This document shows positions 1 through 64,000 of a DNA stretch of 64,000 nucleotides, one piece after another. The translations under genes were made by a program, and so were the position numbers. Positions within the stretch are counted from its first letter, which is position 1. Each line of letters opens with the position of its first letter. The notes under the pieces are model-generated. The model saw only the letters and a program-made list of their open reading frames with translations. It was not told where the DNA came from and ran no database searches. The DNA is from Eledone cirrhosa (Eukaryota), in assembly GCA_964016885.1 (NCBI GenBank), contig OZ024750.1, positions 32,054,001 through 32,118,000 of the forward strand. The letters run 5' to 3'.

Positions 1-464
1 CTCTTTCATATACAGGCGAATCGCTCATGGATAAAATGTTAGGTTAGTTAATAGCTTTCAAACTTATTAAAGAAATTATTGGCTTTGAATTTACAATGGA
101 AATAAAAACCTAGATATAAAATAATTGAAAAATTATTTGAATTGATTTTCAATTAACTGTGTCTGGTTTATGACAATATCTTTTATTCTCTATGTTCGGA
201 AATACATTTATGTACATTCGTTTCGGTCACATTAATCCGAAGTTAAAGGCTGAAACAATTGCTTGAGGGGCGTGGAGTTTTCTTTTCTGAATACCTTCTG
301 CTATCCCGTTCTCTAGTGTGTTTTTTAACACTTATTAATCATCATGCATCTGAAATCTGAAGCTTTGTTTACATTTTTGGTTAAAGTCGAGGGCTCATCA
401 CTGGTTTCCTTGACGTTAATTGACTGAGAATACGAAACTCTATCAAAACTAGTTCAGCTTCCCA

Positions 465-585
465 GCTACTGCTGGTGCTCACTCAACTCAGCTGAGTGTG
501 CAGGAGCAACAAGAAATATGAGGAAATCGAATCGACGTTACAAAGATCTCAGGTCAAGAGCCCCTAACCATTAGGCCATGCGCCT
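465..585 (-). mobile_element. Degenerate tRNA-derived SINE fragment
   Basis: Minus strand begins AGGCGCATGGCCTAATGGTTAGG (A-box-like) followed by GATTCGATTTCC (B-box-like); resembles the SINE head at 36110. Confidence 0.5.
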
Positions 586-977
586 TACATGGTACTAATT
601 AATATTTCTCATTTTAAACACAATTCCAAGTATTCAATATCATCAATTGTGTGATAGACTTGCCCTAATGAAAATTAAAGTTCCATGAGATGATGGCGAA
701 CTTCTTTGCATGCTAGTCATAAATTTATATGACAGTAATATTGTTCAAATTTAAGTCAATTATTTTTCCATTTACAAATATCATTCAGATAATAAGAAAC
801 TATTAAAAGAAGAAAAGACGATAACTGTGCCCCAAGTTACTCAATGAAATAGTGAATTTAGGAATATATATTATGTCATACAGGAATGACTCCTACAGGA
901 CTGAAACTGTTTGTTGTGTGAATGTAAAACTCTGTAGCAACAAAGCGTATTCTCAATAATATATGTACACATCCAAA

Positions 978-1352
978 TACTCTCGGATCTCGAATAATCT
1001 TCCCCTCCTCCCCGCTTATTAATTTTTCAGATTTTTTTCCACCCCACCCCTGCTTATCAAATTTGGCTAATCCGTTAAAATTTTATTTTAAATATTAGAA
1101 TTCCTGCGACAAGTATACATTTAAAAACATTATACATGACAAAAGAAGTACATTCCTAGAAATTCCATACGTTATAAATTAAATAGGATGGGTTGGGGTC
1201 TCAATATGTAAACTAAACGACTAATTCTGTTTTTTTTTTAAATTTAAATCAACGGAGACAACCTAGAAAGATTATCGATTTTCCACCCCCGCTTATCCCA
1301 ACTCCCCCGCTTATTCAATCCTCCCCCATCTATTGTTTCGGACCCGAGACTA
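978..1352. mobile_element. MITE (non-autonomous DNA transposon, possibly Tc1/mariner/pogo type)
   Basis: Imperfect terminal inverted repeats TACTCTCGGATCTCGAATAAT (978-998) and ATTGTTTCGGACCCGAGACTA (1332-1352), TA at both ends, four subterminal CCCC(G/TG)CTTAT motifs. Confidence 0.6.
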
Positions 1353-2043
1353 TATTAAATTTTTAAGATGACGGGACATCAGGCTAATGGAAACGTACTG
1401 TAGATGTAAATATTCAAAGTCTTTCGTCCCTAAAGATAAGGTTAATAGTTAGGTTAGAAAGTTTATAATTCCATTAACTTATTGTGTAAACGGCTCTACA
1501 GTGTTTTCTTGGCCGAAATATCTTACTTCCAAAGTCTCACTTTATATAGATGTGAGTCCTATTACAAAACGTTCAGTTCAACATTTTAAGAAGCGGCATT
1601 ACTGAAATATCGATTTGTAAGTTTGGCAAAATGCCTCACTTTTAGTTTACAGTGTATTAACTCGACCAATGCACTTGAATGATACGTTATTTTATCGATT
1701 CTGAGATGATGAAAAGTAAAGTTGACATTGGTCGGATATGAACTCAGTACGTAAATAAATGTAATATTAACATACGTTATAATGGAATAGGTTTTTGCGA
1801 AGATTGGACACGGTTAGGCTGACTAGTGATATTCAGTAGTAACGTCTACTTAAATGTTTTATGTTCCCCCGAAAGGAATCTAAATATTTGTTAGAATAAC
1901 AAAAAGCCGTTAAAAGCTATAGCTATCAATCTGTTCTTCAATAATATTGTAATACGTTACCCAGTTTGTCTTCCTATTAAGCTATTGTTGCTACGTAAAC
2001 ATACTATTAAACATATAATTCCTATTAAAATAAAGTGTGTACG

Positions 2044-2092
<49 letters not shown>

Positions 2093-2343
2093 TAATAGGC
2101 TTTATTTATTTCTGTTTTATGTTATTTCATGGCTCACATCTTAATGGCTCAGCTGCAGTATTTTGTATATTATGACTGTGTGTTCGAGTCCTACTATAGC
2201 TTTCTGATATGACAATTAAGATACAATGTAGACTTGTTATGGTTCGTTAAATGTTAACGAAGTAGTAGGAGTAGCCTAGCAGTATGACACATTTACATTT
2301 ACATTTACAATATATCACTAATTTGCATTATAATTTATAATTT

Positions 2344-2723
2344 GGCATGACCATCTTCCCGTTCCATGGTGGTAAACCCCTCATCTAGGATGCAACAAGC
2401 ATCGACACTTTCTCCAGTGGCAACCTGGTATAGTCTGCGATTAATCCAGGCTCTTCTGAACTTCGAATCAAGGAGGGTAGACTCTCCAAATATCGATCTC
2501 TTTCCAACAGGTTTGTGGTCGAGCCCGTAGCATGGATACTTTTGGTGTCCCTGGCCATAGAACCACCTATGTACTGACCGCCGTCGCCATGGAATTGGCT
2601 ACCCGCAAGTTTGAGCCTCGTGAGGTGGAATGGCTCTTCCAACGCGGCTCCGAGGAACCGCCTTCTCTATTCTGTCCTCCAGGGCCCTGGGGGACCAATG
2701 CGTTGGGTCCCGCTTGCTTGTAA
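2344..2723 (+). pseudogene. 3' remnant of CRE-clade non-LTR retrotransposon (restriction-like endonuclease domain)
   Basis: Hand translation GMTIFPFHGGKPLI*DATSIDTFS...SKYRSLSNRFVVEPVA, then frameshift to MDTFGVPG...EPREVEWLFQR; matches the recalled RPDG-x-T-x-FP...WDAT / PVA-x-ET-x-G / WLFQR pattern; has stops and a frameshift. Confidence 0.65.
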
Positions 2724-4689
2724 TAGCTATAGATGGGAAGAGCTAGAGAAACAGAGGCAGTAGTTTAAAACACCTGATAGAAATATAGGAAACAAAACTG
2801 TGTGTGTGTGATGATAAATATGAATAGAATGTATTTGTGTCCTTATTGGTAATTTAAAATCCAGCTGCAGACTAGTTTACGACTGTGTTTTAAAAACTCA
2901 TAAATATCAAATGGTGATTCTGTTATGCAAGGCAACTTAGTCATTTCATAATTTATTGATTCTAGAAGGACGAAAAGCAATGTTGGACTCAACAGGATTT
3001 GAAATAAAAAGGTAAAGTGAGGTAACCAAATACTACTAAAATATTGTCCGGCGCTCTAATGATTCTGCCAAACCAGCATTCATTACCAGAATATTATCAA
3101 CATAAAAATAGATATAGATTGTCCTCGATTTTGATCCATACTTAAAAATTATATTTTGAGATTATATCTGAATTATTGTTGTACCTGTTGTGTAAAACGT
3201 CTGTCACGCGGGAAAATGGATGGTAAAATGTATGTGTGAGTGTCTGTCATAAATAGATAGAAGGAGAGAGAGACAGAGCGGTATTTACTATTGTTTTGTT
3301 TAATATAAGCGCTAATACTTCTTATAAATGTTCTCTCTCACTCACCTATTGAATCGTACAAGTTGTGAAATTGACCGGTTTACGTATATCGCCGGCATTT
3401 AATGTCCGGAAAGCTTTTAGCATTACCATTGTTACTGTTGCACTATTTCTCGCCAAGGGACTTGGAGACAAGAGTCGAATGTTACCATTCTACTGTACAG
3501 CGATTGGAGACTGAATTTTTCTAATAACAAATGTTTCACTCACTTGTTCATTTGTGTTTGAGATACGTTGGCTGAGTGCTTATGGCGGGAGCAGAACTAT
3601 TTGAATTTCGTTTCTTGCCACCATGTACATTTCTGAATCGGTAGCCAGCTGGTGGACGTCATTGTGATGACGCGTAGCGATTTCGGTTGACAACGTTTTA
3701 CTGTGTCAGACTGGAATCGAATTCTGTCGATCGATTGATTATTGATTAGGTGAAACTCGCTGATGAAGCTACATGTGCCGATTGTGCATTGTTGCATAAT
3801 ATATGCAGACAGTGTGAGCTGTGCACTCTAATGCTACATTAAGTGTGACCGAAACTCGAGTACGGGAGTAATTGAAGGTACCCTTTTACGTGCATTGCAT
3901 TGAAGAGAATATCTATGTGCCTACTCCGGGAGTTTATTGAACATTACCTATTGAGTACGTTGAGATGCAACCGACCCTAGCAGTAAAACCCATGCTAATT
4001 CCGTCAACTTATTATATATATATATATATATACAACTTATTATATATATACAGATAGATAGATAGATAGATAGAGGAACTGAAAAATAAATTATTTTTCT
4101 TAAATTCTGTCACGCTGTGGAAAGAGGAGGGGAAAATGTATGTTTGTAAGAGTGAAAGATTGGGGGGGGGGGGGGGGGTAAGCGTGTAAGAGAAAATTAA
4201 AAAAAGAAATGAATTTTAGGGAAAATATTATTGTCTTCAAATTATAAATTAGTAACAGAACACATTTGATAATTTCAGTTTGGTGTTACATTTTTTCATT
4301 TTATTATGTTGCTGTTACACACAGAATTAAGTACTGTACTATTTTTATTCATATGTATAACCTATCAACACATGCTTGGAGAAACCGCTTGGCGAAACCG
4401 CTTGGCGTCGCGATCGGGTTTATACCTTCCTCTATACCCACACTGCTTCTGCCATGCATTGAGCACTCCTATGATTTGTGGTCTCAGCACTGCAGGCTCT
4501 ATATATAACTTCTAAATACTAAATTAAAAATAACACATTGATCTTATACTTATAATTAAACTTTTAATTATTCTATAAGTTACACTAAATTGGTAATAAA
4601 TCATATGATGAAATTTGTGACAAGTATACAAGGAAGAATACAGTTTTCAATGGTACACCACCCTTTTTTTCATCTCACATTGCACTCCA

Positions 4690-4985
4690 TTTTGAATTAC
4701 AAAGTTCTCACGTGACACTACACTACATTATATATTACAATATGTTTACACCACCTTATTAATTACAATATTTTCACCTGAAACACAACACCTTATGGAT
4801 TACAATATTTTCACCTGAAACACCTTATACATTACAATATTTTCACCTGAAATACAACACCTTATGGATTACAATATTTGTTCCTGGCACTATACTCCAT
4901 TATAAATTACAACATTCTCACATGACATAGCAGAATTATTACATTATTCTCACTTGAAATACACATCATTACATATTGCAATGTT
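4690..4985. repeat. Degenerate minisatellite, about 33-38 bp unit
   Basis: Repeated TTACAATATTTTCACCTGAAA(CACAA)CACCTTAT units, clearest at 4763-4880. Confidence 0.8.
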
Positions 4986-6772
4986 TCCTTTTATAAACTA
5001 TCCTATAGTTTTCAGAATAATCGGGGTATCTCTATATAAATCAATGTACATGCCATTCGCTATTTAGTTATATTCATTTACGTTCAGATTTGTATTGACT
5101 AAACCAAAAATTCACATAATTTAGAATTATTAAATAAGTAAAGAATTATATGTCTACTTTTCAAAACATATATTGAAAGATTTTGTTTTATATTAATGCG
5201 GCTCATCAAAGTACTAGCAGAAATCTTTCTTTTTAAGATATTCTGTAGGATTTCTTTTTCTTACAAAAAGCATAAATTATAAATGACTAATTGCACGATT
5301 GTTGCCTTTCGCTACATGGAATTTTACGTTTAGAATTATTAATTGGTATAGGACATTCCTTGCAAATAGTAAATATACATCAGGCCTCTAATTTAAAAAA
5401 AAAAAAAAAACTACAGATCCTTATAATTTATAGTGGGCTTTGGCTATAGACACATTTCACAAGATAAAGACGATCGGAGCACATTCAATTTTAGATTTGA
5501 TGAAGCTACTAATGTTACCAATAAAACGGACCAATGATAAAAAGGGTAAAGGAGGGTTGGCTTGTGTATAACATCTCTTATTCTATGGACTATACTTCAT
5601 CCGAGTAAATGCAGATGCCAAACGGAAGAAATATACAGCGATAAATCATTTCATTGTATCGATTCCCTTCAATGAATGACTTTGTATAAAACGTTCAATT
5701 AATATATGTAGTATAATCACAGAACAATCAAAGGGATAGCTTGGGTTAAACGTACACATGATTTCCTGTATACAAAATCTACGTAGATATTGAATAACAA
5801 AGTATGATGGTAAAGTTCAAAACCGTATGTCTTTAGATAACGTAATAAACTTCTATCTAAAATCTACTGAATATTATCTTGCGGTGAAAGTTAGATTGAT
5901 CTTGTTTAATGTTATTCTCAATCCAAGTACGTCTCGTAAATAATAAATATGATACATCATGCATTCCCTTTCATATTTCCTAGAGAGGAATTGAGTTTAT
6001 ATATATTACTAATATACTGCATAAATGCGATATGTCCGGTGATGTTCAAATAATTCAATAGGGTTCAGGAATCGGAATAATCAACTAGGCAAACGCCATC
6101 AATCTGAATTCTAGAAAACTAATATGAAAATAATTTAAGAATTCGTAGATATTCATGGCATACCATTGATATTGTTTGCATTTCAATACATTCATATTGT
6201 ATTCTATTTGAAATACTATATAACATACATATTCTACCTTACAATACTTTACAATCCAACTTAATTATTCATTATTAAAGATGGCCTTTACATGAAGTAT
6301 TAAAACATTGATAACTGTAAGTAATTTTTGGTATTTCCAAGCAGAAAAGTAATTGCAATATATATGAAATAGACTGGAACTACGAAGCATATGAAATGTC
6401 TAAGGTTAAAGAAACAAGTGATGTCTACTTTCACTTTCGGAAATCAAACTACATCATTATCATTCTGCAATTCATTTAACTCTAACCCCCGAAGTGTAAC
6501 AAATTGAAGAATATTGTTTGTAATAAAAGCATCAAATATTTCTCTAGGCATCCTGCTAAGGTCTGAGTACTTGCAATAATCATCTGCATGGCTTTCATGT
6601 TTACTAATGTCTTTATTTCGATTATTTTCATATAAATCCACTTTCCCCATTCCCATATATTTCCTTTCTATTTCCTTTCTATTCCACGCATGTATCAAAT
6701 AATTTATATAATGAAGAATCATAAATACATATGCACAAAAACGAATACATAAATATATGCACACACACACAA

Positions 6773-6841
<69 letters not shown>

Positions 6842-9187
6842 CGCACACACATAATTACACACACACATACACACACACAAATATATAAACACGCATACAC
6901 ACACACACATATATATACATATACATACATATATATGTGTATTTACTTATATACATACATACCTGCGTATATGTGTAAGTGTATTCATATGCAAACCGTC
7001 ATTGTGATTTTGTTTTCAATTTTGTTTGGAAGCTATTTGGCAAGTATCTTTTCCCTCATTTTTATGGCATTAATGTCGATCACCAATTGTGCTCAATTAA
7101 CGTATAACATTGATTATTCATGTATATATGTATATAGCTCTGTTCGTGTTCCATCTAAATATATTGAAAGTGAAATATTTATTTCTGATGCTACGGAAGC
7201 TGAATGAAAGTCTATTGGAGATTGTGAAGTTCAATTGCTAAAACTCCATGGTCTCACAAAATTGGTTACAAACTTAGAATTTCCTCTGAAGATTTAGAAA
7301 CATTTATAATTATATTTGCAACATGAGTTAAATTGTTCAGAAAATTTATGGAAATATTAATAGCGAAATTAATAAATTTGGATCAGCTTCTTTGTCGCAG
7401 GGTGGAATAATATCGTAGGCCTCGGGAGTAAACCTTTCTGTATGCGTCAGATGAAATGTTAGGTACGAGACGTCAAACTAGCTTATAAAATATATCATGA
7501 AGTCCGTGGTAGAACTTTTACAGACGAAGACCACTACTATTTTCCTGAAGCAAGGTTTATGATATGAAATATAATTGCGTGATTTGAACAAAAAAAAATG
7601 TGATGTGATGTGTAGTGACTAAAATAAAGCCAAATTAATTCCTACCTGAGATTGAAATCACAATCGTTTGGAGTTAGACCGAAGAAACCGATCTCAGAGT
7701 TGATTGATTAATGTGCCACACGGTAAACATTCGTATGAAATAATATGCAACATATTGAGTAACTTGATGCAAGTATCTCTTAATTCTGTACATGTAGATT
7801 TGATATCATATTTTAGATTCACATTTAAAATGATTTAGATATAGATTATATACATCAAAAATTCCCGTAAATATATTTTTCCCAGCGGACAGATTCTTAA
7901 TTTTCTTTACATTCTGATTGGTAGAATGTCAAAGTTAAAGTAAGTGATGGGAGAAAATGATATCAATCGTTAAAAGTATTTAAATAAATTCGTATCGCTT
8001 GACTGGTGAAACAATTCTCTCCAGATAAATCCAATAGTTTTAGATATATAAACAAAGTAATCGACCTTCTTGCGAGCATCATTCAACACATGCTACAAGA
8101 ATTGAACAATCGTTAATCAAACATTTCTATCCAGATATCAGTCTCTTTCTACTCAAAGGATATTCCCTCAAACTAAGCAGTTTAAGTTTGAAACATATAT
8201 ACTTCGGAATTGGCAGGTGGAGTTCGTATGGAAGTGTTATGTTTGAAAGAAATATAATGAAATAGAATGAAACAATGTTTAGATGAAACTAAAATTGATT
8301 CCTGGGAATTACTTCTTCTGTAATTGTGTCTGTTTATTATTTATAAAGTTTGCAGACGACATGGCAGAATAATGTAACACAATATTTACTTTCTTCCTTT
8401 TCATATAATATTTCACATCTTGCAAGGGTCGATGTTTTTTCTTTCAGTCAACATTGTACATCAAATAATTTAGAAACTTTCTTCTAAAATGCGTCGATTA
8501 TGATCCCGCACCCGCTCGACAAAACGTTAATTAGTTTAATTTCAGACTTCACGTGTTATCATCAATAATATAATTGCTTATTACATTCATCACATAGGTA
8601 AATGTTTTCTTTAAATATAAATTAGCATAGGGGGAATGCTAGGGATAGCGGTTTAATTTCAGCGAATATGTACACATTACCATTTTTCACGAGTCTCTTT
8701 GTCATCTTTTTGCAATGATATTGACCAAAGAGTTAAGTAGATTACGGTTTTGTTTCAGGAGATACATTACCGGTTTGATCTTAAATTTAGCCATACGAAA
8801 ACGAGTAATTAAAAGCATTGCCGAACACGCTGAAATATGCTGTGCTGAGCATGTAATTTGTCGATGGGCATTAATAGATTAGTTATTGATTGATAAAGTA
8901 GGATTATTCGTTTGAGATTGAATGGTCTAGGAATAGTAAAAGTGCATTCTTGACGTCAGGAGATTGATTTGCTGCTATAAATAACTTGAAGACACCGATG
9001 CTAAATGATTAATGATGTAATCTGTGCAACAGCATAATTCAAGGTTTCCCGTGCCATACCCCCTTCCCACCACATAGACGTTTGTATGTATATATATATA
9101 TATATATATATATACATAAATATGTATGTATGCATATATGTATGTATGGGTGTGTGTATGTATACATGCGTGTGTATGTATACATGC

Positions 9188-9238
<51 letters not shown>

Positions 9239-9289
9239 AATATGTATGCATATATGTATGTATATATGTGCGTGTGTATGTATACATGC

Positions 9290-9340
<51 letters not shown>

Positions 9341-9772
9341 AATATGTATGCATATATGTATGTATATATGTGTGTGTGTATGTATACATGTGTCTATGTA
9401 TGTATATGTACATACTGATATTAGCGGCGTCTCAAAACATAGTAATTTTAGTTTGCCGGGAGGTAAGTCAAGATCCACTACAAATTAACTCCCCAAATTA
9501 TTCACAGTTTGTGTTTTAGTACTGCCGTTATATATATTATTATTATTATTATTATTATTGAATGCCATGGTTGACGGAGGCTCGGCTCTGTAAGGTATAG
9601 TAATTTTTAACCGTTAAAACAATTGTAAATTGTTTAAAACTTGAACCAAATTGTTGATAAAGACACCCTCCTCCTCGTGAGAGGGGTCTTTCTGTCCGTT
9701 ATTTGGCCCTTCGGGGTTAAATAACCAGTTATTGGGGTTTTGTACCCAAAATTTCATTTTAAACAAAAAAAC

Positions 9773-11866
9773 ATGGCTACCAAAAAGAAATTTCATACGT
9801 CACTCCCACTCATTCCGTCTTCTTCTTCCTCAATCATCACTACAGCAGAGAGAAGATTGTCTCTCTCCCTCCCTTCTTTAAATGTGTCTCTCTCCCTCCC
9901 TTCTCTTTCGCAAGCGACGAAAGAAAAGAAAAGTCTCGTGCAAAGCGTGCAAGGTTTCTCCACGACGACGACGACAGCGACGAAACAGGTGTGCAGGAAA
10001 TACGAAAACCCAGTTCATTCGTCTGACGTCAGGAATAATAGCAGTAGCAGCCGTAATAACAACAGCAACAGTGACAATGAAAACAACAGTAGCAGCCGCA
10101 ACAGCATCACCAGCAGCATAAACAACAACAGCATTAGCAGCAGCAACACCAACAACAACCACAGCAACAGCGGCGGAGGCAGTAGTCGTAGTACCTGCAG
10201 CAACAAAAGTACCAGCAGCTCTGACGACAACAACAACAGCAGAGAAAAACCAATCTCATTTGCAGGTATTGCGAAAAACTTGGAAACAATCCTCATAACA
10301 AATGAGGAATTAGAGGAAGCGAAGAAGATGGTGACAAAGAACGGACACCGAGCAATCTGCAAGGCAGCGAAAAATTTTTTCGAAACCCAAGAGCACTGTA
10401 CGGTCACGTACCGTACAGTAAGTACAAAATCCCGTAGGGTGGAAAGAGCCACAGAGGCCCAAATACAAAAAGCCTTGGGGTCTGTGTGGCAGAGGAAAAC
10501 GCACATCACCCGAGGCAAAAAATACGCCACCGTAGACGTACTTTTTGCCACACCCCAGGAGGCAAAGGCCCAATCAGTAGTGACCCTAAGGAGCGAGGAA
10601 ATGGTGTTGGTGCCCTCCTACTGCGGGCAAAAAATTGTGAGGGTCAAACTGACCCACGTCCCCCCCGGAATGACCCCTTCTTGGCTGGCCGCGTCTGTCC
10701 TCGTCGGAATCGAGGACAAAACAACTGTACTGCAAGTACAGAAAAAAGTAAGAGAAGATTGGGTCGGCTCCTCCATTGAGATGCTAATCCAAACCAACCA
10801 GGAGTGCATCGAAGCTATCCCGGATGTGATAGACTTCGATAACGGCACTCAACTGCCCATAAGTGTTGAGGGCAAACGCCCGAAATGCTTTCGCTGTGGA
10901 TCGAAGACTCACCTCAGGGCCTTCTGCAACGAGAAGACCCTGAGAAAGGAGAAAACCCCCCTCCTTCCGAATCCGGCTCCACGGCTACCAGCAACAGGAC
11001 AAGCGGCAACCAGGAACGATAGGTCCGTGGCACCCATACCCACTCCACGGAAATCAAAGACAGCAGCAGCAGTGGAAATATTAACAACAACAACAGCAAT
11101 ACCAAATGCAGCTGCAACAGAGACTCCAGTGCAAACATCACCAACAACAACAAGTGAAAGAGTGGAGCTGGTACCCCTCCCCGACCTTACAGAATCAGAC
11201 ATGGAGTGTGAGGTGGGAGAGGGATGGCAAAAGGTCGCAAGAAGGCACAAACGCAGAAGCAGCGCATCGTCGCCTTTGAAAAGGGAGGAAAGAAATGAGA
11301 AAAGGGTAAAGTCTACTGCAAAGAGACCCACAGCAGCAACACCACCAACACCATCACCACCCACACCAGCACCACCATCACCACCGGCGACAACCCCACC
11401 GCCAACAACACCTTCAACACCACCACCACAAGCACCAACATCGCAAACACAACAACAAAACACACACACCCAGCAACAACGACAAGAAAATAGCAGAACC
11501 ACACCCCACCCCCAGAAAAACAAATGCACGGCAATAAACACACACAACAAGAAACTAATGACTTACATAATTGAACACACAGACATTTCACAACAGGACT
11601 ACATAATACCAGCACCAATCAAAACGCCAACTAACATAAGACTGCTAAAAATAGCACAGAAACAATACACAAACATTAAAACGAAATTCCCCAACGCTGT
11701 TGGTGATTTCAGGGACCTAGGAGGAACCATTAATCGAAGAGTATATTCAGACATTCTCTTAGAAGAGCCGACGACCAGCCGAAGGGACGATTCAACGGTC
11801 CCTTCACCAGACGATCAAGTGAAAAGGGATGTAAAAACCATCCCTCCTCTACCAAAAGTACGGTAA
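9773..11866 (+). CDS. LINE ORF1p, gag-like nucleic-acid-binding protein with CCHC zinc knuckle
   Basis: First in-frame ATG at 9773; CFRCGSKTHLRAFC (Cx2Cx4Hx4C); Ser/Asn-rich N-terminus and Pro/Thr-rich tail; shares ISFA, PSYxGxK and SVEGxRP with ORF1 at 58192. Confidence 0.9.
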   Translation: MATKKKFHTSLPLIPSSSSSIITTAERRLSLSLPSLNVSLSLPSLSQATKEKKSLVQSVQGFSTTTTTATKQVCRKYENPVHSSDVRNNSSSSRNNNSNSDNENNSSSRNSITSSINNNSISSSNTNNNHSNSGGGSSRSTCSNKSTSSSDDNNNSREKPISFAGIAKNLETILITNEELEEAKKMVTKNGHRAICKAAKNFFETQEHCTVTYRTVSTKSRRVERATEAQIQKALGSVWQRKTHITRGKKYATVDVLFATPQEAKAQSVVTLRSEEMVLVPSYCGQKIVRVKLTHVPPGMTPSWLAASVLVGIEDKTTVLQVQKKVREDWVGSSIEMLIQTNQECIEAIPDVIDFDNGTQLPISVEGKRPKCFRCGSKTHLRAFCNEKTLRKEKTPLLPNPAPRLPATGQAATRNDRSVAPIPTPRKSKTAAAVEILTTTTAIPNAAATETPVQTSPTTTSERVELVPLPDLTESDMECEVGEGWQKVARRHKRRSSASSPLKREERNEKRVKSTAKRPTAATPPTPSPPTPAPPSPPATTPPPTTPSTPPPQAPTSQTQQQNTHTQQQRQENSRTTPHPQKNKCTAINTHNKKLMTYIIEHTDISQQDYIIPAPIKTPTNIRLLKIAQKQYTNIKTKFPNAVGDFRDLGGTINRRVYSDILLEEPTTSRRDDSTVPSPDDQVKRDVKTIPPLPKVR

Positions 11867-11901
11867 GTGGTCTTTCCCATCTTTTCCACTCTATTTTAAA
11901 C

Positions 11902-14900
11902 ATGACCTCACTCAGAATAGGCAGCATAAATGCGCGTGGCTTGGGGTCGTCATGGAAGCAGGGTCACCTGCTCAACGACCTCAGGTCACTAAACATAGAT
12001 GTAGTGGCCATCAGCGAGACCAGAATCTCCGAAGCACGGGCCTTCGCACCGATCTTCGGCGGCTACGATGTGTACGCATCTCCCAGCCGTCCTGGATCGG
12101 GTGGAGGAGTTGCTGTGCTTTTTCGGAGAGGTTTGGATCTCGCCATACGGGCCATCTTCCTGGACCCAGAGGGTAAGCTGGTGGTGCTGGACGTGACCAG
12201 CGGAGACGGGCAAGCTTTCAGGCTAGTGGCCGTCTATGCCCCGACAGGAGCAGGGCGGCCTGATTTCTTCCGGCGTCTGGAGACCTTTCTTGGAACGTCC
12301 CGCTCTTTAGTGTTAGTGGGCGACTGGAACGGGATCTTAGATGCACGCTGGGACTGTGTGGGATTAGCGGATAGGGGTGGAGGGTGCAAGAGCCTCACCA
12401 ACCTGCTCAGGCGTTTTGAACTGTCTGACAGGTACCGATTGGATTTCCCGAATGTGCCAATGTGGACTTGGACAAACCGCATAGGGTCATCCAGATCATA
12501 TCTAGATAGAGTATTTTGTAGGGAAATAGATAGGTCTAGCATAGGCTGTCCACAATTCAAGATAGTCAGCTACACGGACCACAAATTCGTGACCTGTGTG
12601 CTTGACTTAGATAGGCTTCATAGACGAGGACCCGGCTACTGGAAGCTAAACGCGTCCTTACCAGCGCGCAAGGCCTACAGAGACCGGATTAGCGAACTAG
12701 TTAAGCGGGCGTTGACGGGGGCCATCGTCAACAACAAGTGGTGGTTTGCTCTGAAAAGAGCGATTAGAATAGAATCGATTAGGTTTAGTAAGGCTTTAGC
12801 AATAGAGAAAAATAGAGCAGAGGGAGAACTAGTTAGAAAATTAGACGAGGCGCTTAGCAAAGGCATTGCGACCGACGTGCTTGCGGCGAAATTGGCCCTT
12901 GACCAATTCTTCAATGCAAAGCACGAAGGCTGCGTTGTCAGAGCTAGGGTGCGTGCTCTCAGACACGAGGGGACGAAAGCCGTTCAATGGGCCCGAGTGG
13001 CGGAGGCGCGTCGTGGCAACAAAGCCACGATCCGGTCTTTGGTGGACCACGACGGGCGCATGCTACTCGATCCCGGGCAAATGTGTGAAGCTTTTCAGCG
13101 ACACTTCGCTCAGCTGTTCGGGGGCAGCGGGGGGCCGGGTAGAGGGATGGACTTTAGTGTCTACCTCGACGGACTGCCGCGGCTCTCGGCCACTGAGGCG
13201 AGGTGTTGCGAAAAGCCGATAACAGCCGCTGAAATACGGGAGGCAATGACTGGCTGCACAAGGGGTAAATCGCCTGGTTTGGATGGTCTGCCCTATGAAC
13301 TTTACGTACAGATGCCAGACTTGTTCGGAGGCCTCTTGGCGGACGTCTACTGCAACTGGCAACAGAACGGGAGAATTCCCAGTTCTGTGAGCCGAGGAGC
13401 GGTGGCACTGCTGAGAAAGGATCCGAACAAGGGGGATAACATAGACAATTTCCGGCCCATAACTCTGCTAAACACAGAGTTTAAGATTTTGGCCAAGGTG
13501 CTAGCAAAGAGGTTGGCGCTTGTCGTTGGTGGTCTGGTGGGAGAGGCGCAGACATGCGCCATCCCCGACAGATCCATCCACGACAACCTCCACCTCATGC
13601 GATACATCGTAGAGAGGGTAGCTAGGGAACCTGGCACGGGTGGGTCCTTGATCAATTTAGATCAGTCGAAAGCTTTCGATAGGGTCGACCATCGTTACCT
13701 AGCGGCAGTCCTGAGGGCGGCTGGCTTTGGGCCCGTCTTCAGAGGCTGGATCGCTGCCATGCACAGCGACATCTGCTCTGTGGTGAGAGTGAACGGTCAC
13801 CTGTCGGAACCGTTCAACATCATGCGCTCGGTCCGCCAAGGATGTCCCCTCTCGTCCCTCTTGTACGTATTGACTCTCGAGCCATTACTGCACAAACTGG
13901 AGACGTTGAGGGGAGTCCCGCGCGAACTAGGATGCGGAAGATCCGTGTCAGCATATGCCGACGATGTCACCGTAGTGGTGTCGAACGCCAAACACATCGA
14001 GGCGATCGGCACTACACTAAGAGAATACGAAGCGGTGACAGGAGCAATGATCAACCAGGAAAAGTCAGTGGGCCTGCAGCTCGGCACCTGGAGAGGCAGG
14101 TCCATGCCGTCCAACAGCGTCGTCGGGCGCTGGACGGACGGACCGGTTAAATTGCTAGGGGTCTGGTTCGGTCCGGACCTCCAGACGGACAAAAACTGGG
14201 ACGAGGTGACGAGCAGGGTGGCTTCTCTCACCCAGAAATGGGCGGAGAGGAAGCTATCCCTGAAAGGTCGAGCGGAGGTGGCTAACGCGTACATCGCGTC
14301 TGTCATCTGCTACCGCCTAACCGTCGTACCTTGTCCTAAGCCTCGCCTGACTGCGCTGGAGCGTTTGCTCTTTCGCTTTTTGTGGAAGGGACGTGCTCCG
14401 ATGGTCAGGCGGTCCATCTGTTGTCAACACCCGCTACGTGGAGGGCTGGGCATGCCGTGGCTGATGATGCGCAGGCACGCGCTCAGGCTACGACATCTCC
14501 ACCTCTTCCTCGACGGTGATCAGGTGTGGTCGCCGTTTGCTAGACGCGTTTTTCCCCAGCTCGTTTCCTTGACGGAGCTGCAGTCCTGGGTCAAGCGAAG
14601 ACCGAGAGGGAGCGCCTGGAGACTGGAATGTCTTCAGGCGCTCACAGCCCTCGACCAATTGGGCAATGTGATCGGTGGAAACTCCACCTCGGCGTTCTAT
14701 AGAGGATTAGTGGAGGGGAAGAGCGACGACGTACTTGGGGAAACTCTAGGCGTCGACGAAAATCAACTAGCCAATCTCTTCGGAAGAACTTTCGGGCCAG
14801 GGCCTATGGACAACTTCCAGAAATCTCTGGCCTGGCAGTGCTACCGAGGAGCCTTGCCAGTTCGGGATAAACTCTACAGGCATGGAGGTGCCGTCAGCCG

Positions 14901-15321
14901 GGCATGTCCGAGATGCGCGCAGGGCGACGAAACCGTCCTGCACGCACTCGTCCAGTGTCCGAAAATTGCTGACTTGTGGGTTTATGTCGAACACCTGCTG
15001 TCGCGTTTAGGACGGATCCAGCTATCATCTGAGTCTATCGTGAGGATTGCCCCGCCCTCCTCCTTTAGCCGGGAAGGGCAGGCAGTTTTTATCTGTCTGG
15101 TGGCCATGGCGAAAGAGATAGTATGGTGGACACGTTTGAAAGGGCTGAAGACGAGCACTTACCTCTTCGGTGATGCTCTGATTGACTTTTTCAAATTTCA
15201 TTTGAAAAGGAAAATCAGAGTAGAGAAGGAAGTCCTCTCTTCCCAGCATTTTGTTGAAAGATGGGTGAGAGAAGCAAGAATGGCCCGAGTGAATGGGCCG
15301 ACTCTGAGTATATATCTGTAA
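11902..15321 (+). CDS. LINE ORF2p: APE endonuclease, reverse transcriptase and C-terminal zinc finger (1139 aa)
   Basis: Endonuclease motifs SINARGL, ISETR, VYAP, GDWN, YLDR, TDH; RT motifs KSPGLDG, FRPITLLN, LDQSKAFDRV, RQGCPLS, YADD; C-terminal CPRC...ETVLHALVQC. Confidence 0.97.
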   Translation: MTSLRIGSINARGLGSSWKQGHLLNDLRSLNIDVVAISETRISEARAFAPIFGGYDVYASPSRPGSGGGVAVLFRRGLDLAIRAIFLDPEGKLVVLDVTSGDGQAFRLVAVYAPTGAGRPDFFRRLETFLGTSRSLVLVGDWNGILDARWDCVGLADRGGGCKSLTNLLRRFELSDRYRLDFPNVPMWTWTNRIGSSRSYLDRVFCREIDRSSIGCPQFKIVSYTDHKFVTCVLDLDRLHRRGPGYWKLNASLPARKAYRDRISELVKRALTGAIVNNKWWFALKRAIRIESIRFSKALAIEKNRAEGELVRKLDEALSKGIATDVLAAKLALDQFFNAKHEGCVVRARVRALRHEGTKAVQWARVAEARRGNKATIRSLVDHDGRMLLDPGQMCEAFQRHFAQLFGGSGGPGRGMDFSVYLDGLPRLSATEARCCEKPITAAEIREAMTGCTRGKSPGLDGLPYELYVQMPDLFGGLLADVYCNWQQNGRIPSSVSRGAVALLRKDPNKGDNIDNFRPITLLNTEFKILAKVLAKRLALVVGGLVGEAQTCAIPDRSIHDNLHLMRYIVERVAREPGTGGSLINLDQSKAFDRVDHRYLAAVLRAAGFGPVFRGWIAAMHSDICSVVRVNGHLSEPFNIMRSVRQGCPLSSLLYVLTLEPLLHKLETLRGVPRELGCGRSVSAYADDVTVVVSNAKHIEAIGTTLREYEAVTGAMINQEKSVGLQLGTWRGRSMPSNSVVGRWTDGPVKLLGVWFGPDLQTDKNWDEVTSRVASLTQKWAERKLSLKGRAEVANAYIASVICYRLTVVPCPKPRLTALERLLFRFLWKGRAPMVRRSICCQHPLRGGLGMPWLMMRRHALRLRHLHLFLDGDQVWSPFARRVFPQLVSLTELQSWVKRRPRGSAWRLECLQALTALDQLGNVIGGNSTSAFYRGLVEGKSDDVLGETLGVDENQLANLFGRTFGPGPMDNFQKSLAWQCYRGALPVRDKLYRHGGAVSRACPRCAQGDETVLHALVQCPKIADLWVYVEHLLSRLGRIQLSSESIVRIAPPSSFSREGQAVFICLVAMAKEIVWWTRLKGLKTSTYLFGDALIDFFKFHLKRKIRVEKEVLSSQHFVERWVREARMARVNGPTLSIYL

Positions 15322-15582
15322 ACTAAAGGTGGAAAACTGGGAGAGGGCACTTGCCTTGGTGGTCAGGGTCATTGTGGCTTTTTACTGGGCTTTCTCCACA
15401 AATGTCCCTCCGAAGTCTCCCCCCCTATTGGGGAATTTTTCATTGTTATTTTCATTGTTATTTTTGTTACATCCTCTGTTTTTGTTTTTTTACACGCAGA
15501 AATGCCCATTTGTACCGTCCTGCATTGTCCTGCACTGTCCTTAATGTCTACTTTATGTAAACCCTTGTGGTTAATAAAGAAA

Positions 15583-15639
<57 letters not shown>

Positions 15640-15640
<1 letters not shown>

Positions 15641-16709
15641 AGTTACATTTATCTTGCTTTATGTTCATATGAGTTATCACCAAGTCACAACCAGTGACCT
15701 CAATAGACAACAAGGTCCGCCATGTTCAAGAAAGAACATACATACACACACATGCATCTTTAGGTGTTTAGACTTGTGAAGTACTTATATTGACAGAATC
15801 TTCCTTAGTATATGGGCAGTTCCCATTAGTACTATCTTTTGTATTTCTCCTATACGCGGGTCTCCTGGGATTTGCGATAAGTAATCATTAGACCCCTTAG
15901 GTATCATTCCTAGAGCGCTTACAACCACTGGTATTCTTTTAGTTCTCAATTTCCACATTTCTCCAATTTCTATCTCCAGGTCCTTACACTTACTCAATTT
16001 TTCAAATGTTTTTATAGATAAATTCTTGTCTATTGGAACGGACATATCAATTAGCAGGCATACCCTCTTTTTAAAGTCCTTCAGTATTATATCAGGTCTT
16101 GATTGAGATGTGATCTTTTTCAAGTATGGGAGGTGGTTGATGCTCCCACCAATTCTTTTGATGGGGCAGGTCAAAATGGTTTACACATTATCCAATGTAT
16201 GTATTGTGTAGCTCTGTCATGCATGTTTAGGTATTCGGTTGGAGCTATAGGACTGCACATTGAAATTATATGATCAATGGTGTCTGGTTATTTTTTTACA
16301 TACACGGTATAATGGGTTGCATCCAATTTTTATTATGTTGGCTTGGTAATCTTTTGTTGGCTGATCTTGTGCTAATATAATCAGTCCTTCAGTCTCCGAT
16401 TTCAGTCCAGAGGATGCCAACCACTGATGGGTTAAAGTTTTGTCAACATCAGGGATGTTAGCTCTTTCTGGCTATTTTCCATACAGAGGCATTTCTTGCC
16501 ATTTCTTAGCCAGTTTCTGTAGCAGTTCTTTCTTTGCAGTTACTTTTACCTGCTTTGCTTTTTCTGTGTTTTCCATATCAGCAGTAAATGGGACTTCTGA
16601 AATTTGTTGTCCATTACTGTATCTTTGTGCATCTTTTGTAATGGAGTATGATCTTTTGATGCTTTCGTGTTTCAAAACGAATTTGATCATCCAGTCATGT
16701 GATTCCCTT
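15640..16709 (-). mobile_element. 5'-truncated, decayed R4/Dong-clade non-LTR retrotransposon with (TAA)n tail
   Basis: Minus strand gives HQWLASSGLKSETEGLIILAQDQ, TIDHIISMC...EYLNMHD (zinc knuckle region) and RPDIILKDFKKRVCLLIDMSVP...EKLSK...IPVVVSALG...QKIVLMGTAHILRKILS* (PD-(D/E)xK endonuclease); stop at 15785, then about 145 nt UTR and (TAA)n. Confidence 0.8.
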
Positions 16710-16711
16710 AC

Positions 16712-16807
16712 ACACACACACGTACATACACATATATATATATAAATATATATACATATAAATACGTACAGACAAAAGCGCATGCATGCGTACATACATA
16801 CACACGA

Positions 16808-16868
<61 letters not shown>

Positions 16869-16900
16869 CCACATGTATATCTAATCACACGTACGTACGC

Positions 16901-16941
<41 letters not shown>

Positions 16942-18077
16942 CACACCCATACATACGTATACATATACACATATATACATACACATACACGTACATTCAC
17001 CCACATACACACACGCATAAATAAGTATATAAAAAACACAGATATCTATGTTTTTACATAGATATCTATGTTTTTTACATAGATATCTATGTTTTTTACA
17101 TACTTATTTATACGTGTGTGTGTATGTGGGTGAATGTATGTGTATATATATGTGTATATGTATACGTATGTATGGGTGTGTATGTATATATATATATAGT
17201 CGCGTACGTACGTGTGATTAGATATTCATGTGACGATATATTTATATACGTGCCTCGTGTGTATGTATGTACGCATACATGCGCTTTTGTCTGTACGTAT
17301 ATATATGTATATATATTTATATATATATATGTGTGTGTACGTGCGTACCTATGTTTTCTTTTTTCTAGTGTTAATTAATAACCCCTCCCTCTTAATTTCT
17401 CTTTGATGTAAAAAAATGATTTTCATTCTCATATATTGTTTCATTTTTATACATATATCGAGAATGACACTTCTTTTTACTATTACACCCCTTCCCTCTT
17501 TATCTTCCGCATATAAGTGACCGCGTGTGTATGTATGTTTATACGCGTGCTTTCATACTCGTATGTGTATATATTTAATACCTGTATCTGGATGTGTGTT
17601 AACTATATTATCTTACAATTTCTTTTTCAACTCATATTATATACGTATTTGTGGTCACATATACACAAATATACTTGCCCTCATATATGTACTTACGCAC
17701 ACATTTTCACCATACACATGCATTTGTACATACACACATATGTACATTTGTGAGTGTATATACATACATATACACATACCCTAACTATATTTCCTTATTT
17801 TTTTATATATCTCTTGCATTACTTTTATTTATATATTTTTTTGCCCGTTAAACTCTTGCCTTTCTTGAGGAGATTTTTTCAAATATTTAACTATGTTTTA
17901 AATTGCCTTGTCCGATGAACGAATGAGGACGTTTTTCGTATTCGTCTTATTCGGGAAACATCTGGTAATGAGGTAATTATATTGTATTGTTTATTAAACA
18001 TTAAATTTAGCTCTGGTACTTACATAGACCACTCTTTACTCCTATGACTTTTTCAATTTTCAACGGAAACTTCAATA

Positions 18078-18080
<3 letters not shown>
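16712..18080 (+). mobile_element. Non-coding Penelope-like unit: 5' fold-back, body, hammerhead, (TA)n
   Basis: About 16720-17040 is the reverse complement of about 17085-17345 (centre GATATC with three tandem 20-21-mers); hammerhead at 17901-17978; ends in (TA)n. Confidence 0.55.
17901..17978 (+). ncRNA. Type I hammerhead ribozyme motif (U4C core variant)
   Basis: AATTGCCTTGT-CCGATGA-[A CGAATGAGGACG...CGTCTTATTCG G]-GAAA-C ATCTG G-TA-ATGAGGTAATT; 11-bp stem I with G-U pairs; GUA cleavage triplet. Confidence 0.7.
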
Positions 18081-18104
<24 letters not shown>

Positions 18105-18113
<9 letters not shown>

Positions 18114-19410
18114 TAACAGATTAAAGTTTAAGCAAAGAATCGCCGCTTTCACCCTTAACGGGATCTTCTGAAACTAAAAAAATCGATCTGTGAACGCCGG
18201 CTTCTAAACATAAATTGCACAAACCTTTCCTGTATTAGAGCCCCACATTATACCCTAACGGATAGTACGAACTATACGCGGATATTTTACGTCTTGATGT
18301 AGGAGCTAACTATATGTTATGTTTATACCATTACATATTTGTACATATTGCCTGTATGTTTTGTGTAGGTACGTATACTTTCTCGTGCTTATATTTGCTT
18401 GTATATGTTATGGCGTATATATTATATATTCTGGTACATGTGCATTTGGTTATGTGTATACGTGAGTTTTGCGTCTGTGTGAGTATGCGGGTTCGTACAT
18501 ATGTAGGGTGTGTGTGTATGTGTACTATGTGTTTTGGCTGACGTATGTCTGTGAACTTATGTGTATTTACATGTAGGTATGTGTGTGCGCACGTTATATA
18601 CGTATTTATGTGTGTATACGTTTATTTAATTATATGTATACACGTACACACACACATATATATATATATTTTTTTAATATATATTTTCATGTATATTTGG
18701 TGTATACGTTCGTATGTATGCGGGTATAGGCGTTGCGTGGGTTCTGTATGTGCGTGCATGTTTTTTGGTGTACGTGCTTGTATTTGTTTACCCATGGAGA
18801 TTGTTTTCGCGTATGCTGTGTATGTACGTATATGGATGCCTGTATGCATATATTTAATTTCAATTACCTCTGTATTTCATTTACTTTATTCTTAACTCTG
18901 AAGCCGAGAATCATTCGGTTTCCTGAATAGAATTTTAGTCTACGACTTCAGTTATACCATTTACATGGTTTTGTATTTGCGTGTAATTGTTCTCACCGCT
19001 CCACATAAGGACGTATCATTTCCGTTCATTGCCAGAGAACGTCTCCATGAACCAGCGAATAGAATATTATTCTACGACTTCATACTTACCATAAACGTGG
19101 TTTTGTATTTGCGTGTAATTGCTTTCACCGCTCCAAATAATGACGTATTATTCCGTTCTTTGCCAGGAAACGTTTCCACGAACCAAAGTATCGTCTTCTT
19201 GTCTTCCTTGGGTTGCAACGTTTTTTGAAATATTTACTTATGTGTTCACAGATTGACTTTTTTAGTTAAGGTTGAAAGCAGCGATTCTTTGCTTAAAAGT
19301 TTAATCTGTTATGTTTATAAATATTTGTTCTACGGTTCTTATATATTTGATATATATTTATCCTTATCGAGCCCTCTTTGGATTTTAGTCTTCAAATTTA
19401 TTATTACTAG
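18105..19410 (+). mobile_element. Fold-back repeat unit between (TA)n tracts (family also at 47432-47652 and 57513-57617)
   Basis: Left arm at about 18105-18160 is inverted relative to about 19265-19320, followed by a unique 3' extension ending in TA repeats; internal tandem duplication of about 120 bp at 18925-19165. Confidence 0.65.
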
Positions 19411-20428
19411 ATATATATATACTCATATGAATCTATAGAAACCTTTATAGTTCAGAAGATTATTTAACTACTGCGATGAGCAGTAAGATGGCCAGACGTT
19501 CTAGAATAATGTATTCTTATGAATAATAATTCGATAATCAATTATTTAGTCTGCTGACGCAAGAATAGTGTTTTTTCAAGGACTAGAACTACTTGAATAC
19601 AATAGTAAATAGTAATAGTACTGTTAAGGATGAATAATTGTATTTATTGCGGCTCTTACAAGATTGTTACAATTATATACAACACTAAATCAATAGTAAT
19701 GATTGATGGTCTTATATTGATGTCTGACATTGGCAAAATGCCATCAATTCACTGTGAGGAATACAACATGGCAATTGTTACGAAAAATGATATAATTTAC
19801 AGATTATCATATGTATCATATTTATTATGTAATACAATACGTAATTGCGGTCAATAATATGGCTTAATTAGAGGATGTTGATTTGACAGATAAGAGAAAT
19901 TGTGAGATATATATACACACATACAGACACAGACACAGACACACACACACATATATGTATATATATATATATACATATATATAAATAAAATAAATTTTTT
20001 TCTTCTCGTCCTAGCACAGCTGAAACATAAATGTAAGTATGCTCACGTACACACACACACGTGCGCGCGCACCCCCCCCCACACACACATATATGATGGA
20101 TGCCCCCTCGTTATCGAGTATGGCTATTGCACGATATAACATTATCAATTAACTCTTTCGTGCAATACTTGTGCGTGTGGATGTGTTTAAAGTTAGGAAA
20201 TACGATGCACTGACTCAATCCCACCCCTGAGCGACAGTAGTTGTAATCCGAAAAGAAGAAAAGATCAACATCATCGGTAACTACTGAGTTATCCCAGTTT
20301 CTTGAGTTGCTTTCTCCTAGAAGAATGCTCTGACAAAAGCTAGGGGTTCTTCACGCCAATTGGTTTAACCACGCGATTGTGTATCCAGCTCAATTATTTC
20401 TATATCCCAGTGCATATACATACACATT

Positions 20429-20495
<67 letters not shown>

Positions 20496-20501
<6 letters not shown>

Positions 20502-20762
20502 TAATAAAATCAATGAATAAAAACAAAGAAACAGTTCCTTATATTAAAAAATTCATCATTTTACGATCGTTGATGAATTTTTTAATATAAGGAACTGTTT
20601 CTTTGTTTTTATTCATTGTTTTTATTAATTTATCTTGACTCTGTTTTCCTGTGTTTTTCATCGAAAACAATTTTGAATACATCTTCTCTTTTCATGATAT
20701 TTGGATTACAATGAGTTCTTCATACGGATTGGACACTACCGTATTTTTTGGTAGATTTATCT
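20496..20762 (+). mobile_element. Collapsed hairpin derivative of the Penelope-like element at 21580-25108
   Basis: Arms 20496-20558 and 20571-20633 around TTTTACGATCGT, then a 3' extension matching 24977-25108 (GAGTTCTTCATACGGATTGGACACTACCGTA...GGTAGATTTATCTA). Confidence 0.8.
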
Positions 20763-20770
20763 ACACACAC

Positions 20771-21478
<708 letters not shown>

Positions 21479-21544
21479 ATATGTGGATATATTCATGTAT
21501 ATGTATTTGTCCGCATGTTTCTGTGTGTTTCTCTATATATATTG

Positions 21545-21582
<38 letters not shown>

Positions 21583-21642
21583 AAATATTAAAAAAATAAT
21601 GAATAAAACAAAGAAACAGTTCCTTATATTAAACAAAAAAAG

Positions 21643-21785
21643 TTCATTATTTAACGATCGTTTCTAGGACATATATGTGTTAGAATTGGCATGCATATTC
21701 AAAAGATCTATGTACAAAATTATACAAACTATCAAGGAGAATATACATACCATCACATATATATGCTGTCTTCAGAAATAATGAA
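21643..21785 (-). ncRNA. Type I hammerhead ribozyme (inverted copy of 24772-24914)
   Basis: Reverse complement of the 24772 motif with intact CTGAAGA, GAAA, CGATCG and TT elements. Confidence 0.75.
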
Positions 21786-21811
21786 GTATATTTATTGATA
21801 ATAACAACAAT

Positions 21812-22307
21812 TATACATAAGTATACAACCAATACATCAAACTAACCATAATATCTCCTCAAATACAGAATTAACGAAAGGTTGTAACTGTAGAAACAAA
21901 GCAAACTGCCCATTAAAAGGAAATTGTCTTGTTAACAACATAGTTTATAAATGTAAAGTTAAAACTAAAGATTCTATTTGCTCATATATAGGAGCTACTT
22001 CTAACAATTTTAAGGTAAGGTTTAATACCCACAAACAGTTTTTAAAAATGCCGCACTGGCTAATACAACATCTATAGCAGAAAAAATTAATAGTTATAGA
22101 AATAAGAATATAGAATATGATATGACCTGGAGTGTGCTCAAAAGAGCCACCCCTTATCAAAATAATAGAAATGAATGTAGATTGTGTTCCCAAGAACTAT
22201 TTGAAATAATGAAATCTAAGGATATCCTATTAAATAAGCGACAGGAATTAATTATATCGTGTAATCATAAACTGAGAAAAACATTTAAATATTATAAACC
22301 TAATTAA
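21812..22307 (+). pseudogene. Penelope-like GIY-YIG endonuclease C-terminal remnant (one frameshift)
   Basis: GCNCRNKANCPLKGNCLVNNIVYKC...SYIGATSNNFKVRFNTHK, frameshift near 22035, then ...WSVLKRATPY...CRLCSQE...LLNKRQELIISCNH; VY/YIG, R...H, CxxC, E and N motifs are present. Confidence 0.85.
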
Positions 22308-23190
22308 TAATATATATTTTAGAAATTAATATATAAATTAATTTAAATGTAGTTAACCTATAATTTTAATTTAATTTAAATTCTACTACAGATGAAATTA
22401 AAAATTATCGTGTAATCATAAACTGTGAAAAACTTTTAAATATTATTACCATAATTAATATATACTTTGGAAATTAATATATAGATTAATTTTAGTTTAT
22501 TTAACCTTTTATTAAAATTCCTTTACAGATAAAATATAACAAAATATCGTGTAATCAATAACAGAGAAATACTTTTTAATATTATAAACCTAATTAATAT
22601 ACAATTTAGAAATTAATTTATAAATTAATTTTAATTTAGTTAACCTATAATTTTAATTTAGTTAGCTTAAAATTAAAATTCTAATACAGATGGATTGCAG
22701 AATATCGTGTAATCATAAACTGAGAAAAACTTTTAAATATATACCTAATTAATATATTCTTTACAAATAAATATATAGATTAATTTTAATTTAGTTAACC
22801 TATAATTATATTCTACTATAGATAAAATACAAAATTTTGCTTTAATTATTATAAACCTAATTAACATATAATATAGAAATTAATATATAATTTTTAATTC
22901 AGTTAACCTATAATTAATATTATACTACCAATGAAATACTTAATTTGGCTTTCCCTATTACAAAATTCATTTCCTAAAATTGATACCATCATGTTAATAT
23001 TTTTAATTTAGTTATGCTATAATTAATACTCTACTACTGTTTAACTTCAAAATTCCAATTTAAATATTATAAACCTAAGTAGTATACACCTTAGAAATTA
23101 ATATATTAACTATTTTTACTTTAATTAACCTATAATGAATAGTCTACTTATATTAAAATGCATAATTTAACCTTCTTTCTTACAAATACC
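22254..23190 (+). repeat. Degenerate tandem repeats (about 140-160 bp) of the PLE ORF end and 3' UTR
   Basis: TATCGTGTAATCA...AAA recurs near 22255, 22407, 22545 and 22703; TTAACCTATAAT recurs out to about 23130. Confidence 0.75.
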
Positions 23191-23435
23191 ATTTCCTAAT
23201 ACTGACACTACTATGTAAACACATATTATGATTTAAATGCAGATTAATATTCTATGTTCCTTGAAACCTATATTTACTATTTCCCACTAATAATTTTAAT
23301 CGCCCTTCCTCCCCCATAATTATTCGTATTTGTAAGCGTGGATGTATGTATGTGTATGTAAGTATGTATGTATGTTTGTGTGTTTGTATGTGAGTATAAA
23401 AATACATATGTGCGCATGTAAATAAGTGTGTATGA

Positions 23436-23513
<78 letters not shown>

Positions 23514-23616
23514 ATATATATGTGTATGTGTGTATGTATATGTATTTGTAGAGATGTGTGTATGTATGTGTATATATGTGCATAATTGTCTGACTGTGTG
23601 TATTTATTTTTTTTTT

Positions 23617-23669
<53 letters not shown>

Positions 23670-23915
23670 GTGTGTATGTATGTCTCTATATTTATGTATG
23701 TCTGAGTGTGTGTGTGTGTGTGGTTGTGTGTATATTTACATGGGTATGTGTGTGTATGTGTATATATATGTATATGTATGTGTGTGTGTATATATATGTG
23801 TGTATATATATGTAGTAATATATGTGTATATATATGTATATATATATATATATATATGTATGTGTATGTATGTGTGTATGTGTGTGTACATATATGTATA
23901 TATGTGTGTTGTGTG

Positions 23916-23988
<73 letters not shown>

Positions 23989-24771
23989 CGGTGTGTATTT
24001 ATATGTATGAGTATATGTTTTACCTGTTTTTATGTATATGCATACAAACAGGTTAATATGCGTGAGGTTAAGTATGTGTATGTGTGTGTGTGTACGTACG
24101 TAAGTATGTATCGAACGTATGGATGTGTAAATGTGCGTATGTATATAAGCATGTATATTTTATGTCTCTCTTTTATGTTTTTTTATGTTTTTATTATATT
24201 TCTTTTATTATATTTCTTTTTATTTCTAAATTTATAGATACATTTTTATGAATATGCTAAGTCTGACACCCTCCTTTAATTACTTACTCCCTTACCTCCT
24301 TTTAATTCTGCATCTAGATGTAAGTGTGTGTAGCCGTGTTTATGTGTGCGCCTCAATATCCATATAGTTATAATAATAATATATACGTATGTGTGTGTGT
24401 GCGTGTGTATATATATGTGTGTTCGTAGGTATGTGTGTGTTTATGTGTATATGCGTGTGTGTGTATGAATGTATGTATATGTGTGTATATATGTATGTAT
24501 ATATATATGTATATGTATGTATATTTTGTCTGTGGATTATAAACATACAGAGACATTAGCCCTAAATTTTTATATTTACATACACTTTTTCGACATGCGT
24601 ATGCATGTGAACATACATTTTTATGCATATCTGTGAACGAAGTTACTTACATATATACACACACCTAACTGTATTTTCTTGATGAATTTTTATGTATTTC
24701 ATTGGTCTATTTAAAATCTGTTCCCAAACAGACCTGTAATTTTGAATTGTTGTTATTATCAATAAATATAC

Positions 24772-24914
24772 TTCATTATTTCTGAAGACAGCATATATAT
24801 GTGATGGTATGTATAATCTCCTTGATAGTTTGTATAATTTTGTACGTAGATCTTTTGAATATGCATGCCAATTCTAACACATATATGTCCTAGAAACGAT
24901 CGTTAAATAATGAA
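24772..24914 (+). ncRNA. Type I hammerhead ribozyme with long stem II
   Basis: TTCATTATTT-CTGAAGA-[about 104 nt; CATATAT(AT)GTG...CACATATATG]-GAAA-CGATCG-TT-AAATAATGAA; perfect 10-bp stem I; palindromic AACGATCGTT stem III; GUU triplet. Confidence 0.78.
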
Positions 24915-25354
24915 CTTTTTTGTTTAATATAAGCAACTGTTTCTTTGTTTTATTCATTATTTTTTTAATATTTTATCTTGACTCTGTATTCCGTTTATCT
25001 TTCACCGAAAGTGATTTTTGAATGCATCTCTTCTTTGCATGATATCCGGATTACATTGAGTTCTTCATACGGATTGGACACTACCGTAAACTTTTGGTAG
25101 ATTTATCTATATATATATATATATATATATATACTATAGTAACGGTCCGGTTGCTGTCTTCTTAACAAACCACTCTTCACTGATTGACCTCGATGTCACG
25201 TGACTGATTCTTTTGAATTTGCCACCGACGCAGTAGGCAGTGATTTTTTCAATGGCTTGGAATTTAGTCCACGCTCTGCTTTTTTCCATCCACTGAATTA
25301 TTTTTGTATAAGTTCCCTGTGTCCACGTATTGTTTGGAAACTTAGCTGAGAATA

Positions 25355-25437
25355 GACTCCCTGATGACGAAAGGCTTCTCCGTACGTTTCTTCGGAAACT
25401 ATGTTTATTCCCTTTCAGAAACTAATTAGTTGGAGTT
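25355..25437 (+). ncRNA. Type I hammerhead ribozyme
   Basis: GACTCC-CTGATGA-C GAAAGG...CCTTTC A-GAAA-CTAATTAG-TT-GGAGTT; palindromic AACTAATTAGTT stem III; (TA)n begins 58 nt downstream. Confidence 0.8.
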
Positions 25438-25487
25438 AAATTTTAGTAAGTAAGTTAATTTTATGGTTTTCTTATTTTCTTATTTGG

Positions 25488-25547
<60 letters not shown>

Positions 25548-26113
25548 TTTATATACATGTAGGAGAACTCCTACCGATTCGCTGAACGAGTGTGACTTTT
25601 TAGTCCAGCCAGCTACTTGAAAACTCTGGTACAAACACTACACTTGTGACAATTATTGACACATAGTGCTGGGCCCATGGTACCATGTGACGACAAGTCC
25701 AGAGATCTCCAGATATAAAGCAATGCCTGTGCCGTGAAGCTTTTATAGTGAGAAAATGTACTGCACAAAGGCAGTCCCACTCTCTTAACCAAGATGATAT
25801 TTACCAAAAAGAAGAACAAGTCAACATCATTGGATACCATCAGGGTTGCAGGTGTTATATCAGAGTTTTCCGTCTCCTAGAATTCTACCTTGACAAAGGT
25901 TAAGGGGTCATCTCTCCCGGTGATTTTGGATGGCCATTGACTCTTAAGAGCTCCTTTTCCCTTTGACAGGTTTTGTTTTAAGTCCTGCAGGATGTCCAAA
26001 GTCACGCTCCTCACCAAGAAGCTTTGATGGGGTTGCCAGTTTAGTCGCTAACGACCCGAGCATGAGACAGGTACTGAGATACATGTTACCAGTAGCACCA
26101 ACTGGTGACCTGA
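25548..26113. repeat. Dispersed repeat, possibly the 5' region of an RTE-type LINE on the minus strand
   Basis: High similarity to 47709-48236 and a partial copy at 26230-26420; family assignment is from recalled motif CCTTCTCCTAGA...GACAAAGGCTAAG only. Confidence 0.6.
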
Positions 26114-26522
26114 CATACATACATACATACATACATGCATACATACATACATACATACATAGATACATACATACATACATACATACATACATACATACAT
26201 ACATACATGTATATGCATATTTACACATGTTTTATGGCCGTTGACTCTTATGAGTTCTTCCGCCTTGTGTTATTTTTTGTTTCTTGTCCTGCAGGGTGTC
26301 CAGAATCACCGTCCTCACCAAGTAAACTTGGTGCGGTCGCCGATTTAGTCGCCGACGACCCGACCATGCAACAGTTTGTACTGGGTTACATGTTACCAGT
26401 AGCACTCAAGAGTGACCCTACATATATATATACATATATATATATATATTTATATATACGCCAACGCACACACATATATATTTATACATACACACACACA
26501 TGCACACACACACACACACGCG

Positions 26523-26581
<59 letters not shown>

Positions 26582-26710
26582 CGAAGGAAGTGTGGTAAGG
26601 AATTATAAAATTATAAACTATAATAAAGTATTATAAAAACCTAAACTATAATAAATTAAGGACTGCGGGACTGGGGACGGTTTATTTCTTTTAATCCGGT
26701 TAATTAAATA

Positions 26711-27659
26711 AGAGATACTCAAGATTTATTCCAATAGTGTGGAGGAATACGACGAGGTAATCAGATCTGACCATAGGTAGTGCAACACCCGTGAGGGATG
26801 AAGGGGGCTAGATTATAGTATTGTTCACAGATGTTTAATATTTAGACCACCGTTTTAAGACATGCCAGGGCGCGGTGTAAAAGGCCCTGGTGCTATGGTG
26901 TTTGAGTATTATCCGACTGCTGTAGTCTAATACTCAAATAACATAGCACCAGGGCCTTTTACACCGCGCCCTCGCATTTCTTAAAACGGTGGGCTAAAAT
27001 TAAACATCTGTAAACAATACTACTATCCAGCCCCCGTTATTCCTCAAGGCAAGGTTGTTGCACTACATATGTCCAGACCTGATTACCTCGTCGTATTCCT
27101 CCACTCTAACGGAATAAATCTTGCGTATCTCTGCAGAATTGATGATTGTACCATTTAAACACCGTGGACATATAATCATGTAACTGTGCAGGGCCTGGCG
27201 TTTATGCCTTTACACTTCTCGGCGTTTAAACCCATGTTGAAATTGCAGCTTCATACTAATTTAAACCCGTGCATAAGTTTCATCGACCTTCATATTATTG
27301 AACACCCGCATTCATACATTAACTGTGCCTATTTAAATTGCCTTGACAAAGCATAATTAAATTAGCACGTAATAACTAGAATTAGGGGAATAAGTAAATA
27401 GTTTGTAATAGTGGACTATAATTTCGCAGGTAATTCCAAATAGTACCGAAATTACTCCCCTTTGTTCACAAACATAAACATCTTACTTTGTAACACCGAG
27501 ATATGAATTTCGATGTTAAAACCCTGTACTCAGGGTTCTTTATTAAATCCCTTTATTTTGTTGTAAGCCTCTGAGGAGACCAACTTGGACGTAACATGTG
27601 TAAGAGCTTCTTATAAATATATTTTAACGGCTTGTTTCTCTTTCATCAATTTCTTCGAT

Positions 27660-27660
<1 letters not shown>
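26711..27660 (+). mobile_element. Unit with about 420-bp 5' fold-back, degenerate hammerhead and (TA)n
   Basis: 26711 to about 26915 is an imperfect reverse complement of about 26925-27132; AAGCCT-CTGAGGA-GACCAACTTGGAC-GTAA-CATGTG-TA-AGAGCTT at 27565-27609 has GAAA changed to GTAA. Confidence 0.6.
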
Positions 27661-27708
<48 letters not shown>

Positions 27709-27854
27709 TTGTGTGAAATGTGTGTATGTGTGTGTGTCTAATAAATCTTATTCGTAGCACTACTGATTCTCCGTTTCTTATGTGATATAGATATATATAG
27801 ATAAATATATATATATATATATAATATATATATATATTATATATATATATATAT

Positions 27855-27888
<34 letters not shown>

Positions 27889-27954
27889 ATATATATTATA
27901 TATATATATATATATATGATATAAGATCAAAGATGGTTAAAGGAGTTCCATGTA

Positions 27955-28021
27955 TTGTATTATGCGCATTTCAAAAACAAACATCATCATGCAATAATAT
28001 TTGTGTTTTCATCAGATAAAA
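27955..28021 (-). ncRNA. Type I hammerhead ribozyme (left arm)
   Basis: Minus strand TTTTAT-CTGATGA-AAACACAAATATT...ATGTTTGTTTTT-GAAA-TGCGCA-TA-ATACAA. Confidence 0.75.
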
Positions 28022-28172
28022 CAGGAGAACATGATATGAAGGCTAAAAAACACTTGTGGATAGTGCAGTTTTAAATCAACATACGAAAAGTGGTTTTAGA
28101 TTGATGTGTGATATTGGGAAAAATATTTTATTTTTTAAAAGTGTTTTTTAGCCTTCATATCATGTTCTCCTT

Positions 28173-28239
28173 TTTTGTCTGATGAAAACACAAATATTAT
28201 TGCATGATGATGTTTGTTTTTGAAATGCGCATAATAAAA
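28173..28239 (+). ncRNA. Type I hammerhead ribozyme (right arm)
   Basis: TTTTGT-CTGATGA-stem II-GAAA-TGCGCA-TA-ATAAAA; palindromic ATGCGCAT stem III; AUA triplet. Confidence 0.8.
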
Positions 28240-28362
28240 TACATGGAACTCCTGTAACCATCTTTTGATATTATATTATGTATACTCCAGTCCTACAAAC
28301 TGTAGAGTGCTTCTTATCCGATATCTGCATTGCTTTATTGTACTACAATAAAACTCACCTCC

Positions 28363-29700
<1,338 letters not shown>

Positions 29701-29787
29701 TTAAAAGGTAAACAGAAATAACAATTCAATCGGTACAGAATATGGAAGGGATATATTAGATTAACGCTTGATATAGCAGGAAGAGGG

Positions 29788-29823
29788 TCTTAACGTTTCA
29801 GATGCTAGTCCTTCATCAGAAGA
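29788..29823 (-). ncRNA. Minimal type I hammerhead (Penelope-type)
   Basis: Minus strand TCTT-CTGATGA-AGGACTAGCATCT-GAAA-CG-TT-AAGA; AACGTT palindrome; (TA)n about 90 nt downstream. Confidence 0.65.
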
Positions 29824-30734
29824 AAAAATGAGAAAAAAGATAGATTGAGGGAACGGGCTGGTTGGAATTGGAAAAAGTGTCTTTAGATAAAAATTACAGG
29901 TCCATTCATGCTGACATCTTTTGCGAAACTTTTGGTGCTGGCGTTTTGTGTATGATTTATTTTTTACAAAGTGGGTGATAGAGAGCGTCTACTTGTTAAT
30001 AAATAGTTTTATCGTTCTACATGGCTGAATACAAGAAATATAAATCTGGCTGATCAGTGGGTTGCTAATATGGAGATCTGAATTATCAGACAGTCTGCTA
30101 ACATGAAAATATGGCCGATCAGTCACTGTATATTCCGGAAATTATCATATAATTTCACCAGGTCAGACAGCTGGCAGGTAAACAGTATACGGTACCGATG
30201 TAGGGTAATAACCCAGAAACATTAGTGTTTGCCGTTCTGTTTATGTAACAACACAAGAGCAAGAATGATGGGGTCATTCTACTGACATGAATAGTATTAT
30301 TAATATTCGAAAAACTCAGATTTATATATGTAATAGATTATAGGGTCATTTTGTCCAGAATAGAGCAAAGCAACTTTTGATTCTTTCTAACCATTTTCTC
30401 TTAAATTTGTTTAATGTGTCAGCGATGCGAAAGTGAATTAGCAAGTGTGCCATATACTGAAATATAGTAATAAATAAATAAATGTTATTTCATTTTCTTT
30501 TTATCCTTTTGGCAACATGTTCAGTTTGTCACTCAATAATGTCTCCTATGTTCAGAGTTTCTTCACTATCTAAATCAGTATTAATGTATTCTCAAGATGT
30601 CTTATGTCACCATCCTTCTCCCCTCCGCTCCTCGCTTCCTATCGCCTTTCTATTTCCTCTTCACCAAAAAGACTAATTATGAGGCAGGGTTCCATTATCA
30701 GCCGGCATGCAATACATGTGGTGTTCGATACCCC

Positions 30735-30950
30735 ACAAGTGTCCGTTTCGAGAAACTGCTGAGCTGAACGGTCTCCACTCCGTTTTAACGTCCTCTGTCT
30801 GCTCAGGGATTTCTCTGAATTTGGATGCAATAATGTCTGCATACCTGGTCCTGACTTCCTTATCCACCAAATATTCCCACTTTATCCTGTATGTCGCCAT
30901 GGACCTGTCGGTTTTGTGGGCTTCTTTAGCTTTAGCTTGTCTCGATTCTC
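30735..30950 (-). pseudogene. RTE-type LINE fragment (endonuclease-RT linker)
   Basis: YRIKWEYLVDKEVRTRYADIIASKFREIPEQTEDVKTEWRPFSSAVS resembles the recalled RTE linker pattern R-x2-WE...F-x2-IP...D-x3-EW-x2-F. Confidence 0.5.
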
Positions 30951-32858
30951 TGGCATTTATAACGTAGTTATGTATTTGTCTCTATATTGTTTTCCTCATA
31001 TTTTCCTTCAACCATTTCTTATATACAATATATATATATATCTTTATATTTGATTTCACGTGTTTTCTCGTAATCACTTTCCTTGATGTTTACAAATTCT
31101 GATAGAATATCCGAGATTTATCTAATGAAACATTATATTTATCCCACCATTGGGATTGTATTCCCAGTGACCTTATTAAAGTAAAGAGGTAAAATCCAGG
31201 TTGTTTTTATTTATGCATTTGTGAATTCGATGTTATAAATTCAAATCATTCTTTTATATTTTCTATTACATTATGCCGATGTATATATAACGTTTATGTA
31301 TATCAATCATTCATAACCATCCTTACTTTTTAAATATTCGGTTCTCATTTTAAAGTAATTTTAAAGTAAGTTTCTGTTTAACTAGAACATGTTTTGAGTC
31401 TGGGATTAGAGAATCAATTTATATTTAGTACAAGATAAATTTCCAAGACTGACTTGCGTTAACGTATCTACTGATATTGTTTCAGGCTACATCCACTTAT
31501 TGGGCAAACATATTAGCTTTGGAAATCCCACTCATAATTAGTATTGTTAGGCATAGTGTATGTTATAGATAAGACGGGGAATTAGCAGCGTTGTTAAAAC
31601 CTGACTTAGAAAGCTTTGCGGTATTCGTTTCAGCACTCTTTCTGCACACTGAGTTGAAATTCCACCAAGATCAAACTTGTCTTTCATTCTTTCGATAAAG
31701 AAATTACCAGTCAAGTAGTGGGATCGATACTTCCGTTTCATCTCTCTCGCTTTCCATCCATCTCTAGGAAATAATTTTAAAAGTCTTTGAAGTGCCGCAT
31801 GTCAATACGTCGTCCCTACGAGTCCCTTGGGAGTTACGGCCCAAATGCATGCTTATGATGTAGATATTCTACCGTTGGTTCCGTTACTTATGGGTTTCTT
31901 TTATCTTGCTTGATCTATCATATATTTTAGAATGTTTTGAGCCTAAATTATACATTTCGTATTTTCGCAGACATTTCTAGTTTTTATGAGTAGAATATTT
32001 ATAACATTGTTATGAGAAAATATGATTTGTTAAATGATACTAATTCAATTATATATCTTCTAAATAGTTACTTTCAAAGTATGTCAGATATTTCAAAACG
32101 ATTGCCGCTAAACCCATTTATTTCAAGCTTCATTTATAATAAATGCACGTATATACGGTAGAGACGGGCCAGCTAAATCTAATGTCAATCACTTTGAAGT
32201 TTCTAGTTATTGATATCGTTCTGAGAACAATATGTTTGTGTCTAATTATATTTCTTCAGAATATTAGAGCGTGTTCACATTTGTGTGTTTACTTCCATAC
32301 GCTATTTAGAACCTCAATAATATTACGGTGAAATTTAATCAAGTATTAACAGTCCAATCCAAGGTTAAGTAGCCATTAATAAATTTCATATTTCATTACA
32401 TTCTTGTGTGGTTTCAATCTAGTATGCTACAGATGCTATTAACGAATCTCCCCGAACGTGTGAAGATATTAGTAGTGGTTAAATACACGACTATGAGTCT
32501 TCGTTGTTTGGAGCTTGTTTATGGTTTTTTTTTTGTTTCTTGTTTTCTATAAGGAGTGTCTATGTTTTTATTATGGTTTCAGACATTAATACAAATATTT
32601 GTTTTATTTGGTCGGGGTAGGTTAATTGATTTCCTTTCCATTGCCGTATGTCATTATGGAACTTCATTGAATGTTTTCCGAAATATTATCTCTATTACGC
32701 ACCATAGCACTTCGTTCATTGCTGTACTTGAGAACAATTCGGCGAACCATATGACCTTCTCTATACAAAAACAACGGCCTGTCAAATGCTGAAAATTTTG
32801 TTTGGGGTGATTTACTTCTCTCAAACACGGATCGTATCACATACATACACACGCACAG

Positions 32859-32938
<80 letters not shown>

Positions 32939-34848
32939 GAAATAGGATTTAGATTCAGGCATAGCTGTATATGTATAGAAAGTACGTATTTCTACAGAAA
33001 CATGGCTTTAGGAAACCGTAGCTTCTGATGGACACCACCGGAGCTAACGCCCTCTGCGATGTCCATCAGAAGCAAGGGGGCCAATCGTCTATGCATTTGA
33101 GACTTGACTGATCTTCCTCGGGACGGTCCCTCCCACCTCTTGAGACTGCTGTACTTGAGAACAGTCGAGAACATATAGTTTTCTTGTCTGTGTAAATGGG
33201 GTGATTGATCTCATTTGTATATGAAGCTGCATAAGTTGGCTCAGCTTACAATAGAATAAAAATAGGATTTAGCTTCAGGCATAGCTGTATATAAATATGT
33301 ATAGAAATGTCGTAAATTTATATGTTTGTGTGTTGTGTGTATATCTGTGTGTGTGTATGTATATATGTATGTATACACAGGCATCGCTTGATATGTGACA
33401 TCTTTTGGTGATGCATGACATGGCTGGCTATAGGTAAGTCCCTAGCAGGCCTAAAATCCACGTCCGTGGTGCTCATGCTTCAGTATCAAGCGATGACATT
33501 AATCAAAACCGAGTGGCAGCTGTCGTGTACTTATATATGTATGGATGGATGGATAGATGGACGGATGGCCGGACGGACGTACGTATACATGTATGTAAGG
33601 GAATTCTCAGTTTGGTGCCCGAGCACGTGGTTATTCACTGTAATGAAACACTATACACGCATATATTTTATATAATATCTCTATAAATCTACGCATTGAT
33701 GCATGAGTCTAAATTAGCGTTGCCAGATATTAAAGACATCACTGTGGTAATTTTAGCTTAGTATGGACTCTTTCTTCTTTTATTACTGAAATAAATTACT
33801 TGCCTTTTCTTTTATGCCAATATCCAAATGTAATCAACCCATGACATATGTTAAGAAGTGAAATTTGATAATTGTATACCAAATTGGTCTATACAATCAT
33901 CTTTAACCCTATATAAACACAATCATTTTAACTGATATTCATATATTGTATATAGTTTGTTTCGAGATGTGTAAATTTAATGTGGTGTGAATATACTTTA
34001 ATAACACTGTAGGCGACTATTTTCAAAAGTATTAATATTTCCTCAAGCATTGAACGTCTTCTTAGGGACAAATATATTTATATGATAATATTTTTCATGA
34101 TAAGAATTTAGAATCATCATAAAATCTCCCACTTGCTTTCGAAGAAAATGGAAGAATAATAAGAATTTTGTATATCGTGCATCACACTGCTTAAATAATA
34201 ATAGAAAATATCATGTATTTGCATACTCATAATTGACTAATCATGGATTTGTTTACATGTAAATGTATTTATTTATTGCAAAGAAATGATTTGAGCAGTT
34301 GTGGGTTGTAACATCAATTAATATATAAATATATTCATATTTGTAGCCAGTTATACAGCATTTGTTTATGGTGTATATCAATAGGAGAGGACAAAGACGA
34401 GATACGATCTACAATTACTATGCATGAAAATAATTTTCTTTATGCCACATATTTTCACTATGAGCATCCAAACAAATATGTATGTAATATTAGATAAATA
34501 AGAAACACGTATATGTATATATACATATGTGTGTGTGTGTATGTATATATGTTATATACATTGAAGTTTATGGTTCACCAGTGGATAGAACTGGTCATAG
34601 TTAACCATGATGCGATAGGAAGAAAAATCATTCAACGTAACGCAACTCAATCATCTTTGATGTAATATTCTGTTCGTGGTGCGTGAACGGAGTTAAATGT
34701 TATTGAATAAAGTGAAATTTGAAATTCCTTTAAAGTTTTTATTTTTGCAGACACTTATTTCAATGGCCTGTAGATTTCCAGCGACATTATAAGTTCATTG
34801 AATAACAGTCATAAAGGATCAGGATACACATAGACAAAAAAATAAAAT

Positions 34849-34940
<92 letters not shown>

Positions 34941-35828
34941 TGTTTATCCATCTCTGTTTGTAACTCTGTTTCTCTCTCTAAACACACACACACACACACA
35001 CTCTCACACACACACACACACACAAATACACATCCATGGTTAGAGTTAGGGAATCCATGGTGTAAAGGAATACCACAAACTGTGAAATGGGATATATTGC
35101 AAGTAGGTTAGTTGCCGTGACGGACAGCAGGTGGTGTGGAGTTATTTCATCTGCTAATCAACGGCTGGTCTCTCCAATATATATAAAAACACAGAAAAGG
35201 TATTTAATGCAATAATGACATATCCATTCTATCAGGAGAAGTGTTGTAGAAAGATCCTATTAAAATATTTGGTAATGAGTGATGTAGGACAAGTACAAAC
35301 GGAGGTAAAAAGGCAGCCATGGATTTAAAATCTCGAATTTGAAGGGCAGAAATAGATTGTGGGCTGCGAGGGATGTGTACAATAAGGTTGGTGAAATTAG
35401 AACTTATAGTGGTAGATATATGTTTGTAGGTAACGGTGATGTCAGATGGAGTGAAAAGGGGTTAACGCAAAAGTTCTTCAGTTGGCAGAAAGGTTCTCAA
35501 TTATTGTTAGTCGACCAATCGACCTCCACCTCATCTTTTTCAAACACTTTGCTCTCAAAATCGTTGCGGAGAAAGAGAGATTGCCGAGTACGGAGAGCTC
35601 AGCTTTATAGATGCTGAGAGTGTGTGGAAATTAGAACTATTATCACTGAAGTCACCTAGATTCGGGACAGCATCGAAGATTGCAAATGGACGTAAGGGGG
35701 GGTAGAGTGATTTGATGGAGGAGGTGCTTGATATGAATGAGAGAAGTGGCGGGTAGGGCTAGTGGAGTTATGTAGGAAAGAACGGAGTGTGGGTGACTTG
35801 GTGTCAGATGCATGCACACACACACACA

Positions 35829-35939
<111 letters not shown>

Positions 35940-36109
35940 TTATATTATAGAACAAAATAAACTCATTTAAATAGTTGTCTGAATGACAATTACCTCTGAA
36001 GTACACACTGCACATACTTATTATGTTTCAATCCGTTTCTATACTCAAGTAACTTGTATTTAAGTAATTTTGTGGAGGAAATTTGGAGCAATTATATAAA
36101 ATATATATA

Positions 36110-36225
36110 GGCGTGTGGCTGAGTGGTTAGAGAACTGGATTCGCAATCGTAAGGTTGTGAGTTCGATTCCTGGACCAGGTGATGCGTTATGTCCTTGAGC
36201 AAGACACTTTATTTCACGTTGCTCC
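36110..36225 (+). mobile_element. tRNA-derived SINE, second family (related copy about 52280-52510)
   Basis: GGCGTGTGGCTGAGTGGTTAG (A box), GTGAGTTCGATTCC (B box), then GTCCTTGAGCAAGACACTTTATTTCACG. Confidence 0.75.
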
Positions 36226-36464
36226 TTCTACCTGGAGATGCGACCGATAGATAGTATTAGCAATTGGAAAGACCAACGGAAACATTGTTCCCTCAGTCCG
36301 ATTTGACGAAAGTCGATCGTTCCTTTTATATATGTAAAAGTTATATTTAAATTGTTGGGATACAACAAGCAAATATTTTTATAACTGATATAAAGCACTC
36401 AACAAATAATTGGAGTAAAAATACGATATTAACAAATGGAAATTATATTTATAAAACCATATTT

Positions 36465-36527
36465 ATTTCATTATACATATTTCAAGGACACCAAGTTAAA
36501 TTATGGTGTGCTTTCATCAGATAAAAT
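36465..36527 (-). ncRNA. Type I hammerhead ribozyme in unit 36340-36622
   Basis: Minus strand ATTTTAT-CTGATGA-AAGCACACCA...TGGTGTCCTT-GAAA-TATGTA-TA-ATGAAAT; 36601-36622 is an inverted copy of 36422-36443. Confidence 0.78.
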
Positions 36528-36791
36528 ATAATATAGAGCAGTTTTATAAATAAATGTTGACATACCCTTAAAGAATGCAACCATTACTGTTAGAAGCTCA
36601 GTTTCCATTTGTTAATATCGTATATATATATATATATATTTAATACATATATAATATATATATATATTATACATAGATATTATATATATTATATATATAT
36701 ATATTTTTATAACAGATTCGAAGCAGTCTACAATCCTTAAAACGATAAGTTATTGATTTGGGATATGTCAAAATTTATAATACAACTTTTG

Positions 36792-36852
36792 TATTTTATC
36801 TGATGAGTGCGTACCAAAATTTTGGTACCCTTGAAATATATATAATAAAATA
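36792..36852 (+). ncRNA. Type I hammerhead ribozyme
   Basis: TATTTTAT-CTGATGA-GTGCGTACCAAAATTTTGGTACCCTT-GAAA-TATATA-TA-ATAAAATA; perfect 8-bp stem I. Confidence 0.82.
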
Positions 36853-36904
36853 AATAACTATGGTTTCATAAAGATAGTTTCCATTTATTAATATTATTGA
36901 TATG

Positions 36905-36960
<56 letters not shown>

Positions 36961-36964
<4 letters not shown>

Positions 36965-37161
36965 CAATGAATTGTGGTAAGGAACCAGATGGTCCATAAC
37001 GTACCAGAGTACGCAATACTTAGGGTAGTAGAGTGGGAAATAGGAAAAAGTTGACCCCGACGGCAGAGCTCAAGCCGTATCGACGGCTATTTCTGGACTC
37101 AAATAGTCCAGAAATAGCCGTCGAAACGGCTTGAGCTCGGCCGTCGGGGCCATACTTTTTC
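36961..37161 (-). mobile_element. Fold-back mini-element between (TA)n tracts (family also at 57116-57430)
   Basis: Arms 37044-37099 and 37105-37161 with a unique extension 36961-37043 shared with 57241-57321. Confidence 0.8.
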
Positions 37162-37610
37162 ATATATATATATATATATACACACAAACTCACACACACA
37201 TGTACATATATAGTTATTGAAAGTTTCTGATAACAGCCATTCACTATCACGTACAATAAATGATTTAGGTTTTCCTAGATCTCTACAACTTACATGTAGG
37301 TGTCCGAATCATTGAATTTGTTTATGATATTCGATTATTCATAAATTCAATAGACCCTGTTCATTGTCTGTGCAATTCTTTGTCTATAATGCATATCAAC
37401 TTACATATTGCTCCATTCAAACCGCCGCCAGCACATTTAGGCGATATAAATATATACTTATCTACACACACAAACACATACACACATACTCATAAATATA
37501 TATATACTTATCTACACAGATGCATATAAGCTGATCTGAGCTTTCACTATTTGACTCTCCCTCTTTCTCTCTCCCTCTCTCTCTTTCTCTTCTCTCTCTA
37601 TATATATATA

Positions 37611-37646
<36 letters not shown>

Positions 37647-37746
37647 AGTATATCTATATATATATGTATATATATATACATAAGTTTATCTATATATATA
37701 TGTATATATATATATACAAAAGTATATATATATACATATACATAAG

Positions 37747-37786
<40 letters not shown>

Positions 37787-37884
37787 GATATATACAAAAC
37801 TATATGTATATATATATATATACATACATACATACATATATATACAACAGTATATGTATATATATATATAGATATATGCAAAAG

Positions 37885-37933
<49 letters not shown>

Positions 37934-38176
37934 TTATATACATAGATATGTATATCTATGTATATATATATACATACATATGTATATCTATGTATATATA
38001 TATATATATATATATACATAGATATGTATATAGATATATAAATAACTATATGTATAACTATATACATAGATATATACATACGTATATATATTATTCAGAA
38101 TAATAATAAATGAAGACATTCACATAATCAAAATATATGTTTTATTATATATATTTCGAAGGAACTGTGCTCATAC

Positions 38177-38219
<43 letters not shown>

Positions 38220-38298
38220 CGTATATGTATATGTATAACTATATACATAGATATATACATAAGTATATGTATAAATATATACATAGATATATATATAC

Positions 38299-38339
<41 letters not shown>

Positions 38340-38476
38340 TATATACATACGTATATATATATATATATAGATATAGATATATACATACGTATATATATAT
38401 ATATAGAGAGAGAGAGATATATATATACATACGTATATATATATATATATAGAGAGAGAGATATATATATACATAC

Positions 38477-38545
<69 letters not shown>

Positions 38546-39293
38546 CATACATAGACATATGCATATATGAGTGTGTCTCCGTTGTGATATATATACAACA
38601 TAAGATATATATACAACATAACAATATTTATATATATATATTCATCCGTAACCTCCCATTTATATATTGCTATCCGTATAATACAGTGATTAGTTTAACA
38701 CTTTGTCACTATAGCAATTTTTTTCTATCTTGGAACGGATTCTTTCAACCAATAGTCATTGCTCAAATGATATTTTCAGTTCATTCCTCAACATCCGGCT
38801 GATTTCATTTCCTCCTGCTTAGATATTACTTTTATATTGGGAATATTGGCATTTTGTTTCGCCTAAATAAATTTTTACTGTAATTAATTGTTCTATTTTC
38901 GGATTATATATTGTTTAGCCTCTATTAAAAGAAAGTACCACGTTATCTTACCGTCTACAAATATAATTTGGATAAGATCTATTGTCTACATAGACACACG
39001 CACATACAAACACTTGATTGCACCCACATGACTCATCATCACATATGTATGCGTTAGTATGTTTGATCAAGTGACAATAAACTGCATTTCTCTCTCTCTC
39101 TATCTCTCTCTCTCTCTCTCTCTCCCTCACTCTCTCTTTATATATATATATATATAGACAGAGAGAGAGAGAGAGAGAGATAAATAGATAGATAGATATA
39201 GATATATATACATACACACACACAACCCTTAAGTGTGAGAGTGATATGATAAGGTTCGAGTATACTATCATTCTTGTATATATATATTTACTT

Positions 39294-39387
<94 letters not shown>

Positions 39388-41964
39388 CTGTTTGTGTGTG
39401 TGTACACATATATATATGAGCCAGGAGTTTTAGTTTTATACGTAAGACATTTTAACCACGGTGATGTGCAGCGCTTGTTAATTTTCTGTTAAAATACGCA
39501 AACGCACATATATATTTTATATACGCACGCACAAACACCCACCCACATTATAGAGGATGGGTCACCAACTAATTTGGGCTGTGGTATGCTCAATACCTGT
39601 CCTTCTTCAGATCAAAGAAGGAACGAAATTTGACCGGAAAAACCCTATAATTAATTGCAAGATCCATCTTTCTGAGGAACTGCTTGTTCTTCTACAAGCC
39701 ACACTACTCCACCATACAAAATCTTATGTGTCCTCCTATTGCCATCACAGACAGGTAGACTTCCTGTGCCACTATCAACTGCCTAATGGGAAAATATCAA
39801 TGAGTTATCTTCCTTGACAGTTAAACAAAGGGAGTTCTTACATTGCATCCTAATAGAGCCTTATACTTGAACAGCTCCTCTTTGGGGCCTCACTAGTTCC
39901 CTGCAAAAAAATCCCATCAAGTTGTCTTGCATCTTCATTTGAAACAAAGCTTACCAGCAACGAAGACTGACCATATTTCCAGGCATAATATAAACGTCAC
40001 TACGACTCAATGTACAACCTACGACACATTCTCTTCTACAATGTCAAACAAGAATTTGAAAATCTATCGAATGTGTTTCTTGTAAAGAAAATAATCATTG
40101 TTTATATTTAGAACAGTTTTGTTTTTCAAAGTACTGGGACTTTAATCATGAAACCTTATTTAATCATGTGGTTTTCACGTTCCCAGACGTCGGAGTGATT
40201 TCTTTGATCTTTCACATTCTTAGATACCAGACTTAATATTCAATTGGATTAATGTCTGCAATTTGTGTTGACCATTCAACCCGATCTATAAGAAAACATT
40301 ATGTAATTATTTTTGTATCATGGCTGCTACCATTATGTGATGTAGAAGATAACTTTCTTCTGTTTTATCATAGTGTATCATTTCTGAGCTGATTAAGTGA
40401 AAGTTTGAATAGAAAGAAAAAAAAAGAATTGCTTAGAGATGTTCAGTGTTATACATAATATCTTAGTATAATATCGATATGTGCTCCATAACATAAGGAC
40501 TATCGATTATAACATCCTTCACCTCACCACAGATTAGGGATCTTCGTTGAGTTTCCCATTGGTTCATTATTATTTTGTAATTGGCTGCGAAATTTTGCCT
40601 TACTCTGTCAATTCAAGAAGGTTGTGAATTGACAAAATCCTTACTCTTCTTGGCTGTCATCGCTCTGAATTAAAATCCCATCCAGGTCTACTGTGCCCCT
40701 CATTATTTAAACAGATTGGTAATACTCTAGTTGGGTATACTTTAAAGGGGGGTTTTCGTGCTAACAATACACAAAATAATATTGTTTTTACATTAAATAA
40801 TGGGCATGTTTGAGGTAACTGTGCATTATCGATGTTGATTTTTGTCAGGGATGAGTATTTGTATTTTCATCTCTAAAATTCCAGCAACATTTACAGCCAC
40901 TCCTGCTTTGACTTAATTAAAATCACGTAAGGATTTTTAGTCTATTATTAAAATGTATCGCTAGTCTTTATTTTTTGATTTCATATGCAATTGATGTAAA
41001 TATAACGTAGCTTTAACACAGCTATCTAATTAGTTTTTAAAATAAATTGTATACCAGCGTTATTGCCAATATTTTATAAAATATCCAAATCTTTTTTTCT
41101 TTTTTTTTTTTTGCTTGAATTAAATTTACGGAGAAAAAAAACGATAGGCAAAATTCAAGAATTATAACAGACATTATGGGATAGTAATATAATTGGTTCT
41201 AATTTAAGCTCAAAGCCAGCAATTCTAGAGGAAGATGAACATCGATTTAAATCAATCCCACTAATTGTTTGGTGCCTTTTATTATGGATTTCGTAAAGAC
41301 GAAAGTCAAAGTTGACCGCATTAACCTCGACAATGTTTAAACACTGAAGCTGGAACAAAGGACATGAAGCATTTTCCCGACGCTTTTCCGTTTCAGCCAA
41401 TCCACTTCTTTGTGCAATATTAATATGATAAAACCAAAATATATATAACATGTAATTGTGATAATATAAATTGTGGGATAGGAGTAAATATTAGAATAAG
41501 AGAAAAACATATAGATAAGGAAACAAAGATTAAAATACAAAAACAAATAAAAAAAGAAGACTAATGAAAGGAAAGAATAAAATTATTGAAAATCAGTCAA
41601 TGATCTGGGTACTGCATAAAAATACATATCTTGAATAGCAATAGCAATAAATTATGAGATAAGAAGAAGGTGGACATTAATTTATGAAATAATTATGACC
41701 CGAGATAAAATACTAGATGTTTTCATATCAATATTACAAAGTACACATTATATAAACAGCAATCATTTAGTTTGGGGATCAAATTTCAAACCTAGAGTTT
41801 AATCAACAACGTGGAAAATAGGTTTTGATTAATATAAATCAACACATATATGAAACACTTAACAGTATACTTAAATGGATTTAAAATAACTAAAGTAATG
41901 TATATATCTATAATGTAAGTAATTAAACACAGAGTGTTTAAAATATAGCTCATATGATTTGACG

Positions 41965-42769
41965 ATGATGATGATGGAATATACTCCAAATCTTCCACGG
42001 AGATTTTGCCCTGTTATTCTTCAACACAACTCACAAAACGATATTTCGTTTGCCAGTTCAAAACTTCCTTCATCACTACAAATACACCCGTATTTCAATA
42101 CTTCTCGAAATGGAAATATTTTTAATGAACATATATTTCGAGTTCCGTTACAGACAGAGGTTTTTAATTCTTACCCTGTGATATCTAAACGGTATGAATG
42201 TAGCAATTACAGTGAAATGGATGTACCCTTTTACAGACCAAGCATGCATCAAACATGGGAAAAGTTTCGAAGTAACAGAGATCAATCCTCTCAGAATTAT
42301 CCGAATTTAGGGGCTCGTAGTAACTTCAATGACATAACATCTCACGAATATGTACATAATAATAATGAAGACATAAATTGTTTCTATCCAAGGCGCCATT
42401 TAACGTCTTCGACAACAACCTTTGTTAAGCCCATGTGTCAAGGAATATATTCGCGTAACGCGTATGATAATGAGAAAACAAACAAAAGTCAACAAATCAA
42501 TATTCATTCAAAACATTCGGATGATAATCAACATCAAATAAAATCGATATCTAAACTTCCCCTAGCCATCGATATGCTCAGACGTTCCGGAAGGTTCCTT
42601 GAGAAGATGAATCTGTATGTAAATCAAATTGACAAGCCTACACTTGAAAAGAATTCCGACGTGGAAAGGAGTGGTAAACAACTCCAGGGAAGGATAAATA
42701 AATGTCCCTATTGCAATAAATTCAAATCAAGTCCAGCACAACTAAAGATTCATTTACGAATTCACACAG
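41965..42769 (+). CDS. Exon of host C2H2 zinc-finger protein gene (partial)
   Basis: About 270-codon non-repetitive ORF in AT-rich DNA ending CPYCNKFKSSPAQLKIHLRIHT-G; CAG|GTTTGT donor at 42770 splits the Gly codon of the TGEKP linker. Start uncertain (ATG run from 41965 or an upstream acceptor). Confidence 0.8.
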
Positions 42770-43429
42770 GTTTGTAGCTTTTTATATTACAATTTCTTCT
42801 ACATTACATCATTAGTACCAAGCAATCTACAATGTAGTTTTCTTAAATCGTATTGATAAACAATATTTCTAATTTATTGAATTTTATTTATTCCGTATAG
42901 TTCTCTTTCTATTTCTCCTCCTATCTCATATTCTATCATCCGATATGGAAATACCGCCAGAAGAATAATTAAGTCATATTTCTTACTACATCAAAATTTA
43001 AAATAATATATATCGTCATTGTTCTTCCGTATTATGTTTCCTTGTTGACATTTCGCCTCACATAATATACGTGTGCAATATAAATACATAAAGCAATCTA
43101 ACACAAATACAAACACAAACACAAACACAAACGTTTTCACACACAAACAATACAATATATTAATATATAATCTATACATAAATGAGATAATATGAATAAA
43201 TATCAAGTTATAGAAATATTATTTTGTAGTTTCTATATATGTTCTTCGATATGTATAGGTACAAATATTTGAAAATTGCTGAATGTGTGTGTCAATACGT
43301 GAAATGCGAGAGATGCCTGATGTCTGTTGACAGTATTTTTGTCTAGAAATGCCCCCAGAATATTAATAAAACCGGAGATTATTTCTCTACAGGTCTGTAT
43401 ACTTGATTGATATATTTCAGGAGTGGGTG

Positions 43430-43492
<63 letters not shown>

Positions 43493-43884
43493 TTTACGCA
43501 TCGATAACGCAGTAACAATGGTGGCTGGACACTCCAGACTTATATGAGAAACGCCATACTGTCTATCAAGAACAATATGAAAGTATATAAAGTTTGTGAA
43601 CTCAGCCATGTATCGTAAGACATAGACAACTTGCACATGGCAGGAACGACAAATGAGTGCTTTATATTTGCACCGGACCCTGACCATTACAAAAGCAAGA
43701 TCGCCCATCCCCCATTCATAGTCAGATGTTTACTCAAACAAAATAACACCAAGCGAGTCGGTTATCTTCAAACACCGACTCTTGAGCAAGTTAGTCATCT
43801 CCGATCAATGGATGGCAGATGAATTCAAAACGCTAGTTTTTACAGAGTGACAACAACCAACACTTGCCATTATTACGTTACAAA

Positions 43885-44070
43885 GGGCGGTGAATTGGCA
43901 GTATCGGTAGAGGGTTGGACGCCATGTTTTCTAGCATAGTTACGTCCCTTTACAATCTGAGTTCAAATCCCGCCGAGGTTAACTTTGCCTTTCATCCTTA
44001 CGGGGATCGATAAAATAAAGTACCAGTAATGTACTGGGTAATTGCTGGTCTTGTGCCTAAAGTAGAAACA
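43885..44070 (+). mobile_element. Full-length tRNA-derived SINE with 16-bp target-site duplication
   Basis: A box TGGCAGTATCGG, B box GAGTTCAAATCC, core GCCTTTCATCCTTACGGGG...GATAAAATAAAGTACCAG; ATTATTACGTTACAAA at 43869-43884 and 44071-44086. Confidence 0.92.
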
Positions 44071-45000
44071 ATTATTACGTTACAAATGTGTCAGCAGGCA
44101 CAACATAACGTCGACACAACCGGCAAGTATTGGCAGAAAACCCCAGCACATAGTGGCATGATATAAAGAGATATATACAGTATGCTATATATCTGTATGG
44201 CCCACCTAACAAAAAACTAAATAAATTACTGTAAAATCTTGCTACAATTTAGTTACTTCATAAAAAGTGCGTGAAGGAATATAAACGAAATTGCTGATAT
44301 ATGAAGGCGAATGATAATATTTCTATAATTATATGGGGATGAGGGTAGAATTAGTTGATCCTTTGACAAAATACTTTATTTGATGAGGTCTTTCATCTTA
44401 TCTTTCTGAGTTCAATTCCCACCCTGGGCAACTATGAAGTTCATCTCTCTGGAAGTGATATGATAGTTATCAGTCGGTAACGTACGTACTGGCATAGATA
44501 CTGGCAGCTATAAGACAGAATGAATAAAATCCAAAGTGGGATAGATTTATAGAAGGAGTGGTCAGTAAAATATTTTGTAGGACTTGGTTGCTACTTAATT
44601 TTATCGATTAAATTCACAGTCGACCTCAGTGGGATATAAGCATAAAAAAGGACGAACTTCAATGCAACCATAGAAAAACAGACGTCTATTTATAATCTTT
44701 TTCCATCTCTCACATTGTATTTTTCTTGGGGCATTTGATTAGCAGAGATAACAAATCAAATATTCAACTGGGAATTTCACTAACTTTCACAAAGCTACAG
44801 TATCGTATAGAATAAACTTTCAATCTATTGTAATAATATCGGTTTAATAAAATTCTTGATTCTTATCTTCGGAAGAGAATTGAATCTGACATTTGAAAAA
44901 CTGAGAAGTTTCCAAAATATACTAAACACACTTCAATCCCGTAGGAGTACTGGACTGAATAGAGCTTTCAGAAAAATACTTCCCAGTAGCAGAAAAACTA

Positions 45001-45076
<76 letters not shown>

Positions 45077-45147
45077 GGCATGTAAAAAAACACACAGGAG
45101 TATTAGTTACAAAAGGTTTTAGGTTCACGCTTAGTGGGAGAGGGTGT

Positions 45148-45175
45148 GACGTTTCGGGCATAAGCCCTTCATCAG
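45148..45175 (-). ncRNA. Minimal hammerhead core at the 3' end of a C/CA-rich unit (about 45073-46255)
   Basis: Minus strand CTGATGA-AGGGCTTATGCCC-GAAA-C-GTC; downstream flank resembles that of 29788; stem I does not pair in this copy. Confidence 0.55.
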
Positions 45176-45370
45176 GGGAGTGGGAGGATGGGGGGAACTC
45201 CGAGAGAGAGTGAAGGGGTGTTATTGGAAGAAAATAAAAATAAAACATGAATTGGGAAATAAAAGTTAAAAAGAAAAGTGTGAAAAGATGTGAGGCTTGT
45301 ATAGGTGGCGGTGCGTGGAGGTGGATGGATTGGGAGGGAGGAAGGGGTCAGAGAGGGGAGGGCGGAAGGT

Positions 45371-45424
<54 letters not shown>

Positions 45425-46954
45425 CGTGGATGTAAGTGTGAGAGTCTAGGGGAGAGCAACGTTGCATGCTTGGTTTTGGAAAACCATTGTGCACGTTAGA
45501 GAGGTGTGTAAGTCTCTGTGTGTTTGTGCGTGTGCGTGTGGATAAAGAGAGGTCGGAAAGGGTGGGCGAGAGCGTGCGGAATCCGGAGGCGGAGTGGGTG
45601 TATGTGAGGATACGCACCTGTGTGTGTGTGTGTGTGTGTGCATGCGTTTGTTTGTGTGGATACGCAGGAATATATGGTTGCGTGTGTGCGAAAATGGTGT
45701 GTTTATGCGTGTTTATGTTCCTGAATGGTTTTGCAGTGTGTGTGTGTAGAATGACGGCACAATTCCTGGTACGGTAATCTCGTAGATATCCGAGCGTGTA
45801 AATTCTGCGGTAGCGTCCGTGGGAATGGTGAGGAGGAATTAGAAAGTTGTGGGCTGCGCGCAACAGGAAGTAGTCAAGATGGGGGAGTAGAGGGATGGAG
45901 ATGGCAGGGTGTGTAAGGGTGGCCTGTATGTGTGTGTGGAATTCGTGTATGTGTGTGCGGAGGTGTGGTGGTCGGGAGAGGAGGTGCGTCAGTGTGAAAA
46001 GTTGAAGGAGAGGGTGGTGTGTCTGTGTGTGTAGGGGGTGGGTGTTTATTAGTTAGTAGGATGTGGGTGTGGATGTGGAGGTGGTGTTGTTATCATAGGT
46101 GGGAGATAGAGGGGGCAGAGAAGGTGCTGGGTAATGTGTATGAGTGAGTGTATATATATACTGGTGTGTGTGCGTGCTTTGGGTATGGCTTGAAGTTGAG
46201 AGGACTGTTAATGTTGGGAGTGTTTTAGTGGTGTTTGAATAGGGTAGAGGAGGGGTATATATATATTATATACATATATATATGTATATATAAAACGAAT
46301 AAATAAACAAAAATGGAGATTTTTCCGTATCTTCCCATATTAAAATATATAAAAAAATATATAAATATAAATATTCTTATTAACTCAGTTGACTTAATTT
46401 AATTTAACTTAATATTTACTTACATTAAATACAAAACCAATATCCCTCATAACTCATTAAAACAATTATGTATTACACGATATACCCATCTATTCATTTA
46501 TTTATCTATTTATCTATTTATCTATTTATTTATTTATTTATCTAATTTTCTATCTATTTTTCTATCTATTTATTATTCTATCTACTTATAACAGAAAATA
46601 TATTACAAAATAATTTTAAACAAATAATTAATCTTAAATACACGTACTATTAGATATATACTTAGAATATATTCCCCCGAAATTAACGTTATATGAGTTT
46701 TATTCATACTCTTGTTAATTTCTTCTCTCTATCTCTCTCGACATATTTTTTATCTTTATCCACTTATATTTTTCTCTTTCTCTCTTTCTCCAGTGTCATT
46801 TAAATAGACGGTTATTTTTCAATTATTTACATATTCATTTGCATATTCACACATAAGTTTGAATAATCCCTAATATATTTCCACTATCCAGGGAATTTCC
46901 AACCGATAAGGTATGATTTTCATGGGTATGTCTCTATTTATAAAACAAAGTTTA

Positions 46955-47019
46955 TATTTTATCTGATGAAAGCGTACCAATATTGTCTTGGTTACCATTG
47001 AAATACATATCATAAAATA
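46955..47019 (+). ncRNA. Type I hammerhead ribozyme
   Basis: TATTTTAT-CTGATGA-AAGCGTACCAA...TTGGTTACCATT-GAAA-TACATA-TC-ATAAAATA; AUC triplet; (TA)n about 45 nt downstream. Confidence 0.8.
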
Positions 47020-47065
47020 AATATGGTTTTATAAATATAGTTTCCATTTATTTAATATCATTGTA

Positions 47066-47099
<34 letters not shown>

Positions 47100-47326
47100 C
47101 TTCGTTTCTGAATTTGTTTAGCAAGATTCTTTATCTGAAAACGTGTGTTGAAACCGATATTGTTATACTTTTGAAACACACGCACTAATTGCTTTCACTT
47201 CAATTCATTATAAATTAAATTATAAATTGAAAAAAAAATTATAAAAATGTGTGTGTATGTTTTTGTGTGTGTTTGTGAGCGTATGTGTACATATTTATAT
47301 ATGTATGTACACACACATGCATGTAA

Positions 47327-47652
<326 letters not shown>

Positions 47653-47708
47653 TATATATATATATATATATATGGTGGCTGCCAACTCGTTTTCGAGTAC
47701 GGCCACTA

Positions 47709-48236
47709 CTTTATATCCATGTAGGAGAACCCCTACCGATGCGCTGAACGAATGTGACTTTTTAGTCCAGCCAGCGACTTGAAAACTCTGGTCCAAAGAC
47801 TACACTTGTGACCATTATTGACACATAGTGCTGGGCCCATGGTACCATGTGACGACAAGTACAGGGAGATCTCCAGATATAGAGCAATGCCTGTGCTGTG
47901 AAGCTTTTATAGTGAGCAAAGGCACTGCACAAAGCCAGTCCCACTCTCTTAACCAAGATGATATTTACCAAAAAGAAGAACAAGTCAACATCATTGGATG
48001 CCATCAGGGTTGCAGGTGTTATATCAGAGTTTTCCTTCTCCTAGAATTCTGCCCTGACAAAGGCTAAGGGGTCATCTCTCCCGGTGATTTTAGATGGCTA
48101 TTGACTCTTAAGAGCTCCCTTGCCCTTTGACAGGTTTTGTTTTTAGTCCTGCAGGATGTCCAATGTCACCCTCCTCACCAAGAAACCTTCGTGGGGTTGC
48201 CAGTTTAGTCGCCAACGACCCGACCATGAGACAGGT
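47709..48236. repeat. Second copy of the 25548 dispersed repeat
   Basis: Colinear with 25548 to about 26070, with scattered substitutions. Confidence 0.8.
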
Positions 48237-48400
48237 TGTATATATATATACATACATATATACACACAGTGTATCCCTAAAATAAATACAAAATATATAC
48301 ACACTGTATTAGAATGCTATTGATGTGTGTATATATATTTTGGGGGACACCCTGTATATAATATTGAAAGAATCGTTCCAGTGTCGTATAGATTACATTA

Positions 48401-48758
48401 TTGTTTCTACTTTAGAACACAAGGCCAGCAAATACCCAGTGCATTACTGGTACTTTATTTTATCGACCCCGTAAGGATGGAAGGGAAAGTTAACCTCGGC
48501 GGGATTTGAACTCAGACTGTAAAGGGACGTAACTATGCTAGAAAACATGGCGTCCAACCCTCTACCGATACTTGTTTCTACTTTAGGCACAAGGCCAGCA
48601 ATTACCCAGTGCATTACTGGTACTTTATTTTATCGACCCCGTAAGGATGAAAGGCAAAGTTAACCTCGGCGGGATTAGAACTCAGACTGTAAAGGGACGT
48701 AACTATGCTAGAAAACATGGCGTCCAACCCTCTACCGATACTGCCAATTCATAGCCCC
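48401..48758 (-). mobile_element. Head-to-tail tRNA-SINE dimer
   Basis: Two monomers (48572-48758 and 48401-48571) of the 43885 family inside one duplication TGTCGTATAGA(T/A)TACATTA at 48382-48400 and 48759-48777. Confidence 0.88.
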
Positions 48759-49882
48759 TGTCGTATAGAATACATTATGGTTATCGATTCGGTTCTCTGA
48801 TTTCTAATCTTCTGATTTCTAATCTTCACAAGTGTGAACTTTACTTTCATGGTTTTGGAGCCGAGAAATATTATACTAATCCGATACTGTTTATTCCTTT
48901 CCTGTCTCTCACATGAAGAAACCAACTGTGGTCAAATATTATCAGAGATGAATCTTAGCAGATTTAACCCTTTAATGTTCAAACCGGTTAAAACCGGCCA
49001 GAATTGTATACCTCTTTCTCTTGAAACTGGTTGTAACTGGTCGCTGAAACTGATGTTAAGTTATTGTTCTCAAAATAAATACTTTCAAAATCTCATAGAT
49101 TCGTTATTATGTGAGATAATTATGCGAGGTAAAGACTTTACCATGAAAATATAATAGTATATATAGAGTAATGTGAATGCTAAAGGGTTAGATGTCAGGT
49201 TAATAACCTACTCTCCATCAAGATTTCAGAGTTTGAGTAAGGAACGAAACTCGGGTGTACTGTGAGCATTTGTGATGTAATGTATTTTCCTATTTCTACA
49301 TTTTAAAACATACACTAAATATTTATTCTAAACAAGTGTCTATGAATGTATTGTTTAGCTTCTGTTCATAATGTATATATTTAAATAATTGACTGCTTTT
49401 GAGGACAACTTCTCTGGGTTTTACCGACAATATGATTTGAATTCCAAAATGTACGCATTCTTTAATTATAAAATGCAGCTCCTATTTCTGTTTGCTGCAG
49501 AACATACACATAGCTAGAACTACTGGTCTAGTGAAAGTTTATACCCATAGTAATTTTAATGGACCTATGGTTTCTGACAAACGAAGACTAACCATAAAAT
49601 CAAAAGTAACTGTCCTTAGCTTATATCAAATTTTGTTAGAATATTTTATTTTAAATGCGTGATGGATTCGAACTGTGATCGGGGAAAGCTAGGCAGCAGA
49701 CGTGATATGGAAAGAGATCAGCCTCCATTGCGGACAGATAACCCCACTTCTCTCCGTAGATGTCCAGATCCTTAAAGCAAATGGGATGCATTACAATGTG
49801 ACATGACTTCGGTTAGGCGTATTGCGCCGGTTTGATCGTTACCGTCTGGTATGTTTCCACTCGGTTTCCTAACCCCACAGTC

Positions 49883-50470
49883 GGGCCTGGTTTAACGCCG
49901 TACCCTTCCTATCAACCGGCACTCAGCTGGACAGCGAGAGTCTGGGCATCTGTGATTCCCTGAGGCTCGGCCTCCAAATCTACGAGCCACAGATATGCGG
50001 CTGTGGAATATTTCGGCCTTTACCTTCTGTCCAGTTGCTACAGTGCCGGCCATCGCTCACGTTATGCCGCTCTCAATGAAATCATTAAGCATGCTCGCGC
50101 CGGTGGGGCCAAACCGAGAAGATGACAGAAGTACAGGCAGCATCACGGACTTCCCGTTCCGTGGTGGTAAGCTCGTCATATGGGACACATTATAATTAAG
50201 CCTTTTCCAGTGGCTATAGACACATGCTTCGAAGATCACAAGCTCTAGACATAACGGCCACACGAGAAATTTCTTATCAAACCCGTCAGAATAGACTCTC
50301 AGATTTATTGGTCCCCTGTCCACTTTCCTATTCAATACTTTAGGAGTGGAGTTAGCCACAATCAGGAGTGAGCCCAGTGAGTTGGGATAGCAAAACCATA
50401 GTGTGTTCTTCATCCTCCGTTCTCTGCACTGGGACTAGGATGTAGCCAGTGCCTTGGGTTCTGCAACCTA
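49883..50470 (+). pseudogene. CRE-clade non-LTR retrotransposon 3' remnant
   Basis: AWFNAVPFLSTGTQLDSESLGICDSLRLGLQIYEPQICGCG...SAGHRSRYAALNEIIKHA...ITDFPFRGGKLVIWD; nucleotide similarity to 2344-2390 (TTCCCGTTCC.TGGTGGTAA). Confidence 0.65.
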
Positions 50471-50944
50471 CTGAACGCTCCCTAACACTCTCTGGTCTCG
50501 TCTAATTGAAGTAACGATATTTGAGGATACCTTTCGGATCCAAGGCAGCTATGACAACACATTCATGATCTTTGAATACTTCACCTATTACATTGATATA
50601 CTCTGATGGTAATAAAATAAAACTATTTATTTCTTTATAAAATGAGAAGTTTAACCTCTAACCTCACCAATCTATGAAAGTATTTACATCATGTTTGCAG
50701 TTACATATGCATTAAATCATTAAATATCTCATCGAACACTCGAATTATTCAATATGTATATCACAGTGAGTAAATGTAGTTCATTCCTTGCGGAATATCA
50801 CAATACTGCAGTATGATATTAAGAAGATTCTTTAAATCTTATGTTCATTTAATATATCTTGTACGTTGGTTCTGAATTAATCTGAAATCAGGAGATGTTT
50901 GCGGGTTGGCTTATAAAATAGCCCAATCCTGTCTAAAACCAGTG

Positions 50945-51165
50945 TGTAATATCTACTGTATAATATAAACTATGTAATATATATTGTTCAACATTCACTG
51001 TGTATTATATATTGTGTAATATATATACTGTTTAATATACATTATGTAATATACACTATATAATATACATTATGTAATATATACTGCGTAATATACATTT
51101 TATAATATACATTTTGTAATATATATTCTGTAATATACATTATATAATGTACATTCTATAATATT
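50945..51165. repeat. About 14-18 bp AT-rich minisatellite
   Basis: Repeated TAATATA(C/T)A(C/T)T(A/G)T(G/A) units. Confidence 0.8.
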
Positions 51166-51828
51166 TTATTTCTTGTTGATTATCACAAGGTACTAAAATA
51201 TCAAATCTTATGTCCAGACAATATATCCAATACAGAGCTTCTAAATTAATGGGAAGACATGTGGGCTGACGTATAACATGTACATTTTCTGGAAGACATA
51301 ATCATTGAACATCGTCAGATATCGGCTTAGAGTATAAAGAACAAAAGAAAAGAATTTTATGAACTTCGACTTATTTCAAAGAACATACGAACTTGAAGGA
51401 CACAGAGGCTGCTTGTCTGGTGATCTTCAAATGTCGTCCTCACATCTTATTCCAACATTTTATGTACATATTCTTAATTAGACTGGAAGACTTTGCCAAA
51501 GAATGCAGAAATGTTGAAACATCAAAAGCGAGTGACAATGTTGCGTAACATTAATTATATAGACATTAGGCCCTGGAGCAAATAACTGATTAAATTTGAA
51601 GCGGCTTCGAGCAAATAATTTTAAGTATCTCGACTAGCGCTATAATGAGAAGTTTACGATTTTAGAATCAGAATTGTGGTCAGACTGTGCACACCCCCAT
51701 TCTCTTGTTGTGCTTCTGCATCCCTTTCCTCTGTCACAATTTGCAATATTTGTTTAAACCTATTCAAAGAAATAAACAAGAGTTTTCAAACTATATTGAA
51801 AACTTCATATACAAACGGAATAAAATAA

Positions 51829-52110
51829 TTGTTTCTACATTTGGCACAAGGCCAGCAATTAACACAGTGTATTACTGGTACTTTATTTTATCAACCCTGT
51901 AAGTATGAAAGGCAAAGTTAACCTCCGCGGGATTTGAACTTAGATCATAAAGGGCCGTAACTCTATAATACTAAGCATGGCATATGTAAACATGGAATAT
52001 TTTACAGTTTTAAACTTACTAGTTTAAAACTGTAAAATATTCCATGTTTACATTATTTTATTCCATAGCACTGGATTGGCAGTATCGGTAGAGGATCGGA
52101 CGCCATGCTT
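51829..52110 (-). mobile_element. tRNA-SINE with inverted head and inserted perfect hairpin
   Basis: SINE body on minus strand 51829-51981, 33-bp perfect inverted repeat 51984-52053, SINE head on plus strand 52075-52110. Confidence 0.75.
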
Positions 52111-53320
52111 ATTCAGCAGAGTACTCGATACTTAGGTTAGTAGATTGTAACTATATGAGTGAGAGTCAGGGCCCAAAGACTGAGCTTTTGCCGTTTCGAC
52201 GGCTAATTCAGCCGTCGCGCCCCGACTCCCTCAAACATATATATCTGTGTGTGTGTGTGTGTGTGTGTGTGCTTTTATGGATAGAGCGTTGGCATTACAA
52301 TTATGGCGTTGTGAGTTCGAATCTCGGACCGGATTGAATGTCGTTTCCTTGACCATAACACTTTATTTCACGTAGCTCAATTTCATGGAACTGGGAAAAA
52401 ATTAGTTGCGACGCCATCAGTGCCAAGCTGTGTCGGCTTCTCCGTTTCCCTTGGACAACATCAGTGGCGGTGAGAGAGGAGACTGTTATGCATGGGCACT
52501 TGTTCGTCTTCCATAAAAACATCTTGCTTCGGAAATCTCTGTTATATTGCAATAAGTGATGGGATTAACCGTGTTCACCACTTGATGTGATTTTATGACT
52601 CATAAGTCTATTCGTTTCAACTGCAATAGCATCTGTTTGGAATCAGCATATATCACAAAATACACATAAAGTTAACCAAAGTTACTCATGTGAATAAACC
52701 TTTATTAAACTGTTAACATTGGACAATGAAATAACTTCTCCTCCTTCGCTTTCCGCCTTCTCTGTTTCATCTGCCTATCGCTCACCACGTATTATATCAG
52801 TAACAAGTGTCTAGTTTAAAAGAAACATGTATCATGAGATTAAACCTTTATGAAAATATTATTTCACTCGCCCAAGTTTGGAACATACGTATACATACAA
52901 ACGTAGCTACCTAACTACCTGCCTACATACATACGTACGTACGTACATACATATACATACACACATGCATAACACACACAAACATACATACATCTATATA
53001 TAAATAGCAATTTCTGTCTGTCTGTGTATCTGTGTATAACCAGTTGGCGCCTACACCAGTGATCCGATCATGATGGAATTTTACACACATGTTAAGCTAA
53101 TATTCAATAAAAATCAATAATGGAAACCCTGGTGACATCTTTACAATGGAGGAGGAAAGAGAAGACGTTTCAGTGAGAGTGGGGGAAGAGGAGATATTAC
53201 TACTCTATGTTAAACACTCCCTCCCACTAGTTACCTTCCTCCTCCCACAACTGTTTTTTTAATTTTTTACCACAAAAAGATCTGTGACAGACAAACTAAA
53301 CCACACACACACAAACACGC

Positions 53321-53662
<342 letters not shown>

Positions 53663-53801
53663 TACATATATATATATATGTGCATGTATGTATATATATA
53701 TATACATACTACTGCACGTCTGTATACATATATGTATGTACGTATACATACTTATATCTAAGTAACAGCCGAACTAAGAGTGAGAAATGAAATTTCGTTT
53801 C

Positions 53802-53843
<42 letters not shown>

Positions 53844-53970
53844 GTTCTATTTAAATTGTTGGGATACAACAAGCAAATATTTTTATAACTGATATAAAGC
53901 GCTCAACAAATTATTGGAGTAAAAATACGATATATGAACAAATGGAAACTATATTTATAAAACCATATTT

Positions 53971-54033
53971 ATTTCATTATTCATATTTCAAGGATACCAA
54001 GTTAAATTATGGTGTGCTTTCATCAGATAAAAT
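53971..54033 (-). ncRNA. Type I hammerhead ribozyme in unit 53841-54110
   Basis: Near-identical to 36465-36527 and its flanks. Confidence 0.75.
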
Positions 54034-55099
54034 ATAATATAGACCAGTTTTATAAATAAATATTGACATACCCTTAAAAAATACGACCATTTCTGTTGGA
54101 AGCTCCCGGATAGTTATATATATAACTGAGGATGTGTGTGTGTATGTCTGTACGCACATAACTTCTACAGTTTGCAACCGATTTTCTTCAGATTTTGAAC
54201 AAATATGCGTTATGTTCCCAGAAGTGTTGTGGAGCCATAATCTTTTCAAGGTTTTTCATCTAATGCGGCCCCTAGGTAGACGAAGGCTGTCTCTGGATCA
54301 CCGTTATAATCAAGTCCCATTGGCGGTTACCATTTGGTTAACATTATACTCATCTTAGTGTTACGTCCTCTTTCCTTAGATAATGCCTCCAAGGAAGAGA
54401 TCCGCATATTGCTCGAAAAACGGCGAAAGCTGAGAGAGGGAAAAGAAGAAAAGCAAATGAATCGTCAATGGAGGCTGCAATTAGACGATCGCCAGATAAT
54501 GAACGTAAAGCTACTGCAAGAGCGTTAGAATACTACGAGCAAAGTAATATTTACTTATGTACTCCGGATGGTTACGGGCACTTTCATTTTTTCCAGATAT
54601 TGGTTATAGGGGCCACCGGGTGTAGATAACCCCATTTAGCCGCTTCCTTGGAGTCGACTGAAGCACTGCAATGCAATGCAACAAAACGTAATTACTTCTG
54701 GAGTTCGCAACCAATTTTCACCAAACTTGACACATGGGCTACGTATCTTCTTCAGTTAAATTTGAACACTCAGAATTGGCACATATTGAGTAGGGGACCC
54801 CTGGGTCAGGTACCCCTTTTAGAAAAAGCCATGATTTTGTACACGTATAATTTTCGAAGCAGCACTGAAATATTGACATGAATGCTAAACATGACTCCTA
54901 TTTATTACTCGAGAAACGCCGGGTACATCTGGTAGTACATACATACATACATATATAGATAGATGCATACATACATACACATATACATACATACATGCAT
55001 GCATGCATAAAGGCATGGGGAGGTGAATAGACATATAATATTCTCAAAACCATTTGTTATATTTCTGTCACTGTCCAGTCTCTTCTATGTTTCTATTTC

Positions 55100-55440
55100 T
55101 TCTTTAACATGCTTTGTGGCACAAAGTAACAGTTCTTAACGTTCTGAGTTCAGATCCCGCTGAAGTTAGCTTTGTCTTTCATCCTTACGGGGTGGATAAA
55201 ATAAACTACAAATAACGCACTGCACTCGAATAAATCGACATTTCCCTGTCCTGTAATTGGTGGCCTAAATTAGATATCATTATTGTGAGCCATGCATTGA
55301 CGCATAGAATTATGGCCCTTGCCAATTTGAGTTCAAATCCCGCCGAGGTTAACTTTGCCTTTCATCCTTACGGTGTCGATAAAATAAAGTATCAGAAATA
55401 CACTGGAATAATTGCTGGCCTTGTGCCAAAATTAGAAACA
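55100..55440 (+). mobile_element. Two adjacent tRNA-SINE copies (older about 55100-55280; 5'-truncated 55328-55440)
   Basis: Both carry GAGTTCA(G/A)ATCCCGC and CTTTCATCCTTACGG. Confidence 0.75.
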
Positions 55441-56437
55441 ATTATTGTGAGATTGCTTGGATAAAAGAGAAAGTATGCTTCCTATTTGCAGATAACGATG
55501 AATCTTTATATGCACAGCTTTTACTTAAATTCAATTAGATTGCTGTTGTGCTTCAAATAAAATTTCGTCTTTTACCTTTAAGAAACATCTTGGATCGTAA
55601 CAATTAAATCCCTACAAACACACTTCAAAATATTTGGTGTTCGTGTGGCTGTCACCAAATTAATGATGTACTTAGTGTGAAAAGTGAGAGCTGTTAACTT
55701 AAGTCTACAATATTAGGCGACCTACCTTTGCATTATGATACATATATACATATCTCCAGACGCCTTCTAATATTTAATGAAGATAGTTTGAAACTATTTA
55801 TTATTGTGATAATACTTACATGGTATCAAATTAAATTGCTTCAGTGTGAGTGTGTCCGTGAAACATATACATATAGACCAGGTCCGAACACAAAGGAACC
55901 AAACTTTCATGTCACTGCTTATTTATAATCAACCCCAATGACAATTGGAACGTATAGGAATTCGATTTGTCTGACCATCGTTCATAGTTTTAAATCATTT
56001 CTGCTAAATTTCTAGCACTTTTGTTTCCAATTAGCCTCCAAAAACGACTGTTTGTAACCGTTTCTAAAGACCCTGGCAAAGTATTAACCTAGATTTTCTG
56101 CTGTTTTTATTTGTGTTGTTTTTGTAATCTTGGATTTCAATAACTGCCATTAATATCCATTTATATTATTCTAGTTTAAGCACTCGCCAGGAATATCGAC
56201 AATTAAATATATGAGCCAGCTATACGTGATCGTACGTGTCTGTTTGACTGTGTGTTTGTATTGCTTCTTCTTATCGTTTTAGTGTCTCTATTCGTTTTGT
56301 AACTAAGGAGATGATAGCCAATCTCATCCGCTCCATCTGCCTCTGACATTCACGTTTGCTTTCTTGTTTAATATTCCTTTACTAATATTCATAGAAAGAT
56401 ATGTCACAACTGCCATTCCTTACTATCTCTAACTCTA

Positions 56438-56498
<61 letters not shown>

Positions 56499-57057
56499 CA
56501 CTCTCTCTCTCTCTCTCTCGCACTATCTTCTTCATTATCTCCCCATCTCTCTCTCTCTGCAGGCGGCAAACCCTAAAATAAACATTGAAAGCTCCTAAGA
56601 AACCATTTAAATTTGGAAAAATCCAATAATTTCATCGAATTTCTTTCTCTTTTCATGATACAGGGGCCGGGCGTACGCGTGGTGTTATTTCTTCGACGGC
56701 GGCCATACTTACTGATGATTAAGTCGTCAGTATTATCTATAGTATTTTGGCACTGTCCAATGTTGCTCTGTGTATTTTCGTCTGGAGAGTTATTTAGTTG
56801 TTACTGTCATTCCCATAGGTATACCGCCTTCACTATTTGAAATTGGCATGGCTTCAACCAGAATTTGAAACCGTGTTTGCAGCAGCAGACGTCCACCGTA
56901 CGTTTGTCCAGCACTTCCTCACACGCAATGCAAAATAAACAAAATGATAAATATAAACCAAATGACTCCAACATTTTTATCTGCTGGCCTATGGTGTATT
57001 TACACCCACTCACACACACTGAAACACACGTACAAGCGCACCTATCTCTCTATCTCT

Positions 57058-57115
<58 letters not shown>

Positions 57116-57119
<4 letters not shown>

Positions 57120-57210
57120 CTGGACTAGCCGTCGAAACGGATTGAGCTCTGCCGTTGGGGTCATACTTTTTCCTATTTCCCACTTTACTACCCTAAGTAT
57201 TGAGAACTAT

Positions 57211-57243
<33 letters not shown>

Positions 57244-57430
57244 ACAAAGGAATTGTGGTAAGGAACCAGATGGACCATAACGCACCAGAGTACTCAATAC
57301 TTAGGGTAGTAGAGTGCGAAATAGGAAAACGTCTGACCCCGACGGCAGAGCTCAACCCGTTTCGACGGCTAGTCCAGAAATAGCCGTCGAATCGGGTTGA
57401 GCTCTGCCGTCGTGGTCATACTTTTTCCTA
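57116..57430. mobile_element. Two opposed copies of the 36961 fold-back family separated by (TA)n
   Basis: 57116-57205 (+) and 57241-57430 (-, arms 57322-57371 and 57381-57430). Confidence 0.8.
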
Positions 57431-57456
57431 TATATATATATATAAATATGCACATG

Positions 57457-57507
<51 letters not shown>

Positions 57508-58191
57508 GTGTAATAATAATAAATTTGAAGACTAAAATCCAAAGAGGGCTCGATAAGGTTAAATATATATATCAAATATATAAGAACCGTAGACCAAATA
57601 TTTATTAAAATAACAGATGTATGTGTGTGTGTGTATGTGTGTATGTGTGGATGTGCATTTGGTACAGCACAGTAATAAAGTATAATTATGAAAAGTAATA
57701 AGGACATTGTTTTCAACTTGGGCAAACAAAATATAATAAATGGTTGTTTATGATTTGATTTAAGCACTTTTGTCTTTCAGAAGACTTAGTTATTCCAATG
57801 GTTTCCTATGTCTGTGTGAAAATATACATCGGAAAACTCTGGCTGGACTATCCTTTGAATAACATCTAAATATATAAATCGATGCGTCTTATGGAAGACG
57901 AAAACACTATATTAAAATTGTAATCTTGGTATCTATCTATCTATCTATCTATCTATTTATCGTCTCAGCTGTCGTCTGTTCTACAGTGTGGATGTCATTC
58001 ACTTCGCACAGAAGTTTTGTTCAAATTTATTGAGGAAATTTTGTGAGTTCAAACTTAATTTTGATACAATTGTGTAGCTTGACCCTCCGTCTGAACTGTC
58101 AGGCGGTGGGTCAGCTCATCTTTACCCCTCCTAGAGGTGAAAAACCTGTTTTAAAAAATTTTGTGTAAAAACTTTCAATCGTCTAACAGAA

Positions 58192-60093
58192 ATGTTAAAC
58201 GCAGCGAACGAAAATAGTGGTGGGGGGACAGCGGTAAGAGTTGTAAGCTCGCACGCTTTAGTCCTCCCTTCCTTCCCAACTAACGTCATAGAGAAGGAAG
58301 GAAAAATGAAAATAAAAACGGACGAATCTGCGGAGAAAAAATTAAATGACGAAAACATAAATCTGAACTTGGATTCCAACAACGAAAAAAAAAAATTTGA
58401 AAAATTGCATGACAATACTAATAACACAAACAAAGACACAACAAACAAAAAAATAACAGTTGAAAATAACATCATATCAGAAAACAAAGCAGACGACAAT
58501 ATTTCATTTGCACAGAAAACAAAGAAATCTTTGACTTATATAGCGGAAAACATTTCAGATGTGGTACGAAGGATCACGGACGCAAAACAATACATAAGTG
58601 AAGGTGAGAATGGTATTTTATTGGTAAAAATGCCTCAAGAATTCACGAAAGACATTGAAAGCCGAACGGTCAAGTTTCGGACCATCAACAACAGTACAAA
58701 AAAACCTGAACAGCCTTCTCAAGCAGATATCAAAACAGTACTCACAGAAGTACTGAATGAAACAACTTTCATAAGAAAAGACAGACTGTATGGAAGCCTA
58801 GCAATTATCATGAAGAACGAATCGGCGGCAAAAAAATGTGCTTTGTCACCGATTCGTTCGAAAAATTTCACCTTTTATCCATCTTATATGGGAAAAAAAA
58901 CTCAACGCATATGGCTGGATGCAATGATGCCAGATGTGGACTACTGCTGGCTCATAGCTGGCTTCATCGATCCAGTGAATGACAACGTGATTTCCATTGG
59001 GAAAACCACAGGCAATGCGTTCAGTGGAACAGGTATAGAGCTGGTAGTACAAATGAAGCCTGAACGCATCGCCCAAATACCCGACAGAATCCTATTAGAG
59101 GACCACGGGTATATAAACATTAGCGTGGAGGGGAGAAGGCCGTCCTGCCATATCTGTGCAGGCAGAGGGCACCTGAAGGCCGCTTGTCCCCAACTCAACA
59201 AAAAGAAAACCCTGCTACAAACACCAGCTCCACCACCACCACCACAACAGATAAACAAACAACAAAACTCAGTCCCACCCAACCCGTCCCTCAGTAACAC
59301 CACAACACCACCACAACACAAACAGTCACAACACATTACCCCAAAACAAAATACAGGCCCACCCAACCTCTCACTCAATAAAACAACACAACCACCGCAG
59401 ACACAACACACAAGACAGTCTAACATAGTGACATCCATCTCCCCCACAAAGAAAACCAACACGGAAACATTACCAGCAAACATACCTCTTCCCTCCAACA
59501 CTGAAGATAACCCAACGAATTCGGAGGAAGAAACGGAGTCCTTCAGACAGATTAAAAGGAAAAAAAGAAAACATGTGCAAAACACACAAGGACAAACAAC
59601 CCCCACCCAAATCGCAACACAATCTAACAAAACAGAAAACACCCCTCCAGCAACAAACAAAACCAAACCTGCCCCTCCCCTCTTCGAAACACTCACACCA
59701 TCGGAAAAAAAGACATTACACTATACTTACATCAACAGAAACAATAATAAATTAAATGAACTCATATACAATAATCCTTCGGTACAAACCGAAGGTGTAA
59801 ACTTTGTTTCATCAGAAAACCACCCACATTTAAAACTAATAAAAATCCCAATGAACCTCTACCAAAAACTAAAAAAGGATTTTAAGGAGGACGTAGGACC
59901 ACCCTCTGTCAAACCCATAAACCGCGTCCTACTAAAAAGCTTTCCCCCTCCCCTTCCCCTCCCCAACACAACTCCAAACACCCCAACCCCACCACACACC
60001 GACGACCCCACACCACCACAAGACACCCCTTCACCCAACACCCCCGACCCCATGGAAGTCGTGCAACCCGAACCCCGGGAAGCGGAAAGGTAG
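58192..60093 (+). CDS. LINE ORF1p with CCHC zinc knuckle (633 aa)
   Basis: CHICAGRGHLKAAC; SVEGRRP and PSYMGKK align to copy A ORF1; Pro/Thr/Gln-rich tail. Confidence 0.88.
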   Translation: MLNAANENSGGGTAVRVVSSHALVLPSFPTNVIEKEGKMKIKTDESAEKKLNDENINLNLDSNNEKKKFEKLHDNTNNTNKDTTNKKITVENNIISENKADDNISFAQKTKKSLTYIAENISDVVRRITDAKQYISEGENGILLVKMPQEFTKDIESRTVKFRTINNSTKKPEQPSQADIKTVLTEVLNETTFIRKDRLYGSLAIIMKNESAAKKCALSPIRSKNFTFYPSYMGKKTQRIWLDAMMPDVDYCWLIAGFIDPVNDNVISIGKTTGNAFSGTGIELVVQMKPERIAQIPDRILLEDHGYINISVEGRRPSCHICAGRGHLKAACPQLNKKKTLLQTPAPPPPPQQINKQQNSVPPNPSLSNTTTPPQHKQSQHITPKQNTGPPNLSLNKTTQPPQTQHTRQSNIVTSISPTKKTNTETLPANIPLPSNTEDNPTNSEEETESFRQIKRKKRKHVQNTQGQTTPTQIATQSNKTENTPPATNKTKPAPPLFETLTPSEKKTLHYTYINRNNNKLNELIYNNPSVQTEGVNFVSSENHPHLKLIKIPMNLYQKLKKDFKEDVGPPSVKPINRVLLKSFPPPLPLPNTTPNTPTPPHTDDPTPPQDTPSPNTPDPMEVVQPEPREAER

Positions 60094-60126
60094 GTCTCTA
60101 CACTCTCCTTTGGCTCTGCCGCCCAC

Positions 60127-63100
60127 ATGGATGTGTTAAGAGTAGGATGTTTGAATGCACGTGGCCTGGGCTCAACTTGGAAGCAAGCAAAGCTTCTAAA
60201 TGACCTCAGGTCATGTAGTATAAATGTAATGGTTATCTGTGAGACTCGAATCAGCGTCATGCGGCAGCTGGCCCCCACCTTCGATGACTTTGAGGTGCAT
60301 GCATCTCTCTGTCAACCTGGAGGTGGGGGTGGGGTTGTCGTGCTGCTGCAAAAACACCTGGGTCTTGCCGTACAGGTTGTGCACTCGGACCCGGAGGGTC
60401 GTTTGTTGGTGCTAGACGTTGGCAGTAGTGAAAGTGCGGCCTTGAGACTGGTCGCCGTCTACTCCCCTTTCGGAGCTGAACGGCCCGACTTCTTCCAGCG
60501 TTTGGAGACTTTTCTGGGAACGTCGCGTTCCCTGCTTCTAGCGGGGGATTGGAATGACATCCTGGATGCACGTTGGGACTATGCAGGAGCATGTCCTAAT
60601 AGAGGGGGGTGTAACAGCCTCAAGGGGTTACTCGACCGTTTTAACTTGGTCGATAGATATCGACTAGATTTTCCAACTGTGCCTACCTGGACTTGGAGAA
60701 ACCACAGTGGTCAAGCTAGATCGTACTTAGATAGATTCTTAGTTAGAAGTAAGGATAGGGACATATTAAGCTGTCCAGAAATGCGAACGGTTGGCTACAC
60801 GGATCACAAATTAGTGACCTGCGTGGTCAATCTCGAGAAAACACATAGACAGGGTTCCGGTTACTGGAAACTTAATTTGTCTTTACCGGCAAAAGAGACT
60901 TACAGAAACCGGATTAGCAGATTAGTTAAGGAGAGGTTGACGGGTGCAATCGTCAACAACCGATGGTGGGCATCTCTCAAAAGAGAGATTAGAACAGAAT
61001 CAATAAGTTATAGCAAGATGTTAGCTGCCAATAGGAATAGAAACGAGAAAGAATTAACAGGTAAATTAGAAGAGGCAATCAAGAGCGAAGATGTGGCCAG
61101 AGTGCTGGCATCGAGGACGGCCTTGAACCAGTTTTTCGATGCAAAGCATGAAGGCTGCGTCATTCGAAGTAAAATACGTGCTCTAGGTAATGAGGGGGCC
61201 AAAGCCGTTGGATGGGCCCGCGTGACAGAAGCTAAAAGTGGAAATCGATCCACCATCCGGTCGTTGCAAGACGAAGATGGACGAGTGATCCGGGAGCCTA
61301 AGCAGATGTGCGAGGCCTTTCAAAAGCACTTTGCCCGATTGTTCGGGGGAGGCGAGGGTCCGGGCCGGGGCGTGGATTTCGGTCCATACCTCGACGGCCT
61401 GCCGCGTCTCTCGAACAAAGAGGCAGAGTCCTGCGAGGGACCAATCTCGGCTGATGAGATCGGAGATGCGCTAAGCCAATGCAGCAGACGCAAATCTCCA
61501 GGTCTCGATGGTATACCTTACGAACTTTATTTAGCAATGCCGGTCTTCTTCTCCGAACTCCTCGAAGCGGTCTACTGCAATTGGCAGCAGAACGGGAGAA
61601 TTCCTTGTTCTGTAGCCAAGGGCGTAGTCACGCTGGTGAGGAAGGACGAGAACAAGGGGGATAGTATAAATAATTTTCGGCCCATAACCCTGCTAAACAC
61701 AGAGTTAAAGATTTTGGCCAAGGTGTTAGCAAAGAGGTTGGCGCTTGTCGTGGGTGGCCTGGTGGGAGATGCGCAGACATGTGCTATCCCATCCAGGTCC
61801 ATTCACGATAACCTCCACCTCATGCGATACATCATAGAGAGGGTTGGCAACAAACCCGGCTCGGTGGGGCCCTGATCAACTTGGTTCAGTCTAAGGCCTT
61901 CGATAGGGTCGACCATGGTTACCTGGATGCGGTGCTAGCGGCGGCTGGGTTCGGTCCTGTTTTCAGAGGCTGGATCACTGCCCTACATAGCAACCACATC
62001 TGTTCTAGGATCAAGGTGAACGGCTACCTTTCGAAGCCGTTCGAAATCACACGATCCATTCGACAGGGGTGCCCTCTCTCCTCCCTTCTGTACGTATTGA
62101 CTCTCGAGCCTTTACTGAGGAAGTTGGAGTTGTTGCAGGGTATCCCCCTGGAACCAGGATTGAGCAAAGCGGTGTCGGCCTACGCCGATGACGTAACAGT
62201 AATGGTATCAACCGACTCGGAGATCGAGGCGATCGGTACCTTACTGGAGGAGTACGAAAGGTTGTCAGGAGCGAAACTGAACCGGGAAAAATCCATCGGG
62301 CTGCAACTCGGAACGTGGAGAGGCAAACCGATGCCTCCTGACGGTGTCGTCGGACACTGGACGGAGGGCCCGGTAAAGTTGCTTGGGGTCTGGTTTGGAC
62401 CGGACCTCCAGGTGGAAAAGAACTGGAACGAGGTTACGAACAAGGTGTTTGCACTAACCCAGAAATGGGCCAAGTGTAAGCTGTCCCTAAAAGGCCGGGC
62501 GGAGGTGGCGAACATTTACATAGCGTCCGTCACTTACTACCGCCTGACTGTCGTGCCTTGCCCTAAGGAAACACTCACCACCATGGAACGCATGCTCTTC
62601 CAATTTCTTTGGAAGAAGCGTCCTCCTATGGTGAGAAGATCCATCTGCTGCCAACAACCTTCGAAAGGAGGGCTGGGGATGCCGTGGTTGATGATGCGTA
62701 GGCACGCATTAAGGCTACGGCACCTACAGGTATTCCTCACTGGTCAACCGGTGTGGGCTCCGTTCGTGAAACGAGCCTTTCCGAGACTCGTCTCACTCAC
62801 CGAGCTACGGTCCTGGGTCAAGCAAAGATCCGGAAAACTGGGAGACTGGCACACTGAGTGTGCTCAGGCGCTCAGGGCTCTCTGGCAAGCGGGCCGGGCC
62901 ATCGGTGGAGAATCCACCTCATCATTCTATAGAGGGCTGGTGGCTAGCAGGGGCGATGACACCCTTGGAGAGTCGCTGGACATGGAAGAAGACGAACTGG
63001 CCAGCCTGTTCGGTAGGACTTTCGGCCCAGGACCAATGGACAACTTCCAGAAGTCACTGGCCTGGCAGTGCTACCGAGGGGCTCTACCCGTTCGAGAGAG

Positions 63101-63537
63101 GCTCTACAGACACGGGCGCCCGGGCAGGGATCCCTCAAAAAAGATTTGCCCTAGATGCGTGCGTCACGAAGAAACCGTAGCGCACGCATTGGTGCAATGT
63201 CCGGGCGTGGCTGATCTGTGGGGCTGCGCCGATTAAATTGACCGCCGAGTCCGTGGTGACAATCAAACCGCCTCCCCTCTTCACAAAGGAAGCAAAGGCG
63301 GTTTTTCTGTGCGTAATAGCCATGTTGAAAGAGGTTGTTTGGTGGACACGATCGAAAGGTCTGAGGTCAGGCAACTTCCTCTCTGGCCATAGTCTGGTCT
63401 ACTTCTTCCGATATCACTTCGGAAGAAGGATAAGAATGGAGAGAGAGGTGCTTGGCCACAGGCAGTTTTATGAAAGGTGGGTGATAGTGGCGAGAATGGC
63501 TCGTGTAAATGGGCCTTCTCTGTATACCATCCTGTAG
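60127..63537 (+). pseudogene. LINE ORF2 (APE-RT-zinc finger) broken by two frameshifts
   Basis: Colinear with 11902-15321; 1-nt deletion near 61861, about 26-nt deletion near 63231, and LDQSKAFD changed to LVQSKAFD. Confidence 0.92.
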
Positions 63538-63801
63538 GTAAAGAAGTAAAGGAGAGGGGAGCACCTTCTCCATATGCTCCCCGGGCAAAGGATTGCACAC
63601 TTTTTCGGGGGTGTGTGCAACCCCCATCACGTCCCCTCCCTTTTGAGGTTATTTTCGATTATTTTCATGTTACACCCTTTTTACTCGATTATATGTAAAC
63701 TCCCCCTTTGTATTTGTCCCTTCTTTTTATGCCTTTATGGTAAATAAAGAAATCTATCTATCTATTTATCGTCTGTGACCCTCCCTCCCTCTCTCTCTCG
63801 C

Positions 63802-63854
<53 letters not shown>

Positions 63855-63892
63855 TTACAGAAATTCATTGGTTGTAATGTTATCTATATAAT

Positions 63893-64000
63893 TGTTTCTA
63901 CTTTTGGCACAAGGCCAGCAATTATTCCAGTATATTACTGGTACTTTATTTTATCGACCCCGTAAGGATGAAAGGTAAAGTTAACCTCGGCGGGATTTGA
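63893..64000 (-). mobile_element. tRNA-SINE (43885 family), cut by window end
   Basis: TTGTTTCTACTTTTGGCACAAGGCCAGC...CGACCCCGTAAGGATGAAAGG...CCTCGGCGGGATTTGA. Confidence 0.88.

Follow-up and report, generated by a model that had tools for sequence, protein, structure and literature searches.

LINEs are expected to shed introns in each replication cycle and to express ORF2 purely by translation. In Ogre retrotransposons, the intron joins the frames. Ogre is a Ty3/gypsy element with an intron situated between its ORFs (PMC3735527) and provides a precedent for a splicing-based fusion of the two ORFs of a LINE; it is, however, an LTR element, and among the LINE families considered here the frame across the corresponding interval is not conserved.

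A conserved U1-type donor at the boundary between structural and enzymatic genes, as found here, is described for EVD and other plant Ty1/copia elements, in which the intron-retaining RNA is the full-length form and U1, besides defining the splice, prevents premature termination (PMC5580714). EVD is an LTR element with one polyprotein ORF, whereas the present elements are bicistronic LINEs with an interval of ~50 nt; in EVD the sites that are suppressed are located downstream of the donor, whereas the candidate poly(A) signals lie upstream of it here; and the coupling of splicing to downstream termination was shown experimentally for EVD (PMC5580714), whereas the LINE interval is a candidate defined from DNA.

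In BARE1 of barley, a small facultative intron follows immediately after the structural gene; a stop arises a few codons on when it is spliced, and RNA spliced in this way is described as not replicated (PMC3735527). According to the same account the intron measures 104 nt and concerns half of the polyadenylated RNA (PMC3735527), compared with 48–59 nt for the LINE interval, which, unlike that of BARE1, takes a start codon with it and yields a stop in phase-1 families only. For human L1, the description of SpIREs indicates that conserved LINE splice sites are mostly evaded and that rare spliced copies reinsert as dead ends, the sites being located in the 5'UTR and ORF1 and affecting ~2% of full-length copies (PMC5860796); the LINEs studied here have theirs at the ORF1/ORF2 junction, with 1 copy in 6,172 affected. 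We found no description in the literature of such a donor or micro-intron for LINEs.

Elements in the analysed sequence and their classification

Two LINE copies were found in the window, i.e., the whole 64,000-nt stretch of DNA analysed (Table 1). Copy A has (ATT)n on either side and its two ORFs are in different genomic frames. Its ORF1, for which a Pfam search gave no match, shows a likeness to ZCCHC3 RNA-binding domains (an Atlas lead with scores of 0.91–0.93). Copy B is flanked by (ATCT)n and has a broken ORF2; it is 65–67% identical to copy A in ORF2 and 29% in ORF1, the latter figure referring to the core only. An Rfam search of window positions 9400-15800 gave 0 matches.

Table 1. Positions of LINE features in the window
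Feature	Positions	Strand	Remarks
LINE copy A, L1 group, Tx1-like	9560..15584	+	3' limit approximate: AATAAA at 15573 followed by (ATT)n
Copy A ORF1, 697 aa	9773..11866	+	CCHC knuckle
Copy A candidate premature poly(A) signal, AATAAA, within A-rich 3' half of ORF1	11533..11538	+	~330 nt upstream of donor
Copy A putative U2-type 5' splice donor, ACG/GTAAGT	11860..11868	+	overlaps ORF1 stop, phase 2
Copy A candidate 53-nt micro-intron	11863..11915	+	holds ORF1 stop and ORF2 start codon
Copy A pyrimidine-rich (76%) AG-free spacer	11869..11901	+	
Copy A ORF2, 1,139 aa	11902..15321	+	APE endonuclease, reverse transcriptase, zf-RVT
Copy A ORF2 ATG	11902..11904	+	inside candidate intron; kept in 7/7 families
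Copy A first AG	11914..11915	+	CAG, ORF2 codon 5, phase 2
Copy A second AG	11919..11920	+	TAG, phase 1; out of frame for A
LINE copy B, divergent family	57961..63752	+	3' end approximate
Copy B putative donor, AAG/GTAGGT	60087..60095	+	overlaps ORF1 TAG, phase 2
Copy B candidate 51-nt micro-intron	60090..60140	+	ORF2 ATG 60127; first AG 60139-60140, codon 5

ORF2 combines an APE endonuclease, a reverse transcriptase and a C-terminal zinc domain, as in non-LTR elements of the L1 group, and its closest structural homolog is L1 ORF2p (E 1e-52, versus 1e-21 for R2). A clean microsatellite run, a repeat target of the Tx1 type, is present at the 5' end of 18 of the 22 full-length loci, and microsatellite runs occur at 3' ends as well. 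In view of this repeat-target preference the elements are here termed Tx1-like. Kibi and Koshi, LINEs of the Tx1 clade, are likewise described as having an L1-group ORF2 with an APE endonuclease and as inserting into microsatellites, their targets being (TC)n and (TTC)n (PMC4494074) as opposed to (ATT)n and (ATCT)n here. The nearest outside relative is P0001 (40% identical), and among viral contigs 90 pattern matches included 0 relatives.

Conservation of a putative splice donor where ORF1 ends

The first-pass annotation had placed the TAA of copy A ORF1 inside a consensus donor, and this is exact: GT occupies 11863-11864 within CG/GTAAGT and TAA occupies 11864-11866. Seven families or subfamilies of these elements were found (A, A2, B, C, D, E and F), belonging to three lineages between which ORF2 identity at fourfold sites is 0.44–0.57 (about 50%). 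All of them carry G/GTAAGT, in the form GTAGGT in B, at a distance of 37–40 nt from the ORF2 AUG. The donor is kept in 7/7 families, but the position of the stop relative to it is not: ORF1 ends in R-stop, in GK-stop or as EVSK..., depending on the family, and the stop codon shifts relative to fixed donor bases. Because of these differing ends, there would be, for each base of the motif, one family or more in which coding does not constrain it. The donor occupies three different ORF1 phases (2, 1 and 0) and by parsimony count its phase shifts at least three times on the family tree, which implies that the splice product is not what is conserved.

Between lineages the donor motif matches at 6–7 of 7 bases, the upstream flank at 4–12 of 27 and the spacer at 5–12 of 24. 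The motif is the best or joint-best donor within each ~6-kb element, with one to three further sites having at least 7 of 8 donor bases per ~6.1-kb element; the chance of such a donor is ~0.001 per 4-nt window, and it was observed at -37 to -40 in 7/7 families; of 163 distinct junction contexts, 152 preserve it intact. As judged from these comparisons, the putative donor is more than an accident of the stop codon. A hairpin capable of hiding the donor outperformed shuffled spacers in family C (0/200 shuffles) and in none of the other six.

The candidate micro-intron and its reading frame

Two further claims of the first-pass annotation are borne out in copy A: there is no AG between donor position +6 and 11914-11915, within the fifth ORF2 codon, and removal of the 53 nt produces one continuous ORF1-ORF2 frame of 1,832 aa. 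In its GT...AG ends and consensus donor, the candidate resembles a U2-type spliceosomal intron; human introns of 37–65 nt are described as real but rare (PMC4463651). The spacer is 73–81% pyrimidine in 7/7 families and near-constant in length; the pyrimidine tract stops 11–14 nt short of the AG, and in B, D, E and F purines prevail among the final bases. In C, D, E and F a YTNAY-like word, noted by eye and unscored, lies 9–14 nt upstream of the AUG, and inspection by eye gave no clear branch-point word in A, A2 and B, such words being expected often in pyrimidine-rich DNA. Contigs from four of six sequencing runs of unspecified kind were compared with the element: none of the 15 joints listed, out of 287, falls at this junction, and contigs of runs X1 and X6 span it unspliced, which is evidence neither way.

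Splicing had been proposed to serve the joining of ORF1 to ORF2, which does not agree with the first-AG junction being in frame in only 3/7 families (A, A2 and B), related families being out of frame as often as expected by chance. In C, D and F this junction makes ORF1 stop one codon later (GK-stop becoming E-stop) with loss of the ORF2 AUG, and in family E the ORF1 stop itself supplies the first AG, 30 nt along, the codon-5 AG being out of frame. A and C have an identical acceptor sequence and different donor phases, as do B and F, and thus no single spliceosome rule puts all families in frame. The start of ORF2 is conserved (L/I-R-[IV]-G) and provides AGs in phases 2 and 1 in every family, so that any phase-1 or phase-2 donor will find an in-frame AG at 50–59 nt; in C, D and F it is the TAG equivalent to the second AG of copy A, 4–5 nt further along (53–59 nt). 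On this comparison, the in-frame property of the candidate copy A junction is not above chance.

More distant acceptors were also considered as a source of an ORF1-only message and rejected: no strong acceptor was found at a common position across the seven families, and a good-looking one in the A/A2 3'UTR is missing from B, C, D and F. Joins to a distal AG were found in 0 of 69 donor-side variant copies.

Genome-wide screen for copies lacking the interval

Precise loss from the GT to the first AG was found in one family-F copy (L353/L377) among 6,172 screened. The screen used exact-match patterns, which mutated exon ends escape, and covered copies other than those whose exon end is succeeded by a non-G and then a T; the 6,103 matches bearing GT were tallied rather than read individually, the screen of family E ran from its acceptor side alone and, with tandem copies included, not all copies are independent. 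In L353/L377, of which 711 nt around the junction were read, the interval homologous to the 53-nt candidate intron of copy A is missing, and the junction is out of frame, reading as an ORF1-only type with an E-stop end and no ORF2 AUG. The number of precise losses expected by chance is 0.032, or ~0.1 if three acceptors are allowed, and 0 of 92 other deletions were compatible with GT-AG. The deletion has a 3-nt AAG microhomology, and at least 3 nt were present in 32 of 87 background deletions. This one precise loss suggests that the candidate interval can be spliced. An unrelated deletion of ~320 nt (L421) likewise begins at the donor. In another copy (L372) a deletion runs from a cryptic donor-like site in mid-ORF1 as far as the first AG, a single additional G being present; it is ambiguous and was left uncounted.

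Intronless copies with a single ORF, for which the first-pass annotation had proposed a search, were absent from the 4,702 A/A2/B copies screened, the sole intronless copy being the out-of-frame one, and a fused junction was likewise absent among acceptor-side matches. This sets an upper 95% bound of 0.06% on the rate of fused A/A2/B copies; a rate of 2% would yield 94 copies.

Possible roles of the donor

The reading that we favour, at a probability of roughly 0.45, is that of a mostly retained micro-intron of ~50 bases, the selected part of which is likely to be a U1-binding donor and not a protein fusion. Since the frame across the interval differs between families, the donor likely governs RNA processing rather than fusion. 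U1 snRNP would bind the donor on the full-length RNA and so keep the bicistronic RNA from being cleaved and polyadenylated early at the AATAAA hexamers that lie where the 3' half of ORF1 is A-rich. With the intron retained, translation of ORF2 would start at its own AUG, probably through reinitiation. Occasional excision would remove this AUG and so give a dead-end RNA, of the ORF1-only kind in C, D and F but of the fused kind in A, A2 and B, the outcome being incidental.

This U1 reading is supported by conservation of the donor across three lineages and three phases while its flanks diverge, by retention of the ORF2 AUG in all families and by retention of the interval in all but 1/6,172 copies. 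In EVD, a donor mutant is described as undergoing premature termination (PMC5580714). Binding of U1 and the protection from polyadenylation are both inferred. Between -350 and -380 relative to the AUG, AATAAA occurs in 67/75 loci of A, 31/31 of B, 27/29 of D, 5/6 of E and 4/5 of F, a position that was spotted post hoc and in an ORF1 containing 33–42% A, for which such hexamers are to be expected often; family C is without a common upstream AATAAA and A2 has one at -530 only (12/24 loci). A role confined to U1 binding leaves the 37–40 nt distance to the AUG and the pyrimidine tract unexplained by itself.

Alternatively, as in BARE1, a regulated spliced fraction may lose the ORF2 AUG and act as an ORF1-only message that sets the ORF1:ORF2 ratio, the unspliced RNA being template and source of ORF2. 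We consider this unlikely. Donor, pyrimidine tract and an AG at 48–59 nt do make up a complete small intron, in silico splicing to the first AG in C, D and F keeps ORF1 whole and drops the ORF2 start, the intronless copy reads exactly as the ORF1-only product, and the facultative intron of BARE1 is described as lying 2 nt past gag with a stop three codons on (PMC3735527). However, families A, A2 and B (4,702/6,172 copies, young families included) would give a fusion and not an ORF1-only message, their next AGs would give tails of 19–85 aa, spliced copies number 1/6,172 as against ~2% in full-length human L1 (131/6,609; PMC5860796), and a bicistronic LINE already yields ORF1 in excess.

It is also conceivable, if quite improbable, that the motif serves termination-reinitiation, as a signal for translation or protein binding, and resembles a donor by accident, the intronless copy being a microhomology deletion. 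A purine motif followed by an unstructured pyrimidine spacer at a fixed 37–40 nt from a conserved AUG would suit this function, short-spacer reinitiation has been proposed for L1 and SART1 (PMC5972666), B, D, E and F have a weak acceptor rich in purines, and microhomology deletions are common. Yet conservation falls on the bases of the animal donor consensus, agGTaagt (PMC13644364), which stay fixed while the stop codon moves, and the deletion meets an AG that was predicted in advance (chance ~0.03; ~0.1 with three acceptors).

Very doubtful, in our estimation, is the proposal that the lineage makes a Gag-Pol-like ORF1-ORF2 fusion through a partly spliced intron of ~53 nt, each family picking whichever of the tandem close AGs is in frame, with the fusion serving as a source of reverse transcriptase in trans on intron-retaining RNA and the spliced RNA nearly barred from reverse transcription. 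It is compatible with the in-frame first AG of families A, A2 and B, with the in-frame TAG of C, D and F and with the apparent excision of the interval at least once. Against it stand the different phases of families with identical acceptors and the low number of families in frame, which is 4/7 even by the first YAG at 40 nt or more, E having no in-frame AG between 31 and 95 nt. In addition, the 4,702 copies contain 0 fused junctions despite the cis-preference described for L1 proteins (PMC5860796), 0 of 150 ORF1-end matches lie within a frame of >730 aa, and the ORF2 AUG is conserved in every family. One fused frame of 1,851 aa (L161) retains the intron, its deletion being located upstream. 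No fused protein was found among 422 longer database candidates, a weak test, and 10 further protein matches were ORF2-only, partial or a host gene model, none being fused. A fusion acting in trans would, if true, break the cis-preference rule of the L1 group.

Inheritance of the motif by descent without selection, aided by stop codons and GGT AAG T codon strings, is highly improbable: all families form one clade, only three deep lineages are sampled and the same string arises out of E-G-K codons within ORF2, at ~+271, in A2, C and E, but the motif is undecayed while flanks and synonymous sites are near background, it outlasts three phase changes, and a comparable site upstream of ORF2 was found in 2/34 distant metagenomic L1-group elements, both of one family.

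Implications for LINE biology

The maintenance of the donor through near-saturating divergence and three phase shifts implies nuclear RNA processing in the LINE life cycle, in the form of U1 binding and perhaps partial splicing, within an abundant and recently amplifying clade. These LINEs would thereby converge on the strategy of plant copia elements, and their thousands of near-identical copies, distributed among families with donors in different phases, constitute a natural experiment between the models.

The two LINE copies of the window

The window (G000:C10:32054001-32118000, where G000 is the Eledone cirrhosa genome and C a numbered contig) comes from a microsatellite-rich genome of 3.0 Gb and carries two L1-group LINEs, copies A and B. 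Both belong to young, high-copy families: among the best 150 matches scored for each, identity was 100% over 100 aa. Copy B is 29% identical to A in ORF1, in the core only, and 65% identical in ORF2.

Positions of features within the window
Feature	Position	Flanking repeat	ORF1	ORF2
LINE copy A	about 9560-15584	(ATT)n	9773-11866	11902-15321
Candidate micro-intron, copy A	11863-11915			
LINE copy B	about 57961-63752	(ATCT)n		interrupted
Perfect donor GAG/GTAAGT, outside element A	9459-9468			
270-aa ORF	41965-42777			

The first-pass annotation proposed that a 53-nt micro-intron in copy A, from the GT of a donor at the end of ORF1 through the first AG in ORF2 codon 5, is partially spliced, thereby joining both ORFs into one polyprotein. 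The coordinates claimed for this junction are all correct, and splicing in silico yields a single 1,832-aa frame. Copy B also has a donor over the stop, a pyrimidine spacer and a first AG that falls within codon 5 of ORF2, for an in-frame interval of 51 nt; taken alone, these two copies made fusion look good.

The perfect donor that precedes element A by about 100 nt is perhaps of host gene origin, and the 270-aa ORF, with its C2H2 zinc-finger-like end CPYC...HLRIHTG, probably represents one exon of a zinc-finger gene of the host. Tandem arrays on one strand hold many of the copies, with a spacing of about 5.8-6.1 kb (e.g., G000:C1, 55427398-55453338 and 423365215-423418066), consistent with repeated insertion into the elements' own microsatellite flanks. 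The 3'UTRs of most families (window 15322-15584; loci L219-L238) have in common a palindrome resembling CCCCTATTGGGGAA, a T-rich tract and a terminal AATAAA, and neighbouring copies from different families have mixed 3'UTR types. An Octopus sinensis tectonic-3-like gene model (protein match P0005) includes about 60 residues of the copy A family's endonuclease, through either exonisation or mis-prediction.

Conservation of the donor

Families were gathered by searching the species' own genome with divergent queries and then fetching the loci; the junction was obtained in 210 of 212 sequences (A 75, C 40, B 31, D 29, A2 24, E 6, F 5), and 30 loci added later were all of A, A2 or C type. They group into three lineages (A, A2, C; D, E, F; and B), between which ORF2 identity is 59-75% and fourfold-site identity 0.44-0.57.

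Comparison across families, a check that the annotation had suggested, finds the donor kept at the end of ORF1 in all seven. The motif G/GTAAGT (GTAGGT in B) lies 37-40 nt upstream of the ORF2 AUG (single copies at 36 or 41), and 152 of the 163 distinct junction contexts preserve it; 6-7 of its 7 bases match between lineages, with flanking sequence near background. Donor phase, assigned from the longest open frame, is 2 in A (68/75), A2 (20/24) and B (31/31), 1 in C (35/40), D (28/29) and F (3/5), and 0 in E (4/6). ORF1 therefore ends in R-stop, GK-stop or reads on, depending on the family, and the motif cannot have arisen merely from a single stop codon or peptide. For comparison, 35 loci were taken from 80 metagenomic L1-group loci and one was dropped (match starting at residue 161); a 7/8-base donor site at most 70 nt upstream of ORF2 occurs in 2 of the remaining 34, both of one family, and the donor is thus specific to this LINE clade and not general to L1-group elements. 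The donor motif is real and conserved.

Metagenome contigs L279 and L280 hold a distant L1-group family (30-32% identical) with GAC/GTAAGT immediately upstream of the ORF1 stop, 56 nt before ORF2, possibly of independent origin and possibly due to chance. An older eighth family (L361, L381, L382; e.g., G000:C1:149214885-149215030, 145 nt read) has a weaker donor-like AAAG/GTAAA 53-55 nt upstream of the ORF2 AUG and a T-rich spacer. Copy L253 joins a C-like spacer to an A-like ORF1 end in phase 1; A has 43 extra bases directly upstream of the donor, hence its phase shift relative to L253.

Reading frame across the junction

An in-frame junction is not borne out as a property shared across families. 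Splicing to the first AG would keep the frame in A, A2 and B. For C, D and F, use of the codon-5 AG would stop ORF1 after one residue (E-stop) with loss of the ORF2 AUG, D having an additional earlier AG at 36 nt; for E, the codon-5 AG would not preserve the frame. Because ORF2 begins with a conserved L/I-R-[IV]-G, AGs in phases 2 and 1 are always present within 5 nt of each other, and most families therefore have some in-frame AG. The acceptor sequence is common to A and C, and to B and F, while phase differs within each pair; what is conserved is therefore not fusion in frame.

Genomic copies lacking the candidate micro-intron

Exact patterns of the ORF1 end followed by GT were counted genome-wide per family (A 1,643; A2 2,406; B 607; C 629; D+F 818), and all 69 copies with the same patterns and a non-T at +2 were read (A 8, A2 38, B 0, C 12, D+F 11). 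Exactly one of these, L353/L377 at G000:C3:46207653, lacks precisely the interval from GT to the first AG, inclusive: the left flank stops at the donor, the right flank begins 14 nt after the AUG position, both are 88-92% identical to D/F references, and ORF1 reads ...SPEE-stop, out of frame with ORF2. Another, L421, has lost about 320 nt in a non-canonical deletion, and the remainder differ by point changes or small indels. Patterns built on the acceptor side matched 26 times (5, 13, 0, 8, 0), all read, with the precise loss only in L353/L377. The single-ORF fused copies that the annotation had suggested looking for number 0 among 4,702 A/A2/B copies screened, compared with about 2% spliced copies for human L1 in the extract of PMC5860796.

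Long open frames occur in L161 (1,851 aa), where fusion stems from an upstream deletion and the intron is still in place, and in L248 (1,609 aa), where the junction is intact. In L372 (G000:C28:29392276-29392420) a deletion runs from a cryptic mid-ORF1 donor-like site (window about 11300-11312) to the first AG of ORF2 with one extra G, through either splicing or microhomology.

In a null set of 92 distinct deletions of at least 20 nt across 902,720 aligned bases, none had GT-AG-compatible ends, and 32 of 87 singletons had microhomology of at least 3 nt. At these rates, precise losses expected by chance are 0.032 in 6,172 copies, with a length bin picked post hoc, rising to about 0.1 if three acceptors are allowed. 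The single precise loss is suggestive, not proof of splicing, and the micro-intron is probably excisable.

Possible roles of the donor

All families keep the donor and the pyrimidine spacer, enclose an unbroken ORF2 AUG in the interval and retain that interval in nearly every replicated copy, whereas the splice product differs. No title or abstract start on an intron or donor at a LINE ORF1/ORF2 junction was found in open full-text literature, where searches aimed at this feature gave no papers; 'splic' and 'intron' are both absent from the main text of two octopus repeat papers, and supplementary repeat libraries in general could affect novelty.

By analogy with the plant copia element BARE1, for which the extract of PMC3735527 describes a facultative intron just past gag whose splicing creates a stop three codons later, the micro-intron may serve to give an ORF1-only message; such a role agrees with C, D and F and with L353/L377, the intronless copy, but not with A, A2 or B. 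The motif may also be a translation signal that looks like a donor. Fusing ORF1 to ORF2 is an unlikely purpose, given a frame that varies among families and the lack of any fused copy in the screen.

The simplest account of these sequences would be selection acting on donor recognition itself. In EVD, another plant copia element, the conserved donor binds U1, which defines a splice and blocks premature termination, according to the extract of PMC5580714. In the LINE families ORF1 has an A content of 33-42%, and in five of seven an AATAAA stands 350-380 nt upstream of the AUG, a pattern noticed afterwards that fails in C and A2; such hexamers, although upstream of the donor and not downstream as the suppressed sites are in EVD, would agree with protection of the RNA by U1 from premature termination.

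Follow-up and report, generated by a model that had tools for sequence, protein, structure and literature searches.

A splice-site-like signal on the ORF1 stop codon of related Tx1/L1-like LINE families hints at an undescribed control of two-gene expression

The expression of ORF2, and the ratio of ORF1p to ORF2p, have been worked out for few LINEs (L1 and SART1). A 64,000-nt window of the Eledone cirrhosa genome (GCA_964016885.1, contig OZ024750.1, positions 32,054,001 to 32,118,000 of the forward strand; coordinates below count from its first letter) bears on this question, as it holds two divergent copies, A and B, in which the stop codon of ORF1 lies within a sequence resembling a 5' splice site. 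Why should such a signal sit at the end of a reading frame? Its recurrence in related families hints at a form of two-gene control that has not been described, and the readings of it that the sequence would allow are weighed here.

Copy B is a full-length LINE of the L1/Tx1 type that inserted recently and is now broken. It is flanked by a 23-nt target-site duplication whose two parts match exactly, at 57943..57965 (+), within a (TATC)n tract, and at 63752..63774 (+). Its ORF1 (58192..60093, +; ATG at 58192, TAG at 60091-60093) encodes 633 aa, with a core carrying a CCHC knuckle, a low-complexity linker and a conserved C-terminal motif, and ends in Arg-TAG. ORF2 follows at 60127..63537 (+; ATG at 60127) and encodes an APE endonuclease, a reverse transcriptase (RT) and a zf-RVT domain, as found by Pfam and by tblastn against A; the frame is interrupted near 61865 by a frameshift and near 63225-63236 by a short deletion that carries a stop. 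An AATAAA poly(A) signal lies at 63743..63748 (+), and there are no LTRs. Copy A comprises an ORF1 of 697 aa ending in Arg-TAA (9773..11866, +) and an intact ORF2 of 1139 aa (11902..15321, +); it likewise has AATAAA at its 3' end and is inserted in (ATT)n, so that each type of insertion site is represented by one copy. The ORF2 domains are PF03372, PF00078 and PF13966 (APE endonuclease, RT and C-terminal zinc finger), and the best PDB match is human L1 ORF2p (E 1e-52, against 1e-21 for R2). ORF1 gave zero Pfam matches at E<=0.001, although a CX2CX4HX4C knuckle is discernible in it; its Atlas neighbours (0.87-0.91) are CCHC and ZCCHC3-RNA-binding-like clusters, which serve as a lead only. The same two ORFs, with a CCHC ORF1, an APE-RT-zf ORF2 and target-site duplication, characterize the Tx1 clade of the L1 group (Tx1L, Kibi, Koshi and the L1-Tx1 elements of Octopus vulgaris). 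Insertion into microsatellites is also common to A, B and Tx1-type elements, Kibi and Koshi targeting (TC)n and (TTC)n (PMC4494074); the placement of A and B in this clade is tentative.

The signal itself is readily described. In B, AAG/GTAGGT (the slash marks the putative donor) covers the ORF1 stop at 60087..60095 (+), with GT at 60090 and ORF1 ending AGG TAG. It matches the U1-type consensus at 7 of 9 positions, a score reached by only 2 of the 285 GTs in B. The corresponding stretch of A (11860..11915, +) contains a donor-like ACG/GTAAGT with GT at 11863, a pyrimidine tract, the ORF2 ATG at 11902 and a CAG at codon 5, a span of 53 nt. GGTARGT occurs eight times in the window on both strands together, accounting for 5 of the 2264 plus-strand and 3 of the 2386 minus-strand TAR contexts (8/4650), and on the sense strand it occurs once per element, at the ORF1 stop. 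A rare motif that nevertheless falls on the stop in both A and B, amid near-random neighbouring sequence, would speak for a selected site. G TAG GT recurs at the ORF2 stop of B (63534-63539), where the exon side matches a donor poorly; G-stop-GT can thus arise at other stops (one of the two ORF2 stops shows it), and part of the motif can come about by chance.

A and B are homologs, with 65% identity in ORF2, 29% in the ORF1 core and an alignable C-terminal ORF1 motif about 40-70 residues ahead of the stop, and their treatment as independent recurrences was rejected. Near the junction the likeness fades: the spacer cores resemble each other no more than shuffles do (p 0.76), and the closing 19 codons of ORF1 only slightly more (p 0.12). 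The sequence-only reading of this locus had claimed that ORF1 C-termini and spacers do not align, which holds for these two segments but not for the motif farther upstream. The donor and the pyrimidine tract look conserved while the surrounding sequence turned over. A third family, C, seen in public contigs as a loose end before 60125 in sequencing runs X1 and X5 (two organisms), carries GAG/GTAAGT followed by 20 AG-free, mostly pyrimidine bases and then AC ATG. At the protein level only, two of five other close ORF1 proteins end in GK-stop (P0010, ..QGK) or GKS-stop (P0014, ..EGKS; p about 0.04). These endings fit G/GTAAGT in phase 1. Families may therefore differ in phase, and a fusion fixed at codon 5 would leave no room for such variation. 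The peptide trace of a donor is missing from the other three close proteins and from each of the four distant ORF1 types.

Should the motif have no function, the stop would merely have inherited a G-rich context from an ancestor, the spacer would be rich in pyrimidines for other reasons, such as reinitiation or shielding from decay, and ordinary reinitiation would suffice to express ORF2. This account is rather unlikely. In its favour, A and B are alike at 175 of 353 4-fold sites (50%), at which rate four free bases would be kept by chance with a probability of up to about 6%; the pattern was chosen post hoc; the B ORF2 stop has the same G TAG GT; most other ORF1 ends are off-pattern; and the splice product is unseen in contigs, none on record as RNA. 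Against it, the ancestor would have had to begin with a motif that about 0.2% of TAR contexts show, and to keep it in three lineages with spacers of differing sequence and length, and A, B and C all match a donor on the exon side and at +5/+6.

If the donor is used, the nearest partner lies just inside ORF2. The inter-ORF tract of B (60096..60126, +) is pyrimidine-rich and AG-free, and the spacer, at 76% C+T, ranks within the top 0.9% when set against windows of the same size across the element. Past the donor's own AG, the next AG is at 60139-60140 and opens ORF2 codon 5 (MDVLR), as part of a weak candidate acceptor AAG within Leu4-Arg5 (60138..60140, +); excising 60090-60140 (51 nt) forms an Arg codon and keeps the frame. 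In A the candidate acceptor CAG ends at 11914-11915, again in phase 2 and in frame. Re-reading of the sequence thus confirmed the positions proposed for B, with AG/GTAGGT on the stop and an in-frame AG at codon 5, as well as the match of A and B in donor position, phase and acceptor position (53 versus 51 nt) and their differing ORF1/ORF2 frame relation (spacers of 35 and 33 nt).

These features would suit an ultra-short intron of 42-53 nt whose removal fuses ORF1 to ORF2, only unspliced RNA being copied into the genome. Although the spacer frames of A and B differ, the AG that comes first downstream of the donor keeps the frame in each; A has a CAG preceded by 8 of 12 pyrimidines (rank 7/263 on an ad hoc acceptor score), and a family in X5 that resembles A reads CAC AGG at codons 4-5. 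In small Drosophila introns, pyrimidines between donor and branch point do occur. On the other side, among Arg positions common to A and B, both codons start with AG in 30 of 61, which makes the codon-5 AG weak evidence, expected about half the time; as strong evidence it was rejected, the conserved Arg accounting for it. The AG-free run of 43-46 nt has a chance probability of 4-5%. The acceptor context in B is a purine-rich AAG with 6 of 12 pyrimidines ahead (rank 32/257), as the caveat that AAG is a weak acceptor had anticipated; no YTNAY branch point lies in 60090-60140, and the context in A is better. Introns of 42-53 nt are at or under the customary lower limit for animals, a literature search for the minimum intron length in octopus having returned no figure. 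The ORF2 Met, which would lie inside the intron, is retained 3-4 codons ahead of the Arg in every relative seen (A, B, P0160, P0161 and the A-like X5 contig).

Contigs from public sequencing runs bear on both sides of the question. Those of four of the six matching runs were compared over 59500-60800 only, no run being on record as RNA. The 51-nt skip expected of a spliced B junction is listed in none of the four contig sets, which drop rare variants and had 171 further loose ends beyond those listed; in X2 the depth at the junction is 7,000-12,500, and a joint of depth 12 is listed elsewhere. The absence counts against fusion, since spliced L1 RNA does retrotranspose in cis and leaves genomic copies, as the SpIREs do (about 1.8% of full-length L1; PMC5860796). 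In favour of fusion, family C, the only X5 cover there, has no listed mismatch to B over 60134-60153 versus about 18% elsewhere (p about 0.02), as judged from the rows displayed in the contig listing. A contig of yet another family, in X1, begins to align exactly at 60139 and has a second aligned part at 59958-60057, with at most about 73 letters between; it could be a spliced form, and divergent codons 2-4 account for it equally well.

Protein and DNA searches yielded no fused relative among the matches listed. No ORF2 domain was present on ORF1 matches among the 150 listed of 548, and N-terminal searches with ORF2 returned four and two proteins, none with ORF1 fused. P0001 was considered as an instance of this junction and rejected, being the model of a host gene inside which a piece of ORF2 lies. 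Metagenome, viral and prokaryote genome contigs held no DNA relatives, and a word-indexed search for longer ORF1 relatives, a weak one, gave 0 of 8000 candidates. A fusion intron is judged unlikely. Of the selection on the signal that the sequence-only reading had proposed, the donor is supported by family C and the GK and GKS endings, and its pairing with the codon-5 AG is not; two alternatives raised there, an Arg5 kept for the protein and a role in U1 binding, are now at least as likely as fusion.

Readthrough of the stop in B, and in C, would make ORF1 and ORF2 a single product. The 33-nt spacer of B is open and in frame, and the frame of C is kept if its TAA is the ORF1 stop. This reading is nevertheless very improbable: A carries the same motif out of frame, a CARYYA-type motif is absent downstream, the ORF2 Met is retained, and termination is efficient in the contexts TAG G and TAA G.

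The explanation tentatively preferred, and held at somewhat less than even confidence, is that the family keeps a selected U1 snRNP site, a 5' splice site with a pyrimidine tract downstream, on the ORF1 stop, while ORF2p would be translated from its own AUG on unspliced RNA, probably by termination-reinitiation. Both copies inserted with the spacer intact, which fits production of ORF2p from unspliced RNA, and the codon-5 AG would be mostly a by-product of the conserved Arg. Termination-reinitiation of this kind operates in human L1 and SART1, which have a bicistronic RNA, a short spacer and an own AUG for ORF2 (PMC5972666). TURBS motif 1 (TGGGA) is absent within 100 nt upstream of either ORF1 stop, and folding of the junction, run with no shuffle control, gave no structure shared by A and B. 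Against a selected site, the DNA junctions seen number three, all linked by descent, and three of the five close and all four distant ORF1 ends are off-pattern.

What such a site would do can be pictured in two ways. In the first, which is doubtful, the donor would be spliced to a remote acceptor, located where ORF2 ends or beyond it, giving a short ORF1-only mRNA in the manner of copia and BARE1. In B, a pyrimidine tract runs into the TAG of the ORF2 stop, followed by G TAA (63515..63540, +), and joining the donor here would recreate Arg-stop. Under thresholds set ad hoc and post hoc (YAG, Y>=0.7, AG-free>=20 nt), this AG alone passes of the 257 in B, and Arg-stop is produced by 5/257. In A, the top-ranked acceptor closes an 82-nt U-rich, AG-free tract of the 3' UTR ending in CAG (15416..15499, +), 74 nt ahead of AATAAA; joined to it, ORF1p would gain 19 residues before a stop. 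The two distal sites, found with this ad hoc score, stand at non-homologous places, the ORF2 stop of A being TAA and B having no AG at the position aligned to the 3' UTR AG of A. LINE ORF1p is already in excess and acts mainly in cis (PMC5860796), so the benefit of an ORF1-only mRNA is not obvious. U-rich UTRs in general readily yield acceptor look-alikes.

In the second, less probable still, the donor would bind U1 without being spliced and guard the full-length RNA against premature polyadenylation. ORF1 contains a cluster of cryptic AATAAA/ATTAAA hexamers, the closest of them 190-350 nt ahead of the donor, and judging from composition they appear to have no obvious U/GU-rich downstream elements. 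In HIV-1, U1 bound downstream, at the major splice donor, blocks cleavage at a nearby poly(A) site (PMC3826338), and by analogy with this donor and the papillomavirus late 5' splice site, both viral, a donor-like site on the ORF1 stop might suppress nearby polyadenylation.

Comparable arrangements are known mainly outside LINEs. BARE1 and copia make a spliced Gag-only RNA (PMC3735527), and EVADE makes a spliced Gag-only subgenomic RNA (PMC12786077); as in the distal-acceptor model, splicing close to where the structural ORF ends provides a message for its protein alone, and the unspliced RNA is the form that replicates. These are, however, LTR elements with a single gag-pol ORF, whereas here two ORFs are separated by a stop and the splice is a candidate only. 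The Ty3/gypsy element Ogre splices between ORFs, as the fusion model would have it (PMC3735527, PMC12786077), but it is an LTR element with packaged RNA rather than cis-preference, and the span here is 42-53 nt and holds a conserved start codon. The splice sites described for human L1 are located in the 5' UTR and in ORF1, where their use leads to dead ends; the accounts consulted place none on the ORF1 stop. A search of mainly open-access literature brought up no LINE of this arrangement and no Tx1/L1 element with a splice donor at its ORF1 stop, and the supplement of PMC13282606 contains no mention of ORF1, with splicing appearing only in its reference list.

If it is indeed selected, a splice site at the end of ORF1 would extend to LINEs a splicing or U1 control so far found mainly in LTR elements and viruses. 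To judge by the literature searched, an ORF1-only subgenomic splice would likewise be without precedent in LINEs, and a fusion intron would give a non-LTR element an Ogre-like strategy and depart from cis-preference. The family belongs to a group recently active in octopus: about 80 L1-Tx1 families are listed for O. vulgaris (supplement table, PMC13282606), and 13 L1-Tx1 families there have 421 young copies (PMC13282606).

Copies A and B, two related LINEs on the forward strand, lie in a window that is low in GC and contains many microsatellites. Copy A (about 9560-15585) has both ORF1 and ORF2 intact. In copy B (about 57966-63751), ORF2 is broken near 61865 by a frameshift and near 63230 by a short deletion accompanied by a stop. 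B looks young, because a 1241-nt contig from run X1 shows only 3 differences from it across 640 aligned bases. The domains found in ORF2 are APE endonuclease, RT and zf-RVT, and among solved structures human L1 ORF2p is its best relative. This is an ordinary LINE of L1/Tx1 type, its clade placement being putative. B is inserted within a (TATC)n tract, where it is flanked by a 23-nt target-site duplication (57943-57965 and 63752-63774), and A within (ATT)n (9535-9559 and 15587 onward); such microsatellite sites are expected for Tx1-clade elements, according to excerpts of PMC4494074. The A and B families use different target microsatellites, yet share the 3' end AATAAAGAAATC, and may possibly be target-specific Tx1 lineages in octopus.

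No Pfam family matched ORF1 of A or B. Downstream of a long low-complexity linker, ORF1 carries a conserved C-terminal module, LYxxLKxxFPxDVG (about 11560-11710 in A and 59750-59900 in B), which also occurs in the relatives P0010, P0014, P0024, P0147, P0155 and P0158, distant ORF1s included. Those ORF1 relatives that carry a species name belong to Octopus sinensis, O. bimaculoides, O. vulgaris and Argonauta hians, so an octopod is the probable host. Pieces of ORF1 or ORF2 appear in five host gene models (P0001, P0043, P0064, P0070 and P0095, some named from Octopus species), through either exon capture or annotation artefact. Upstream of B, at 57120-57420, a sequence of roughly 60 nt has three copies, which lie between (TA)n tracts and include both orientations; it is possibly a small repeat or MITE. 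At 41923-42777, an open frame of 284 aa, which terminates in a C2H2 zinc finger with an HTG linker (no Pfam match at E<=0.001), probably represents a host zinc-finger gene exon.

The sequence-only reading proposed that a 51-nt intron (60090-60140) fuses ORF1 to ORF2 in B, and its coordinates were all correct on re-check. The B donor, AAG/GTAGGT, has its GT at 60090 and contains the ORF1 TAG; the next AG (60139-60140) lies inside ORF2 codon 5, and removal of the 51 nt leaves an in-frame Arg. The same layout recurs in A, with an ACG/GTAAGT donor and a CAG separated by 53 nt. The spacer cores are no more similar than shuffles (p 0.76), and similarity of the last 19 ORF1 codons is barely detectable (p 0.12). 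The copies are nevertheless homologs (identity 65% in ORF2 and 29% in the ORF1 core; 175/353 at 4-fold sites), which rules out independent inventions of the donor and makes its recurrence ancestral retention.

The donor beats chance. GGTARGT fills 8 of 4650 TAR contexts on both strands, and on the sense strand it occurs once in each element, at the ORF1 stop. Among the 305 GTs of A and the 285 of B, just two in each copy match U1 as well as the donor does or better, and the chance of keeping its four bases not set by the stop is about 0.5-6%, by the local identity assumed. This rarity argues against a motif without function, a doubtful reading overall, although a control counts in its favour: the ORF2 stop of B likewise reads G TAG GT.

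The earlier interpretation is supported in part: the case for selection on the donor is stronger, but the codon-5 acceptor does not beat chance. Arg preceding [IV]G is kept in 4/4 aligned ORF2 N-termini, and where A and B share an Arg, both codons start with AG in 30 of 61 cases. The B acceptor AAG has pyrimidines at 6 of 12 upstream positions, lacks YTNAY and comes 32nd among 257 AGs by a rough acceptor score (the A CAG comes 7th of 263); the pyrimidine tract adjoins the donor, not the codon-5 AG. The ORF2 Met, moreover, lies inside the proposed intron and is retained in every relative examined. Both results weigh against a short intron joining ORF1 to ORF2, which is considered unlikely, slightly more so than absence of function; readthrough is very improbable.

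Among 548 ORF1 relatives, ORF2 sequence was absent from all 150 listed. Five close relatives keep the C-terminal motif (P0033, a fragment with the pattern but no homologous tail, was excluded): G/GTAAGT in phase 1 fits P0010 (..QGK*) and P0014 (..EGKS*), and P0007, P0024 and P0057 do not fit. This donor trace, 2/5 against a background of 87/1365 positions, gives p of about 0.04; P0007 and P0057, which diverge from each other near the end, may be damaged copies. Four distant ORF1 types showed no fit.

Contigs from four of six matching runs (three organisms, none recorded as RNA) were aligned to 59500-60800 at 80% likeness. A third family, C, with ORF2 about 82% like B, is revealed by a loose end that X1 and X5 show before 60125; its junction reads GAG/GTAAGT, then 20 AG-free, mainly pyrimidine bases, then AC ATG (ORF1 frame not visible). 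Because no mismatch is listed at 60134-60153, where by depth arithmetic family C is X5's sole cover, it probably keeps the codon-5 AG, on our reading of which rows are listed (171 were omitted from the listing), and the span would then be 42 nt. An A-like contig in X5 retains the Met and reads CAC AGG at codons 4-5. The three joints listed for these contigs include no 51-nt GT..AG skip. Depth in X2 is 7,000-12,500 at the junction, and a depth-12 joint was listed elsewhere in that set, so intronless genomic B copies appear rare or absent, within the limit that rare variants drop out of contigs. A 347-letter X1 record from another family aligns at 59958-60057 and 60139-60312, resuming exactly at the codon-5 AG with at most about 73 intervening letters, which would fit either a spliced form or a diverged spacer.

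Both genomic copies went through RNA with the spacer kept, and spliced human L1 RNAs retrotranspose in cis and leave genomic copies (excerpts of PMC5860796). With the retained Met, this suggests that ORF2p for transposition is most likely translated by reinitiation on unspliced RNA, the mode described for ORF2 of L1 and SART1 (excerpts of PMC5972666), so the donor would need another job. A selected donor, used for a far splice or for U1 binding only, is tentatively preferred, at less than even confidence. Taken singly, the four leading paths have nearly equal odds, and all are candidates read from sequence. In the literature searched (search listings, with most subscription papers and bioRxiv supplements outside), no conserved donor on the ORF1 stop of a LINE was found; working analogues, in the excerpts available, are LTR elements (copia, BARE1 and, from secondary mentions, Ogre) and viral U1 sites.

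Splicing of the selected donor to a far acceptor, by itself improbable at about the level of the fusion intron or just under it, would yield an ORF1 mRNA by a design like that of copia, BARE1 and EVADE (excerpts of PMC3735527 and PMC12786077). Under strict acceptor criteria with post hoc thresholds, 1 of 257 AGs in B passes, namely the ORF2 stop; joining the donor there recreates Arg-stop and the exact ORF1p, as 5 of 257 AGs would. This stop TAG (within 63515-63540), the best 3' splice-site look-alike in B, is followed by GTAAAG and reads as acceptor and donor simultaneously. In A the best acceptor lies in the 3' UTR at 15499, and joining would add 19 residues; the distal acceptors of A and B occupy non-homologous positions. 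The A 3' UTR at 15416-15499 is U-rich, AG-free for 82 nt and ends in CAG, and B retains the U-rich tract but lacks that AG. Alternatively, and with lower probability still, U1 binding alone could protect the full-length RNA: upstream of the donor, ORF1 contains a cluster of poly(A) hexamers, and in HIV a downstream donor suppresses cleavage (excerpts of PMC3826338).
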